A DNA stretch of 62,946 bases, filler included. It is 17 parts of 17 records of this genome, joined end to end, with 100 filler letters (N's around TTAATTAATTAA, not from the genome) between each part and the next. Parts side by side here need not be neighbours in the genome. Positions count along the whole stretch, not along the records: positions 36,474 to 39,661 come from SRR7504441_124781; 16 more parts are not named here. One strand, written 5' to 3'. Below, piece by piece: positions 1 through 62,946 of the stretch. The notes below the pieces were generated by a model. The model had not been told where the DNA came from, searched no databases, and saw nothing but the letters and a program-made list of their open reading frames with translations. The position numbers were made by a program, and so were the translations under genes. Each line of letters begins with the position of its first letter. The stretch's first letter is position 1.

Positions 1-3000
1 GCTGTCCGGGAGCCTGCCTCACAGCATCGGGAGCTTGAAAACTTTGAGGTTGCTTACTTTGTCCCAGACCTTGTTGTCTGGTACCCTACCACGCACTGTC
101 TCTAGCATGACACGCTTATCGCAGTGTGCGTTCTCCCAGACATCTCTCTCCGGCAGCATCCCTGACACAATCAACAGCATGACCACGCTGCAACAGTTGG
201 ATTTGGCCCAGTCCTCATTCTCTGGCACCCTCCCTCGCATGGGGAGCATGGTCAATCTGCGCAGCTTGTCTTTGCACCAGACGTTCCTATCGGGCACTAT
301 GACCGGGAGTATGCCTAGACCTACCCTGACGACTTTGTCTTTGTCCCAGACCTTGCTTTCTGGCAGCCTGCCTCGCACAATTGCGAGCTTCACAGCCCTA
401 GAGCAGTTGGGTTTATCCCAGACCTCCTTGTCCAGCAGCCTCCCCAGCAGTATTGGCTTCCTTTCGGGGCTAAGGTTGTTACACTTGTCTAGGACTCCTC
501 TCTCCGGCAGCATCCCCGACACGATTGCCAGCATGACCGGGCTTAGACTGTTGTCTTTGTACCGAACATCTCTCTCGGGCACACTGCCTCAGACGATCAG
601 ACTGATGAACGGGTTGAAGCAATTGTTTTTGTCGTCAGCCTCCCTATCTGGGACTCTCCCTGGTTCGATCGGCTCCTTAACCGGGTTACAGGACCTGGAT
701 CTAGCCCAAAACGCATTCAAGGGTACTCTGCCCGCAACCATCGGCCACCTGATCCAGCTGAGGATCCTTATCCTACAGGATAATCAGCTCAGTGGTTCCA
801 GCTCCCCCTCCTTCTCGAACTTGTCGAATCTCACTTTTCTGTCACTGTCAAACAACCGAGGGCTTGGGTTTGATCTTGGGCTGCTCGGCCGCTATACGAA
901 GCTCCAGGCAGCGCTGCTCGAGGTCAATTGGCCTCTACTGCTTCAGACTAAGGGACTGACCAAGGCTTGTTGTGTCCAGGGCTGTAACATCCGAGGCACA
1001 CTGCCACAATTTGATGTGCAGGCACAGCTGGCCAGCCTTCGCGAGCTCCTGCTCACCGACAGTGGCTTATCTGGCACGATACCAGGAACGAGATTTTTAC
1101 CGAACATGCCTGCTCTCCAGACGCTGGCCTTATCACAGAATCCACGACTCAGCGGCACCTTACCTAGCACGCTGCCCCCTGTGCTCAAGACACTGCTGGC
1201 AAACGGCCTGCGGCTGTCAGGTGCTCCAGCTGCGGCTGCAGAGAATGAGGGCGGCTGTCAGGTTCAATTCCAGCTGGCTGGGGCACCGGGGCAGATGGTG
1301 GCGGCAGACGACAGGGTGATGCTGCTACCTGTGTGGATCTGCTTGGGCCGAACGGCCAGCCCTGGCGCGATTCCCAGCAACCCTTCAGATCGGACAATCC
1401 GCTGGGGATTCAGCTGGTGGTCAACAGTCTACTTGTCGGTAGATTCAATTTCATAGACGAGCTCCCTGTGGGCTCAGAGCTTTGCAGGAGAGGCAATTCC
1501 CTTTCTGGGGACTGGGTGGGATGTGGCTGTGACTGGTATAACCAAAGTACCGACAAACTGTGGTATTATGCTGATCCCTCTTCTGGTGATCGAGTGCTTA
1601 CCCAAATGCCCAACAACTACTCTCGTTGCAACGCTTCCAGCCTGAGCACGAGTGGCCTCCAGCTGAGCTCAACATATTCGAACACTATGGACGACCATGC
1701 TAGCGGTGGCTACACGGCCCGCGTGGCTTGCTGTGCGTGTGGCGGAGGCAATAGTACATGGAGGCTTGAGACGCTCTCATTGGCACGCAACTACCTGAGT
1801 GGCCGAATTGATATGCTAGATTCAGCCGTCAACCTCAAGACATTACTCCTGAGTTCCAACTACTTCAGGTTCCGCCCCGCCTCGGGTTGTCTAACCTCTG
1901 GCATGCAGCGGCAACGCTGCGGCGCTTGACGGGGCCCATGACCTGGGCAAGGGGGTCTTTGCAGAGCCGAGTATTGAAACGATGATCGCAACAGGCGATT
2001 TTATGGAAACCTTTCTCGGGCCCAACCCATTTGAAGGCCTCGAGGTGCGCCCTTACCGACAAGTAAGAGGGACAGGCCTCACCAAGGCGGCGATGCAGGT
2101 GCTGACCTATCCAAACATTGCGCTGGTTTTCAGTGGCAATAGCGAGCTTACCACCTCGGCAGCCAGCCTGCCGCCAAACCCACCCGGCAACCTGCTGAAG
2201 AGCGATCGAGTCTGGCAGGGGAGCCACGGGCTGTTCGCTGGGCATGACAACCTAAAGCAGCTGTTGTGGCTGGTGCTGCCGGCCCTCGCGCTGGGACACC
2301 TAGTTGTGATACTTGCTGCCACCTGGCCTGGCCGCTGCTCAGTGATGACATGCATCCAACGTTTCGTTTTATACCTTCAGCAGCCCTCTCGGGAGGGCTT
2401 CGACGAGCAAGGACGCCAGCCAGGTTTGTTGCGCCAGCTTGTGGAGCAGACTGCATTAGCATCTATGCTGCTTGCTGCGCTCGGAGCTGCACTAGTTGTG
2501 CTCAACTTATCGACAAATGGGCTTCATGACGTTTACCATGGTTCTGGAGATGCACTGCTGCGAGCGACCACCACCCCAATCATCCCCGACACAGCTTACA
2601 AGTACGTCTGGGCCATACTGAGCTCGCTGGTCATTGTGGTAGACGCCGTACTGGCCTCGAAGCTGGGCTTAGCCGACCACACCGTTAGAGCCAGTGCCCT
2701 GTTGAACTGCTTGAACGACCTCTGCCGCGTTGAGACGACTTCGTGTTCATCCGCAGTGTGGAACTGGAGGCACCACATGGCATCGGAGAGAGGTGCTGTC
2801 AAGGTGTGGCGACGGTTGCTCTTCTTGCTGGCGCATCTGCCTGTGCTGGTAGTGACCTCGGCGCCAACCTGTGGATGTGAGTCTGGCCGTATGTTTCACC
2901 TTGACCACCTGTGATTGGCAGATGTGCTGGCAAACAACATCTCGACAGCTAACTTGGGTCCCACCTCCCGTTTCGTGGTCGACGTGCTCGGTGGCAACTC

Positions 3001-3073
3001 TCTCCTGGTCGCAATGCTCAACCTGACCATCAACTCACTCATTGTGCCCCCGGCCACTGCCTGGCTGGCTCGA
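1..3073 (+). CDS. LRR ectodomain + multi-pass transmembrane receptor-like protein (partial at both ends, intron-containing)
   Basis: 24-aa LRRs LxxLxLSQTxLSGxLP repeat through 1-1215 and resume near 1760 (LETLSLARNYLSGRI, LKTLLLSSNYF). A Cys-containing insert ending ACCACGGG lies between them. Several hydrophobic helices at 2260-3073. Frames are joined by short GT-AG introns. Confidence 0.75.
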
Positions 3074-3173
3074 NNNNNNNNNNNNNNNNNNNNNNNNNNN
3101 NNNNNNNNNNNNNNNNNTTAATTAATTAANNNNNNNNNNNNNNNNNNNNNNNNNNNNNNNNNNNNNNNNNNNN
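3074..3173. other. Artificial contig-concatenation linker (first of 16)
   Basis: Identical 44N-TTAATTAATTAA-44N blocks (stops in all six frames) start at 3074, 6501, 11038, 14396, 17505, 20622, 24997, 28543, 32858, 36374, 39662, 43794, 47365, 50970, 55003 and 59758. Confidence 0.98.
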
Positions 3174-6100
3174 TACAGATACCCAAGTGTTACCACACGT
3201 AAGCAAGCACTTTGCAGAAGTTGCCCTTCTCCTGCTGTCTACATTTGTACTCAAGGCCTTCTTCAGAGGCTTCTCAATCGATCTCGACATCTTTGCATCG
3301 GCAGGGAGCAAAATTGATGTCCCTCCTTGTAATTTAGCCGAAGCAGTCAGCCCCTTATACCGAGGCTTGTTCAGGGTGAGCAGCTCTGATATTGCCACAC
3401 CAGCTTGTGCGGCAATTGATTGCAATGTATCATCATCACGGGCTGAGTACTCTTTGACATCCTCGTCCTCATCCTGCATCTTGCCTTTCTTGGACGCATC
3501 TCTGTCAATCCGGGTGAAGTTGTCCTTTTTGAAGGCGGGCGGTTTCGAGCCAGACTTGGATTTATTCGACCCTTTGTCCTGATCTAGCTGGTCGAGCAGG
3601 AGCTCGTACTCAAACTTCAAATCTCTGTACCTGTTATGGTCATCCTTGGCCATGCAAACATACTGTGCCTTTGCTGTAAATGAGAGGTCATTCCACATTT
3701 GCACTTGTAATTTTTCAAGGTCTTGAGCGCTCATGCCACTATGGCTCTGCGCTATCAACTTATGGTGCTGTTGCAACCAGAATTTGTAAGCTGGCCTCGG
3801 CCGCTCTGGCGGTTTGGGTTTGGCAGCTTCTCTAGCTGCTTCTTCGCGCTTCTCTTCCTCTTCAAGCAAGGTAAGACTATCAAAGGCATGCCGCGGTATG
3901 AGCAGCTCAGTCCCTTCCTGTAAGCGAGCATTTCCGTTAAGCCCTTCATAGCGGCCGCGATTGATCTCAAACAACTCTTTGAACTTCATGCCTAGTTTAA
4001 CAGAGATTTCTTTCAGTGTTTCGTCATCTCGTGCTGAATACAGGTATGGAAGGCGGAGTGCTGTCCCAGCCCTCAGCCGTGCATTCATGGTTAGCCCTTG
4101 CAGATGCTCTTGACCCTTATTGATAGTAAGCAGGTCGCTGACATCAATCCCTGTCTTGTCTGCGATCTGACGGGCAGTTTCGTTCTCCTCTGCTATGTAA
4201 TTTGCACCAGCAGGATCAACGCCTCGAACTGTTGTACCAGGATCCGGTCTTGCACCTTTGCCAGTCAAGTTGCTGATGCTTGAACCAATCTCTTTGCCTG
4301 CAGCCACAAGTAGCTCTGTTTTATCTTTCAGGCGGGCATGCGCCTGAAGCCCTTTATGTCGCCGACGATTGAAGCGCACAAGTTCCTTGGGATCTAAGTC
4401 CAGTTTCTTTCCTATTGTTTGCAACGTCTCGTTCTCTTCAGCAACGTATATGTATGGCAGCAGCAGTTCCGTACCAGCCATCAATTGGGCACCCGCTGAT
4501 ATACCCTTGAAACGCGTTGCATTCATATCAAGCAAGTCTTGAACTTCAACCCCCAGCTCCACAGCAATCTTTGATGGTACTTCATTGTCCTCTGCAATGT
4601 ATACCCCTCGGCGGCGTTGCACAATCTGGCCTTTTGCTGGAGGAATCACAATTTCGGAGTTTTTCTTCAGCCTGGTGTCTTTGCGGAGGCCACTGTGATG
4701 CATCTCATTGATTGCAAGTAAGTGCTCGACGTCTAATTTCCTTTCTCGAGCGATCTGCAACAATGTCGTGCTTTTATCAATTGTTGTGATCCTTTCTAAG
4801 AGCACTTCGCCTTGTGGTATGCGCACCTCAGTACCCCGGCTCAATTGAGTTCCTTGGTAGAACCCATCAAATCTAGCTAGATTGACCGCAATTAAGCTAA
4901 CAATGTCCACATCAAGCTTTTGCGCAATAGCCACTGGAGTCTCTTTGTCTTGTGCATCATACCGGTCCAGGAATTCACTCTGATCTGGCCCATCCTGTTC
5001 TGCTTCTTGGATTGCCATTGCATCTTGTCCGGTTGGATCAAAATCATTGGGCTTACTGGGTGTTTCAGTTGCCTCCTCATCATCAAGTCCAGCATCAGCG
5101 TTATCAGCTACCATACCATCCGCCGGCTTGCTCCCAACTGCACAAACAGTCCAATATAAAAAGGCGCAAACACAGATGCTACTACCAGGCTTGCTCCAGT
5201 GTAGATCTGGCATGTCAAGTCCGGCCAGCTGGCAGGCCGCTTGATATACATTGCCCTGAGTGCCTGCTGTGAGTGTTACCAGCAGCAGTGCGTGCACCTC
5301 GACAGAACTCGGAGTGACAAAGCCGATCAGTTGAGCAAACTGTTGAGAGAACTGCGCACCTGGGGGCAGTACGTGCGCTCAAATTCGCGCCAGGCTCGCG
5401 CGCCATCAGGCAGAGCACACCGAGCTTAAGTTCTGATGCAACGATATCTGAGGCTTTCCGGGATTTCTGTGCTGTCGCTAGTCGCGTGAGCACTTCGGCA
5501 TTGGCATTCAGAACCTGCTGCAGATCCTCCACCAGCGCAGCATTCCCACTGCCCGACCAGAATCAGCGGCCCGCACCAGACTGCAGCCAATGGGAGCGCA
5601 CCAGTGGGGCAGGTGTCCCAGGATATCGATGGTGGGTATGTTCGAGGGGTCGAACTCGTCTGGAGTGGGCACATGCAAAGGCAGTAGCCATCCCTGTGCC
5701 AGGTCAACCTACGCACAATCATTTACCCGTCGAGCTGCCACAATGCCTGCTCCTGCACAGCTGCAATCCGGACATCCGACTGCTCGTTGCCATGCAACAT
5801 TTCTACGATGACGGCCTTGGAAGTGGCCCCGCGCACGTTGGCTCGGTTCCATTTCTTCTTGCGAAGGTTCCAAACCTTGATCAGCGGGAAGCCAGTCCAT
5901 TGCTGCAATTCTTGCCACTCCACCGACAACTTGGGTGTCGGCACGATCCCGAGCCTCACGCTGCTGCGCGCCCCAAGGCGTTCCACGATCTCGGCGAACG
6001 GGATTTCGCACCGAAAGGCATCCGCTTTGGACTTTTCGCGCGTCAACCTGGCCTGGGGCAGCTGGATTGCCGCCGATTGCTTGTGCTGTTGCAGTAGCTG

Positions 6101-6368
6101 CCCTGTCTTTTCTAGGCGCGGCCAAGGCATTGGGGCGGACAACGCGATCGCAATGCTCCCACTCGGCTTACGGCCCTTGATCGCTCGGACCTTACCGAAC
6201 ACGATGCCCTGGAAAGCCCACGGGCTCAGGCTGCACCGTCGAACGCTGACCCACCTGAAGCCCATGCGCAGCCCACTTTGAGTTGCGCGGCACCACCGCC
6301 GCCGCAAACTCCCCCACCTCGAACCCTTCTGGCCATTGCGTTGAAGCCGCCGCACTCAGCTCCGCCAT
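3174..6368 (-). CDS. LysM-repeat (7 copies) + HMG-box protein, 3'-truncated
   Basis: Repeats of YxAxxxETxxxIAxxLGVxxxxLxxxNxxRxxGLxxxAxLxxGTxLLLP. HMG box PERPRPAYKFWLQQHH...MWNDLSFTAKAQYVCMAKDDHNRY at about 3600-3812. A probable ATG at 6368 splices (GTGGGT...TTCCAG) into the 5723-6355 frame. No signal peptide seen. Confidence 0.75.
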
Positions 6369-6600
6369 CCCGAGCAACACTACAACGGAAATCTGGCGTT
6401 TGAGTACGTATACCGGTCAATAGCGTTTGAGCAAAAGTACGTACAGCTGTACTACTAAGGTTGTGGAAGTATATCGACCGACTTTGCCTAAATATTGATA
6501 NNNNNNNNNNNNNNNNNNNNNNNNNNNNNNNNNNNNNNNNNNNNTTAATTAATTAANNNNNNNNNNNNNNNNNNNNNNNNNNNNNNNNNNNNNNNNNNNN

Positions 6601-9600
6601 GATCCTGCATGTCCTCAAACACGATCAATTGCTGCTGGTCGCCAAATAGTGATCGAATGATACGTCCTACCAGCAAAACCACGGAGCCATACAGAAACAC
6701 CAACCCTCCACTCCCCTGTGGCCAAAGCCTTGAGTCGCATCTTGGGCATGGTTAGTACCTCGATGAGAGCGACAAAACCACTGAGGCTATCTTCGGTAAA
6801 GACAGGCAGGTAGGGCCACACCCACTCTCCGCTACTTGGATCGGTGGCATTTGGAAGAAACTGTTGGACTTGCCACCAGCTGCCGCACCTGCCAACTAAC
6901 CTCAGCATTTAGACAGAACAAGGCTTACCAGCCTGCTGAAAGGTACTGAGACCTGAGCGTCAAGAGGATATCGCAGAAGCCCCCCTCCCTGCATCTGCCA
7001 ACACGCGCTTTCCCAACTTCTTTGTCGCGAGGCAGCACAACATCATCGGAATTGGCGTCGGCGACACGAATGCTGTTTGTGCTGGTCCAAACCTTGCCTG
7101 TGGATTCGAGCGCGGTGCAGTTTATCTGCTCCCACTCGTTCACAATCTGTAGTATATCCTGCACACATTTCAATTCCAGTCTGTTCCCTTCGGGTACCAA
7201 ACAATTCACCGGCGACAATAAGCCCTTTGTATGGCCATTTGACGCCTTGTCATGTGACGCCGCGTCATTGATATACACGTTTACATCTGCACTGTCAGAG
7301 TTTTTGACCAACCTGAAGGGCACAGGAAAACATAAATCGCAGCACAGGTCAATAGTCTCACCAGTAACGGAGATCCATGGAACCCGTACCAGCGCCACTT
7401 GCACAATAGTGAAGCATTGTTTTGAGCATCGCCAGCTGAGGTGGAGTCGGATCCCATGTGAAGGAAGAGTTGGAATCGAATTGCAGGCATTGGAAGTTGT
7501 AACTGGCATGCCAATGGTCAGCATGGGGCTCAGAATGCGGCCTCACAGGGATGACGAGTGCGAGCTATTGGATTTCAGATCCGTGCACCGATTTGGATCT
7601 GCCACAGCCAGCATCTGTGGAGTTTGCCAGAGATGAGCAGTTAGTGTTTGCCGGCTGCCAGCCTCCATGAATAGCATTCGTAGCGAAGCGAACGACAATA
7701 CAACGCTATTCGACTCCGAGTTTGGGAATGCACCCGAGAATATAAACAACGGGCCCCACAAGCACAGAACCAGGCCCACTACGATAGAGGCCCCGGCCAA
7801 TAGCTTAAACCACAGCTCTTGAGAGTCGCCTTCTTTTCGACCACTGCGGGCTGCGTCTCTCTCCATAGCCCGATTTTGACGATTGAGGAATAACTGCCGA
7901 TTAATGTCCTCTAGTTTGAACCTGCCATCCATTAAACAAGAGCCAGTACATCCAATCGCACCATTCGAAGAAAGTGAGGGCCGTTCCTATGCACACCCAG
8001 TCCAGAAGTACTCGAATCTCAAATAAAAAGGGGCACAGTGAGTATAGTGTGAACCCAATCAATTTGAAGAACGAGACCTTTTCATTTGCGGTAATATCTC
8101 CAGGTTCATATTTGGTCCAGAAATTCTCGTGCGTCAACATTGTGTACCCGTAGCACACTTGCACCGCCGAGTAGTACCAGTACACGCACTTAAAGAGAAA
8201 GTACATAATGACCACAAACGAGTGGAGCTGCATTGGGGGTCGGTACAAGAGGACAGTTAGGGTCAGCGAGACGGAAGTCAAAAGATGCACCACCTTTCCT
8301 GGTATCCAATTAAGACAGTAGATGATGCGGTCCAGCATCATCATAAAGAACTGCACGAGTAGAATAAAGAACAAATCAGTAGTCAAGTAATCCGCAAGAT
8401 TATCGCTGCCATCGTGGTGAGACGCTCCCTCTGGGTTCTGGGACTCGCTTAGAATCATGTAGAGAAGACTCCAAAAGAATGCCAAGAAGTCCCAAGAAAA
8501 CATCGAAATATAACAGTCTACGCCCCTCAGGCTCTTGCACGAAACGTGCAGACTCAGCGCACGCAGGCAATTGTCTGAGACGCTATTCCATGTCCTCCGC
8601 GTGCCTCGCCTTTTAGGAGCCAGTCTCTTGTCACCCCAGGTGCCAAAGAAAAACATCCAGACCTCCAGCAGCAAGCTGTATTGATGCATGCACTTGAAGA
8701 AGCTCAGCTTACACGAGCCTGGCGCACGGCTCATTTTCAGCTCTTTGGGCGGGATCTGTTGAACCGGGCCCTGAAACCAGGCCTGGTAACCTTCGCCTGG
8801 GGCAGAGTCAGCAATTGAAACTTCTAGAGGGGAAATCGTTGAAGGGAGGTCTTTCTCGACGCGCAGTTTGAACGATCGAAGCAGCTCTTGAAATTCAGCC
8901 AATTTTTCCAGGCGCGTACAGAGATCGCTTTTGCTTGCAATTGCTTCCTCGCAGGCTTCCGGCATATCATCCTCGATAGAAGGCCTCGCAACAACTTCCA
9001 CTCTATTGTCCAGATTGAAGGCTTCCAGCACATCCCTGCATAAATCCTTGACTTGCACAGTGTCCAATGTTTCAGGTGTCACGTAAATAACAAAGGTCAG
9101 TTCCTGGTCTTGGCTATCAACTCTGACTGATGCCTGGTCGACACCTTGAAGTTCTACAACGTCGCGCTCGACAATCTGGCCCGCCTGTCCAAGCAGTGCT
9201 GCCCGAGCCACGTCTACGTCAGCAATTAGGTCTTGTAATGCTGTCTTGATTTTCTCTTTTACAGGCTCCTCGCGCGGTGCCTCGACGCTGCAGACACGCC
9301 GCTTGATCTGCGACAGAAGCGAATCGCTGAGAAGCTTTTCGATGCGTGAACCAATCAAATAATAGTACACGGTCCAGTTGCTTGAACCACTCAGTAAGCA
9401 GTCCACCATCTGAGACAGCGTGTTTCGGAACTCAAACGTGTACAAGTCTTCTAAGTCTTCCACCAGCAGCGACAATACGGACACGTCCTCACTCTCTGAT
9501 CGGACCCCCTCTTGTGTTCTTTCGTCTTGCTGATCGAGCAATTCGAATGCATGACAGAGAGATTCCAATGGAGAATCATACACATCGTGCACCTGGCCAT

Positions 9601-11037
9601 AGTGCCGTCGCTGATCCTTGTGAATGCCCAGCAGAGTGAACAGTATTACCGGAATGAAAAGGTACCAGAATGCATCATCGCCGGAAGAGTTTTTGGCAAC
9701 GCCTAAAAGCACAGGCCAGGACTTGTATGGGCGAACACCGCGCCTGTCGGACCCAGAACTGTCATATGGTCGGGCACAAACGTAACAAACATCGCTGAGA
9801 AACTGATCATTGCTGGGCACAGAAGCGTCTTTGGCACAGAAGCCCTCCCTAGTTTCTGGCAAGGCAGAGTTGGAGCATTGCAACGTTTGGTAAGACGTAG
9901 CACAGAGGCCGCTAGTGTCAACATTGGTCACGAATAAAGGCATCGAAATAGACAAGACCACGACGCAGTAAATTATCAGATAAACGATGATGGCATTCCA
10001 TGCAGCTGGTGAGAGCCTCGGCCGCTGGGTCAACCCAAAGAGGATCAGGCAAGAGGTAAGAATGAGAGTAATGACACCCCCAGTAACTCCATGTTGTAGG
10101 CAAATGAAGAACAGAATGGACTTGCCGATTGTATCGAAAATGCTCTCCCACCAATGTCCCCTTTCATTTTGCACCAAGCGTTGCTTATCCTCTGGGCTGT
10201 AATCTTTCCAGGCAGAGCCAACGCTTTTACTCGCCCTGTGAAGATCCGAGGAATATCTGAACGCCATCCCATCGGCAGTGCGGAGCCAATTCAGAAAGGA
10301 GCCCCCGACTTCTGACAGCCAATTTTGACAGCCGCCTTCTTTCAACGTGTCTGTGCTGTCAGCTGGTCCGTCGAGTTGCTCACCGCTGCCTTGCGACGAG
10401 ACATCCCCCTTTAGCTGTATCTCCCCGGGCTGGCCTGTTGCGGCCAGTTGCTCACAGCTGCCTTGCGACGAGACATCTGCATACAATCTCATGTTGGAAA
10501 GGTTAGACTCTAGAAAAGCAATTTACCTGAAGCGTCGGATTCGTCAGGCTGTTGTTCCTTTGGAGCTGAATCTCGCAACATCAAAGAGTCCGATACCTTT
10601 TCCAATAAAGCCTGGTGGCGCTCTTTTGACTTGTCAAACACCGCTGCGTGCAGAAAATTTAGGAAAAGGCGCTTGAGACTGCTTGCAGGCTAATTTAGCG
10701 CACCTTGCAGATCTCGTACCCGTCGCATGCTGTATATGATGGCACCCAGATAGCGCCGGATCTGGCCAAGCCAGCACAGGGTAAGGCGGGAATCAAAGAG
10801 GCACTGTTACCGCCTTGACTGGGCCGACGTTCTTCTCATAGTGTGCTGTGTACTCCCAGGACGGAGATCGATCAACAAAGGAATCGTGAAGCTGGCAGAG
10901 GACAAAAATGACAATAGGGCCACCGGGCACTCTTTCGTTGTTCTTCTCGGGGTAATAGTGGCTCAAATTGGAGAGAATGCAGCCATCCGCGTTGCTCGCT
11001 GCCCTGGTTTCAGGATTGAAAGAGTTGTATGACAGCA
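6601..11037 (-). CDS. PIEZO: Piezo-type mechanosensitive ion channel, C-terminal part (truncated both ends)
   Basis: Anchor/outer-helix signature CPFLFEIRVLLDWVCIGTALTFFEW|FKLEDI (40-nt intron 7922-7961 restores it), FFMMMLDRIIY, LWGPLFIFS, cap region, and VGRIIRSLFGDQQQLIVFEDMQD at the contig edge. Confidence 0.9.
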
Positions 11038-11357
11038 NNNNNNNNNNNNNNNNNNNNNNNNNNNNNNNNNNNNNNNNNNNNTTAATTAATTAANNNNNNN
11101 NNNNNNNNNNNNNNNNNNNNNNNNNNNNNNNNNNNNNGTTGCGGCTCCGGGTCTCGATCTTGCCCACCGGCCCCTCGGGGAGCTGCACCCAGTCCCCCGG
11201 GCCTGGCCGGTGCGGCGGTGTGTGCCCGGCCAGCTTGACCGGCTGTCGGCCAGGCGGGGTCACCGGCTGCTGACCGCTCATGGCGGTCTTATGCTCAGAG
11301 GCGTGCAACCGGCCGTGAACGGTCGTAACGGCCGCGGCGGCGCCGGCTCAAGAAGCG

Positions 11358-12930
11358 ATGACAGCCGCACAGCCGAGGCCCTGGGGTGTGCTGCTGGGTG
11401 TGCTGCTGCTGACGCTCCCGAGCACCCTGGCGCAGTCGTGGCCCAAGGGGTGCGGCACGGGTGGGCCAAGCCCCTGCGGGGACAAGCCCTGCCTCCCAAA
11501 CTGGCCGGCCACCTACAACATGCAGGAGTCCACCATCTTCATGCCCTGCAACTACAGCGGTCATGCCCCCACCCCCCACTGCTAACTGCCAGCCCAGGCC
11601 ACTACGACCCGGAGGTGGCTGCCCGGTTCGGGATTGTGGACTTCGAGTGCGGCAGCCTCGCAGCAGGGTTGAGCCGGGGGCAGTTGGTCCAACCAAAAAG
11701 AGCTCTGGGTGAATGACCGGCCGATGAGCTGCAAAGAGCGGCTGATAGAACAGGCCCGGGTGATCAAGGCCATCAACAACCGGACCAAGGTGTGGGTGTA
11801 CCGCGAGTCTGTCGCCGCACAGCCCTGGTACTCGGATGTCCGGCAGAAACTGCTATCTAACCCGGAGTGGTTTCTAAAGTTCGACCCCTCCAAGCGGGGC
11901 AACTACACTGTGCCGCAGTGCGACAACAATTTCAGCCCGGCCCGCTGCTCCGAGCTCTACCACGACCAAGTCCAGACACCCAACTACCCTAAAGGCGACG
12001 GCAGCTGCAAGGCGCCTTGTGATTGCGGGGTGCCGTGCGGCCGTTACCTCTGGGACACCCGCAACCCGGAGCTAGTGGATTGGCTGGTGGATGAGCACCT
12101 GACGGGAGACGTCTCGCCGGATACGTTGGTCAATGGAATCTTCTTGGATGATGTGAGTTGATACTGATGAATAATAAGCCTGGGCAGGACGATTTGATGT
12201 GAGTAATAAGGCTGACGTGATTAATCTTCTTGGCCGTGATGTGAGTAGTAAGTCTGGGCAGGACTGGAGCCCTGTGGGCGGGGCGGCAGAGAATTGCCTG
12301 CTGAACGATTGCAAGCACGACATGGTGAGTCCGGGCCGTGTGCGGCCGTGACTCGGCTTGCAGGGCCTATCGACTAAAGACGTGGGCGACATCGTGTCCG
12401 GCTGGTGCAACATGATGAAGCGAGCCCAGGCCAAAGTCCTTAGTAAAGGCGGATTCGACTGGAGAATGTTCTCACCCGGCAGTGGGACGTGCGCAGGCCC
12501 ACCCTTCAGCGCCGGAGCGCTCCGTGGAGGGGCGCAGAGCTGTGCATCGTACATGAGAGAACAGTGCTCCAGCACGAACACACTCGAGCAGTCAGCTATG
12601 ATGTACGGGCTCGGGCAAGGCTGCAAGCTGGTCACTGACAGCCAGACCGGCAATCCAGTCGACTTTGAGCAGCATCTGGCCTCATTCCTGCTGCTGAGGG
12701 GCCCCTACGCCTGGCTGGGATGGGCATGGGTTGGGTGCGGCCCGGTCCCGCCTACACCCAAGGAGATGTTTGAAACAGACTATGGGGTGCCGACCGGTCT
12801 GTGCAAAGAGACGGCAGCAGGGTCAGGGGTGTTTACACGTGATTGGACGAAAGCGTCAATTACAGTGGATTGCAACCAATGGAAAAGCACCATCACCATG
12901 AAAGCAACGGGGAAGAGCGCTTTTGCTTAG
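11358..12930 (+). CDS. Secreted putative glycoside hydrolase (GHL15/GH168-like TIM barrel), multi-exon
   Basis: Signal peptide (WGVLLGVLLLTLPSTLA). Motifs TKVWVYRE, YLWDTRNPELVDW, NGIFLDD, LASFLLLRGPYAWLGW and C-terminal DYGVPTG...VFTRDWTKASITVDC. Family assignment is from remembered motif similarity. Confidence 0.55.
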
Positions 12931-13081
12931 TTAGCTGGTTCAGTTTACGTACCTCTGATTAAAATGATGGTTATGTCACTTCTTCAGTGTCTTATACAAT
13001 CATGGTCCTTTATATACGATATTATACAAGCCCTTTCTAGGACGCTCGTGAGGAGACTTAATAATGGACTAGCAATAGGAC

Positions 13082-14229
13082 CTAAGTTCGCATCTCAGGC
13101 GCCTCGGTCTTATAGCCACGAGAGCTCAGCCAGGGCGACCCTTGAGCGGAGCGCTGGGCCGCAATCACGGCATCTGTCCGACCTTCCCCAAAGATCCGGT
13201 TGCTGGTGGCTAGGACCCGATGTCCCATGTCCAGCACCTGCAATGCACTCTTAGCTGGCCACTCATCAAGCAAGGCACCTTCTGGCGAGCTAAACCATAC
13301 TCACTCTGGACAGCATGGACATGACCGAGCAACAGATCTGCCTGAAGCTGCTGCAACCAGCCATGTAACACCCGCTGCAGCCGCCGATCCCGTTGCGCCA
13401 GCAGAACTTGTGCTAGCATCCGCGCAGCCATCCGTCGCATCAACGAAGGTGCTACCCCGACCGCGTTATCACATAGCCGCAGCTCCCTCTGAGTTACATC
13501 TTGGACAAAAACATTGTAGCTCTGCTGCGGCTGTAGCACCGCCGCCATCACGCCCAAGCTCTCTGAGAGCGCCTCGCCCGAGAGCGTTGCGAGCGGCATT
13601 TCACTCGCAGTGAGCGCCGCAAGCCCGGCCTGCACGTTCTGCTCAGACTGATCGAGCTCCCTCTCTATTCGGTGCTGCAGCTCAGCCGTCCCACGCTCGT
13701 CCGAGCTCCCGTTCGCTCGCCAGACGGCGCCCAATTGCCGCAAACAGGTGGCCACCCTCCCCTGGCCCACAGGTTTAAACGAGATCCCCTTCTCCGCTGG
13801 GCGCTCTGCCGCCACGCAGTGCTCGCTGGCGGTCCGGGCCAGCGCGGTGAGCCGCTGGAGCAGCGCCTGGGTCATCGCCCGGGCCTGCTCACGGTTGCCG
13901 CCGCGCAGCACCTCGCTGGCCTTGTGGCAGCCCTGCGACACCTCGTTCAGCCCACCGAGCGCGGACAGGATGCCAGCCTCGGCTGCCTCGAGCCGCTCGA
14001 GCTCCTCCCGCCCCCAGTCGGCCACCTGAGTGAGCAGGGCCTCCTCCCGGGCGTGCAGCAGCTCGTGCTGCGCCTTGAACGCCTCTCGGATCTCCCAGGA
14101 GACCGCCATGGCCTCCCCATCCACTCGGGAGGCAAGCGCCCGCGCCGCGTCGATCCCAGCCACCGCCTGCGCCTCTGCCTGCGTGCACTGTGCCAACACC
14201 TCCGACACCGGCACCCCTGCGCGCGACAT
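13082..14229 (-). CDS. Coiled-coil protein (B-box C-terminal/BBC-like helix), function unknown
   Basis: 339-aa ORF with EIREAFKAQHELLHAREEALLTQV heptad pattern. The 3' end probably splices to the 13082-13273 frame. Confidence 0.45.
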
Positions 14230-14569
14230 CGGCCCCCTGTCGCTGACGTGAAACGGCGTCCTTCTCTGTTCGGATTGATGCCAGTCTCATTTTGGTCATT
14301 TGGCCCGTCAGATCACACATCACGCACGGGGCACTCCTCGAGGAACAACATGGTGAGTGAGCCGCCCGCAGGCTCTGTCCGGCCGGCTGACGAGTNNNNN
14401 NNNNNNNNNNNNNNNNNNNNNNNNNNNNNNNNNNNNNNNTTAATTAATTAANNNNNNNNNNNNNNNNNNNNNNNNNNNNNNNNNNNNNNNNNNNNCGCTT
14501 CCGTTGGAAAGGGAGTACTAGAGCACAAGTACGGTACTACGGAATTGAATTCGATTTGCAATATTTTCG

Positions 14570-17144
14570 ATGGCGACTAGGCGACAATCTGCGCTGGGCA
14601 ATCTGAGCCACTCTGGAGCCAACTCCCGAGCATCGATCGGCGCCCCCAGACTGGCAGCACAGAAAGGCGCAAAGACCCCCGGCCGGGCCAGCACCAGTGG
14701 CAGACGATCGTCTATCTTGAAGCGACCGTCGAATATCGGAGGCCGCAAGTCGATGCTCCCAGCCAAGAGTCCACTGCTCAAGCCCCGCTCATCCTCGATT
14801 TACTCTGGGCGTGGATCATCAGCTTTCCTCGATGGCCCCAAGAAGGACACCAGGCCGATCAAGGACAAGCAATGGCAGATGGAGCAGGCCGAAAGCCTGA
14901 TCGAGTTTCTGATCGCTGCGAATTACAACCATCACATCTCGCCCAAAATTCTCATGGCACCGACGCGGAAGGACTTTGAGTGCATCTTTCAATTTCTGTA
15001 CCGCATTATCGACCCGCACATGGAATTTTCCAGCAAGTTTGAGGACGATGTAATCCTCATCTTCAAGCGGCTGCGGTCCCTGCTGCCGGTGGCTGAGCAC
15101 TGAAGTCGAGTGCCGGCAGGTATCCATTTGAGGTGAAGAAAAGTGCGCTACACGCTGTCGGCAGCCCTCAGTATTGGCCTTCGCTCCTTGCTGCGCTGTC
15201 GTGGCTGTTGGAGACCATCAAGGTATTCCCTGCTGGCACTGTGGATTTAACGACTGTACAAGCCACGTGTGAGTATTACAGCTAAACCCCTGTGCTTACT
15301 GGCAGTATGCTATTGCTGCGGAGCGCGACTCTGGATCCTCTGATTTTGGATGCGACGATGATCCGAATCAGGACGACGGTGAAAAGCTGACTTACCAGGT
15401 GACTGCTAATTACCTTCACTGATCACAGTCCGCTACAGTATCTGCAGAGCGCGTATAGATCTTTCCTTGCTGGGGAAGACGAACAAGCGGTTGATGAATT
15501 CTTCGGCCCGCACTACGGTGATCTGCTGTAGATGAGGCTCACTTTGAATTTGGAACAGCCGAGAAGCAGCGTTTGATTTCCGAGGAGATTGCTCGGCTGC
15601 AGAACGAAAAGCAACAGCTCGACGCACAGATGTCGACGTTGCAATCTGGCGAGGTTCTCTGCGCCACTTAATAGATAGTGTGCCTGTATACTGGTTGCTA
15701 CAACTGCCCCGGCTCTGATTGCTTTGCCTAATCAGTCCTTGGTGGGCTCAATCACTCTGCGTCGGAACGACTTTGTGAGCGACGTGGATAAGTTCAGAAA
15801 ATACATCGGTCAGCTTCGGGAAAGGAAAGCTTACCTTCAGGAATCTAAGATGAAACTGGAGAGCGAGGAATCCTCTTGTGGTGAGACATTCCACTGTCGG
15901 CAGCTGTTCGTATCTTGCATATTAACGCTTGTTTTCTTTTTGGCAGATGTAGAGCTTCAGCACTTACAGGGACAGAAGCAAGCACTCATGTTGCAGATAA
16001 ATTGTCAGAAGGTATTTTCACAACGGGAAGTGACAGCAACATTGGACAGGTCAGTGCTGCAGATGTACAGGACATGAACATCGAACGCGCCAAGCGTAGT
16101 GATGCACTCCGCACCGTGAATGCAGCTGTTGATCATTTGACAGAGAAGATCTATGAGGTGTTGCGCGTTGATTTGTCCAACCTAGGCCTAGCATAGCTAG
16201 AATGCCGCGGCACTTGTCTGACTGGTGGTCAGGCCGCTGGTGTCGTTACCAACCATGTGGAACAAATCACCGAGGACGTTAACCTATTCAATCATGTGCC
16301 TACGCCATCTCACAGTATGACTATTGAGCCGATGTGCACAGCGCGGAAGTGAGCTAAAAGTTCTGCCGGCACATGCCAAGTATGCAAATGGTACGGAGCT
16401 GCAGCTCGCAGTTGCCTCTGTAGGCTCCGAAGATGAGGGTAATGTGAACCTGGACCTGAAATCATACATGAAGGTGCAGGCAATATGATGCGCTTATGCT
16501 CACACTCTGTTGTGAAATGTATGCAGCCAGCTCTGAAGCAACTCAAGGAACTTCATAACAGTAAGTGCCATCAAGCATGTGAAGACCTCATCACTCTCAA
16601 GGTATCTATCTCACTGCCCTGAATGTTGAACAGTGTCAACCATGTGCTGCCGATGCTCAGGGTCAGTCAACCTTTGCTGATGACGGCTGCAGGATCAGTT
16701 CAATCAAATTGATGATCGTGTCTGCGAGAAGGAGGCTATTGTTGATGAGACGCGGAGTATGATACAAAGGATCGAACTCGAGGCCAAATCTGCCAAGGAC
16801 GAGGAGGAGAAAGTCGATAGCCTTCACCAGAGCAGGGCATCAGTTGAGGCTGAGATTGCTCGAATCAAGGAGGCACATGAAAAACAAGTCAGCACCCTCC
16901 AAAGAGAAATTGATGATGCAAAGACACAGTGACCTTTGGCACACTTGCTGAAGCCTCACTTGCTGTTTTTTACAGGTATGAACACATGAAATCTGAGTAT
17001 GCAATGGAGAACAGTGACATCGAACAAAACCTGAGACGATTCCTGGACCAAGTGACTGATCACAAGATGTACATTCACAACAACTTGCGCCAAATTGAGC
17101 GCCACACCACTCAACTCCGGCAGCAAGTGGAGGATTCATTGTAG
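14570..17144 (+). CDS. NDC80: Kinetochore protein Ndc80/HEC1, multi-exon
   Basis: Basic Ser/Arg N-tail. CH domain DTRPIKDKQWQ...LMAPTRKDFECIFQFLYRIIDP...FKRLR|YPFEVKKSALHAVGSPQYWPSLLAALSWL (44-nt intron 15076-15119). Long coiled coil to TAG at 17144. Confidence 0.93.
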
Positions 17145-17349
17145 ATCTAGAGATGTGTCATTGTTCTGGGATGAGAAGGTAATGAGAAGGTGCCTTGGAA
17201 GTACTCCTGGAAAATTGTCCAGAGGACCATTTTGAGGGGGTTTCGAGAACTTCATACGCAGTAAAAGACCCTAGGAAACTGCAGTTTTTGAACTTCTCAA
17301 GAGCTCAAGCATGTTCTTTACATGTACACTTACACTGAACCAACCAACA

Positions 17350-17382
17350 TTACAACGAACTCACAACGAACTTACAACGAAC
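17350..17382 (+). repeat. Short tandem repeat, 3 x 11 bp (TYACAACGAAC)
   Basis: TTACAACGAAC TCACAACGAAC TTACAACGAAC in AT-rich DNA downstream of NDC80. Confidence 0.8.
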
Positions 17383-17604
17383 TAACATTATTATAACAAA
17401 ATTATAACATATTAAATAATGCTAGCTACGATCCATGCAGAAGTTCTTGAGATCGTGTTTGGCTGTGTCAATTGCCTGAGTTCTACTTATAAATAAACCA
17501 GATTNNNNNNNNNNNNNNNNNNNNNNNNNNNNNNNNNNNNNNNNNNNNTTAATTAATTAANNNNNNNNNNNNNNNNNNNNNNNNNNNNNNNNNNNNNNNN
17601 NNNN

Positions 17605-18018
17605 GCTCTCGCGGACAAGGTCGCCACCAAGCTCACCGGTCTCCTCCAAGTCGGCCAGGGGGCATGCGGCGGCATTGCAATTGGCGGCAGCTGCAACAAC
17701 GTCGGCGGCTCTTGCAACGGCGCATGCGCAAGCCAAACAACATGCACCACTTGCTGCGACGGCGGCACGCCGAATAATGGTGCATGCGGGTCCGCGGCCC
17801 CTGGAGGCACGGGTATGCCGGCCGCCCCCGCTGGGTCGATACCGAACTGGGTCGACGTCATGAAGAACACCATGGTGATGCCGGGACTCCTCCAAGCCAA
17901 GGACTGCTCCACCGTAGGCACCAAGATCTGCAAGAACGGCGACTGCACGTGCGGCGATGCCAACGGATGTACCCAGAACGGCAACACGATTGTGTACGGT
18001 GCTAAATTCGGTTGCTGA
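17605..18018 (+). CDS. Cys/Gly-rich small protein, C-terminal part (probably secreted)
   Basis: Frame open from the contig edge: ALADKVATKLTGLLQVGQGACGGIAIGGSCNNVGGSCNGAC...GAKFGC*, 14 Cys in about 137 aa. Confidence 0.6.
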   Translation, partial: ALADKVATKLTGLLQVGQGACGGIAIGGSCNNVGGSCNGACASQTTCTTCCDGGTPNNGACGSAAPGGTGMPAAPAGSIPNWVDVMKNTMVMPGLLQAKDCSTVGTKICKNGDCTCGDANGCTQNGNTIVYGAKFGC

Positions 18019-18274
18019 ATTCGGGAGCACTTGCGGCGTTGCGGCGTTGAGGTCCAGCTCTATGAAGAGACAGAAGCGGAACAGACAATCGAGTGAATCG
18101 ACTAGACACGGCGACGACAAGACGAGGTAACGAGTAGAAGTAAGAATGAATTGCTTCATTGATTTATTACGTAGCATTGTCAAGCAAACAAGTACACTGT
18201 CTTGCATACACGTGCCAATGATTAATTCAATTCTGTTATCAAAGCTAAGCTCACGTGTACGTGACGGCGCGGAT

Positions 18275-19810
18275 TCAGCCATGATTCAAGCACATAAAAG
18301 TAGTCGACAGCGGGGCTAGTGCTACGCCACTTTGGGCCGACCCTTCCCGAGCCTCTGCCGGTATACGCGCCAAAAAGCTTTGGGGGTCTTGATGCGAGAC
18401 ATCAATTACCGTAGGCAATTGTGCACCGTTGAGTAGAGAGTGCTGGCTGAAAGGACCGTGGATGTCAGTTTGATTGGGCCCGAGGGTCCACGCCGCATAC
18501 CGGCCATTTACAGGGAGCGAACCAAGCTTGATCTGGACCTCCTGCAGGTTGATTAAGACGAGCTGTAGGCTTGCAGAGAGGCAGGCGGGCTCAGCGTGCG
18601 TGGAGGGCGGAGGTCCCGCAAAGGCATAGGCGCGGAGATTGGTACTGGATGAAGTGGCGTTCAAGACCTTTGGGCCGATTGTTCGTTTCCAGAGGAAATT
18701 CGTCCAGTAGTCTGGCCGGATCACAACCGGGTCACTCGGACCCAAAGCCTGGGCGCGGCTAATGCTGTTGGTGAGCCCGTAGTACCCTCCAAACAAGTCT
18801 TGCCGTTGGTACTGAACAAACCCATGCTTGGCCCTCAGCCCCAAGTCGTCCGCATACCACAGCGTGGTTGCGTAGGTACCACACGCGCTATTCTTCCCGC
18901 ATGTGCCATCTGGCCCGCCGCCTGTCGGGCCGTTCTCCCCAGCCCAAATCTGAGATGTGTGAGCAGACTTTTTGATCACAGTAGTGTACCATCCAATCTC
19001 AGTAAGCGAGCTGTCGAGCTTGCGCGAGTCGTTGAAGTTTGTTCGGCCGATTCCGCCATAAACATGATGTGTAACGGCGTGCAGCCCAGACCGATTCACC
19101 AGCGGTAGGTACGATTCCAGCCAGGCCAGTGGATTGCGCCCGCCGGTGTCGGGTCCGATCAACACAGCGTGAGGCTGCGCCGCACGCACCATCGGCCCGA
19201 ACCTAAGCTGGGCTCGAGCCTGCTGCTCCGGGGTTTGGCCGCAGCTGGTGCCCGGGCCGTTATTATTCACCTCATTCCCGAGCTCAAACCCCCACACTGG
19301 CTGGTTGCTCCGATTGAGGTAGCTCAGCAGGCTCGCCGCGTTCCCGGCCTGCCACTCGTACCGGTCGCCCTGGGCGCAGGCGGCCTCTTTCCCGTAGGCC
19401 ACCCCGAAAACAAGCTGGGCGCCGCTCCGAGCAGCCAGGCCGTACAGCGCGTCCCAGTGGGTGGCGTTCAGGCAGCCGGGGTCATCGTACCCAAGCTGGC
19501 TGCAGTTGCCGCTGGGCAGGATCCCCCGGCACTCGGGCGATCCTGGCGAGAGCCCGTAGATCAGGTTGTCGTTGCCGGAGCCGCCGAACCGAAGCTTGCT
19601 CGGGTGTAGCCCAACCGCGGCGGCGAGCAGGTTGGGGTTGGTGAAGTTGATGTGGTGAAAGCCTCGGTTGCACGAAGAGTCGATGTTCCAGGAGGCATAG
19701 GTCGGCTCAGTGGTGGAGAGCGGGGTCGCCGAGGCCAGCGAGACTCGCACCGGCACAGGCGAGGCCGCCGCGAGGATGTCGCAGAGCAGCACTGTTGCGA
19801 GGGAGCGCAT
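18275..19810 (-). CDS. Glycoside hydrolase family 79 (heparanase/beta-glucuronidase-like), secreted, no intron needed
   Basis: Signal peptide MRSLATVLLCDILAAA. Motifs LRFGGS, WGFELGNEVN (acid/base Glu), IWAGENG (nucleophile Glu), RQDLFGGYYGL and RPDYW. Confidence 0.88.
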   Translation of the reverse strand: MRSLATVLLCDILAAASPVPVRVSLASATPLSTTEPTYASWNIDSSCNRGFHHINFTNPNLLAAAVGLHPSKLRFGGSGNDNLIYGLSPGSPECRGILPSGNCSQLGYDDPGCLNATHWDALYGLAARSGAQLVFGVAYGKEAACAQGDRYEWQAGNAASLLSYLNRSNQPVWGFELGNEVNNNGPGTSCGQTPEQQARAQLRFGPMVRAAQPHAVLIGPDTGGRNPLAWLESYLPLVNRSGLHAVTHHVYGGIGRTNFNDSRKLDSSLTEIGWYTTVIKKSAHTSQIWAGENGPTGGGPDGTCGKNSACGTYATTLWYADDLGLRAKHGFVQYQRQDLFGGYYGLTNSISRAQALGPSDPVVIRPDYWTNFLWKRTIGPKVLNATSSSTNLRAYAFAGPPPSTHAEPACLSASLQLVLINLQEVQIKLGSLPVNGRYAAWTLGPNQTDIHGPFSQHSLLNGAQLPTVIDVSHQDPQSFLARIPAEAREGSAQSGVALAPLSTTFMCLNHG

Positions 19811-19924
19811 TGTGAGGTATCGTCCACAGTGCCGGTGTCGTCCACAGTGACCCGCCAGTCGGCCAGATCGCAACGGAAGGTCTTCTCGGGTCGTGACTCG
19901 CCAGGGGCTCCCACGACACGCAAT

Positions 19925-20621
19925 ATGCGCAGCCTGATGCTGGTTCGGTCCCAGACCCGTCTCCTGCGGCGGGGCGCAGTGGGCTGCGGGGTGGCGGTCG
20001 CTGCCAGCCGGCTCTTCTGCGCTCCGGTGCCCCTGGCCCGGGCCGGGTGGACCGGACCGGTGGCCAGGCGGTCGCCGAGGCGCCGGAGGGGCCGCGAGCC
20101 GGCATGGTGCTCTACCACTACTCGGTGTGCCCGTGGTGCAACAAGGTGCGGCAGGCCGGCCGGGCGGGGCTCAGTGCGGGTGCAGCTGCGGGCCTGGTTA
20201 GACTATCATAAACTGGAGTACAGCACGGTGGAGGTGGCCGGCCGGCCCAGCCTGCTGCCGAATCCGACTCAGGTCAACCCGATCACCAAGGAGGAGATCA
20301 AGTTCTCCGAGTACAAGAAGGTGCCGGTGGTGGTGCTCGAGGACCAGCGCCAGCTCAACGACTCTACCCTCATCCTGGACGAGCTGACCGAGCAACTCCG
20401 GGCGGCTGGCAGTCTCCGGTGCCCCGGCAGATCAAGGACAGGGCGAGCGGCCGGGCAGGGTGGCGGAGGCCCCTGGCGGAGATCAGTGGTCCAAGTGGGC
20501 GGACACAAGGTGCTCGCTGCCGGAGCGTGCTGAGCTGCCCTGCAGGCTGGTTCAAGCGCTGACCGTAAGCATCTACCGGTCGCCCTCGGAGAGCCTGCAG
20601 GTGGGTACAGCCGGGGGGGGG
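19925..20621 (+). CDS. PTGES2: Prostaglandin E synthase 2-like glutaredoxin/GST protein (3'-truncated)
   Basis: After removing short introns: YHYSVCPWCNK|LRAWLDYHKLEYSTVE|VNPITKEEIKFSEYKKVPVV...QLNDSTLI, matching the mPGES-2 CPFC...VEVNP...IKFS pattern. Arg-rich presequence-like N-terminus. Confidence 0.85.
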
Positions 20622-21143
20622 NNNNNNNNNNNNNNNNNNNNNNNNNNNNNNNNNNNNNNNNNNNNTTAATTAATTAANNNNNNNNNNNNNNNNNNNNNNN
20701 NNNNNNNNNNNNNNNNNNNNNTGAGGAATCTTCTCCCAGATGCCTGGCAGCGAGCCGGCTGTCGCTGCCTGTGGTCGACAAGGCGGACTTGCCCAACAGC
20801 TTTGTTTTCCCGGATATTCAACCAACCGCACCGCCTTCGGAGGAGCAGCTGATGCAGATGGGCACCGAGGCCCTGCTCCAACAAAACCGGCGCTAATCAG
20901 TTCCACAAGCACTTGACGTGGAAACAATCATAACATTTGTCAATCATTATTAATCATCAATAATTAGTTGGTTTTTACAGTACAGTACGAACTGTTACCC
21001 GTGCTTAGCCTATCCTTTACCCAGCTGCTTAGCCCTGGACGTCCCCCTTGCTCATAATTTTGCTCACCCAGTCCCACCCTGCTCTTCTCACCAGGTGCGG
21101 ATACGTCCGTTATTCGTGTCGGACGCGCGACGGTGCCAGAAAC

Positions 21144-21473
21144 ATGGGGCGGGAGGAGGCCAAGGCACAGTCCAAGGCGGCGGCGCAGGAGAAGTGCGAG
21201 GCGGCCAGGCTGAAGAAAGAGGCCCGGCGGGAGAAGCAGTGGGCGCAGGGCGCAAAGGATAACTCCAAGGCGGATGCAGTGGCGGACAAGGCGGCGGCAT
21301 CAGCACAGCGCAAGGCGGCTGCGCGGGCTCAGCTGGAGGCTGAGGGCGGCGTGGTGGAGGAACCTAAGGCGGCCAAGTCGGCGGCTGGGAAGCGGATTAA
21401 GTGCCCGGGGTGCGGCAAATTCAACGTCATAACCAAGAAGAAGCCGTGCCCGAACTGCACGCTGGGGAAATAA
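21144..21473 (+). CDS. Lso2/CCDC124-like small basic helical protein with C-terminal CxxC-CxxC zinc ribbon
   Basis: MGREEAKAQSKAAAQEK...EKQWAQGAKDNSK...RKAAARAQLEAE resembles the Lso2/CCDC124 N-terminal helices (W-x-Q-G). Tail KCPGCGKFNVITKKKPCPNC. Confidence 0.5.
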   Translation: MGREEAKAQSKAAAQEKCEAARLKKEARREKQWAQGAKDNSKADAVADKAAASAQRKAAARAQLEAEGGVVEEPKAAKSAAGKRIKCPGCGKFNVITKKKPCPNCTLGK

Positions 21474-21679
21474 TAACACACAGGTAGTGAAACAACTGTG
21501 GCGGGGCACTGCCGCGGCCAGGGGGCAGCGGCTGAGCCCGGGTGCGGCTGGCATAATAGTCAGAATAGAATAAAGCTCTAGGGATCGACTCGGCTTCAGC
21601 TTGAACAACGAATCACGCTATGTACCCATGCGAGGTTGCAATAGATGTATCAATGCTATATGATCTATGTATCTGACGC

Positions 21680-22808
21680 TCAACTATTTGGTTTAATGAT
21701 AGCACCCAGCTTAGCTTCCAGCCCTCTGCCAAGGCCACGCTGGAGCACTTTCGGCGCCGATGCGTAGTACCCGAACTGAGATAGCGGAAACACCTCACAC
21801 GGCCGGATAAGCACCGACACAGCCATCAGCGCCGTGAGCCCGGCCACCAGCACTGGCGGGAGCCACGATTGGCCCGGCAGGGACGGCTCGGGCGGGCTGG
21901 CGAGCCCGGCTAAGCACTGCCAGTCGGCCATCACTAGATAGCAGCACATCTGGTGGTTGAAGACCGGCGGGAGCACACACGCTATCCCCAGGTGGAACCC
22001 GCACATCAGCAGCAGGAATGCCGGCTTAGCCTCGCCCCAGAGGTTGCCCGCGCACAGGCCCAGCTCGAGCAGCAGCGTGCCGTATCCTAGCACCAAGCAT
22101 ACGGCTGGATGAGCACACAGCCAGCTCTTGAGCCAAGGCACGCGTGGCTGCACCTGGCACATGCTCAGCCAAGTCGCAGCCCAGGCGCACCATCTTGCGC
22201 CCTAGAATCTCCCGGAGCGAGCTCCCCCATCGCGGATTGGCCTGCAGCTTTGCGGCCACCGACCCTATCAGCGACCACGACAGGTGGTAGTAGGCGAGCT
22301 GCTCAGCCAGCCCGGGCCAGCTGCTGGCTGCCGGCGCGAAGGGGTAGGCCGGCCCCCACCGGTTGGCCAGCAGCCGGTCAACGGACAGATCCCAGCCGGC
22401 GGCCAGGCACATGAACCCCAGCGTGAAGGTCGTCACAATGTGCTTCTTGACAGACCGGAATTCCGACAATATTCCGGCAAGCCAGAACCAGCCAACCGCT
22501 GCCAGAACCCGCGGCCCCAGCCCGCCGGCCCCAGCGGCCGACAGGACGAAGGCCAGACGGGTGGCCTGAGTGAGGCCGGCGGTGACTGCCGGTGCGCCTG
22601 CGATGCTTGGGAAGAGCCGGCAGACCAGCCCTTGGGGCGCGCGCAGGCAAGGCCGGCGGGCCTGCAGTTGGGCTGCCCCCCACGGGCTGTCGGCCGCCGG
22701 GAAGCCAGGACAAAGCAGCAGCGAGTAGAACAGCGCTCGGGACCAGCCTCGCAGCATGGGGTGCCGTTGTAAAGCCGCTCGGATAACCTTGAACGAGTCT
22801 TGAATCAT
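21680..22808 (-). CDS. HTTM-like multi-pass membrane protein (2 exons)
   Basis: LSVDRLL...SSWP, AAKL...W, TLLLELGL...FHLGI...PPVF and EVFPLSQFGYYA motifs. Frames 22026-22808 and 21680-22162 are joined by an intron near 22155-22190. Confidence 0.5.
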
Positions 22809-23138
22809 GTATACAAGTACGCAGTACTGTAAACTGTACAGAGCGGTAGAGCATCCTCTAACATACCTCCGGCATGGTGGTATTCATCATATGAATACCT
22901 GAGGGAGATGAGAGTTATAACGGTATAGAATGGCAACGCTATTAGGCCGGTACGAGTACGGCTGTATTTTAGCATGCGGTTATTAACTAACATTTATTGT
23001 ATTGAAGTGCAGCTTCGGTCGGTTAGCTATTTGACATTTATGCACACGTGTCATCAATCTCGTGAACCGGATATTCTACATATCGAGATTGAGCTTGTCG
23101 ACCTATTGCCGATCTAGCCCGCAGGCGCACTAGGCAAT

Positions 23139-23780
23139 TCACAGATCGACAGATTTGGTAGGAACCTTATTGGTGGGGACCCCAACCTCCATCCCCAGTT
23201 CTTGCATCGAAGGCAGCTCATAATGACCCGCGGTCTTATCCAGCGGGTCCAAGTTGTGAACCCTGTCGGCCCTCCGGACCGCCCGAGTCCTCGGGTCCCG
23301 CCAGCACCTCTCCATGGTAATCGTGTTGTGGAAGTACAACCTGCCTGGTCCCGAACCTCACCCAGCCGCACCGGCCACGCGCACCGGTGTCCTCTTCGTC
23401 CACCGCCGCATACCAACCGGGGGGTGCGGGCTTTTTGGGTCTGTTCTTGAACTCCTCGGCTGCAAGCCGCGCGGCCTGCCGGGCTGTTTGCCGGCCCCGG
23501 GCAGGCCGGGGGGACCTCCTTCTGGTAGTAGGACCAGACCGTGTATACGGCGTAGGCCGCTATCAGGAGGACCATCGTGCCGATGATGATTCCGAGCTTG
23601 AGCCAGAAGTCTGGGTCCGGCAACTTGAGTTCATCCTGCCAGACCTGCTGGCCGGCCTCGGGCAGGGCGGACCTCCTGAACTTGTCCGTTGACGTCTTTA
23701 AGGTCGATCGCCACGTCGTCCTGGCCGAGTGCCGCCGCGAGCATTACGAGGAGCAGCCATCCTCGAGGAGAAGGCGACAT
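23139..23780 (-). CDS. Small type-I membrane protein, unknown function (multi-exon)
   Basis: Signal peptide MSPSPRGWLLLVMLAAALG and a single TM LGIIIGTMVLLIAAYAVYTVW. Exons inferred across three ORF-track frames. Confidence 0.5.
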
Positions 23781-23821
23781 TGGCCAACGTTGGACTTTAT
23801 TCGATGATCGATCGCAGAAAT

Positions 23822-24670
23822 ATGGAAACGAACGGAGCGCTGGAGGCTGAGCCGCCGGCACCGGCACAGCAGGAGGAGCTGGCTGCTGCCCCAGTCGATC
23901 CGGAACCTGTGCACAATGCCGGAGCCGCTTTGGTGAGCGGGCCTGCGGCAGCTTGGACGGCCCCGGGCCCGGTCCAGCCGCCGGTAAAAGCCACCGCACT
24001 GCCGCCGGTAAAAGCCACAGCACTGAATCTCGGAGGTCCTGCCGGTCCGGTGGGCCCGGCCCCGGGGGTGCTTGGGGGGGGCACATTCTCTAGGCTGCAG
24101 CCGGCGTTTACTCGGGTCAAGTTCCCACCGCCCCGAGCGCTGATCCGTCCGATGGCAATCCCGGCCCCCGAGCCCCCCCCGCCGCCCGCCCAGACCAAAT
24201 ACCCCATCGGCCCGCCCAAAATCGGCACCAACTATGGCATGCTGCCGCCGTGCGCGATCGAGCCCCAGCGTCCGTCCCAGCGCGCCCGCAAGGCGGCGGC
24301 GCCCAAGCGGAAGGCGCCGCACCCCGGGCTGCCGGACCGGGCGGAGCTGTGGGCCACGATCCAGCAGATTGGGCTGGAGATTGGGGTCCGACCCGGCATG
24401 CTGCCAGCCCTGCAAGAGCCGGAGGGCCAAGCGGCCGACCGGCTAGAGGCGTTGTGGGCGCAGCTCAAGAAGGTTGAGAAGCCGGGAGAGTCTCCGAGCT
24501 GGCTGAGGCGGTACAAGCGGCTGATGAGCGAGGCGGCTGGCCCGGGGGTGGTTTCGGGGAAGGGCGATACGGTCAGCTGGGCTCCGGAGTTTGTAGAGTT
24601 TGTTAAGACAGTTGATCCGAACAGAGTGGCTGAGCTGCTAGGTACTGAATCCAAGTCGTTCCTAGTCTAG
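23822..24670 (+). CDS. Proline-rich hypothetical protein
   Basis: Long GC-rich ORF from ATG 23822 to TAG 24670, followed by AT-rich 3' DNA. No family recognised. Confidence 0.55.
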   Translation: METNGALEAEPPAPAQQEELAAAPVDPEPVHNAGAALVSGPAAAWTAPGPVQPPVKATALPPVKATALNLGGPAGPVGPAPGVLGGGTFSRLQPAFTRVKFPPPRALIRPMAIPAPEPPPPPAQTKYPIGPPKIGTNYGMLPPCAIEPQRPSQRARKAAAPKRKAPHPGLPDRAELWATIQQIGLEIGVRPGMLPALQEPEGQAADRLEALWAQLKKVEKPGESPSWLRRYKRLMSEAAGPGVVSGKGDTVSWAPEFVEFVKTVDPNRVAELLGTESKSFLV

Positions 24671-25096
24671 TAATAGCCAAATCTTAAATAGAAATAGACA
24701 CGAACCGGAAATAAATAGTTGACTCTTATGCAATGAAAATTCTAACTTTTTCGTTCTGGTACTCAATTGAGACTCTAATAATTGTACGAATATTATTAAA
24801 ATATCAAATCTCTAGGAACCTGGTTTTTGCGAAGCCGTCGGAGTTGGTCGCTGGTGCAAAGCTGCAGTACACTACCCGCCGCCACCAGCGCCGTCACTAT
24901 CTCGTCATGGCTGCGCCCGCACTCAGTTGCCAGCATCAGCGCATTGTGCCCATGCTCATTCTGCAGATCCAGCTCCGCCCCCGCCCCGATCAGCGCNNNN
25001 NNNNNNNNNNNNNNNNNNNNNNNNNNNNNNNNNNNNNNNNTTAATTAATTAANNNNNNNNNNNNNNNNNNNNNNNNNNNNNNNNNNNNNNNNNNNN

Positions 25097-25591
25097 GGCA
25101 CCCATCCACAGGTTGAACTTGGCCATCGCCTTCACCACCGCCGTGTTCTTATCCACCATCATCTTCTTCAGCCGGCTGGCGAACTCTCTATTCGCCTGCC
25201 CCGCCCGCTCGCCTGACCCTCCCCCCAGGGCAACTGTACCTTGGAGGCCTCGTTGTGCGCTTCCAACAGTTTGGAGCGGTGAGTGCTTTCCTCGGAGAGT
25301 TTGGCTAGTGGGGTGCCTAGCAGCTGCCGGAGGAGCAGCCCGTGGTGCCGCCACTGCAGATTGACCTCCCCCAGGAACCCGTCGATCTTGGCCTCCACCT
25401 GCCGCCATCGCCGGCTGCCCGGGCCGCTGGGGCACCTTGGGCACGTTGACTGGGCAAGGCACGTTGGTGTCCACCGTGGTCTTGCCGGCGAAGTTGAGCA
25501 AGTCGTCGATCCGGGCCTGCGCCTTGTCCAGCTGCCGGGCCATCGACGCCTCGCAAGCGTCCACCGCCGGGCAGGCCGATGCCGAGATCAT
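25097..25591 (-). CDS. Hypothetical coiled-coil protein (3'-truncated)
   Basis: MARQLDKAQARIDDLLNFAGK...VEAKIDGFLGEVNLQW...LSEESTHRSKLLEAHNEASK...ANREFASRLKKMM across probable introns. Confidence 0.4.
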
Positions 25592-25672
25592 CCCGAATGG
25601 CCGCTACCGCCGGGACACTACCCGCCGGTGATGGCGCTGATCTGTTGCTAGAGGCCCGGCGGACTGGCGACA

Positions 25673-27033
25673 ATGGCGAGCTGCTTGCCGTTACAGACTC
25701 GTTTCAGGATGGCTGAATTCGCTGGAGGCACCCCGCACTGCTCAGTGGGTGAGCGCTGCCGGCCCGGCCTGCTGCCGGGCGAGCTGGTCGGTGCTGCAGG
25801 CCCGTCCGGCGGCGGCGAGGGCCAAGGCGCCAAGAGCAAGTCCGAACAGTCCTGGCAGTCGTCGCTCCGCTCCCCGGTCTCCCTGCGGCCAGGCCGCCAG
25901 CTCACCCGGAACCCGCAGACCAAATCGGCGCGCCGGAGCGCCTCGCCCAAGTCTGGCCGCATGTCCGCCACCCGCTCGGCCAGCCGCAGCCGCAGCTCGG
26001 CCCGCCCGATCGTCGCCACCGCCAAGAGCGGCCAGCGTGTTGCGGTGGCTCGCCGGCCAGGCGGGGGCTCACGGTGCGACCGGCAGCCGGCCGACGCGGG
26101 CGAGCACCCGTACCCGTTCCCACCGCCGGGACACTACGCGGTCTGTCGATCCGCCCAGCTGGCCGCCTGATGGTGGACAGGGGCTTTACGACCCCATGGC
26201 TGGGCCGCACCCTGCCGGGTATGCCGCCGGATTCCCAGTGGAGTACGACTCTTTCCACGCGCCGCACCCGACTTCGCAGTACCCGAACGCCGACTATCTC
26301 TATGTGCCCTGCCCGGTCGACGGCCGGGCTGAGCTGTCGCGGGCCAGGACCGGCCAGTGATGTACTCCGACCTCCCAGCGTACATGCCCTCATACTCGGA
26401 CCTGATGGACCGCAAGGCGCGCAAGCTGGACGTCCTCGGCCGCGAGATCCCGGAGCGCCAAGGGTGCCCGGCCCGGCCGGTCCGGGGCTGAGGATCTTGC
26501 AGCACTCGTAAGGAGGTCGCCGAGACACTGGTGCCGCCCGCACGGATCGCTACCCAGGGATACAGGCCCGGTCTGGCCCAGGGTGAGCAGGACAGCTACC
26601 AGGTGCCACCCACCCGCTCAATCGGGCCGAGCCCGGGCAGATCGGTGCCGGCTGGCTCGGCGAGCGCTCTGCTGCCGACGTGAGCAACAGCTACGCTCAC
26701 TACTCTCACGTGCCCGAGCGGTTCGAGCGGGTGCCCCGAGCGGTCGGGCCGGGGGCGAGCTGGGGACAGTCCCGGCACAACCCGGATTGGAGTAGCTGGA
26801 CGCGTGAAGGTGTGAGTCTTGACGGGAGCGGAGACAGGAAGTTTGCGAGGATCAGGAGGCACGGGGATGAGTCGCTCGACGACGGCACCCGGCACGCGCA
26901 CCACCACGAGTATGCGCTGCGCGCGCCGCCCGGGGCCCGGCTGGACAAAGGGAAAATCACTAACTCGACAATACAGCAGCCGCGTGCGCATGGCAACATC
27001 TACAACAGCCACAAGCCGCTGATGACCTTGTGA
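25673..27033 (+). CDS. Hypothetical low-complexity protein(s), multi-exon; boundaries uncertain
   Basis: Chain of overlapping + strand frames (25673-26170, 25749-26360, 26680-27033) with plausible GT-AG junctions. No domain recognised. Confidence 0.3.
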
Positions 27034-27868
27034 GCTGGTGGCGTCGGAGTGAATCCATATCGTCCCGTCATCATGACGCGGTCTAGAGGCGCGCGGTCCA
27101 CCACCGCTTCAAAGCTTGGTTTCATGATAATTTACCGAATAAATTACTAATAAAATTAATGTCGCACACGCTCGTTCTGCCAATGCTGACGCTATGGGTT
27201 GGCCGGCGCACGGCACTAAACTATCGTGCCACAGCTGCTAGCTCTGGTCCGGCTTCGGTCCCGGGCCACTAGGCCACCTCGGAGGTAACAACTACTAGGC
27301 TCCGCCGTGCGACCACGGCCGGTCGAGCTGGACTTCGCCAGCCGTGCATCGCCCCAGACAGCTTGTTCAGCCGGCCACACTCCCGCGCCGCCTCCCGCCG
27401 CACCGTCCGCGCCTGCCCCCCGTGGGCCGCGCCCCGGGCCGCGCGCACCGCGACGATCCCGGCCACCCGGCGCCAGTGCCCCAGCCCCGCCGCGCACTGC
27501 CCGCGAGCCGCCCAACAGCGAACCAGCCGGCTTGTCCACAGCCACCAGCGCACCGTCCGAAGCCGGTACAGGTGACGCGCCTTCAGGACCCCCGCGGTGC
27601 CCAACCCGCCCGCCAGGAACCGGCGCCGTACCGCCACCCGCAGCAGCAGCGCGGCGCGGTGCCAGGCGTTGGCCAGCAGCCCGGCCCTGAGGGCGCCCGG
27701 GGCAGCGGCCTGGCCGGCCGGCTGCTTGCACACCCCGTACACCACGCTCAGCGGGCCCCGGATTGGCCGCCGCCGCACCGCACAGTGCATTTTTCACAAA
27801 TCAAAGTTGGCAAAACTGAAGGCGGTTCCTGCTCTGATGTCACTGGGTGCTGGCGCCACAACGAGCCA

Positions 27869-28542
27869 ATGGTCAGCCCGGTGCTTGCTGCGGCGCTGCT
27901 CGCTGGGGCAGTGAGCGCTGGCGACCCGCTGAGCGCGGCTCGGGCGCTCCGGCCCCCGGCGGTTCGACTCCAGCACGGTGGCGAGCATGAGGGCGGTGCG
28001 TTCTGGAATGAGCACGAGGAGCTGCTGGGCCGGGCCTGGCGGCAGTACGGGCAGCGGCACCCGAGCCTGTACCAGTGGGACGCCCGATTCCGCCGGCTCT
28101 ACCTGTCTGACCAGCTGCGGACGGCCGTTGACTCGCTTCCAGATGAAGCTGCGCTGAGGCGACTGTTCCGGTCTGCCGGACCAGGGCTGCACCTGAGCGC
28201 CCAGCTGCTCAGCCCGCTCTTCTCGCAGCACCTGCTCGAGGAGCTGGACTGGCTGGGCAGCAGCGGCATCCCCACGCGTAGGCCCAACGGGATGAACCGG
28301 CACGGTGCCATCCTGACCGAGGCACCCGGCTCACTTCTGCTGGATCGCGCCATTCAGGGACTCGCGGCCGGCTTTCTGGCACCACTGGCGATGATGCTCT
28401 TCCCAGCGGTGGCGGTCCCGGCGGACGTGAGCGAGGCCTATGGCTTCACCATCAGGTACTCGCCTGAGGGCGACACCGAGCTTGTGGAGCATGCGGACTC
28501 CTCCACGCTCACATTCAATCTTTGTCTACACAAGCAAAACAC
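27869..28542 (+). CDS. 2-oxoglutarate/Fe(II)-dependent oxygenase (OGFOD2-like) with signal peptide, 3'-truncated
   Basis: MVSPVLAAALLAGAVSA leader, LLEEL...GIPTRRPNGMNRHGAIL, and FTIRYSPEGDTELVEHADSSTLTFNLCL containing the HxD iron motif. Confidence 0.8.
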
Positions 28543-28642
28543 NNNNNNNNNNNNNNNNNNNNNNNNNNNNNNNNNNNNNNNNNNNNTTAATTAATTAANN
28601 NNNNNNNNNNNNNNNNNNNNNNNNNNNNNNNNNNNNNNNNNN

Positions 28643-28828
28643 GGCCCGCATCTCCAGGTCCCGGTACGACCAGCTGACCTGCTCGTTGCCCGTGTCGCTC
28701 AACCAGGTGTACAGGATCTTATTGGGCTGCCGCTGGCACCACTCGCGCAGCTGGCGCACCGCGGTGGTACTTTCGGGCGGCTCGGGCAGATCGCCGGCTG
28801 TTTCCAGCTCAAAGATGGCCTTCGCCAT
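28643..28828 (-). CDS. Fatty acyl-AMP ligase (FAAL)-type adenylation protein, N-terminal fragment
   Basis: STTAVRQLREWCQRQPNKILYTWLSDTGNEQVSWSYRDLEMRA matches the FAAL start (L..RA..QPD..AYTFL.DG.E...LTY.EL..RA). Cut by the linker. Confidence 0.65.
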
Positions 28829-29096
28829 CTCAGCTCCCCCAGCTCATCATCTCAGGCAGCGCCCCTCCGCCGACTGGGCCAACGCCAAGCCAACCCTCGC
28901 GCGGAGAAAATTCGAGAAGGCCTTTTTATTTTATGTGGGTTTCAATACAGGTACTGGTAGTCTATGGCTGCGATTCATGAGCACTCTCTTTTCAGTGTCG
29001 ACCGCGTTTTAGCGGCCGCTCTCGTGTGGGTACATAAATGGACTCACATGATGTAGGTTAACGAGGTTTAACAAAGGCGGGACGAACACTCCCCGG

Positions 29097-32000
29097 TTAT
29101 TTCACAATGATAAGCAACCCTCCTTGAGCTGCGTCTAGCTGAAACTCCTGGTCTGAGCCGAAGACGCCTACATTCCTAGTTTGGAACGGTGGCACCGACG
29201 GCACATGAAACTTTGAGGTCGACTCCGGCAATCCGAGCGCTGTCCAATTGCACTCGAGAGATAGCGAGCTCGTATAGTTGGAGAGGTCCGCGCTCCAATC
29301 AGCGATTGCAATCAACGCCTGCTTACCACGCTGCAGGTACACCGTGGCCAGAAAGTCTGTGTTTGACAGCTTCACCGGCACTGTTCCAGGGCCTTGTTCC
29401 ACGTCCTCCCACCAACCAATCATTTCGGAATCTTCAATCAGAAAATCATCCCAGAGTTCCCACAGGTTTGCAGGGCTAAACGGCGACGAAGCACTGCTGA
29501 ACCGGAACGCACTGCCAACGAGCATCCCACGATAATGATACCTTGTCATGCCATGGCTGTGCGACATGCTGGTGTAGCGTAGCATGTCTGAGGAGAGGCC
29601 ACTGGGAAGCCCCGAGATCTCTGTTAGCCAGTAGTCTGGAGAAGGCATATCGTAATCAAACCCCTCGCCATACCACAACCTATTGATGAAGGGATAAAGC
29701 TCCATGTAGTTCACTGCTGGAGAAGTGGTGAACCCATGGCAATCAGAGTGATGGTCAATCATGCCACTGTCGCCTAGCACCTTGCGTGCTCGCAGCATCG
29801 TGACGCGATCATATGCAATCTCATCCAAATAGATGCCATCGCAGGAGAAATCCCTCATCATCTGTCGCAAGCCTTGAATGTAGTAGTTGTTCCATCGAGA
29901 CAGCGCCTTCACACGCACTCCGGCATCCTGCAACCGTGCGCCCTCCGAAGGATCAGGGTTCGGGACTTGTGACGGAGGGTACTGGTGCGTAGTGTCGATT
30001 GGATTACTCCATGCTGCGAGATAGCCCTGTCGTAGATGCTCTCGCAGCCAGTCAGCTCCGCCACCAGTGCCCGGCACAAGCGTCTCATTGATACTAATCA
30101 TTGGGAAGAGTTCCGTGCACCTGTCACTCAGCTCCCTCATGGTATTGTACACTGAAAACTTCATCCCTAGCTGGTGCACCAGGTCTGCAGCATACTTCAT
30201 TGCAGGGTTGGTCAGGTACGGGAAGTTGATCCACGGGTTGACCTGGTTCCCTTGGTGTATGTTGATGACCGTCACACTGGCATTCTTGAATTGCGTGTAA
30301 TCACCCCCAGGTCCCCCAAGCTGAGCCCATCGCTCCTTGAAGTGCGCTGTGAAGTTGAATGGTCGGACAGGAGTGACTAGCATTGACCAGGCGAACGAGA
30401 TCGACTGGCCTGGCTCCAACTGGTGCTCGCCAGAGAAGGCAACCACCCTACCAGCCGAATTGACTTCAATCCCGCCTGTTCCATGATTGTACCAGCTCGC
30501 AGGAGGATCAGGAGTCGCACGCGAGTCATAAGGCACACCAGCCTGCCAGAGCGGATCATCACCCTTGAGATACAGTCTAAGTCCTGCTGCAGTTGACCCG
30601 AGCCAGATCGCGTTATCGCCGTTGCCGTCTGCAGGCATGCCGTCCCAACGCCAAGTTGCTGAGTCCGATTGAGGGGGCTTTGGTGGGTCCGGAAGGTCTC
30701 TCCGAGTCACTGCATCATACCCATAAGCAAAGTCTTTATATCGGATGAGTCCGTCCACTGACTGCCACGCTGGATTCTCTGGTGTGCCATCGCCAGATGA
30801 GGATGCGACCCAAGAGCTCGCAGAGGTGCCGTTATTCGCCATGAACACGCCCTGCTTGCTCCCCACCTCATGGAATTCAATCTCCGAAATCATTGCATGA
30901 CTGGTCGGGACTTTGCTTGGATGACAGTCAAGAATGACCCAGCGCCAGCATCGCGCAGCCATGGGCACCAAGACGAAGTCTTGACTGAATGGAGCTGGCT
31001 TCCCCTCACTGCCATTCGAAGCTCTGCCGATTAGAGTGGACACATTCGCTCCAACCCAAGTAAAGCCTCCACCAGCTAGAGGCGTTGCTGATTGCAGATA
31101 CATGTGCCAAGGATCGTGAACGCCATCTCCGTGTACAGAGATACGGACCCCATCAAGCGTGATCTCGCGCCCAAAGTCGTATACAACCCAGCTGCACGGT
31201 TGCGTACCAGGTGTGCGCAGGAAGTTAGAGAGGAATCCACCCCGGCGCCCCAGGCCCATTGCAAAATGAGTATTGGACTTGGGGCTCTGCACGGTGAGAT
31301 TGTGACCAGCGGCTGAATTGGTCTGTTTGTGTAGATTGGTAATGGTGGCATTGAAGCTCATGTACCCCGTGCAGTCAACCTCCCCATGCACGACTAAAGA
31401 GCGCAGTGCTGTCTCTGCGACTGATTCCCACCGAACAGATGTCTTTGTGACAGGAGAGAAGGTGATGGTCCGGTTGCCTGGTACGTCATCACCAAAGCGG
31501 ACCGGCGTGTCAATAACTTGCCGCATGGGTGCATCGACTGTGCGCTGCACCTCAATGCTAGTTGGCAACCCCGAAGTTCCAATCGTGATACGCTTGCCCA
31601 GCATGCTGATGACTGTCTGATCGCCTTCTTGTGCCACCTGAAGAGCCGTGAAAGGTGCAGGCACGACGTCTGCCTCTGTCCCTGCAGTCGAATCGAACCA
31701 GTGCAGGCGCGTTCCTCGCGTCACATCGTCATCGCCACCATGTGCCAGCACGGCGCCCTTCACAGTCAGCGCAATTGCTACTTGGATCGCCTGCCCGCCG
31801 CCTGCTACGTGAACGGTGGCGTTCCCTCGGTACACCCCGGCCTGTGCGGATGCAGGCACCACCACTGCCACCCAGAGTGCCTTCACCTCGCCCGCCCTCA
31901 CTTGCACGCCAGGATGTGCAAAGCTGCGTCCCCAATAGTCCACGCCAATCAGGTTCATACAGCGCAGCGCCTCGCTCGGGATGCTCAACTGTTCTCCAGC

Positions 32001-32771
32001 CAAGTCTGTAAACGTCACGCTGGTCACCGTGGCTTGGCTGACTGGCGCATACACGCCGAGCTGGAAAGTGAAGTTCTCCCCTGGCTGCACGACATCAGCA
32101 AAGCTGGGCTGGCGGGTGTCCACAGCGGACCATCGGACAGGTAACTGCGAGAGCATTCGGATAGGAAGCTTCCGACTCTCAGGGATCACGATCAGCGAGC
32201 CACCGGCTGGCGCGCGGGAGATGAATGCAGCGTGCTCGCTCGCAGTCATCGGCATCTCCATCGGCTCGAATGTTTCGAAGTCAGCCCGAGCCTGATAGGA
32301 GGCCTCGAGGGCAGGCCCCACCGGCGCCGCCCCGCCGCTGAACTTGGCGCAGCTTCCATTTGTGTACGCGGCAGCGTAGCTCACTGTGGCGTCAGTCCGG
32401 CAGCTGCCTCCTCGGTATTCGCAGGTGGAGAAGGGCATGTAGTAGATATGGTAGTCGCTCACACCCTTGACCGGCGTGATCGCGAACACAGCCGCATCCT
32501 CGTCCGGCTCTCCGGCGAACGCGCAGGACGTCACTGGCTGGTCCCCGGCGGTGCGGACGTACACCGCCTTGCTCAGCGGGGCGCTGTCCGAGCGACGCCA
32601 CTGGGCCCGGACGAGCACGAGCCGGGCCTGCAGCTCCGGCGAGACTGTGAAGTTGAACCGGTGGTTGCCGACCGAAGTCCAGGGGCCCGAGGGTGCAACA
32701 GCCACGATCGCAGGCCAGTCCTCAGCCGCGCAGGCCGCGCACACCAGCCAGAGGAGCGATGGAGACCGCAT
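29097..32771 (-). CDS. Large secreted DUF6067/GH123-like putative glycoside hydrolase with inserted F5/8 (CBM32-like) module; no intron needed
   Basis: Signal peptide from ATG 32771. Motifs GNHR, WRRSD, YHIYYMPF, GENFTFQLG, NPWINFPY, YNTMRELS, RWNNYY, DGIYLDEIAYDR and LWYGEGFDY, as remembered for bacterial DUF6067 proteins. Confidence 0.7.
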   Translation of the reverse strand: MRSPSLLWLVCAACAAEDWPAIVAVAPSGPWTSVGNHRFNFTVSPELQARLVLVRAQWRRSDSAPLSKAVYVRTAGDQPVTSCAFAGEPDEDAAVFAITPVKGVSDYHIYYMPFSTCEYRGGSCRTDATVSYAAAYTNGSCAKFSGGAAPVGPALEASYQARADFETFEPMEMPMTASEHAAFISRAPAGGSLIVIPESRKLPIRMLSQLPVRWSAVDTRQPSFADVVQPGENFTFQLGVYAPVSQATVTSVTFTDLAGEQLSIPSEALRCMNLIGVDYWGRSFAHPGVQVRAGEVKALWVAVVVPASAQAGVYRGNATVHVAGGGQAIQVAIALTVKGAVLAHGGDDDVTRGTRLHWFDSTAGTEADVVPAPFTALQVAQEGDQTVISMLGKRITIGTSGLPTSIEVQRTVDAPMRQVIDTPVRFGDDVPGNRTITFSPVTKTSVRWESVAETALRSLVVHGEVDCTGYMSFNATITNLHKQTNSAAGHNLTVQSPKSNTHFAMGLGRRGGFLSNFLRTPGTQPCSWVVYDFGREITLDGVRISVHGDGVHDPWHMYLQSATPLAGGGFTWVGANVSTLIGRASNGSEGKPAPFSQDFVLVPMAARCWRWVILDCHPSKVPTSHAMISEIEFHEVGSKQGVFMANNGTSASSWVASSSGDGTPENPAWQSVDGLIRYKDFAYGYDAVTRRDLPDPPKPPQSDSATWRWDGMPADGNGDNAIWLGSTAAGLRLYLKGDDPLWQAGVPYDSRATPDPPASWYNHGTGGIEVNSAGRVVAFSGEHQLEPGQSISFAWSMLVTPVRPFNFTAHFKERWAQLGGPGGDYTQFKNASVTVINIHQGNQVNPWINFPYLTNPAMKYAADLVHQLGMKFSVYNTMRELSDRCTELFPMISINETLVPGTGGGADWLREHLRQGYLAAWSNPIDTTHQYPPSQVPNPDPSEGARLQDAGVRVKALSRWNNYYIQGLRQMMRDFSCDGIYLDEIAYDRVTMLRARKVLGDSGMIDHHSDCHGFTTSPAVNYMELYPFINRLWYGEGFDYDMPSPDYWLTEISGLPSGLSSDMLRYTSMSHSHGMTRYHYRGMLVGSAFRFSSASSPFSPANLWELWDDFLIEDSEMIGWWEDVEQGPGTVPVKLSNTDFLATVYLQRGKQALIAIADWSADLSNYTSSLSLECNWTALGLPESTSKFHVPSVPPFQTRNVGVFGSDQEFQLDAAQGGLLIIVK

Positions 32772-33738
32772 TCCCCGGCGAGATACAACGGAATAGGCAT
32801 CCGTTGAGACAAAGCGCTCCAGGCAAGACATGGCGCCCAAGCTTACTACCTCTCGGANNNNNNNNNNNNNNNNNNNNNNNNNNNNNNNNNNNNNNNNNNN
32901 NTTAATTAATTAANNNNNNNNNNNNNNNNNNNNNNNNNNNNNNNNNNNNNNNNNNNNAGCTATCTGCTCTGCAACGCGGGTTAGACAAGCACTTCTGGGA
33001 CACCAGTTTCCAAATCGCTTTGGGGGGGACAGGCACAGGACTGGCTTTCCATTCACACTTTGATGCTGCGTCTGAGACGTTACACGGACGCAAGCGTTGG
33101 TTTCTGGCAGCTCCCGAGTCTCCTCCTGTGTTTAACCCACGGCGCACCACAGCTCACTGGTTGAAGAATTTGTACTCGAGTCATTAGCTCGTTAGCTGCC
33201 AGGGAACAACAGCACTTGGCGCCACCAGCTACCACCGGGATATAGGCGACGGCTACGGGTCCCCCCGGGGCTCTGCCCCGGTGCTCCAACCATGGAAAGT
33301 ACAACCCCCCTATGCCTCTTACGCCTAGGCCGTTACAGCGCAGCAGGTTCAACGGCACTCGGACACGGCAGACAATATGGTGCTCTCGTCAGAAACACCC
33401 GCGACGGAGCTGATCATGATCAATAGGGGAGTGTGGTCTTCTGTAGGCTGGAAACACATGGGTTATAAGAGTTACAACCACTGTATGAAGCGACTCGGGA
33501 CCATGCTCGGAACCAACCCTCTACGCACAGCAGCAGCAAACGACAGCAAGTGCAGCCTCGCCCCAGGCAATGTGCAACAGGATACAAGCACCGGGATGTG
33601 GACCTCGACACCCTCCCCAGCACCACAGTCAAGTACTACGATGTGAATACTTCGTGCGCCGGCCGATGCGTGGCACGCTTCAAGTAGCCGCATCGATCGC
33701 CCTCGTGAGCGACAACATCTGTCTCCTCATCGTCCAAG

Positions 33739-33771
33739 GCTCCGGAGTAGCTCCGGAGTAGCTCCGGAGCA
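33739..33771 (+). repeat. Short tandem repeat, 3 x 11 bp GCTCCGGAG(T/C)A with palindromic core CTCCGGAG
   Basis: GCTCCGGAGTA GCTCCGGAGTA GCTCCGGAGCA. Confidence 0.8.
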
Positions 33772-34107
33772 CCTCAAGCTCGGTCTCCTCAATTGCCACT
33801 TGGCCACTTCTAGTTGTTCCCGCATTGGACGGCGGATTTTATCGATGTGAAAAACAAAAAGTGCGTGATGCTTTGGGTTATTACATGTAAGTGCGTAATG
33901 CATACATTCACGTACTTAGATATTCACTAGTAAATATTTACCATACTTAGATATTTATTCGTGACACAATTGAAGCAAAACTAATAACGAAGGTCAATGT
34001 GGTAGCTCGGTCTCAGCTCGATCTAGAGCATTGTATTGTGTTTGTTGCGCGTGCCTGATACATGCCCATTGTCACATTGCTCGTCGGTACCCAGGACCTT
34101 CTAAAGG

Positions 34108-36177
34108 TCAGTGTATCTCAGCCACATTGAGAGATGGTTGGCGGCTGATTATTAGTGAAAGATACTCGTCCTCGTCCTCGTCAGATTCTGAGTCGGGTGC
34201 CTGGCACCATCACAATCAATTTCTAATCCACAGTCAGTCAAGTTGGATTGGCAAAGCCACCTCACAGTTTTCGGCTCCAATGCCAACGCACATCCGCTGC
34301 ACAACAGTGAGGCAAAGGTCAGGCGACTATTGCAGCACCATGAATTCTGAATGGGCTTTCTTGTAGTCCTTGCTTGTCTGGTCCACCAATGACAACAGCA
34401 ACAAAATCTGACGAAACATCATCCTGCAAGTGACAGCTCAGGTGGCCTTGTTTGACTGATGTCAGCACCAGTATGTGTCAGATGATTCAATCAAAGAGCG
34501 AAACTCTCCGTAAGCCACCCCACCAATGCCTCTCGGATCCAGATAGCCGAAGACGATTTGGACAAGGCTGAGAGCTTGCTTTGCTGATAGGTTGGCAGCA
34601 GACTGGACTACCTTGAAGAACTCAAACATGGACAATTCACCATCTGCTTGCAAGTCCATCAGCCTATAGCATATCTGGTAAAATGCAGGGTCTTTGCGAT
34701 TTAGCTCCACAGTCAAAAGGTCACGCTTCATAATATAAGAGAGTCCTTTCGCACACTCCTCAAAGTCGATTGACCCACCCCCATCCTTATCGAATACATC
34801 AAACAGCCGGCGCACAACTGTTGGCTCTGGAAAGCCCACGTTCTTCATCCAGTGACAGAACTGCCTCTTGTTCATGTCGCCTTTGGTATACCCCGTCCAC
34901 ATCTCGTACAGCTTGCAAAGTCGCTGCTTCGAGAACCCAGTGTCTTGTGAAAGCTCAAAGAACGACGACAGATCTTTCACATCGTATCCTCGCTCTATTC
35001 TCTCGGGAGGCGGGATGGTCAGGATTGAGCCCTGGGTGCTCTTGAGCTGCCAGGTAAACCCGGCCGAGCCATCAGAGGCTTCCAAGTAGTTTGGGCTTTT
35101 CCGAGCGTACAGCCGTCTCTTCTGCATTGCAGCTGCTCGAACAGCAAGGAACTCTCGTGCACGCAATGGTCGCTCTCCTGGCATTGGTGGTGCCAATTTA
35201 GCAGGCTTCCTTGGCGGCAAGATCGGTTTCTTTGGCTTTTCAGGCTGCTCAGCGTGCTCAATCGTTTCGGCAACTCTTTGTCCCTCCATCACTCCGGTCT
35301 GAAGCAGACGCCTCCGAAGTCCGGAACTTGCCACGCCAATCACTGAGCTACGCAGGTTTGGCTGGCAAGCAACTGACACTGCGCCCCCGAGTACTGCGCC
35401 TGCAGTGCTGGGCCGGGCCCAGTCCGGCGCCATTCGCTGTCGGCTCACAAATCGGACAAGGTTACCATGCCGCCTGGGCCGCCTGCCCCCTCATCAGCTC
35501 GCAACAGCAACTGGCCGTCACTGGTGAGCTTTGCCGAGTGCTCCCACAAGCCCCCCATACGCGGCTCCGCCGGCCGGATCCCGCCAATGGCCCTCGTGCT
35601 TTACCACTGCTGCTTGAACTGTAGGCGCCGCGGGGACCTCCTCGCTGCCGAGCAGTGGCTCGAGGCTTGCAACAGCACAGCTAGCCGCACCTCTGTTGTA
35701 CAAACTCAGCGTTCCGTTGTGCTAGCGTAGCCAGCCGGTGGGTCAGCGGATGCTCCGCCCCAAGTTCATCCCCAGCAAGCCTCAGGCCCTGCCCCACGGC
35801 TCCATGCACCGTCAAGCCAGCGGCTGTCGCCTGGTCGGCCGCTCTCTGTGCCGTCCCGAACTGGCCTAGGTGTTGCAGCTGGCTGGCCGTATTGTAGTGC
35901 GCCGCTACCAGCAGTGCGGCCATCTCCGGGTGCCCCATCCCCGGCTCGGCCACCGCAAGCTGGGCCTGCCCGCTGCTGGGCCGCACTGCTGGGGTGCCCC
36001 ACACCTCAAGGATCCCCCGAGCCGCCCGCGAGTGCCGCAGCGCGTCGGTATGCCTGTGGTGGGCGTGAGCAGTGGCGCCACCAGCCGCGCGCACCGGCCC
36101 GCCTGGCTCAGCTCGGAGGCATACTCTAGCCGCTGCACGGCCGAGTAGACGTCCTCCGCCGCCTCACGTAACACCAT
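34108..36177 (-). CDS. EF-hand (calcineurin-B/recoverin-like) protein, probably with an N-terminal TPR-like helical region
   Basis: LFDVFDKDGGGSIDFEE, YRLMDLQADGELSMFEF and YLDPRGIGGVAYGEF loops, plus TGFSKQRLCKLY. A 29-nt GTAACC...GACAG intron would join it to the upstream LGAEHPLT-containing exons. It could instead be two genes. Confidence 0.7.
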
Positions 36178-36473
36178 CCTATTTACAGTCAGCCTGACTT
36201 CAGCCTGCAGCTGTTGTGTTCACGCGTGAAAGCGTTGGCTCGCGATCGCTCGATCAGCAGAGCGATATGGGTACGATCTCTGAGCCGGCCGGGCCGGCCG
36301 ACTGTGCGTGTCGGCAGGTGACGTAAAGAAGGGAGCCAAGGTATTCAAGCAGAAGTGCCTCCAGTGCCACACTNNNNNNNNNNNNNNNNNNNNNNNNNNN
36401 NNNNNNNNNNNNNNNNNTTAATTAATTAANNNNNNNNNNNNNNNNNNNNNNNNNNNNNNNNNNNNNNNNNNNN

Positions 36474-39400
36474 GAACCATGCAAGAATTCACCAATATTG
36501 GACCAGAATATAATGTAGCTCCACAGCCAACCACCGAATTCGCTTTGATCTTGATTTCGCCTATAGTGAGCCCTTTTGCTTCGAATGCATGGCAATTGAG
36601 AAAGGATGCTTCCGCAATCACCACATCATCTTCGATTGAAATGGTGTCATACTCTGTAAGGTAACAAGTATGCAGCGCCACATTCGTGGGAGACACGTAT
36701 GCGCCCATGAGCCGAGCGTAGACTTTAGTGCCGATCGAAGGGAATATGCCTGGAATGTCTCTGGAGCTATTGCACACCAGGTTCGTACATTTCCAGCAGA
36801 ACATGCCCCAGGATCTGTGCTCCAATGGCATGTGCCTCATTAGCCATTTCGAGTCTCGAACAATCAGCCATTTACCTAGGATCGATAGAAGAACAACGAA
36901 AGAAACTACTACCAGCAGAATGAAGGTAATCTTCCATAGTATAATCAAGTAGGGGCGTGATAGCTGTTTGCTAAGCTCCTGCTCGACCAAAAAGCAGTAC
37001 TCGTAGCCAGACTCGTGGCATTGTCCAGCCACACTCAAGAAAAACCAGTCCACAGTGTCTGAGGATACATAATATGCAATGTATGCGGCATATACCCAGA
37101 TCAGCACTAGAAAAACGAAAGCAATGTCCTCGTGCATGACATCGAAAGACTCAGCGAAATCGTCTCGACCATCCTTACCTTCTCCAATTGAGATCGCTGT
37201 ATTGTGGACGCACAGTGAGTTATCTGGAGGATCGATGGAGACTGCACAGTGGCTGCTCAGAACATGTCTTCCTGCACCTCCAACCACAGTGCTATGCATA
37301 CCAAACCAGCAATTTGAACCTACAGAATCAGCATCTCTCACCCTCACGATGCTCATCAATCTGAAAAATGAGCAGGCGCCTCCGGACAACCAGTGCCAAC
37401 ACCCTGATGTAGAGCAGCCTGTAATCACCGCACTCCGGTCCATTCCAGAGCCGATCAAGGCTCGAAGGAACCCCTGAAATCGGTATATCCCGCATTGAAC
37501 AGCTGTGTCTCCAAATATATTGTCACAGTAGTAGACGTGAGCATATGGAAGCTTGTTGCGGAGGGACCAGACTAGCCACCAGCCGCATACCCAGAGCAAG
37601 AACACTGGAACCAGCAAGAAGGGTAGCGCTGCGCCGAGCAGAAGCCCAAGCACCCATACATTGGGTTGCATCGGCAACCTCATCAGTCCAAAGAAGAATA
37701 CAGGACCACATGCGCTGGTGAGGCATACGCGGATAGCCACAAGGCTCGCCTGTGCAAGCGCATCACCCCAAGTTGGAGCCACTCTATCGTGCCCGTTGAT
37801 GACCACAGCTTGCCCACTACCATCAAAGGGAGCCCTGACATACCTAGCATCGAATCGTGGTAGCACCAGATTCCCCCAAAGCGCATGTTGAACACAGAAC
37901 CTTCCTGCAAGATGTCCATCACAGGGTCCTGCTGAACAGACTGACTGGATGTCGCAGACACCATTGCCCCAGTCCCCAAACCCACTCAAGACATGTTTAA
38001 TCGCTGGCGACATTATCACACAGCTTCCAATCCCGCTCATCCTATGAGCAATGGCTACTTCAAACGAGTACAACTGTTCAACAATCCAAGGCACTGTGAA
38101 GCGTGAGAATTCGGTTGATCTGACTCTTGCATATACTAACATGAGTATCAGGGGCCGGATCTGCATGAAGATGCCAATGAAAAAGAGCTGCACATAGAGT
38201 GATGGGATGCCAGTCTCTACATCGAGCTCCGCACCTGTCCATATGACAAGCGCGATTGTTGCCACAGTCGGAACCATCAGGAATAGACCGAGAACAAATC
38301 CAGCAGCCCAGTGGATCTGTGGCTCCCTTGACATCACTACAGTGCCCCAGTTAAAGATCTCTTTCGTGTGTGCGCAGCGATGCGAGTGGTCTCCCAATGA
38401 GCTCAGCCCCAGCCTATACATGCAAGTCACAGTGTTGAGCCCAAAACAACCAATCCATAGCGCATTGGTGGGGTGGCCGTAAGCGCAGCACAGTTGGTCA
38501 TCTGGTTTATCATTCTCTTGGGAAAAGTCTCGAGAGCATAGTGCTGAGCCGAAATCTCGCTGCAAAATGTGGTTGTCGTCATGGCGGTGAGATGTCCTGC
38601 CACGGCTTTTTAAACTAGCATCGCTGTCGTTCACGGTAGCTCCTGTCGCGGCTGTTTGTGTGATTCGCAGAGATCTTGCCACCATTTCGCTTATTCCATC
38701 AATAGTAAAATTTTTAAGTATATCGATCACAGAGTGATCAGACGCAGTGCTCACTCCAGAATATTCGATTCGTAACTTGGATTGAATCCCCACGGCGCTG
38801 CGACTGGTCAATCCCCAGCTCCATAAGTTGTCAGTTGGCTCTGGCCCAGGTTCACAGTTGTCACAGCACTCCCAAATGATCTTGCGCACCGTCGACAGAA
38901 TTGCCCCAAATTGATTGTCCTGACGTTCTTTGGCAAGCTCGGTGCGCTTAGGGGAGCTTGGGACCGCTCTACCGTGGAATGCCTGTTCCAACTGTACATT
39001 CTGCAGATCAGAGCCTCGTGCTTCGCCCCCAGCTGGGTTGCTTGCCTGGTCTCTCTGTATCCTGTTGCTGCTTTCATTTCCAGGTTCAGACGCCTCACAA
39101 ACTCCTGCTACACGCTGACGTGCTTTCAACAGTGAACCTCGCAGCCCAGGCTTGCTTCCCGAAAGCACGTGTAGCCTGTTCGTCTCTGGGCTAGACGTGG
39201 CTTCCTCATTAGATCCGTTCTTTGGCGCATCGTAGACATCGTCAATGGTCTTCCGTGAAAAATGCTTTATCCTGAACCGCAAGATTCCTTCCTTTGGCTT
39301 GAAGCTCAAAAACTCGTCCCCGTTCTGTTCAACTCTTGACTTGATTCTTTGCTCATGGTTTCTCTGTTCCTTCGCCAACCTGCCTGGCCTTGGTATTTGT

Positions 39401-39661
39401 TCCACTGTCACAATGAACGGGCTATTCAAGGTGGGTAATTGCTGTCGATCGAGCACCACTCCTGTCCCTGTGATCTGTATCGCATCCAACTCGAGTGTCC
39501 TGAGATCAATCGGCTCGTCCCATTCTATCGATCCAAATCCGGGTCGACAGAGTGTGAAATTCGCTATGGTCTGGAGCTCCAATGGGGCCATGCAGCGCAG
39601 CGTCCGGATCGGTGGACAGCTAACATACCCGGGTTTTGTGAGCACCGGGAGTGCTGCATGG
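36474..39661 (-). CDS. Nup98-type autopeptidase (S59) domain + carrier (T/ACP) domain + Pls/PosA-type membrane/left-handed-beta-helix region; partial both ends
   Basis: One stop-free frame across the whole contig. LTKPGYVSCPP...NFTLCRPGFGSIEW..PIDLRTLELD...LNSPFIVT...FLSFKPKEGILRFRIKHFS (HFS at 39256-39264). DNLWSWGLTSRSAVGIQSKLR...IDILKNFTI (Ser codon 38803-38805). TM pairs alternate with repeats ending GTKVYARLMGAYV...LTEYDTISIEDDVVIAEASFLNCHAFE..GLTIGEIKIKANSVVG. Confidence 0.8.
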
Positions 39662-39761
39662 NNNNNNNNNNNNNNNNNNNNNNNNNNNNNNNNNNNNNNN
39701 NNNNNTTAATTAATTAANNNNNNNNNNNNNNNNNNNNNNNNNNNNNNNNNNNNNNNNNNNN

Positions 39762-40172
39762 GCAGGCACGCCCGAACTACGCCAACACCACTGCGACAGC
39801 CCCATGGCCAGGAGGCCACAGGTCGAACAGGTCCGCGTCCCACGTCGCGCAGCCGCGCAGAGCTGGGATCTCCATGATTATGCGGCGGACCTCGGCGGGG
39901 CTCGTCAGCACCAGCGCACAGGAAGCGATCCGCGCCACAGCCTTGGATTTTTCGCGGAACCACTCGTGCCGGGCTCGGCATCCGATAGCCCTATCAGAGC
40001 CCACATAAGGCTTGGCGCGTACCACATTGAGAACACCGGGGAGCACGCGGACCAGCGCGCTGTGCATTTGTTTGCAGCTCCCGGCCAGCAGGCAGACGTT
40101 CCTTGGCGAGCAACGCTGTAAGATCATTCCCACGATGTCGGGCGCCACAGCGTTCAATCCCGTGTGCGGCAT
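39762..40172 (-). CDS. F-box-like protein, N-terminal fragment
   Basis: LNAVAPDIVGMILQRCSPRNVCLLAGSCKQMH fits the F-box pattern LP.EI...IL..L...DL..l..vCK.w. Confidence 0.5.
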
Positions 40173-40256
40173 CCTTCGGGGCGACGTCGCTCAATTTGTC
40201 CGTTGCTCCTGTGCTGAAGGGGCGCTGTGCTTGGCAACACACTTCGTGGGTTGGCG

Positions 40257-41444
40257 ATGTGCGACGAAGGGGCGCTCCTCGGTGACACCGACACTCGGGA
40301 GAGCTCGGGTCCCAACCAGCGCTCCTGTTTTGTTACAGGCGCTACTGGCTTCGTGGCGCTCAACCTGGTGGACGAGCTGCTCCGGGCCGGCTGGACGGTG
40401 CACGCCCTGCATCGGGCCGGCTCGTCCCGGGCCACAATGCTGGAAGCCCTGCCGCACGCCCGGACGGGCCGGCTGGTGCTGGTGCAGGGCGACCTCCTGA
40501 TGCCCCCCGAGGAGTTTGAGGCGCTGGTGCCCGAGGGCACCGAGCTGATCTACCACATACTCCACCTGCAGGAGCGGGCGTGCCACCCGGGACGGCAGCT
40601 GAGTTCGGCCGGGTTCCAGCCTGAGGGCGCCGACGAGCACAAGCGAGTGAACCGGCAGGCGATGGACGCAGTGCTGCACGCCGCCAAGCGGCGGGCGGTC
40701 CGGCGGATTGTTTACTGCTCCTCGTGGTCTGCCTACGGCCGGCAGCCCGATGGGGCGATCCTCACCGAGCGGACGGCTAGCCGGGCCCACGAGGAGATCG
40801 ACCCGCGGTGCTGCTGCCTGGGGGCCGGGCCGGCGATCCCGGTGCCTTACTTTGAGAGTAAACTGGAGCTGGAGGCGCAGCTGGACGAGGGCGCGGCCGG
40901 GTTTGGTGTCGAATGGGTGGTGATGCAGCCGTGCAGCGTGTTTGGTCGGTACGGCGAGGTCGGCTGGTGCCAGATCTACCGCAAACTGCTCGACACCAAC
41001 GGAGGGCTGCCTGGACTCCCAGGCTCGACCTCGTTTGTGGACGTGCAAGATCTGGCGATGGCGTTCGTGGCCGCAGCCGATGCAGGCCCGGGCAAAGGCG
41101 AGCGGTACATTCTGGGGGGGACCAACGCAACAAACCTGCAGATGCAGCAGGAGATGGCCAGACTGGTCGGGACCCCGGCGCCTGCCCGGGCCACCCCGCA
41201 GCTTGTGCTGCACGTGCTTTCTTGTTGGAACGAATGGCTCTTGCATAGAGGCTGGCTGCACTGGATGAGAGTCAAGCCTGGCGCGATCGGCTCGCCGTGG
41301 CTTGTGGCCAAGATCACCCAGAACCAGTCAACCCAGAGTGAGTTAGCACAAGACAAGCTCGGGTACAGGCCGCGGCCGCTGAGCGATACGTTGAGGCGGA
41401 ACTACGAGTGGTTGGTCACAGCCGGCCACTTGCCACGTCAGTAG
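40257..41444 (+). CDS. Extended SDR NAD(P)-dependent epimerase/dehydratase (dihydroflavonol-reductase/HpnA-like)
   Basis: FVTGATGFVA nucleotide-binding motif, CSS, YFESK (YxxxK), FVDVQDLA, GERYIL, LGYRPRPL. No intron needed. Confidence 0.88.
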   Translation: MCDEGALLGDTDTRESSGPNQRSCFVTGATGFVALNLVDELLRAGWTVHALHRAGSSRATMLEALPHARTGRLVLVQGDLLMPPEEFEALVPEGTELIYHILHLQERACHPGRQLSSAGFQPEGADEHKRVNRQAMDAVLHAAKRRAVRRIVYCSSWSAYGRQPDGAILTERTASRAHEEIDPRCCCLGAGPAIPVPYFESKLELEAQLDEGAAGFGVEWVVMQPCSVFGRYGEVGWCQIYRKLLDTNGGLPGLPGSTSFVDVQDLAMAFVAAADAGPGKGERYILGGTNATNLQMQQEMARLVGTPAPARATPQLVLHVLSCWNEWLLHRGWLHWMRVKPGAIGSPWLVAKITQNQSTQSELAQDKLGYRPRPLSDTLRRNYEWLVTAGHLPRQ

Positions 41445-41718
41445 ACACACACGGACTATGCTATCTTATTGTTCACAATTACCAATACATGCAATGTATG
41501 TATTTCGTCAATCAATGAGAGCATACCTCGTTTCAATTAGTGCCAAGACCGCATACGTACATGTACTCGTCTTATACTCGTATGGTACTCGTAGGAACTA
41601 CTTCCTACTTTTGGGTATTTCCTACTTGATACTTCGTCCGAATTGCATACGGTATGTACTGTACAATGTATTCCTCCACTGGACCGTCGTGTAGCATGAC
41701 TTCCGTTAATCTCAGAAA

Positions 41719-43551
41719 ATGGCTGGACTGGAGTCCCTCGACGACCTTGTGTGGGCTCGGCTGCTGCGGCTGCTCGGGGCGCCGGGCCCGCTAACCCGGC
41801 TGGCTCAGACCCACCCGACCATCGCCCGCCGGGTGGCCGCCGCCGCCGCCGCCTGGGCCGTTGCTTTGGCTAACGAGTTCGGATCTACGGCCCGGAGCGG
41901 CTGGATCGGCCCGACCGACTGTGCCGTCCCTGGCTGCCTCAGGCGGGCGGCACACCGGTGCAAACGGTGCCAGAACGTGTGGTACTGCTCACCCGAATGC
42001 CAGAAGCGCCACTGGCGATCCGGGCATAAGACCGTCTGCGGGCAGCCTGAGCAGCCGCCCACCGTCGCCCGGTGCGCCCGGGACTTTGCGCAGCTCCCGG
42101 CGGCGGCCCAGTGCCGGGCGCTGATGGAGCTCCGGCGGGGACTGTCCGTTGGGATGTCCGTTACCCAGGCCGACCTCCGGTCGTTGGAGTTTGGCGAGCT
42201 GGACGGGCTGGTTTTCCCAGGCTCCGCCAACCCGTTGCTCATCCACTCTCCCGCCTTGAACGCAGTGCGGGAGCTGGCCGGATCGAGTCTCGAGTCGGAG
42301 CTCGGCTCGCTCGGGTTTGAGGGGTCCTGGCAATCGGGCCGCCAGCTGGCTCTAAGCGAGGGAGTCGCGTTGCCTTCTGTGGGCTCCGGGTTGCCTCGTC
42401 TCGTGATGGTGCGCGGACCAAGCTCCGAGAGCCCAGCCGCATTCGGCCATCTGCGCGAGAGCTACCTGAACGGGTTTTCCGTTGCGCATCGGGCGCTCGG
42501 TCGGCCGGGAAGGCTGGCTGTCGTGTCCATTGGCACAGGCGGTAATGGGCTGGATTGGGCGGCGGCGGCTGCAGTGGCGGTGGCAGCGGCCCGTGATGCC
42601 ACGATGGCCGGGCTGTGCCACGCGGTGAAGTTCGTCGCGGTCGAGCCCGAACTTGCGGACCTGCTCCGCAAATCTGTTGCGGCGGTTCGGGCGTGGCCTA
42701 CCTTAGCGTGCCCAGTGAGCTTCCGCTCAGCAGTGATTGTGCTAGATTCCATGCTCCCTGGGCAGGTGACCGGCCGTGCGATCCGTTGTGATTGAGCTGG
42801 CAGGTGCACCGGCTCCGGATCCGGCCGGAGCTCGCGCCGGCTGTGCAGGTACCACCGCCTTCCGAATAAGGAAATGTTACGGTAACACAGGCTCAGCTGG
42901 ACGCGCTCCGAGGGCCGCCGGCAGTGATCGGGGACGCTGACGCCTTGCCAGTGGTCGGGTGCGTGGCCGAGTGCTCGATGCAGGAGGGCTACCTCATCGT
43001 CAGAGCGGTGCCCGCCCGTGAATGTTAATAAATTAGTGTTAATGATACTGACTGGTGCTGTGCAGCGCTCGCTGATCCAAGTCGTGTCGAGGCCCGAGCC
43101 GGCGGCCGAGGGAGGTCCGTTCCGGGTGATGGTCGCAGAGACAATGCCGCTCGCACATTCGGAGCTGGCAGCGACAGCTGAGGAGCAGGCGCAGGTGGTG
43201 TTAATTAACCTTAAGTTAACAGAAGGGAATGACTAGTGAACACAGGCAGCCGAGCTGGCAGCGCTCGTGGGTCAGTGGAGCGGTCTGGTCAGGGCCACAG
43301 GGCGGGAGCGGTCAAGTGGTCAATTGGAGGACGTCAGAAGAGACCTTGGCCCGATGCCCTCGCTGCCTGGCGAGTTGGCGATCTGGGTGGCGGCGCTGAT
43401 CAATCCGGTACCGGCGCTTGGGGTGGCTTACGAGATCCGGCCAGCGATGCTCCGGGCAAGCAGGCAAGCCGGGCCAGGTCGGCTGCTGCAGTGCGCTAGG
43501 CAAGGGATAGAGATGTCTATACGACACCTTGAGACCGGCACGCCGCTGTGA
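41719..43551 (+). CDS. F-box-like + MYND zinc finger + Macro-like + LON N-terminal(-like) domain protein, multi-exon
   Basis: MYND: CAVPGC...RCKRCQNVWYCSPECQKRHWRSGHKTVC. Macro: VTQADL...DGLVFP..AN...RGP...LRESYLNGF...VVSIGTG. LON-N-like, reached through short GT-AG introns: VLDSMLPGQ|VHRL ... WVAALINPVPALGVAYEIRPAML. Confidence 0.65.
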
Positions 43552-43893
43552 GGTGAGAGAGGCCGGACCGGCGGAGTAACAATAGGCTACAATAAGCGGA
43601 TGGTGAGCAAATGATGTACATATCCAGAAAAAAGCCAACCCGTATCTTGAGAAAGCGTCTCAGCTTCCGAACTTCAGCTGAACTTAAAGCCAACTAAAAT
43701 AAAACTTGTAACATGTAAACTATATTATACCAGCACCAAAATCAGCACCCGCGGCGCCTTTAATTTGTGATCGATCAGCTTGGTCAGGCAATCNNNNNNN
43801 NNNNNNNNNNNNNNNNNNNNNNNNNNNNNNNNNNNNNTTAATTAATTAANNNNNNNNNNNNNNNNNNNNNNNNNNNNNNNNNNNNNNNNNNNN

Positions 43894-44383
43894 GGAGTGA
43901 GCAGCCCTGTCCACAGCCTTGTCGCCCCCTCCGAAGTGAGCTGACAGCTGGGCCTTGTCGCAGGCTTCAAGCAGAGCTTTCGCGGCAACGCACGGCTTTG
44001 ATTCCTTGTCATAGTCGCCACACACGCGCCGGGCCATGATCGGTGCCAAGTCGCATGAGGAGCCCATTTGCGACGTCTCCCCCAGCTCTTGGCTGCTTTG
44101 AGTCTCGGCCCATAGGGCGTCCATCGCGTCCAATTCGTCGTTCCCCGCCCTGCCCAGACCGAGTGAGCGGCCGCGCCCCGTGGCGAGCTGACCGATTGTT
44201 GCCGAGTGAGAAGGAGGAGATGGCCGCCATTGGAGCTCGCGGCCGACCGCGACGACCGACATTCTCCAGGGTGCTCATCAGCTCGGTGATGCCGAGCTCC
44301 GTCATGGCGGACGTGTCCATCGACAGCACGCAGCTCACCAGCCCGGCCAGCAGCACCAGCCTCAAGGGCGAGACGACCGCCAT
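43894..44383 (-). CDS. Secreted hypothetical protein (3'-truncated)
   Basis: Signal peptide MAVVSPLRLVLLAGLVSCVLS, acidic pro-like region, then a Cys-containing segment CDLAPIMARRVCGDYDKESKPC. Confidence 0.5.
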
Positions 44384-44428
44384 CAAAGTGCTGACAGATT
44401 CCGGACAGATGTATCTCGCTCAATCTGG

Positions 44429-45908
44429 ATGGGGGCCATGTGGTGGAGCCTGGCGGTGGCGGCGGCCCTGCTGGGGGTCGGCCAGGGACTTCCGGACCTG
44501 GTGGGCCGGCCAGCTTGCTAGACTCAGCCGGTGCAGCACCAGGCGTCCGGCAGCATGAGCCCGGCCAACACCGAGTTTGTGGCCCTCAAGGCAGGCTACC
44601 AAGACGCCGACGCCGACCGCTCCGACCAGCCTCTGGGCGAGAGCAACCAGGCCGGGGCCGGGACGGTGCGCTCTGCCACCCCACTCGCTGATCCGGCCGG
44701 CAGGGCATGTCGCTCGGAATGCTCCGGTCGTTTCTACGGGGCGTTCAGGGGCCTCAAGGCAACCGCGGACCGCCAGGCCGGCCAGGCCGGGGGATGCGTG
44801 GCCCGGCCGGAGAGAGGGGCGAACGCGGGCTCCAAGGGCCGCTTGGGGCCACCGGGGCTGCGGGCCCCGCCGGCGTAGAGGGCAAGCCTGGAGCTGTCGG
44901 ACCTGCTGGTCCCGAAGGCGAGAAGGGCGAGAGGGGGGCACCGGGTGGAAAGGGAGAAGTCGGACCCGCCGGACCTCGTGGCAAATCAATTGTTGGGCCA
45001 CGCGGTAAGCGTCCGGCGCGCTAACTCCTGAGGCGCTTGGACAGGTGTGGACGGTCCTCAGGGCCTGCAGGGCAGCCAAGGTCCTCCTGGACTGGCTGGC
45101 AAGGCAGCGCACACTGGTGCTCGAGGTCCACCGGGCAAACTTGGCCCGCAGGGCTTCCCAGGAGAGCCGGGCACGCCGGGAGAGGCTGGGATCGCTGGAC
45201 CCCGGGGCCCTCGCGGTCTGGCTGGACGCAAAGGCAATGCTGGAGCTCGAGGTCTCGAGGGTAGGCGTGGTCTTCCAGGCATTGCAGGAAAGTTGGGCCC
45301 TATTGGTGCAACTGGAGCCCGCGGCCATCCCGGTCAGAGGGGCAAAGTTGGCGCACAGGGCCCGTCCGGTCCTCGCGGCCTCAAAGGCCCTGCAGGCGAC
45401 AACAACTGCAAGACAAACTCCCAAATCGACGAGCAAGAAATGTGCACTGGATCTGGAGCGTCCAAAAAGTGTACCAAGTTTAAGGTGGGTAGTACCTGTG
45501 TGCGGCTCGAGATGCTGACTGCGTTACCTTCTGCAGGTCCCTGTGAAACACGTCAGCTGTGGCAACTCTGACACACCATTAAAGTGGGGGATCAATGCGG
45601 CGCCCACAGCGGAGTTGACCGTGAATGGAAAGATTCATTCTTCTGGAGCTGTCCATGCTCAGACCCTAATGGTTCCGAAGCCCAAGGCACGCCTGGGCGA
45701 ATCTCAAGAAATGTCTACTGATGCGTTTGCTAAGCTGCTCCAATCCGATTCGATTGATGTAGGAGCCCTAGCAATCGAGCTCCACAAGCAAGTTCACCAT
45801 CACAAGAACAAGATCGACCGCCTCGAAGGTCTAGTTGCAAAACAAACAGCAATTCTTCAAAGCCTTGCTGCCGAGTTCCGCCAGACGCAAAACAAGAATG
45901 ACGAGTAG
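44429..45908 (+). CDS. Secreted collagen triple-helix (Gly-X-Y) protein with C-terminal non-collagenous/coiled-coil region
   Basis: Signal peptide [20 protein letters not shown]. About 65 Gly-X-Y triplets with three short interruptions (44737-45402), kept in register by a 40-nt intron (45005-45044, CTAAC branch site). Cys cluster and a terminal coiled coil. Confidence 0.85.
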
Positions 45909-46015
45909 AAGCAAATTTTCTTTTTGGATGATAGTAATAACGATCTGATGAATCAGCATTGAATATAAGTAGCCGATTCGACGAATTATTTGGCAAATGG
46001 GTCGGATGACTGGTT

Positions 46016-47364
46016 TTATTTGCTCGTATCAAGGTTCAAAGAGTCAAGTGTCTGAAATATTGATCGAATATCTGCTAGATTTTCTTGGTGTGAGCGTGCC
46101 TCAGATTTTTCCGAGGCTCTGTTCTTCTTTACCTTGGGTGACCTCTTCGGAAACTTTGCACTATCCTCGCTACTACTAATCCCCGGTGCCGTGTTCTTCC
46201 CCTGCACAAATTTATGCTGTACCGGCCCATGCTGGAAATAAATCTCAGCCCGGGCTGTTGCAATGTCGAACCTGTAATCAAAGTGTTACATTTGCAGCAA
46301 CATTGTGCGAGTCAACCTGAACCCGAGAGTCTCATCGAGCTGAATCTCTACATCATGCGGAGGCACTTCGCCCGGTCCCCAGCGCAGACCACCGGTGCAT
46401 GAGCCGCCCAGTCTTTGATTATGTGAAAACAGCACACTGCCGGTCTTGTTGTTCACTACACCGTTGCCGCCGCTATCAAACGAGGCGGCCATGCTGCCTT
46501 TATCTTTATAAGCTGCATACAGCCTGAACCCAGTGCCCTCCAGATCTACGGAGACCGCCAGCTGCTGAGTCCGCCGGCCTGCACCACGGTCTGCCCACGC
46601 TGCAATAGCCCGACCCACCTGGCCACTTGGCCATTGCACTCCCGTCATCGCGCACCTGCCGGCGCCGCTCAATCTAGCCTAGAGCTCGTATGCCTGCACA
46701 GCCACTCCAGATCCGAGCGACTTTGGGTATTGCACCACCTGCCCGCCGCATCCAGCCTGCCCCGGGGCCCAAGGTGGCACCCCTGGCACCACCGCCGGCT
46801 CTTCGGGCTCGGGGCCTGGCGCGGCTCTTGGGGGCCTGGGCACAGCCGGTGGCCTCGGTACTACAGGCGGGCTGCGATCTGGGCTGCGATCTGGCAATCC
46901 ACGCTCAGACTGGGAGCGAGCATTGGGCCGCCACCGAGCATCTGGGCCAACTGGGCCTGAATTACGGAGGCCTCTGCCTCCCAGCCGTCCAGCCCACTGA
47001 CTGAGGCTGTGTGCTTGGCTGCAGTGGCTCTCTTTGCCAGCCCTGCACATAGATCAGGTAGGCAGGCGCAGGCTCACCAGCATCAGCAAACTCGCGCACA
47101 CGACTGGCAGCCCGCTTCTTCACGACAGGCCTGGCCCGGTGGCTGGACAGCCGCCTAGCACGGAGTGCACCTGGGCTTTGGACGCACCCTGTCTAGTCGC
47201 TTGGGCATTGGCACGGCTGCAGCCGCAGCGATTTGCTTGCGACTGACAGGCTTGCCATCCAGCATCCCGAGCGCAGGCAGCGCCCGGAGGACGGCCGATA
47301 CAGCGGTGTCGGTGGCTGTGTTGAGCGAGTTGACGGGATTGGACCGCAGGCTCAGGCTGCTCAG
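46016..47364 (-). CDS. FAM194/ERICH6-like domain protein (5'-truncated, multi-exon)
   Basis: YPKSLGSGVAV...WPSGQ.AVSVD...FRLYAAYKDKGSMAASFDSGGNGVVNNKTGSVLFSHNQRLGG resembles FAM194 beta-repeats. Confidence 0.5.
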
Positions 47365-47961
47365 NNNNNNNNNNNNNNNNNNNNNNNNNNNNNNNNNNNN
47401 NNNNNNNNTTAATTAATTAANNNNNNNNNNNNNNNNNNNNNNNNNNNNNNNNNNNNNNNNNNNNTCCGGAAGACCATTATAGGGGGTGGTGCAGCCACTG
47501 TGTGATGCCCGAATCGCCGCTAGAAGTTCTGGACTCGTGCATATTTCCGTTATAAATAAGCGGCTCAATCGTGCAGTTTGTGCTCATGCACGCCCGGCGG
47601 AGGGGACCTATTGATATGTGGCGAGGCCAAACACCTCGTGCACGAAGTCTAGGAGCCTTGCCTGCAAGCGGAGCGAAGCTTGGGGTGCTCGTCAAGTACG
47701 AATTCAGCAACTTTTATCCGATTCAGCAGACAATCTGACGACAGGCGGAGTCGTGAGGCTTGCAGAACTCGTCAAGCACACGCCCAACGGCGGTCATGAT
47801 TGGGCTAAAGGTGTCGAGACTCCAGGACAATGGCCCTATCACCCGGGAGACCCTCTATCTTGTCCCTATATGCCTCTATTATTTAAGCGCCAATCTGATC
47901 TAATTATTTCGTTTTGGACTCCATCGATTATTACGGCGTTTGGCTTGCTATTAGCCGAGGA

Positions 47962-50647
47962 CTATTTACATTTGGCCTTGCCATGTTTGTTCGCCTTGGC
48001 CTCGTATCTCTCGATGGCTTCGGCCGAGGTTTGTAGGTTTTCTTCAGGCTCCCACGTCAGCCGGTCATCACCCTTCCATTTCACCTGGTACTCGGTCTTC
48101 CTGTTTCTGCCACGGCCGCTAGTCCGCTTGTCCAGAATCGCCTGGACCACAAACTTGGTATCCGAGCGCTCCCCACCTACCATGGCATCCTCCAAGTGCG
48201 AGCGGTCAACCTTGGGCGCGGCTGCCTTCCTGGCAGGCTTCGCACTGTGCCCGAGCGCCTTGCGGGTTGCAGTGAAATCAGCCATGTTCATTGGCCAGAT
48301 GTGACTCAGCGTCTGTGCTCGCAGCTTCCTTGAAAGGGTCTTATCCCGCCCGGCGTCTTGCGACGACGCGTTCTTGATCAGCTTGGCTTCAAACTCGCAG
48401 TAGGCGTTGCCCACCGGGAGGTACTGGTAGTTGAGCTCGAGCAGGTTCCACAACGGCTTGCAGACCTTGCTGTCCCGAATATCAGCACCGTCGAGAGCCA
48501 CAGCCTCCACCCCACGCCAATACTCGTCGTCATACAGCACCTGCAGCACGCCGATATACCGCTCGGAGCGCACATGCTTCTCTAATTCTCGGGTTGAGAA
48601 GCTGTAGCTCTTGGCGGCTCGGTGGCGTAGCGTGTCTTGGCCCGCGTCAGTCAATGTGCGAGCAAACTGCGACACCAATCACACTCAAGTAATCAGCCAA
48701 TAGTAGTCCTCAGCTAGCGCCCTCACCTTCTTTGCACGCTGGCGGTCCTCGGCAGCAAGCTGAGCCAAACTAAAGACGAGATTGGTCCGGATAACCTCAG
48801 TATTGAGCTCGCTGTGCTCTCGAAATGTCTGACAGAAACTCTGCACCTTCCACACTAGTTCCTGCTCATCCAGGTCGTGCCGGGCCGCGAACGAGTCGCT
48901 GCACCCCGCTATCTTCAGACCCTTAAGCCACTTCTTAATCTCTCTCTCCGTTTGCAGCTTCTCCATCGTCTCGTCGGTCCTATCGAGTTGGTCATGCAGC
49001 TTATACCAAAGCCCACCAGCCCAGTCAGTGGCAGTGTCCGCCTCAGCCCACTTTACGAACGGCACAATGTGAGCCTTACCCAACTCCTTCACCACCGCAA
49101 TCAAGCACCTGAGCATCGGGTCTAGAGCCTGCTTGCAAAAGTCGCGGAGCGCCTCATCCTTGATCTGGTGCAAGTGCTGATCCATTGGCGCGTAGAAGTG
49201 CCGGTCGACCTGCCGCGCATTCTCGCCGTCCACAGCCTCCTGGAGGTAGTACTCCACGATTGCTGTAATCACATCTGGTGTCAGCGGGTCCAAATAGTCC
49301 GCCAACGAGACAGCAAAAATCCAATCCGCATCACACAAGCCAGGTGGCATCTTCAAGCCCAGATGCTTGCGTAGACCATCGTCAGTCCGGAGCAGGTGGT
49401 TGACATCCTCAAGCATGCCGGAGACTTGATGGCGCTTCTCCGTCTTGCTCCCTTCAGCCTTGGCTTTCCTATCCCTGGAGTGTGCTAATGAGGCACGCCC
49501 TAGAGGCTCGGACATGTTGTCCATCGCGTGTTTCAGCCCATTGGCACAACGGTGGCACTGGCAATTCAAGTGTGTAATCAACGGTGCATCGAGGCGCAGG
49601 TGCTCACGACAGGCCTTGGGGTTCGTGCTGGCATCGTCACCAATAAAGTAGGCTGGGTCGTTGGGGCAGTCTTGCAGCACTGATTCCCGATACAACGGGC
49701 CGATCACAGCGGCGCTCTTCTTCTCGCCGTCCTTATTTGGTTTCAACCTGATGGCATGCTTGCAGCACCGGAACCTCGGCTCAGTCGAGTATGAGTGGTA
49801 TGCAGCCGGCGCTGACTCCTTGACCACACCGAGCACCATCGTCCCGAGGAAGGACCAACCCGGGCTGCCTGAGCGCGTTACCTCGTCTCCACCGACTGCG
49901 AGCACGATCACATGTCGCTTGACCGCCTCCCATTGCCAATGCTCGATCTGTACATCGTGGCGGTTGGCGGATGTAGCCGAGGCTTGTTGCCGCTGCACCT
50001 CTGCGCAATTGCGTCGGCGATCCGCAGCATGCCTTGGCCCGCGTGGCCCGGTGGAAGCTTTAGAGACTTCTTCCGGAGCGTCTCTGGGTCTCTGAGTGCG
50101 CACACAAACTGGGCTGCTGGCACATACTGGAACTCCAGAGGCGGTGCTTCAAACTGAGGAACCAGCGCCGACCGAGGAGCATCTCCGCCGCTGTCTGGGG
50201 GGCGGGGTGTGCGCTGAGGACGGTCAGCCGGTGTTTTGACCACACTCCCGGCCGACCTGAGCGCAGGCGGGTGGGGTAGCTTGAACTCGGGCTGGGGCTT
50301 GCCAGGTGCGGCTGATTTCGACCTGGGCGTCTTGAGCGGCGGTTCAGTGGTCAGTCCGGGCCTTAGCACCCGGTTGGAGCTCCTGAGGGCGGGGGTTTCG
50401 TCTCTAGCGCGCTTTACGCTCGCTTTGTTGGCCTCGCTGCGCCCGGTACGATAGCACTGTCCGCACACAGCCCGCTGCCTCTTGCCCCGGCCTGTGTGGG
50501 GACTCACCACCTCACCACACTGCGGGCAGGCTTCCGCTGGGTCCTGGGCGTCTGCCGACACAGCGCTCGCTCAGTGGACCGGCTCACACCGCGCACGCCA
50601 GGCAGGACACTAGAATTGGCCCGTGGCACGCCCACTGTTGGCAGCAT
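47962..50647 (-). CDS. hAT-like DDE transposase with N-terminal CxxC-CxxC finger and C-terminal chromodomain
   Basis: D1 GGDEVT (49885-87), D2 FIGDDASTNPKA (49633-38), CQCH (49552-63), DADW (TRW position), and LPVGNAYCEFE (E at 48394-96). Chromodomain FVVQAILDKR...EYQVKWKGDDRLTWEPEENL (about 48000-48153). The 60-nt GT-AG intron 48667-48726 joins the frames. Start codon uncertain. Confidence 0.72.
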
Positions 50648-50956
50648 TCAGCCGGCACAACCCAAACGCCCCCAGCGTGGTATCACGTGTCAGACTGGCC
50701 GCCAGCCAGCCCGGCAGCGCCCGGAACCAGTGGTGGTGCCATATGTAGCGGCGGTACGCACCCATCAGCCGAACGAGCGGGAATCAGGGGGGTCGGGCGT
50801 GAATCACACCTTGTGCGGGACTCCCGATAGCACCGTCGGATCCGCGCCTGCGCTTCTTGCCCATGCGGCCCCGAGCAGCCGACGAGACCCCTTGGACGGG
50901 ACAGGCACGCCGGGGCCTGCCCGACCGCCCGGACCTGCAGCCGAATGCTGCCAACA
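50636..50956. repeat. 14-bp perfect inverted repeat pair at the 5' end of the transposase gene
   Basis: TGTTGGCAGCATTC at 50636-50649 and GAATGCTGCCAACA at 50943-50956. Confidence 0.75.
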
Positions 50957-51069
50957 CCAGATTTTCGATNNNNNNNNNNNNNNNNNNNNNNNNNNNNNNN
51001 NNNNNNNNNNNNNTTAATTAATTAANNNNNNNNNNNNNNNNNNNNNNNNNNNNNNNNNNNNNNNNNNNN

Positions 51070-54000
51070 CGCCTGATCGTGGTCGAACTTGAGCTGGGCG
51101 CCATGGGCCGGTGCGCACCAGCCGACTGCCCAGTAGCCAACTGTGCCCCTGGCAGATTTGATGATTTCAAATCTGACATCACCGACGGCCGCTCAGTGCA
51201 CGCGTTCGAGTTTTACCCTGGTGCCGATCGTGAACGGCCCCTGATAGTGTGCGGCGCCACCGATGGCGTGATCCGGCTGCTGGATTGCTCTACACGAGCA
51301 GTGGTGCGCTGTCAGCCTGTGTCCCGCATCACGTCCCCGGCAGGTCAAGAAGTTGACTGGGGGTCACCAGAAGCCGATATCAGCTCTGGTGGTGCTGCCC
51401 CGGAGCGCAGCTCTGCCACTGCTAGTGTCTGGCTCGCTCGACGGAGCAGTGGTCACTTGGGATGTGGCGAGTGCCAGCCCTCTACACACAATTCCAAATG
51501 TGTGCTGCTGCACTGACTGCCAGTTGAGCAAATAGTGTGCCAGGTGGTCAACAAGGCTCCGGTGCATCAACTATGCAGGCTGCCATCAATGCAAGCCGCA
51601 GCCCTGGTATTCGGATTTGACGGTGGTCTGTTGGGGGACGGCGGGTCGATTGCAACTGTGACCCAACTGGACACGCAGCCCAAGGTCACTCACTGTACTA
51701 GGCTTGCAGACAAGGCGAAAGATCTGTGCTGCCTAGCACCCTGCTCTCATACGTCCCTTGAACAACCAACTGTTGCCATCGTGACCAGTGAGAGAGAGCA
51801 CGACCTGTCAATGTTGCTAATAGACCAGGACCAGCCTGTTGCTAAGAAATTCATGGACTTCTCTTCCGTATCAGACCATGACCAACGGAGCACTGTGACG
51901 TGCGTGGCTGTCCATCCGCTCATCGATGGGATAATTGCAGTGGGCACTTCCACGGGGGCTATGATCGTAACCTACGACATCCTCGCCGCTCCTTGTGCTG
52001 TGATGCTGCCAGTGACACCTGAATCGACTGAGATCCTTTTCATTCAGGGCTCGTCTGCATGGCTTCACAGTTTGACCCAGGACCAAGTAATTCAGGCACA
52101 ACAAGAACTGGATGTAGATGTGTGTGTTACCCATAGCCAGATTCCTGTGATGAGCTCCACAGAGGTATTTACCATCGCCTCTTTGGCAAACCACCGAATA
52201 GACCGATGCTCTGGATGCAGCACCAACAGCTCCCAATGGATCTCAGTCGGATCGACCTCAGCCCAGGCTTGGTTTGTGCATCACCGTCCTATTGGCCAGC
52301 CTGGTTGGGTGCATGCAGCCACTGAGAACTGCAATGACATGGCGCTAGGTTGGTGGTCACTGCAGGCCATGTGCTATGCGGTGCTCAAGTCAGGCAGCGT
52401 TGTGGTCAAGCAGCTAAGCCCAGATGCAAGCAATCCCACTGTTCTTTGCAGCAAAAACCTCGAAGGGGCAACGCGCTTGTTCACGGGCCCTTTCCTGTGT
52501 GTATCACAAACTGATGCTGCACCTCCCGCCTCTCGATTTTACTCCTGGCAAGATTTATCTGAAACCAAATTTCAAATGCCAGCAGCAAAATCAGTAGATT
52601 GGGAGTCGAGTGGGAAATATTGCGCGTTGGTCGCAGACTCTAATTTGCACTTACTCTCTGCTCAAGACAACGAGCTGCAGCTACTTCACTCTCATTACAC
52701 TCAAGTCATGTCGTTGTTCTGGTTTGTGGGAACGCTTTTCTACGCCACACCCACAGAGGTGAGTTGGATATACTTGTACGTACTTGCTGCCCTGACTGGG
52801 TCGTCATCTAGGTGTTTGCTCTCGTTATCCACACTCCAGAACCAATGCCTATTCAGCTGGCGAATATGAATGGAGGGAGCCACCAAAACAGTGGCTTGTC
52901 CAGTAACCCTGTCCAGCGCCGGCCACGAGGAGCTTTGTCTGTGGTTGGCATCTTGGGCGAGGCTCTGATGCTATTAGATGCCCACTCGCAGCTTCATGCC
53001 ATATTCCTTTCCGACCCTTACATAAAGGTAATGGCCGATTATAGAGCTACCCACTGTGCTAATTGACTCCAGGCGCTAATCTTGGCTTCGGCCGGGGCTG
53101 CACTCCAAATGCTTCAAGTGGCCTATGCTGTTCCATCAAAATATCACGACGAATTGGCATATACACTGGTGCACAGTGGATGCACCGAAACGGATGTGGC
53201 CCTCCAGCTCGATGGGATAAGTGCCATCATGCGCATGCTCATCCTTATGAAAATAGGGAAAGTTGAAAATGCCAGGGCGGAGGGTGTTCAATTGTGGTTT
53301 AAGGTGTTGGTTGCGAGGGTCTGTACTGAATCATGCCGGTAGGGCGAGATTCGGCGCGACTTGGAGAAGCTGAAACAATGGAATCTAGGGTCAGATTTGG
53401 AGGATCTACTCATCTCATGCATCCAAGTCGATCCATCCAAGGCAATGCAGCGGCATTTGCCCCATGAGGTTATTACTTGCAGCTGGGTGGCACTCAGGTA
53501 GGTTCATGATTGCAGGTTGTCACCGGTGCACTTCGCACCAGGCTGCTCCAGTTATGTGAAGCCTGTGACGAAGAAGGCGCTCTGCGACTTGTGACTGACT
53601 TCGCCTGCGACTACCCCGAAGTTTCAAGGCACGGAGTAGCCTTGATAGTCGCAAATCTTGCCTCGAAGAGTCAAGCTCATCGCGAGCAAAGATTTTGGTA
53701 CATGGCTTGTCAGCTGCGAGATGTGGGCCTCTTTTCTGAGGTCAGAAGAATAGCCATGGCACACACCGGAGAGCCAACCACTGTGTTTTTTGTAGGCAGC
53801 AATTTTGGCAAGGCAGACTTCTCGATGGGCTACTGAGGCTTCCAATTTTATCTCAGCTTGGAATGCTGCCACAGCTGTCAAAGCACCAGCATTGGCACCT
53901 GGCTTTTCACTGCTAGAAATTGAGCAGCCCGTGCAAAAGGCCCCGCAGGTCTCTTGTGCAGAGTGAAAGAGTTGCTTAGTTTCTTGTATTCAGATCCCAG

Positions 54001-54273
54001 TCCCTCCCAATGGTGAATCTCCAGCAATGGTGGAGCAGCCCAAGCTGTCTAAGCCATCCAAACCGATTGTACCCACCAAGCCCAAACCAAGTGCCCCCGC
54101 ATTCTCTCTTGCTAAGGTGTGCATTTACTTCATAGTAGTATACTAGGCGATGCAGCCTGATGGTGTGCGTGTACCACAAGCAGGAGACCATCAAGCCTGC
54201 TAAGAGCAAACCACGGCGCAAGCCAAAACAAGAAAGGAGGGAAGAACTAGATAGTGACGACGGGTGGGAGTAA
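51070..54273 (+). CDS. TSET/TPLATE-complex WD40 coat subunit (TWD40-2/TTRAY-like), 5'-truncated, multi-exon
   Basis: LTGGHQKPISAL...LLVSGSLDG and RRPRGALSVVGILGEALMLLD..SQLHAIFLSDPYIK|ALILA...YHDELA...ALQLDGIS parallel remembered plant TWD40-2 motifs (GGHKGSI, RP.GPL.VVG, HHDDLA, ALHLPGIS). Pro-rich acidic tail ending SDDGWE*. Confidence 0.7.
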
Positions 54274-55102
54274 TCACTTGACAGTATAGTACAATAGTCA
54301 ATATAGAGCCCCGAGTAAAAAAGTTTCGCCTACCGGTAGAGCTTTATGTATCCTACATACAATATTCTTCGATTCTTTTATTTAACGGCATTTAGCGGCT
54401 GCCATTCAAAATGTCATCTGGAGCTCGAGGCAAACAAAGCATGTATCATAAGAGCATGGCAGCTTCTTTGCACCAGAATGAGCCGTCCTCAATTGGTGAA
54501 TGGGTTTTGGGGACTTGACAATCTTCAAAGCAACACCAACTCCCAAACTGATCCTTGGAGCCCTTACCCAATTCATCTTCCAACCCGCGATTGGAGGTTA
54601 CTTGCACATGCTTTCCACTCCCACATAGTGGCTCGTTGCGACGTCTAGGCTTACCCTCCTGACTGATGCACACTTTCCTGCAACGGATAGTTTTTCTAGT
54701 ATGGCACTCCAGAAACCTATGCTGAGGCAATTTAGGCTTTCCGAATGTTCGCTGCTTCAGCTTGTACTGCCCCCAAATCTTTCTTTGTGCTCTTTCATTT
54801 GGACTACAGGCCACTTGCTTCCACAAGTTGCATAAAGCGGCTGCCTTGCCCTCTCGCATGGGGGGGGTGGTCACGCTTTGAACTAGTTTTAGATATGTCC
54901 ATGCGACCGTCACCCTTGGCTATGGGATCCTGCAGGAATGAGCCTGAGACGGAGCGAGCAGCTGCGGTGCTACTCGGCCGCGTGACGCGGATACCGCGGC
55001 CGNNNNNNNNNNNNNNNNNNNNNNNNNNNNNNNNNNNNNNNNNNNNTTAATTAATTAANNNNNNNNNNNNNNNNNNNNNNNNNNNNNNNNNNNNNNNNNN
55101 NN

Positions 55103-55726
55103 CCTTCACCGCAGCCCTGTCAAGCAGCGAACGCGTTCCCCTTCGAAGGCTCGATGCAACCCAGCAGCTCAAGAGCGCAAACGTGCTGCTCGCAACATCA
55201 AGCGGAGGGTGGACGCAGTTGTAGAAGTTGCTCAGCAGCAGACTCTCAAAGCACACGCTGAAGCTGATAGCAAGCTTAAACTGAGCACCGACTTTGAATA
55301 TTCTGCACAGCAACAGAGCAGGCCAGAAATCTCAGCCGACCAACCACAGCCCACCAGTAACTCACCAATGAAGGCATTATTCGCTCAGTGGCTGGGCCTG
55401 ACCTCGTTGTTAGGTGTTCCTCGCACAGGTTGCTGAAGAGGCCGCAGTCTTTGCAGCCAGTCAGAGGCAGGGGAATCCAGTGCCAGCAGAAGTGACCTTA
55501 GGGCCAAGCAATGGGGGGCACAAAAAGTCTACAAGCATCGCTATGGATATGCGTAGAAGGTGCGCGCTTGGCAATTTCGACCGCTTAGACTGACAGCATG
55601 TTGCTTCACAGGGGTTCGCCGAGCAAGGCTGGCTTAAGGGCGCTACGATCCCAGGGGGGAGCTCACAGTGTTATTTCATCAGCAGTGGAAGCACTAGCAT
55701 CAGCTGCAGGCGCAATCGTGGCTTAA
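55103..55726 (+). CDS. Hypothetical protein, C-terminal fragment
   Basis: Open frame from the contig edge (LHRSPVKQRTRSPSK...) with two probable short introns, ending at TAA 55724-55726. Confidence 0.35.
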
Positions 55727-56203
55727 ACTGTCATTGCGGCACTCGCAATCGGCCCACCAGGCACTGACAACCAGGGTTGGGTTCACATACGAGGTCAACG
55801 GACGCACAAAAAGTCTGAAAAACAGAAAACTCAGGATTGCTCTGGCAATTTGACTGATAAATTACTAATATCGAATGCGATTGACTCATGAAATCAATCT
55901 GATTCAATGTCATTGACGCAAACGAGTGAAATAAAATTTACGAGTACTCCACAATATCCTACAACATACTTGTTGACGAGTCTTTAGTAATACTCTCGTC
56001 GCGTACTGTAGTGATCAATTGTCTTAGTCATGCATTATTCATGATCAATTGCCTAGTGTCAGGCTGTCTCCGATCAAGTACATTTGTGCTGAGCCAACGG
56101 CGGCGACCAGCTTCCGGTGCCACTGGCCGGCACCACTCACTGTCAGCTGCTGATCGTCTGGTAACCTTTGCGGATGCCTTCGCAGCCCCGCCACTGTCGC
56201 TGA

Positions 56204-59200
56204 ATGGACCTCGATCTGGACAACCTCCCCGAGGGGGAGCAGGACGCCGCAGAGGTGGCGGCGGAGCAAAAGCGGCTGCGCCAGGAGGTGAATAACGCAC
56301 TGCGTCGACGCTTTCGCATCCCTGATGCTGACCTGCTGATGTGCAGACTACTGCTGACCCTGACAATCCAGAAACTGGCGTCGACGACGTCGCTGCGAAT
56401 GCGGCATCTCACACGCCACAGTCCGGGGCGCAGCTGGCTGTCGAAGGCGCAGACGTGGCTGCCCCAGCTGCGACAGCGACGCCGTCCGCTGCAGCAGCAG
56501 CAAACCCACCGGCTCAGAGCGCTAGCGGCGCCGCAGGAGGACACTCCCGAGCCGGATCCCAGGTGAGGCCCCTCCCCCCTGCTGTCACCCTGTGCCCCTG
56601 TGTGCACCCTACAGCCTCTGCAATGATTTCTGTGGACGAGCGTGTGCTGTGGTGTAGAACTCCGCGGGGCAACGAGCACCACGACTGCAAGTGACAGATA
56701 TCCTGCAAGTTCTTGCTCGCCTGCTCTCCAAATCCCAGTGGGAAACAGTGCAGGCACTCGTAAGAAAGTGGCGAAAAACGGTAAGTCCCCACCCTCCACC
56801 CCGCACCTCGCGATCTCCTTTTGTACTTGCTACTGAATCACCAACTGCATTACCCTTCTGTGTCACTGTTCAGTCACTTTGCCACTTGCTTTACTCACCT
56901 GTCGATTTTTTCCAGGAGCGGCCCTCTTCTGATAACAACAAGCGAAGCTTCATCTCTGTAAGCCCCCTCCCCCCCGAGTGCGACCAGTGCTGTGCTGTCT
57001 ATGGCTGTCGCTAACTACGGTGCTACAGGACCTCCGGGATGTGGTTGGGACGGACCTGTGGCGTGATACCATCCTCGAAATACAGAAAAGTAATTCGGGC
57101 GGGCCCAATTCTGGGGTGCGCTTTGGGCTCGGTTCTGTCTCTGACCCATTGCAGGCCGGAAGCTCCAATGTTGCAAGTGGCGCCACAGCATCTCCTTGTG
57201 AGCCATCCTTCATGTGACTCTTGAATGAGCGCTCCCCGTGTGTGTAGCAACTCCTGTTGTGGCGCTCCAGACTACCAAGTCGCTGCCCTTACAGCCAAGT
57301 GCTGATGCTAAAGCCCAAGCACCGCCCGCTACTGAGAATGCTACCTTGCAACCCCCAGTCAAAGTTGAAAAATCAGGTGACCCCTCACCATTGAGCCTCG
57401 GAATAATGCTTGGGCCTGATCTTCCATCAAGCTATCTGTAGCGGCGTTCACGCGAAGCTGTAGGTGAGAACACAACAGCGAGTGCAGAGCATAAGCGGAC
57501 CCCTTCAGTGCGAGAAGTGATCAATGCTGTGAAATGGCTTGTGACAGCAGATCAGCATGCCACGCTAGACATGCTATCCAACCAGTACGTAAAAAATCAG
57601 ATCACACAAATCCAGGTATTTCTTATCCTAAGTCTGTTCTTAGCAGACACCGATTTGTCACCATCCACTACTACTGAGCATTGTCCTAACCAGTGGTCTG
57701 GCTGCAGCTCGAGGCCCGCTTGAAAGGAATGGTTGGCCATGATGGCTTGATGCGAGCTTTCACGTTGGCCACCAAAAACCTGGGTGCTGCTCCATCGAAA
57801 GGTGCTGGGTTTGCTCAAGACTGACTCTAAGCACTGGGCAGGGCCAGACTCTGCGAGTACACAACCGGCCAAGATTGCACAAACCTCCTCAACTCCTCAA
57901 ACAGATTCAAAGCCAGTCACCCAGGTAAAAGATGCAGGAGTGCCGACTCCAACAGATGTGAGTGCGTCTGTCAAAGCCGAACTCAAGGCTTGCGTCCCAA
58001 CTACACCTGCTGCAGCACCAGGCGCAGCAGTGACTGCAGCAGGATCAAATGGGTCCAATGCTATGGCGATCCAGCCAAGTGGAACCCCAGGAGGATCTGG
58101 ATCTGTTAGCAAGACCCAGCAAGTGGCATCACAGGTGGGTTCACAACATGTTTGAGGCTTGAGCGCTGTTGTATGTCCAGGCAAAGCACATAGTAGCCCA
58201 TGCATATCATTGCCGGGATAATAGTTGCTCGGTCCCAAAGTGTTTTGAAACCAAATGCAAGCTGCTGCAGGTGCTGTCCCGTAGTTTCAAAGCTAAGGCA
58301 CAGCTCGGTCCTAAACTCCTGCTGGCAGTTGGCGCGGCATCATGAAAAATGCAGTAACTTTCCTCAGACTCAAGATACTACGTGCAAACTCTGCCGCATG
58401 TGGAACTATGTGAAGAACATGCCTGGTGGACAGCAGCAGTCCACTCCCAGCCAATCTCTGTAAGCATTCCTTGCCTGCTAAGAGGTTGATATATTTCTGA
58501 GCATTTGTGTGCCAGGCCATCAAATCAAACCGCAGTTGCACAGAGGAAGGGTCATGCAACAAAGCGCAAAGCAGCTGATCAAGAAAAAATCAAGCAAGCT
58601 CTCCGAGTGAAGCTCCGCGAGCACTTCAGACGATGTCCTGGATGCAGTCAGTGTGAAAAATGGCAAGAGCAGTTGCGCAAGGTGAAAGAGAAGCAACGAT
58701 TGCAAGAACAGGGGGCTGCAGCAGAAGCAGCCAAGCCAACGAGCGGGAAGAGGAGGACACCAAAGAGGCCACGCAAGCCAGATGCAAAGCAACAAAGGCT
58801 CGAGGGACTTGCTTTTGAGGAAGGCGACTGGGTTACCATAAAGCCCAAGAAAGGCAACACCCCTGGTAGACTTGCAAGAGTGATGCAAATAGACAACAAA
58901 GTGCAAGTGGAATTCGTAGCCCGATTGGGTGACTGCATAGATTCTACTCCAACCCCGTTGAATACTGCAAAGGTGGTTTTATCCTTCGAGCTGGTTGATC
59001 CTGCCCAGCATTCGATTCAGAGGCTTGGTAAAGTGCCATCTTATCTGGAGTATCCAGATATTGAACCCCCTCGCTTACAAGAGAATTTCTATGTGGACTA
59101 TCGGAGTTATGGTGATACAAGCCAGGATGGGTGGTGGCCTGCGCAAGTGATTGCCGAGGGTTCAGTTTATACAGTAAAACTTGAAGCAGAAAAGCTCAAA

Positions 59201-59757
59201 GATGAGCTTCGGAGTAGAAAACTGTCAAAGGAAGAGGAATACAGTTTAGCTGCTGAGGCTGGTAGAAAAGCGGCAACCTTGGGAGCAGAAGGTGAGGCTG
59301 AAACCCAGGTGAACATCAAGCGCAAGGTGAGACGAGAGCAATTGCGGATAGTCTGTGGACACAAGGACTGCAGACAGCGGCAGCTTCGCTTCGAGCTTCC
59401 ACAGATGTGGTGTATCGACTGTACTATGCCTGTGAGATACCCAGGATCGACGTTTTATATTGCCGCGAATGATACACTTGCTGCTGATGGGAAACTTGGA
59501 CCAAGTGGTCCTGTGCAAACATTATGCAAGGATTGTTACAAAAGGGCTGAGAAAGGACAGAGATCCCACCGGGGAGGAATGGTGGTGAAACTGAATCTCG
59601 CAGCCATGAAAGAAGTCACAATGCCAAAAGAAGGACAAGAGGGTACAGGCACTGACATAGGGTAATTTTCATCTTGCCATTTGGTAATGTTATAGTTCTA
59701 ATTCCTTTTTGTTGCCAGGTACAACATTGGGGAGCTGTTGCCTTGGATCCAGTGCTC
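56204..59757 (+). CDS. CBP/p300 (KAT3/HAC)-like chromatin protein, N-terminal part (HAT domain beyond the contig end)
   Basis: TAZ-like H-xxx-C...CxxC fingers (HHEKC...CKLC; EHFRRCPGCSQC) and Tudor/Agenet-like DGWWPAQVI. VCG...LRFELPQMWCIDC..PVR...FY...LCKDCY...PWIQC matches the RING-to-PHD region preceding the p300 HAT domain. Confidence 0.6.
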
Positions 59758-59857
59758 NNNNNNNNNNNNNNNNNNNNNNNNNNNNNNNNNNNNNNNNNNN
59801 NTTAATTAATTAANNNNNNNNNNNNNNNNNNNNNNNNNNNNNNNNNNNNNNNNNNNN

Positions 59858-62800
59858 GTACAAGACAGGATCTGTGATGTAATAGCTCGAGTTCTGAACC
59901 TGGCCAGCGTGAGTTCTTCAGCCGGGTTCTTCCACCTGGGCGGCGACTCAGTCACAGCAATTCGGGTCTGTTCGATCGCGAGGCAGCGGGGGATCATTTT
60001 CACTGTACGCGACCTGCTGATCTGCCAGACCGCTGCTCAACTCGCTCTTCACGCCAAGGTATCACTGATGAGTAACGACGTGAATCGTGGAGAGGACGCC
60101 TTGGTCGAAGGTGACGTGGCGCTGACACCGATTCAGCAGTGGTTCTTCCAACATCAGTTCTCTGCAGCTGATCACTGGAATCAAGCAATTTCGCTGAGCT
60201 GCGGTGCTTCGGTGGATCCCTCGAGACTAAAGGTGCGGCCCGTGCGCATGTAGGCGCTAACTTTCTGGGTCTGCCGCAGGCTGCACTGGCTCGCCTGCAA
60301 GATCACCATGACATGCTTCGATGCCGCTACAGGAATCAGCCAGATGGAAGCTACCGCCAGCTCATCCAGCCAAGCCACGCTACAGAGCTGCCTTCGCTTA
60401 CTGTCATTGAGCAGACTGCGGATGTTGAGCGGGCGCTCGACGATCTGCAGGGCAGCCTCAGCCTGTCTGACGGCCCTGTGTGGGCTGCAGCACTGGTCAG
60501 TGGGTCGCCTGACCGGGTTGTGCTCGTGTTCCATCACCTGGTTGTCGACGCGGTGTCCTGGAGAATCATTGAAGAGGATCTCGGACACGCCTACGCTGCC
60601 CGGCGGCTACCAGCCAAGAGCAGCTCGTTCCAAGCCTGGGCGACTGGCTTCAACCAGCACCTGCAGGCGCGACTTCCGTGGCATTCAGGCGCTGGCACGA
60701 CAGCGCCTCTGCCGATGCAAGTCCAGACTGTGAACCCTAGGCACCGGACCAGAGCACAGCAAGCATCAATCACCGTCAGGCTGAGCCCCAGAAAGAGCGC
60801 TCAGCTGCTCGCCGATGCCAACACCGCGCTCCGTACGCGGCCTCAGGAGTTGATGCTCGCTGCTCTTGCGCTGGCCTATGAGGAATGGTGTGGCGCGTCC
60901 CAGCTGGCAGTTGTACTCGAGGGGCACGGCCGGGAAGCTTTCGATGATACTATCGACGTGTCTCGTACTGTGGGCTGGTAAGGCCCTAGCCATGCCACTG
61001 TTTGCCTTATGGTTGGTTGTGCTCGGTGCAGGTTCACCGCCATGTGGGCTGTGCAGCTGCAAATCGGAGAGTGCAGTACCAGCAGCGATGCGTCTCTGCT
61101 GGAGGCAATCTGTGCCGTCAAGGAGCAGCTGCGTGCTGTGCCAAAGCATGTGCAGCAGTTCGGTGTGGACCCTGCAACCCTCGAGCCGGCCCAACTGGTG
61201 TTTAATTACCTCGGGAACTTCGGCAACGGCTCGAGCTCAGATAGCCCTTCTCGCGAGGAGGGCTTCCAGCTCGACTGTCAGCCTGTAGGTGAGTGCGTCT
61301 GCGCAGTAAACCATGCAACATCTGCTCTTGCTCTCAATGGGGCGATCAGAAACGGCCAACTGGAGATGGCTTGGAGTTTCAGCTCGCTCGAGTTCTCGAC
61401 CGACTCAATGCAACAATTTGCAGAGACCTGGGTGAGCATGCTCGGCAGAGTGATTACTGCTGGCTGTGCAGCTGATCCCAGGCGGAGCTCGCCTTCTGAC
61501 TTTCCGCTGTGCGGTTTGTCGCAGCAGCAGCTGGACAGTGTAATGACGAAGCTCCCAGAGGACCATACAGTCTCTAGCTTACTGAAGCTGACAGGGCTCC
61601 AGTCAGGGCTGGTAGCTGCGACTCTACTTCAACCAACGCAGTACGTCACGCAGATCCTGCGGACAGTCCATGGCAAGTTTGAAGTTTCACGATTGCGGAG
61701 GGCTTGGGAAATGGTTGCTCAGGTGCATGACGCCCTACGCACCAGGGTGGTCGTAGGTCAGCTGCCACACGCGGTCCAAGCCGTGCTGCAAGGCGCCGGA
61801 CCCTTTGTGGGCTGGCAGCACATAGATGCAAGTCAGCGTGGAGGCCGCATTCAGGAACTTGTGTATGAGATCTCGAGAGCGGAGAGGCAGAGCAGCTTCG
61901 CTTTCGAAGGCGAGCCTCTGATGGGAGTCAGTGTGATCTCCGGCCCGAGTGTAACCTATCTCATTGAGACCAATCACCACTGCATCCTGGACGGCTGGTC
62001 TGGGGCCATCTTGTTGCAAGACGTGCTTGGGTCGTATCGAGGGCAGACTGTCTCGGTTCCAGTGCCCTACCATCGCATCGTGGAGCGGATATTGTCCCAA
62101 GACACACGGGCACAACGCAAGTTTTGGACTGAGACATTAGATGGCTGCTGCTGCACAGAATTAGGCCTGCCCGAGCCTCCTGCTGGCGCAGAGTCCTCAA
62201 AACGCAGCGTACGCATCGAAGGTGTGCAATGTCACCATATTACAGCCGAGCTCGGGGTGAGCCTGGCAGCATTAGTGAATGCTGCCTGGGCCTTGGTGCT
62301 GCACTGCTGGAGCGGGCAAGCGACCGTGCTCTTCGGTATGGTAATGTCTGGACGCAGTGAAGGCTTTGAAAGTACAGTAGGTCTGCTAATCAACACCCTA
62401 CCCCTCGACGTTGAGGTCAATCGCACCAGCCGCGCGGGTGATTTGCTCAGAGCAGTGCAGCGACGCATGACCGATATGATACCTCACGAGACCACATCCC
62501 TCCAGGAGGTACAGCGGTGGACTGAGATCCGGCCTTTGTTTGAGACTTCGGTGGTGTTTGAGAACTTCCCAGACCTACAAGAGAAGGAGCCCGAGCCCTC
62601 ATTTCAGGTGGAATTCGTTGAAGCATTCGAGGAAGCGGATTTCATGGTGGGCTTGGCAGCACACAACAGAGACGCAGGACTGACACTGGAGATCCGCAAC
62701 AACGGTGAAAGGGTTAGCAGAGAAGATGCAGACATGCTGTTAGAGGCCACGAAGCATGCCGCTTCGTGGCTGCTTCTCTCTCACAACTGGGCCGAGCCGG

Positions 62801-62946
62801 TCAGCGCTGTACTGGATAGTATGCCCACGCGGCCGCTGGCTGGCATCTCCAGCATGGGACCTGTAGAGCAGGAGCTGCTATTGGAGCGCTGGAACGCCAC
62901 AGCCAGCCCATGTGCTGCGGGCGGCACCGCACCAGGCGTGTTCGAG
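59858..62946 (+). CDS. Non-ribosomal peptide synthetase fragment: T - epimerization (E) - condensation (DCL-type) - start of A domain
   Basis: T: FFHLGGDS (Ser 59948-50). E motifs: LTPIQQWF, HHDMLR, HHLVVDAVSW (60532), EGHGRE, SRTVGWFT, KEQLRAVP, FNYLG. Linker SPSDFPL. C: HHCILDGWS (61975), SGR, VGLLINTLP. Ends LLERWNAT. Introns 60233-60279 and 60978-61031. Confidence 0.93.

Follow-up and report, generated by a model that had tools for sequence, protein, structure and literature searches.

P0001, an open reading frame of 1062 codons, begins with a peptidase S59 domain of the Nup98 type and continues in frame into a carrier-protein-like region and a membrane part resembling the Pls/PosA synthetases. 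We infer, with a probability of roughly 0.55, that it belongs to a protist thiotemplate (NRPS/PKS-like) enzyme that would be split and then docked by the S59 module through self-cleavage; in this reading the contig comes from a marine microbial eukaryote and holds part of one gene. In the literature and databases searched, the in-frame order S59, carrier-like region and synthetase-like membrane part is not described, and the nearest relatives of the S59 domain are attached to polyketide synthases.

A single frame across an entire contig

The window, i.e., the whole stretch of 62,946 nucleotides analyzed, consists of 17 contigs of 3.0–4.7 kb with 16 spacers, N-runs around TTAATTAATTAA, between them. 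The finding occupies one entire contig of 3188 bp (36474–39661), both ends of which are contig ends. Since the window joins separate contigs, the sequence neighboring 36474–39661 is unlinked to it, and the preliminary description was correct in placing the missing upstream part off the contig. On translation, P0001 (minus strand, 36474–39660) has zero stops in 1062 codons and is open at both ends, so that the earlier claim of a single stop-free frame of about 1060 codons is borne out with exact coordinates. The five remaining frames of the contig contain 21–51 stops; given the base composition, 1062 codons free of stops would arise by chance with a probability of 1.5e-23. GC and GC3 stay level over the whole contig, with no composition break; an adapter search found no adapter remnants inside the contig and a repeat search no internal repeats. 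The frame is coding along its full length.

Other contigs of the window carry Piezo and HMG/LysM frames. The codon use of the downstream part of P0001 correlates with these frames (r = 0.86) and looks eukaryotic. For the first 250 codons, r is 0.60 against the rest of the contig and 0.45–0.71 against other contigs; codon use does not decide here, neither tying the S59 end to the rest nor separating the two. A word-indexed protein search returned no match for P0001, and none for the Piezo-like frame of the window. With A-T-Pls, ACP-KS-S59, and S59 proteins as tblastn queries, no further piece was found in the remaining 16 contigs. A dinoflagellate origin was considered and dropped for lack of evidence.

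The features of the contig are as follows (window coordinates, strand, residues of P0001, basis).

39595–39661, no strand assigned: contig end matching high-copy sequence in the containing run (three short contigs, depth 39–142)
39259–39660, minus: peptidase S59 (Nup98-type autoproteolytic) domain, residues 1–134, non-nucleoporin subgroup (Pfam, structures, tree)
39256–39264, minus: H133-F134-S135, predicted scissile bond F134/S135 (direct sequence reading)
38926–39255, minus: linker 1, residues 136–245, polar, low complexity, starting S-R-K-T-I-D-D (family match absent)
38656–38925, minus: carrier-protein-like (T/PCP-like) four-helix region, residues 246–335 (alignment register, models)
38803–38805, minus: Ser286 of G-L-T-S (W-G-L-T-S), candidate phosphopantetheine attachment site (alignment with relatives)
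38320–38655, minus: linker 2, residues 336–447 (no match by any search)
38122–38319, minus: hydrophobic helix pair 1, residues 448–513 (448–479/488–513; Kyte-Doolittle peaks 2.56, 2.02)
37750–38121, minus: soluble block 1, residues 514–637, unrecognizable (no significant match)
37558–37749, minus: hydrophobic helix pair 2, residues 638–701 (638–660/665–701; Kyte-Doolittle peaks 1.75, 2.54)
37135–37557, minus: soluble block 2, residues 702–842, unrecognizable (no significant match)
36853–37134, minus: hydrophobic helix pair 3, residues 843–936 (843–867/900–936; Kyte-Doolittle peaks 2.13, 2.97)
36475–36852, minus: soluble block 3, residues 937–1062, Pls/PosA-type repeat (TIGR02353, hhalign, tblastn)

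The S59 domain and its place in the family

The PF04096 (Nucleoporin2/S59) profile matches residues 10–136 over its positions 2–145 of 148 with 58.7 bits (cut-off 28.4), and the contig begins about nine residues N-terminal to this match. In phmmer alignments, residues 1–134 run end to end along solved Nup98 autoproteolytic domains and stop at HF; 18 solved nucleoporin chains match the domain at E ≤ 1 (best E 5.1e-07). In the S59 domains of 68 FG-rich nucleoporins, the frequencies in the site columns are 0.97 for H, 1.0 for F, and 0.97 for S, and the other columns with at least 70% conservation are largely retained by P0001. By these comparisons the S59 domain of P0001 is genuine and full-length, with H-F-S intact, and cleavage is predicted. 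The Nup98-type autoproteolytic domain with an intact H-F-S motif at 39256–39264, as first proposed, is thus confirmed by the PF04096 score and the structure alignment, and so is the lack of Nup96 downstream, PF04096 being the sole Pfam family matched anywhere in the 1062 residues.

In a tree of 146 S59 domains, which includes the 68 FG-rich nucleoporin rows, the P0001 domain groups within an 18-row set (SH-aLRT 93) that contains 10 ketosynthase-linked rows and 0/68 of the FG-rich nucleoporins. The K-P-x-x-G loop is missing in P0001 and in 17/17 other rows of the set. The nucleoporin W at alignment column 170 is L in P0001 and L, V, or F in 17/17 other rows; the nucleoporin Y at column 82 is D in P0001 and in 15 of the 17. 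On these sequence characters, the P0001 domain is a member of an existing non-nucleoporin S59 set and no fresh copy of a nucleoporin. The idea that a nucleoporin module had been co-opted into an NRPS-like line holds for the joining, in one frame, of an S59 domain and a Pls/PosA-like part, and fails for a fresh borrowing from a nucleoporin. It is barely credible, then, that P0001 is a true Nup98 orthologue with Nup96 replaced, a nuclear-pore component tethering a membrane protein: the domain family is indeed the nucleoporin family, and the position of upstream FG repeats would fall beyond the contig, but the loop, the Y, and the W are absent and the domain groups apart from all 68 FG-rich rows.

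Ketosynthase-linked relatives

According to Pfam, a ketosynthase and an S59 domain occur together in six proteins (P0003, P0005, P0045, P0152, P0155, and the L001 frame); all six are unannotated, belong to the 18-row set, and derive from marine eukaryote catalogues. In P0155, the order is ACP-KS-S59. Throughout the ketosynthase-linked relatives, S59 is the last domain and the stop falls 0–23 residues past HF, in the L001 frame exactly at HF. With S59 at the C-terminus, it is therefore no spacer between two large parts in these proteins, and, judging by them, it may serve mainly to bind and not to cut. H-F-S is retained in 9/10 ketosynthase-linked rows of the set; the site of P0045 reads HSP. 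In the seven rows without ketosynthase, H-F-S occurs in none (six degenerate, with NFN, QFN, QLK, QFL, and HFE among them as sites, and one sequence stopping short of the site).

Such site loss, in P0045 and in the rows without ketosynthase, suggests that the fold often serves without being cleaved, and L001, which ends at HF, therefore needs no cut. These observations speak for a real fusion with a non-cleaving S59, a fixed interaction or scaffold domain or a relic within an uncleaved multidomain protein. Against it, P0001 keeps H133, F134, and S135 intact, as do nearly all its ketosynthase-linked relatives, together with most of the well-conserved nucleoporin S59 columns; we hold this explanation to be unlikely, though deserving of some weight. 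The reading of P0001 as a self-cleaving thiotemplate enzyme accords with the intact site.

A scan of metagenome contigs with a smaller S59 alignment gave one locus, L001. When longer proteins were searched through a word index with the S59 alignment, four matches came up, none with a megasynthase domain. The nearest language-model cluster of P0155 is dominated by haptophytes (score 0.90, 158 shared features), and the haptophyte link of P0155 is taken as a lead only.

The carrier-like region

Downstream from the site, the 110 open codons of linker 1 would arise by chance in about 0.4% of cases (an estimate from a per-codon stop rate of 0.048). The region that follows (residues 246–335) is in register with the T domain of the Pls/PosA relatives: with both hhalign and MAFFT, Ser286 aligns with the Ser of their GG(H/D)S motif. 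The hhalign E-value of the region against the relatives' T domain is 0.36, and PF00550 (PP-binding) gives no match on residues 236–345 at E ≤ 10 and none over all of P0001 at E ≤ 1.

In an alignment-guided model of residues 246–335 (pLDDT 64–78), carrier proteins make up 46/50 of the best PDB rows (Z 7.1–10.9); since the alignment contained T domains, this model is not independent of it. A single-sequence model of residues 236–345 has a pLDDT of 52 and a best Z of 5.1, with carriers in 9/50 of the best rows. In either model, the second long helix begins with Ser286. Language-model features place clusters of PP-binding plus Hexapep Pls/PosA proteins at the top (scores 0.94–0.96). Alignment register, the alignment-guided model, and the language-model features thus point weakly, below sequence significance, to a carrier domain at residues 246–335. 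The carrier-protein motif W-G-L-T-S announced with its Ser at 38803–38805 is present; its identity as a carrier is not supported by the PP-binding profile.

The membrane part and its likeness to Pls/PosA synthetases

Three hydrophobic helix pairs alternate with three soluble blocks after linker 2, the pairs being read from a Kyte-Doolittle scan with a 19-residue window, a simple hydropathy scan rather than a topology predictor. The third block, which the end of the contig truncates some 60 residues short of the expected C-terminus, carries the likeness. TIGR02353 matches residues 901–1052 only, over profile positions 33–177 of 695, with 39.1 bits (cut-off 423.1). With hhalign, the block matches the final repeat in 10 A-T-hexapeptide relatives (97% probability, E 4.8e-11), and tblastn finds 30% identity to P0026 and P0137. 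These comparisons make block 3 a homologue of the last repeat in Pls/PosA-type synthetases. Of the family motif Q-T-H-L-F-E-D-R, it retains H-x-F-E. Most of the longer Q-T-H-L-F-E-D-R-V-M-K motif is missing from P0001, which casts doubt on catalysis by the membrane part.

The regions of P0001 run in the same order as those of the 10 A-T-hexapeptide relatives (MAFFT). Neither block 1 nor block 2 could be matched significantly to the Pls/PosA alignment, and model confidence in both is low; an internal repeat test gave no significant mutual similarity among the three membrane units. AMP-binding gave no match on the P0001 fragment, in which the S59 domain and the linker occupy the position of the relatives' A domain. 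The alternating TM-helix/beta-helix blocks of the preliminary description hence stand as far as three hydrophobic helix pairs go, with a beta-helix for one of the three blocks only. Of the three profiles it named for scanning, PF04096 lies above its cut-off, PP-binding has no match, and TIGR02353 falls far below its cut-off.

Searches for the combined architecture

An exhaustive search of 1.84 billion representatives found both halves in no protein among the 150 matches listed (there were 280 more); the Pls/PosA relatives among these matches are about 29% identical, in one block only. Scanning metagenome contigs with the whole of P0001 gave no relative. A literature search returned no description of an S59 plus Pls/PosA-like architecture, and no paper was found that links S59 or nucleoporins to polyketide, ketosynthase, dinoflagellate, or PKZILLA; in the broader S59 literature, none of the matches listed concerns megasynthases by title. 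The statement that no protein with the order S59, carrier, and membrane part has been described therefore holds for the literature searched and for the matches listed from the 1.84 billion representatives.

Fusion or assembly chimera

One DNA sequencing run contains the contig (34% of the sampled words) and may be the source sample; among the sequencing runs searched, no RNA run contains it. Within the one containing run, no read or independent contig bridges 38420–39303 (884 bases), and both sides of this interval are present at depth 2–5. The contig end at 39595–39661 matches high-copy sequence in the same run; repeats are therefore present in this gene family.

An assembly chimera, with the S59 end and the carrier/membrane part coming from two genes of one or two organisms, could take support from the shortness of the contig and the low coverage of the sample, from the interval that independently assembled contigs leave without cover, from the high-copy match, and from an architecture that no database protein among the matches listed repeats. 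A mis-join would, however, have to keep the strand, the frame, and the 110-codon open linker (about 0.4% if noncoding); the composition shows no break, adapters and internal repeats are absent, and the one run contains both sides at similar depth. Moreover, this S59 subgroup is tied to megasynthases, so that a thiotemplate partner, as in the six ketosynthase-S59 relatives, is expected for the P0001 domain and would be unlikely in a random join. We consider a chimera improbable.

Two separate genes or exons, with S59 ending the upstream one, the carrier and membrane part forming the downstream one, and an open intron or spacer between them, would agree with the terminal position of S59 in the ketosynthase-linked relatives, and introns are possible in eukaryotic genomic DNA. 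Against this stand the lack of any stop in 1062 codons and the 927 further codons past the site, compared with 0–23 in the relatives, which make the arrangement very improbable. A single chain comprising S59, carrier-like region, and membrane part is the reading pursued below.

Proposed mechanism and its meaning

In the thiotemplate enzyme that we propose, S59 would cut its own chain at F134/S135, as in Nup98-Nup96, which self-cleaves via its autoproteolytic domain. It would then remain non-covalently bound to the new N-terminus S-R-K-T-I-D-D and in this way dock a lost upstream soluble catalytic unit onto the membrane-anchored unit of carrier and transferase. In the nearest relatives the upstream unit is ACP-KS; here it could possibly be an adenylation domain, the preliminary description having suggested an adenylation/FAAL domain. 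Two assembly-line subunits would thus be connected by a docking pair that the S59 module installs by itself. By analogy with Pls, an acyl or aminoacyl group bound to the carrier would be handed by the membrane unit to a free acceptor at the membrane. A complex prediction for S59 (residues 1–134) against residues 135–235 scored 0.00, which is evidence neither way.

A broader version, which we put forward tentatively, is that in a marine protist lineage, possibly haptophyte-like, a paralogue of the Nup98 domain became the standard megasynthase junction, cutting and then docking subunits made as a single chain. S59 would end one subunit, free itself from the next, and then hold the new N-terminus of the latter. 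P0001 would represent the uncut fused state (upstream unit, S59, carrier, and membrane transferase) and the ketosynthase-S59 proteins the already split state.

To our knowledge, the S59 fold is regarded as a nucleoporin-only autopeptidase. If the ketosynthase-linked group and the link of P0001 to a carrier/membrane synthetase are both true, S59 would have a second biological role, and assembly lines a new route of construction, in which one chain is cut in cis and its halves are docked. Should S59 indeed be the standard junction, no earlier autoproteolytic splitting and docking device would be known from thiotemplate biosynthesis, nor any earlier enzymatic role of S59 outside the nuclear pore. 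Such a device would matter for how marine algae assemble their very large polyketide and peptide enzymes (for toxins and polymers), and engineered synthetases could gain from it a compact docking module that cleaves itself. P0001 suggests, in addition, that Pls-type membrane synthetases occur in protists.

Comparison with known systems

Like Nup98-Nup96/Nup145 (MEROPS S59, PF04096), P0001 has a full-length domain of the same fold family with H-F-S at its C-terminal edge and, next in cis, a second polypeptide whose first residue would be Ser. Unlike Nup98-Nup96, it has no Nup96, no K-P-x-x-G loop, and neither of the near-invariant Y and W of the FG nucleoporins. With the ketosynthase-S59 proteins (P0003, P0005/P0155, P0152, P0045, L001), it shares the same signatures, 36–41% identity in S59, and the thiotemplate context; whereas S59 comes last in those proteins, P0001 continues for at least 927 residues into a carrier/membrane unit.

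PMC9205021 gives the architecture of Pls, the epsilon-poly-L-lysine synthetase, as A-T together with three tandem soluble domains surrounded by six TM segments. P0001 resembles Pls in having a carrier-like region and then three helix pairs alternating with three soluble blocks, and block 3 is homologous to the last repeat of the Pls/PosA family (TIGR02353). Unlike Pls/PosA, P0001 has no adenylation domain between S59 and the carrier region, its blocks 1 and 2 (124 and 141 residues) are unrecognizable, and the motif of block 3 is partly kept.

Other modules cut in cis while their halves stay associated, namely GAIN, FIIND/ZU5-UPA, and SEA (for FIIND, at an S-F/S motif). The logic proposed for P0001, a cut in cis with the halves kept together, would be that of these modules; P0001 differs from them in fold and cellular setting. 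We know of no cis-autoproteolytic module of the GAIN, FIIND, or SEA type in biosynthetic megasynthases.

The docking (communication) domains of NRPS/PKS systems hold separately folded assembly-line subunits together non-covalently; they are encoded by two genes and consist of short helical or beta-hairpin elements. One solved example, by its title, stands at row 26 of the PDB matches of the carrier model. The role proposed for P0001 would, by analogy, be the same non-covalent holding of subunits. Unlike docking domains, the P0001 pair would arise when an S59 fold of 135 residues cleaves the single chain that contains it.

An open frame with an S59 domain

The minus-strand frame from 39660 to 36474 runs for 1062 codons without a stop, in keeping with the preliminary description (about 1060 codons in a single frame), and its translation is named P0001. 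The other five frames of contig 36474-39661 contain 21-51 stops each, and base composition gives a probability of 1.5e-23 for an open frame of 1062 codons. In the Pfam scan, the single family matching P0001 is Nucleoporin2/peptidase S59 (58.7 bits, cut-off 28.4; residues 10-136, profile positions 2-145 of 148). A search of solved structures pairs residues 1-134, over their full length and as far as H-F, with the autoproteolytic domains of Nup98 and Nup145; 18 chains match at E up to 1 (best E 5.1e-07). The S59 assignment first made from the sequence alone is thus upheld by the profile and by alignment to solved domains, and the two motifs, read directly from the sequence, lie exactly where they had been placed:

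39256-39264, minus strand: H133-F134-S135
38803-38805, minus strand: Ser286 of W-G-L-T-S

P0001 begins with the S59 domain, with H-F-S intact, and continues into a linker, a carrier-like region and a membrane part. The observation stands; its reading is supported in part, and is widened by the relatives of the S59 domain.

S59 relatives linked to ketosynthases

An exhaustive phmmer search with P0001 against 1.84e9 representatives gave 430 matches at E up to 1e-3, none below 1e-30. Among the 150 of these 430 that are listed, 140 cover the S59 part only, 10 cover residues 900-1061 only and none matches both halves. The best S59 matches (38-41% identity) are not nucleoporins. One or more ketosynthase (KS) domains occur upstream of S59 (Pfam) in the database proteins P0003, P0005, P0045, P0152 and P0155 and in a frame of the metagenome contig locus L001; in P0155 the order is PP-binding, KS, linker, S59. 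S59 is the final domain in these KS-S59 relatives. The chains of P0002, P0004, P0005, P0152, P0154 and P0155 end 9 residues past H-F-S, and that of P0003 ends 22 residues past it. In L001 (3-1226, plus strand), Ketoacyl-synt_C and S59 share one frame with TAG immediately after H-F, and the predicted protein would be made already in "cleaved" form. Two KS-S59 relatives carry the source label "merc".

The S59 tree contains 146 domains out of 158 stored proteins (148 have the domain; two short ones were left out). P0001 falls in a set of 18 rows with an SH-aLRT of 93, under the star mark of 95, in what is a quick-search tree. P0001 is joined there by 10 KS-linked and 7 other rows, and all 68 FG-rich nucleoporins fall outside. 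A row is termed "KS-linked" when it resembles the stretch that precedes S59 in P0155; for P0004 and P0015 the resemblance extends to the linker only. The K-P-x-x-G loop, with K, P and G columns conserved at 0.81, 0.79 and 0.97 in FG-rich nucleoporins, is missing in P0001 and in all 17 other rows. The nucleoporin Y (0.97) is replaced by D in P0001 and 15/17 of the others, and the nucleoporin W (1.0) by L, V or F in P0001 and 17/17. These column counts back the placement in the tree and, judged by sequence, the S59 domain of P0001 belongs to a megasynthase-linked set: it is a member of S59, and not of the nucleoporin type.

P0001 retains H-F-S, as do nine of the 10 KS-linked rows; the remaining one stops at H-F. 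The site is degenerate in six of the 7 non-KS rows, and the seventh, P0022, halts before it. In P0045, a KS-linked long branch lying apart from the set, the site reads H-S-P.

Two further observations concern these relatives. In P0011 and P0156, one copy of a Cys-rich unit (C-D-Y-C-G-H ... C-P-C-G-G) stands on each side of an S59 domain whose site is degenerate (Q-F-L), and Pfam gives a weak Zn-ribbon match alone for the unit; by sequence, this is a further non-nucleoporin setting of S59. P0011 carries Trinity transcript names ("eukprot" source), so that at least this protein derives from RNA. In P0152 (197-236) and P0002 (107-146), the first 30 S59 positions are matched a second time, weakly (about 10 bits), upstream of the full domain; this may be a partial duplication.

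The carrier-like region around Ser286

The motif of the carrier domain (T) proposed at W-G-L-T-S is present, and a carrier identity is supported by the alignment register, an alignment-guided model and language-model features, but not by sequence profiles: Pfam PP-binding has no match in residues 236-345 at E up to 10. With hhalign, these residues land on the T domain of the relatives, Ser286 on the Ser of G-G-H-S, at a non-significant E of 0.36; MAFFT independently yields the same register. The AlphaFold model, built from 11 aligned rows, has low confidence as a whole (mean pLDDT 41); residues 246-335 reach 64-78 and form four helices, the second long one starting at Ser286. When it is compared with 48161 solved chains, carrier proteins, or modules aligned at the carrier domain, make up 46 of the top 50 rows (Z 7.1-10.9), and the remaining four are chains of large complexes. 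Since this model leans on the T domains within its own alignment, residues 236-345 were also folded alone, giving the same helix pattern at pLDDT 52, but a best Z of only 5.1, with carriers in no more than 9/50 rows. A language-model look-up of residues 236-1062, a lead rather than a test, finds PP-binding plus Hexapep Pls/PosA clusters nearest (0.94-0.96). A carrier identity for the Ser286 region is fairly probable.

The membrane part

The hydropathy scan of P0001 picks out three pairs of strongly hydrophobic segments, six in all and on the minus strand:

residues 448-479/488-513: hydrophobic pair 1
residues 638-660/665-701: hydrophobic pair 2
residues 843-867/900-936: hydrophobic pair 3

Each pair is followed by a soluble block. 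The one NCBIfam match is TIGR02353 (Pls/PosA family), over residues 901-1052 only and at 39.1 bits, under the cut-off of 423.1. The exhaustive search supplied ten relatives of the C-terminal part for an alignment. Five were scanned with Pfam: P0026, P0050, P0078 and P0137 have AMP-binding, PP-binding and Hexapep, as does P0044 with a partial AMP-binding domain. Residues 920-1049 match the last repeat of this alignment (hhalign probability 97%, E 4.8e-11), and sequence homology of block 3 to the last Pls/PosA repeat is thereby established; by this register, the C-terminus would be expected about 60 residues past the contig end. Only H, F and E of the family motif Q-T-H-L-F-E-D-R-V-M-K are retained in block 3 (N-C-H-A-F-E-A-K-G-L-T). 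Blocks 1 (124 residues) and 2 (141 residues) have no significant match to the ten-relative alignment, to each other or to block 3. Thus, of the Pls-like alternation of membrane and beta-helix blocks first described, the hydrophobic segments and the third block hold, and the first two blocks are unrecognisable.

Fusion or assembly chimera

The window (62946 bases) consists of 17 contigs of 3.0-4.7 kb (GC 0.49-0.68) and 16 artificial spacers (N-runs around TTAATTAATTAA). Positions 36474-39661 are exactly one entire contig (3188 bases, GC 0.505), so that adjoining sequences are unlinked, gene neighbourhood across spacers carries no meaning and the upstream part supposed to lie off-contig is literally so. 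The only run containing the contig is labelled marine metagenome. Frames of other contigs contain eukaryotic families (Piezo, HMG box with LysM, LRR, GH79, GH123, COPA/B-type propeller), and these contigs therefore derive from one eukaryote or several. Long open frames at 7901-10522 (minus strand; Piezo, 107.5 bits) and 3174-5378 (minus strand; HMG box and LysM) may come from the same eukaryote as P0001, with codon use at r 0.86 to its downstream part.

The main risk is that assembly chimerism joined the S59 end to the carrier/membrane part. Both halves are present in that one run, with depths that are low and much alike, yet no read or independent contig bridges 38420-39303, and protein and metagenome-contig searches gave no second example of the architecture among the matches listed. 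The first 67 bases of the contig, at the S59 start (39595-39661), match three short contigs of depth 39-142, one departing beyond 39649, against about 3 (2-5) elsewhere; that sample therefore contains repeats of the family, which make mis-joins more likely. This repeated family probably broke the assembly there. Across the junction, however, strand, frame and a 110-codon open linker are all intact, neither GC nor GC3 shifts along the contig, and it contains no adapter or repeat. Codon use of the S59 end, a short stretch, does not discriminate; that of the downstream part, like the Piezo and HMG/LysM frames, argues against a bacterial stray. The partner of S59 is a thiotemplate enzyme, as in the KS-S59 relatives. 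We regard a chimera as unlikely and a genuine fusion as the better reading.

A separate contig (59858-62946, GC 0.583), with no link shown to that of P0001, has two Condensation (NRPS C) domains that share a frame, interrupted once by a stop (60979-60981):

60172-60978, plus strand: Condensation domain 1 (Pfam 105.8 bits)
60982-62946, plus strand: Condensation domain 2 (Pfam 201.4 bits), open at the contig end

A possible mechanism

Nup98 is cleaved between F and S via an N-to-O acyl shift at the Ser, and keeps hold of the Nup96 N-terminus after the cut. By analogy, P0001 would cut its own chain between F134 and S135 through the same shift, and its S59 domain would retain the strand that follows. 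The cut would free a soluble upstream unit, with S59 as its last domain, from a membrane unit that starts S-R-K-T-I-D-D and bears the carrier-like domain; the freed unit would nevertheless stay docked on the membrane unit. Because the relatives stop at or just past H-F, binding is proposed as the conserved job of the domain, which suggests that the P0001 gene could represent, in fused form, a docking pair encoded separately elsewhere. By analogy with Pls, the membrane part might, at the membrane, transfer a carrier-bound unit onto a free acceptor; this least certain element is doubtful, since most conserved motifs are lost.

Comparison with known systems

The pieces of P0001 belong to known families; the arrangement is not known. 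As the preliminary description had supposed, no such protein was found in the literature or among the database matches listed. Searches found no paper tying S59 or the nucleoporin autopeptidase to polyketide, ketosynthase or nonribosomal enzymes (supplementary domain tables may hold such architectures), and the S59 papers among the matches listed concern, by title, nucleoporins or generic gene lists only. With Nup98/Nup145, P0001 shares the S59 domain and H-F-S, but lacks the K-P-x-x-G loop, Y and W. Pls is described as having A-T and, after it, three tandem soluble domains surrounded by six membrane segments (PMC9205021), and the layout of P0001, with a carrier-like region, six hydrophobic segments and three soluble blocks, agrees with this. 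By sequence, P0001 is like the Pls/PosA family and not a scoring member, most of its membrane domain being too divergent for recognition. The KS-linked set is a new point, in that S59 occurs outside nucleoporins, in ketosynthase proteins; S59 is terminal there, whereas in P0001 the carrier/membrane part comes after it.

Follow-up and report, generated by a model that had tools for sequence, protein, structure and literature searches.

A Likely Broken Copy of a Divergent hAT-Type Transposase Family with a C-Terminal Chromodomain in a Marine or Estuarine Metagenome

Introduction

A gene in which hAT-like catalytic motifs are followed by a chromodomain raises the question of whether it belongs to a mobile cut-and-paste element or to a transposase tamed by its host, and what the chromodomain might do there. 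The window, i.e., the whole stretch of DNA under analysis (62,946 nucleotides), is made up of 17 small contigs with N linkers between them. The gene lies on one contig of 3505 nt, with borders at about 300–500 nt from the gene. The runs containing this stretch are marine or estuarine metagenomes. Since the intron of the gene is of the spliceosomal type, the host is read as a eukaryote.

Gene Structure and the Intron

Two minus-strand frames (50148–48685 and 48678–47962) are in register on the contig, with two TGA codons between them. The features of the contig are collected in Table 1.

Table 1. Features of the transposase-bearing contig, with positions counted along the whole window.
Feature	Position	Strand	Basis or remark
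Whole gene-bearing contig	47465–50969		Terminal inverted repeats not found within it
Possible first exon with the ATG of the initial annotation, speculative	50590–50647	−	Needs 1 of 7 candidate short introns, e.g., 50589–50552
CxxC-x17-CxxC, possible zinc ribbon, N-terminal region	50454–50528	−	Sub-threshold Pfam zinc-ribbon matches, E ~0.06
Conserved N-terminal block; in the window copy its frame differs from that of the core	50004–50138	−	BLASTP to P0004
Likely internal deletion of 532 nt that shifts the frame	50003	−	X1 record 4 and X5 loose end; arithmetic
Exon: RNase-H-like core (D 49887, D 49635), CxxH (49563–49552), W (49323), most of the helical insertion	48727–50003	−	Model, structure search, alignment
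GT-AG intron of 60 nt, two in-frame TGA inside	48667–48726	−	Splice signals; 20-residue gap in four relatives
Last exon: end of the insertion domain, E (48396), hAT-like C-terminal helices, basic linker, chromodomain, TAG stop	47962–48666	−	Model and alignment; RNA contigs (X7) cover part of it
Chromodomain; cage F (48153), W (48078), third aromatic absent (D 48069)	47998–48153	−	Pfam, PDB matches, structure search, alignment
Non-coding stretch downstream, with several contigs that have diverged; may be a subterminal region that is repeated	47465–47710		Depth 13.9 vs. 7.5 in X1; weak

The true N-terminus is uncertain. The ATG at 50647, chosen by the initial annotation, would require a further intron of 38–98 nt, and the CxxC pairs of the N-terminal region have no counterpart in the relative P0004. 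An N-terminal BED zinc finger is common, though not universal, in hAT transposases; none was detected here by Pfam. Upstream of the gene, a 17-nt inverted pair (50636–50652/50940–50956, 94% complementary, 287 nt apart) may represent subterminal binding sites or chance.

The intron carries a GTGAG donor, a CTGAT branch-like site and a CAG acceptor, and both TGA stops fall within it. Homology backs it as well, because four relatives (P0009, P0012, P0018 and P0020) show a gap of 20 residues exactly at this site. The intron had been proposed from the letters of the sequence, and it is borne out by these two lines of evidence. Decoding of TGA as Trp was ruled out, since the 20 residues in question are wholly missing from the relatives. 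In RNA run X7, contigs cover 48142–48303 and 48312–48638, and RNA run X8 covers 49109–49381, possibly through DNA carry-over; among the contigs of these two runs, none crosses the intron.

On other contigs of the window, several frames were judged by eye. A minus-strand frame of ~735 aa at 3174–5378 holds many LysM-like repeats around an HMG-box-like stretch, and collagen-like Gly-X-Y repeats run over several frames at 44586–45571 (+) on a neighbouring, unlinked contig. Further frames presumably represent a Piezo-like fragment (7901–10522, −), an NDC80-like N-terminus (14549–15103, +), the start of a CBP/p300-like acetyltransferase (58490–59665, +) and an NRPS condensation/epimerisation-like fragment (60172–60981, +). 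Another contig contains two repeats of the form '9 bp - TA - same 9 bp' (17171–17190 and 17364–17383), and a third such repeat at 33739 belongs to an 11-nt tandem array; shuffled sequences gave 0–3 matches of any 9-2-9 form. No 9-TA-9 repeat was found on the transposase contig, and nothing ties them to the transposase family.

The Transposase Core

The motifs D, D, CxxH, W and E follow each other in this order, as the initial annotation had recognised, and alignment A4 confirms their conservation. In the rows covering each column, both D residues, C and W are present in 9/9, H in 8/9 and E in 17/18; these counts take in the query and near-identical rows, and P0011 and P0050 are misaligned at the E column. 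Both D residues, C, W and E are nearly invariant across the family.

The protein model was built from a 27-row alignment and is poor (pLDDT 56.6, pTM 0.39); a single-sequence AlphaFold2 model (pLDDT 34) was set aside. The model predicts RNase-H strands and an all-helical insertion at residues 157–527. The first D is placed on strand 1 (D39 in strand 31–42), the second D after strand 4 (D123 just past strand 118–120), and E on the helix following the insertion (E536 in helix 533–543). Residues 31–165 match integrase cores (Z 9.0, rmsd 3.9, 104 aligned). For the Atlas model of the relative P0045 (pTM 0.54), all ten listed neighbours are hAT clusters, with TM 0.40–0.53 over 384–513 residues; one neighbour was listed per family set among the 30 nearest, and both sides of the comparison are predicted structures. 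Atlas feature scores of 0.79–0.90 are of lead level only. Foldseek with the weak window model found nothing at E 0.001; Hermes was the best-placed transposase, at rank 9 (E 0.19, TM 0.15). Hermes is not among the best 50 rows of either VIA structure list, those rows being filled by chromodomains and integrases, so that its absence there carries no weight.

The motifs, the matches to integrase cores and the hAT neighbours of P0045 support the initial annotation in reading the core as an RNase-H-fold transposase of the hAT kind. The core is thus best described as a predicted RNase-H-fold DDE enzyme nearest to hAT. The Pfam hAT models (PF05699, PF04937 and PF14372) gave no match in 34 proteins (3 + 21 + 10) at E up to 1–5, and the upstream frame 50148–48685 had no Pfam match. 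Because this lack of a hAT match is taken as divergence, the family is filed as hAT-type by its motifs and predicted fold and not as a proven member; full membership would rest on short terminal inverted repeats and 8-bp target duplications.

It is very improbable that the core belongs to a different CxxH-bearing DDE superfamily (MULE, P or Kolobok) or to a new sister group. Such a placement would agree with the negative Pfam results for the hAT models and the BED finger, with the MULE-like ISCth4 obtained by Foldseek at E 0.25, and with two altered dipeptides. hAT transposases carry 'RW' and 'ER', whereas the family has DW in place of the former and, in all but P0013, EF or EY in place of the latter. 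The CxxH motif is also common to several superfamilies, according to the available part of PMC4763223. On the opposite side stand the structural neighbours of P0045, all hAT, and the feature matches, among which no other superfamily is named.

A Probable Lesion at Position 50003

The initial annotation held that the gene has no disabling stop once introns are removed. This does not agree with the comparison of the window copy with its relatives. The N-terminal block matches P0004 (BLASTP, 42% over 66 columns, E 2e-12), and so does the core from 50001 (59% over 178), but in the window copy the two lie in different frames. In P0004, they are separated by 168 residues, which are absent from the window copy.

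Contigs of four runs were compared, namely, DNA runs X1 and X5 and RNA runs X7 and X8, the last two taken from 14 listed runs with shares under 0.1. A 2980-nt contig of X1 aligns to 50128–50003 and 50003–47681 and has 532 extra bases between the two segments. In X5, which belongs to another study, a contig departs from the window's sequence at this very base; when translated by hand, its loose end continues the frame of the core and is similar to the part of P0004 that immediately precedes the match. The remainder of 532 divided by 3 is 1, so that the extra bases bring the two frames into one and give 178 codons, compared with 168–170 residues in three relatives. Given these additional bases in X1, the window copy likely carries an internal deletion of this length with a frameshift. 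An intron bridging the frameshift was rejected; 27 GT..AG pairs could span it by chance, but each of them would remove sequence conserved in relatives.

An error of the window assembly at this point, with the gene intact in the organism, is less likely than a true deletion, and we consider it unlikely; it is a separate question, and its answer is compatible with the preferred explanation of the family. No contig of the four runs contains the short junction, and the longer form occurs in both DNA runs. Little decay is seen in the coding differences (see below), which would also suit an intact gene. Against this, the haplotype of the window copy is real, since two minor X1 contigs and both contigs of X8 match it without a single difference. 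A short-read error would not typically remove unique sequence cleanly at a single shared base, and relatives show the same kind of lesion.

Between the window and the long X1 piece, there are 22 differences, of which 8 are downstream, 1 is in the intron and 13 are coding (13 in 1977 coding nt vs. 8 in 281 nt downstream). Nine of the 13 coding differences are synonymous, compared with 22–27% expected (p 0.0004–0.002). Until recently, the transposase protein was subject to selection.

Relatives and Conservation of the Fusion

An exhaustive protein search with the core without its chromodomain as the query returned 20 proteins at E 0.001 or better. Word-indexed searches were nearly blind, giving only 1, 5 and 2 matches. 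One of the proteins, P0006, is the same locus as the window copy. Among the other 19 relatives, 10 reach the end of the core; the Pfam chromodomain is above the cut-off in 5 of these and weak in 1. It was not detected by Pfam in the remaining 4 (P0012, P0013, P0022 and P0024), where introns or truncation could hide it; three of them look like one lineage.

Two longer proteins, P0030 (836 aa) and P0045 (807 aa), were obtained from cluster look-ups for 10 of the proteins. Each is a single unbroken frame with D, D, CxxH, W, E and a Pfam Chromo match (E 1e-8 and 3e-9, respectively), and P0045 aligns with the window protein at 28% over 717 columns (E 7e-72). Because these proteins are full-length single frames, the fusion is real, forming one protein across the family, and not a product of a chimeric contig. 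The X1 contig runs continuously from 50003 to 47681, i.e., from the core through the chromodomain. A separate chromodomain gene or a chimeric contig was ruled out by these two observations.

The lineages are only 30–50% alike, and their distribution is patchy. A midpoint-rooted tree of 9 C-terminal pieces has two clades (100/98). In 6 lineages, the identities of the core tail and the chromodomain vary together (rho 0.57, reached in 24 of 720 permutations; kin share history). From this covariation, a single capture of the chromodomain with subsequent joint inheritance may be proposed; the fit is modest.

The Chromodomain and Its Aromatic Cage

The in-frame chromodomain that the initial annotation had placed after the hAT-type core is confirmed by Pfam (PF00385, E 1.9e-11; score 44.1 bits, cut-off 25.1) and by the single frames of P0030 and P0045. 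Its best sequence matches in the PDB are CDY1, CDYL, CBX3 and HP1. Model residues 614–676 match chromodomains, including that of Oxpecker (Z 9.3, rmsd 2.1, 59 aligned).

The cage of the window copy reads F-W-D. The first two aromatic residues and the Asp in the third position had been noted earlier and stand in the alignment; a three-residue aromatic cage is absent. The cage is incomplete in 6/7 lineages, being complete (Y-W-F) only in P0023, which is truncated. In the clade of the window copy (P0010, P0014, P0021 and the window copy itself), the cage is F/Y-W-(D/S) and the loop is short, with only 4 residues between WKG and TWE. The other clade has L-W-F, or Y-W-F in P0023, and the chromodomains of P0030 and P0045 lack the first cage aromatic. 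All 12 rows have the central W, and the tryptophan of TWE is retained in 10 rows with full chromodomains. The net charge of the chromodomain ranges from −1 to +4 across the family, and the window copy has a basic loop. It was considered whether an acidic residue retunes the cage to lower methylation; this idea was dropped, as three relatives of the clade have Ser and not Asp.

Since the cage is incomplete in most lineages, the reading of a methyl-lysine mark on histones is an unproven candidate role for the window family, and the missing cage residues speak against trimethyl-lysine reading of the canonical kind. A full cage of three aromatics may be ancestral, as P0023 retains it.

The family could be mobile while its chromodomain neither reads methyl-lysine nor chooses targets, binding instead DNA or a protein partner or aiding escape from silencing. 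We regard this as doubtful, but it deserves attention. The losses of the third aromatic with the shortened loop in one clade and of the first aromatic in P0030 and P0045 would fit it, as would the range of net charge and the basic loop of the window copy. Evasion of host suppression was also proposed for such fusions by Grau-Bove et al. (bioRxiv 10.1101/2021.11.30.470311), in the available text. The retention of the central W and the TWE tryptophan and the complete cage of P0023 speak against it. Besides, plant group II chromodomains lack the first and third aromatics and yet show clade-specific chromosomal patterns, according to the available part of PMC3605345.

Mobile Element or Domesticated Gene

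Internal deletions recur in the family. P0049, P0050 and P0053 each join the start of P0045 to a different downstream point, with 529, 686 and 567 residues missing, respectively; P0049 is 100% identical to P0045 on both sides of its deletion. P0048 combines the N-terminal part of P0015 with the tail of P0021, which represents an internal deletion in the P0015/P0021 lineage. Together with the window copy, this makes five deleted forms in three lineages, those of the four relatives being known from predicted proteins alone; they could be misassemblies or spliced transcripts. In maize, internally deleted derivatives are described mostly where Ac was recently active (PMC3260210, in the part available). 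The initial annotation had left the choice between a cut-and-paste element and a domesticated gene and had taken the copy as intact. Because internal deletions recur, a mobile family appears favoured over a domesticated gene; the intactness of the copy did not hold.

No terminal inverted repeats were found within the contig, and the ends of the element probably lie outside it. The contig and the metagenome, viral and prokaryote-genome collections showed no target duplication, no empty site and no further genomic copy, and scans of these collections for loci with the family proteins returned none. A stretch in the viral collection encodes a relative of P0045, with no locus returned; a contig classified as viral may therefore carry the family as well. 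The X1 depth is flat over the gene and higher over the last ~250 nt, and the copy number is probably low given the flat depth. An X5 contig is 88% alike over the 65 bases 47465–47529 and departs into other sequence at 47529; it is possibly a related repeat or a miniature derivative having the element's end in common. A 25-nt direct pair (76%) at 47675/47755 may be due to chance.

A domesticated transposase gene acting in host silencing or programmed rearrangement, as does Kat1, with the window copy as a null allele, is improbable, but several observations would agree with it. Purifying selection is seen between the variants, the gene has an intron, the flat depth of 7.5 suggests a low copy number, and no element ends were found in the contig. 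Catalytically active tamed hATs exist, as described in the available text of PMC4763223. On the other hand, five independent large internal deletions in three lineages would be unusual for a needed host gene, and the lineages are divergent and patchy. Active transposases are likewise under purifying selection.

Proposed Mechanism

At present, the window is best explained as containing a broken copy of a divergent, predicted hAT-type family, in which the chromodomain likely tethers the transposase complex to chromatin and steers insertion. The probability of this reading is put at about 0.55. By analogy with hAT biochemistry, an intact copy would bind the ends of the element. Excision would then proceed via hairpins on the flanks with the participation of CxxH and W, as in Hermes and Kat1, and the DDE triad would join the element to new DNA, giving a short target duplication. 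The window copy and other deleted forms may be non-autonomous derivatives moved in trans by intact copies, as in Ac/Ds. The chromodomain would contact target nucleosomes in the manner of chromoviral integrases such as MAGGY, probably not via the canonical three-aromatic cage for trimethyl-lysine.

A further extension is tentative, with odds clearly below even. The family would represent a recently active cut-and-paste clade of marine protists in which a chromodomain, acquired a single time and retained through deep divergence, serves to aim insertions at marked chromatin, making it a DNA-transposon counterpart of chromoviruses. Its two sub-clades would have remodelled the reading pocket differently.

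Comparison with Known Systems

The family resembles hAT transposases (Hermes, PDB 4d1q/2bw3/8edg; Ac; DUF659, ZBED1 and ZMYM1-type clusters) in the order D, D, CxxH, W, long helical insertion, E and in the predicted fold. It differs from the superfamily in falling outside the Pfam hAT models, in the altered RW and ER dipeptides, in the BED finger, which was not found, and in the C-terminal chromodomain. With Ac/Ds it shares internally deleted derivatives (PMC3260210, available part). The roles of CxxH and the conserved W in hAT are treated in the available text of PMC4763223. The same text describes Kat1 of Kluyveromyces lactis, a domesticated active hAT that likewise has the CxxH and W motifs and an intact triad. 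Unlike the window family, whose deletion derivatives point to mobility, Kat1 is a single gene of its host that carries a BED finger, and that portion of the source mentions no chromodomain.

The combination of a hAT transposase and a chromodomain in one gene has a precedent. In the sponge Ephydatia muelleri, hAT fused to CBX- and CDY-type chromodomains is reported in a set of 823 gene models that combine TE and chromatin domains (Grau-Bove et al., bioRxiv 10.1101/2021.11.30.470311, main text). Because of these hAT-Chromo fusions, the novelty is lower than the initial annotation implied. By the main-text description, they are limited to one or few species and were found via Pfam TE domains, whereas the window family is invisible to Pfam and keeps its fusion across strongly diverged lineages. 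The literature searched on transposase-chromodomain fusions, in which subscription papers are thinly covered and Repbase falls outside, contained no description of the window family. Thus, a hAT-type family with a conserved C-terminal chromodomain is apparently undescribed.

Chromodomains occur on Maverick and several gypsy lineages, as far as the available texts describe. The integrases of chromoviral Ty3/gypsy elements (MAGGY; plant groups I and II) and of Maverick/Polinton elements similarly combine an RNase-H-fold DDE enzyme with a C-terminal chromodomain, and their cages are often incomplete, as in the window family (available parts of PMC3605345, PMC10799480 and PMC12477314). The cage losses of the window family, i.e., third only or first only, match neither group I nor group II as described there. 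Moreover, those enzymes are integrases of retrotransposons or self-synthesising elements, while the core of the window family has a hAT-type insertion domain. In the three long frames of the contig, no Pfam match to reverse transcriptase, gag or polymerase was obtained, and no long direct repeats (LTRs) were found.

Significance

Targeting guided by a chromodomain is documented for integrases of retrotransposons; the literature found on cut-and-paste transposases contains only gene-model fusions. P0045 and P0030 are natural single-frame proteins in which chromodomain targeting is testable. Surveys based on Pfam overlook whole transposase lineages. If the proposed reading is true, the family would offer a compact and naturally evolved means of directing hAT-type gene-delivery tools, and this targeting strategy would be convergent between two classes of mobile DNA.
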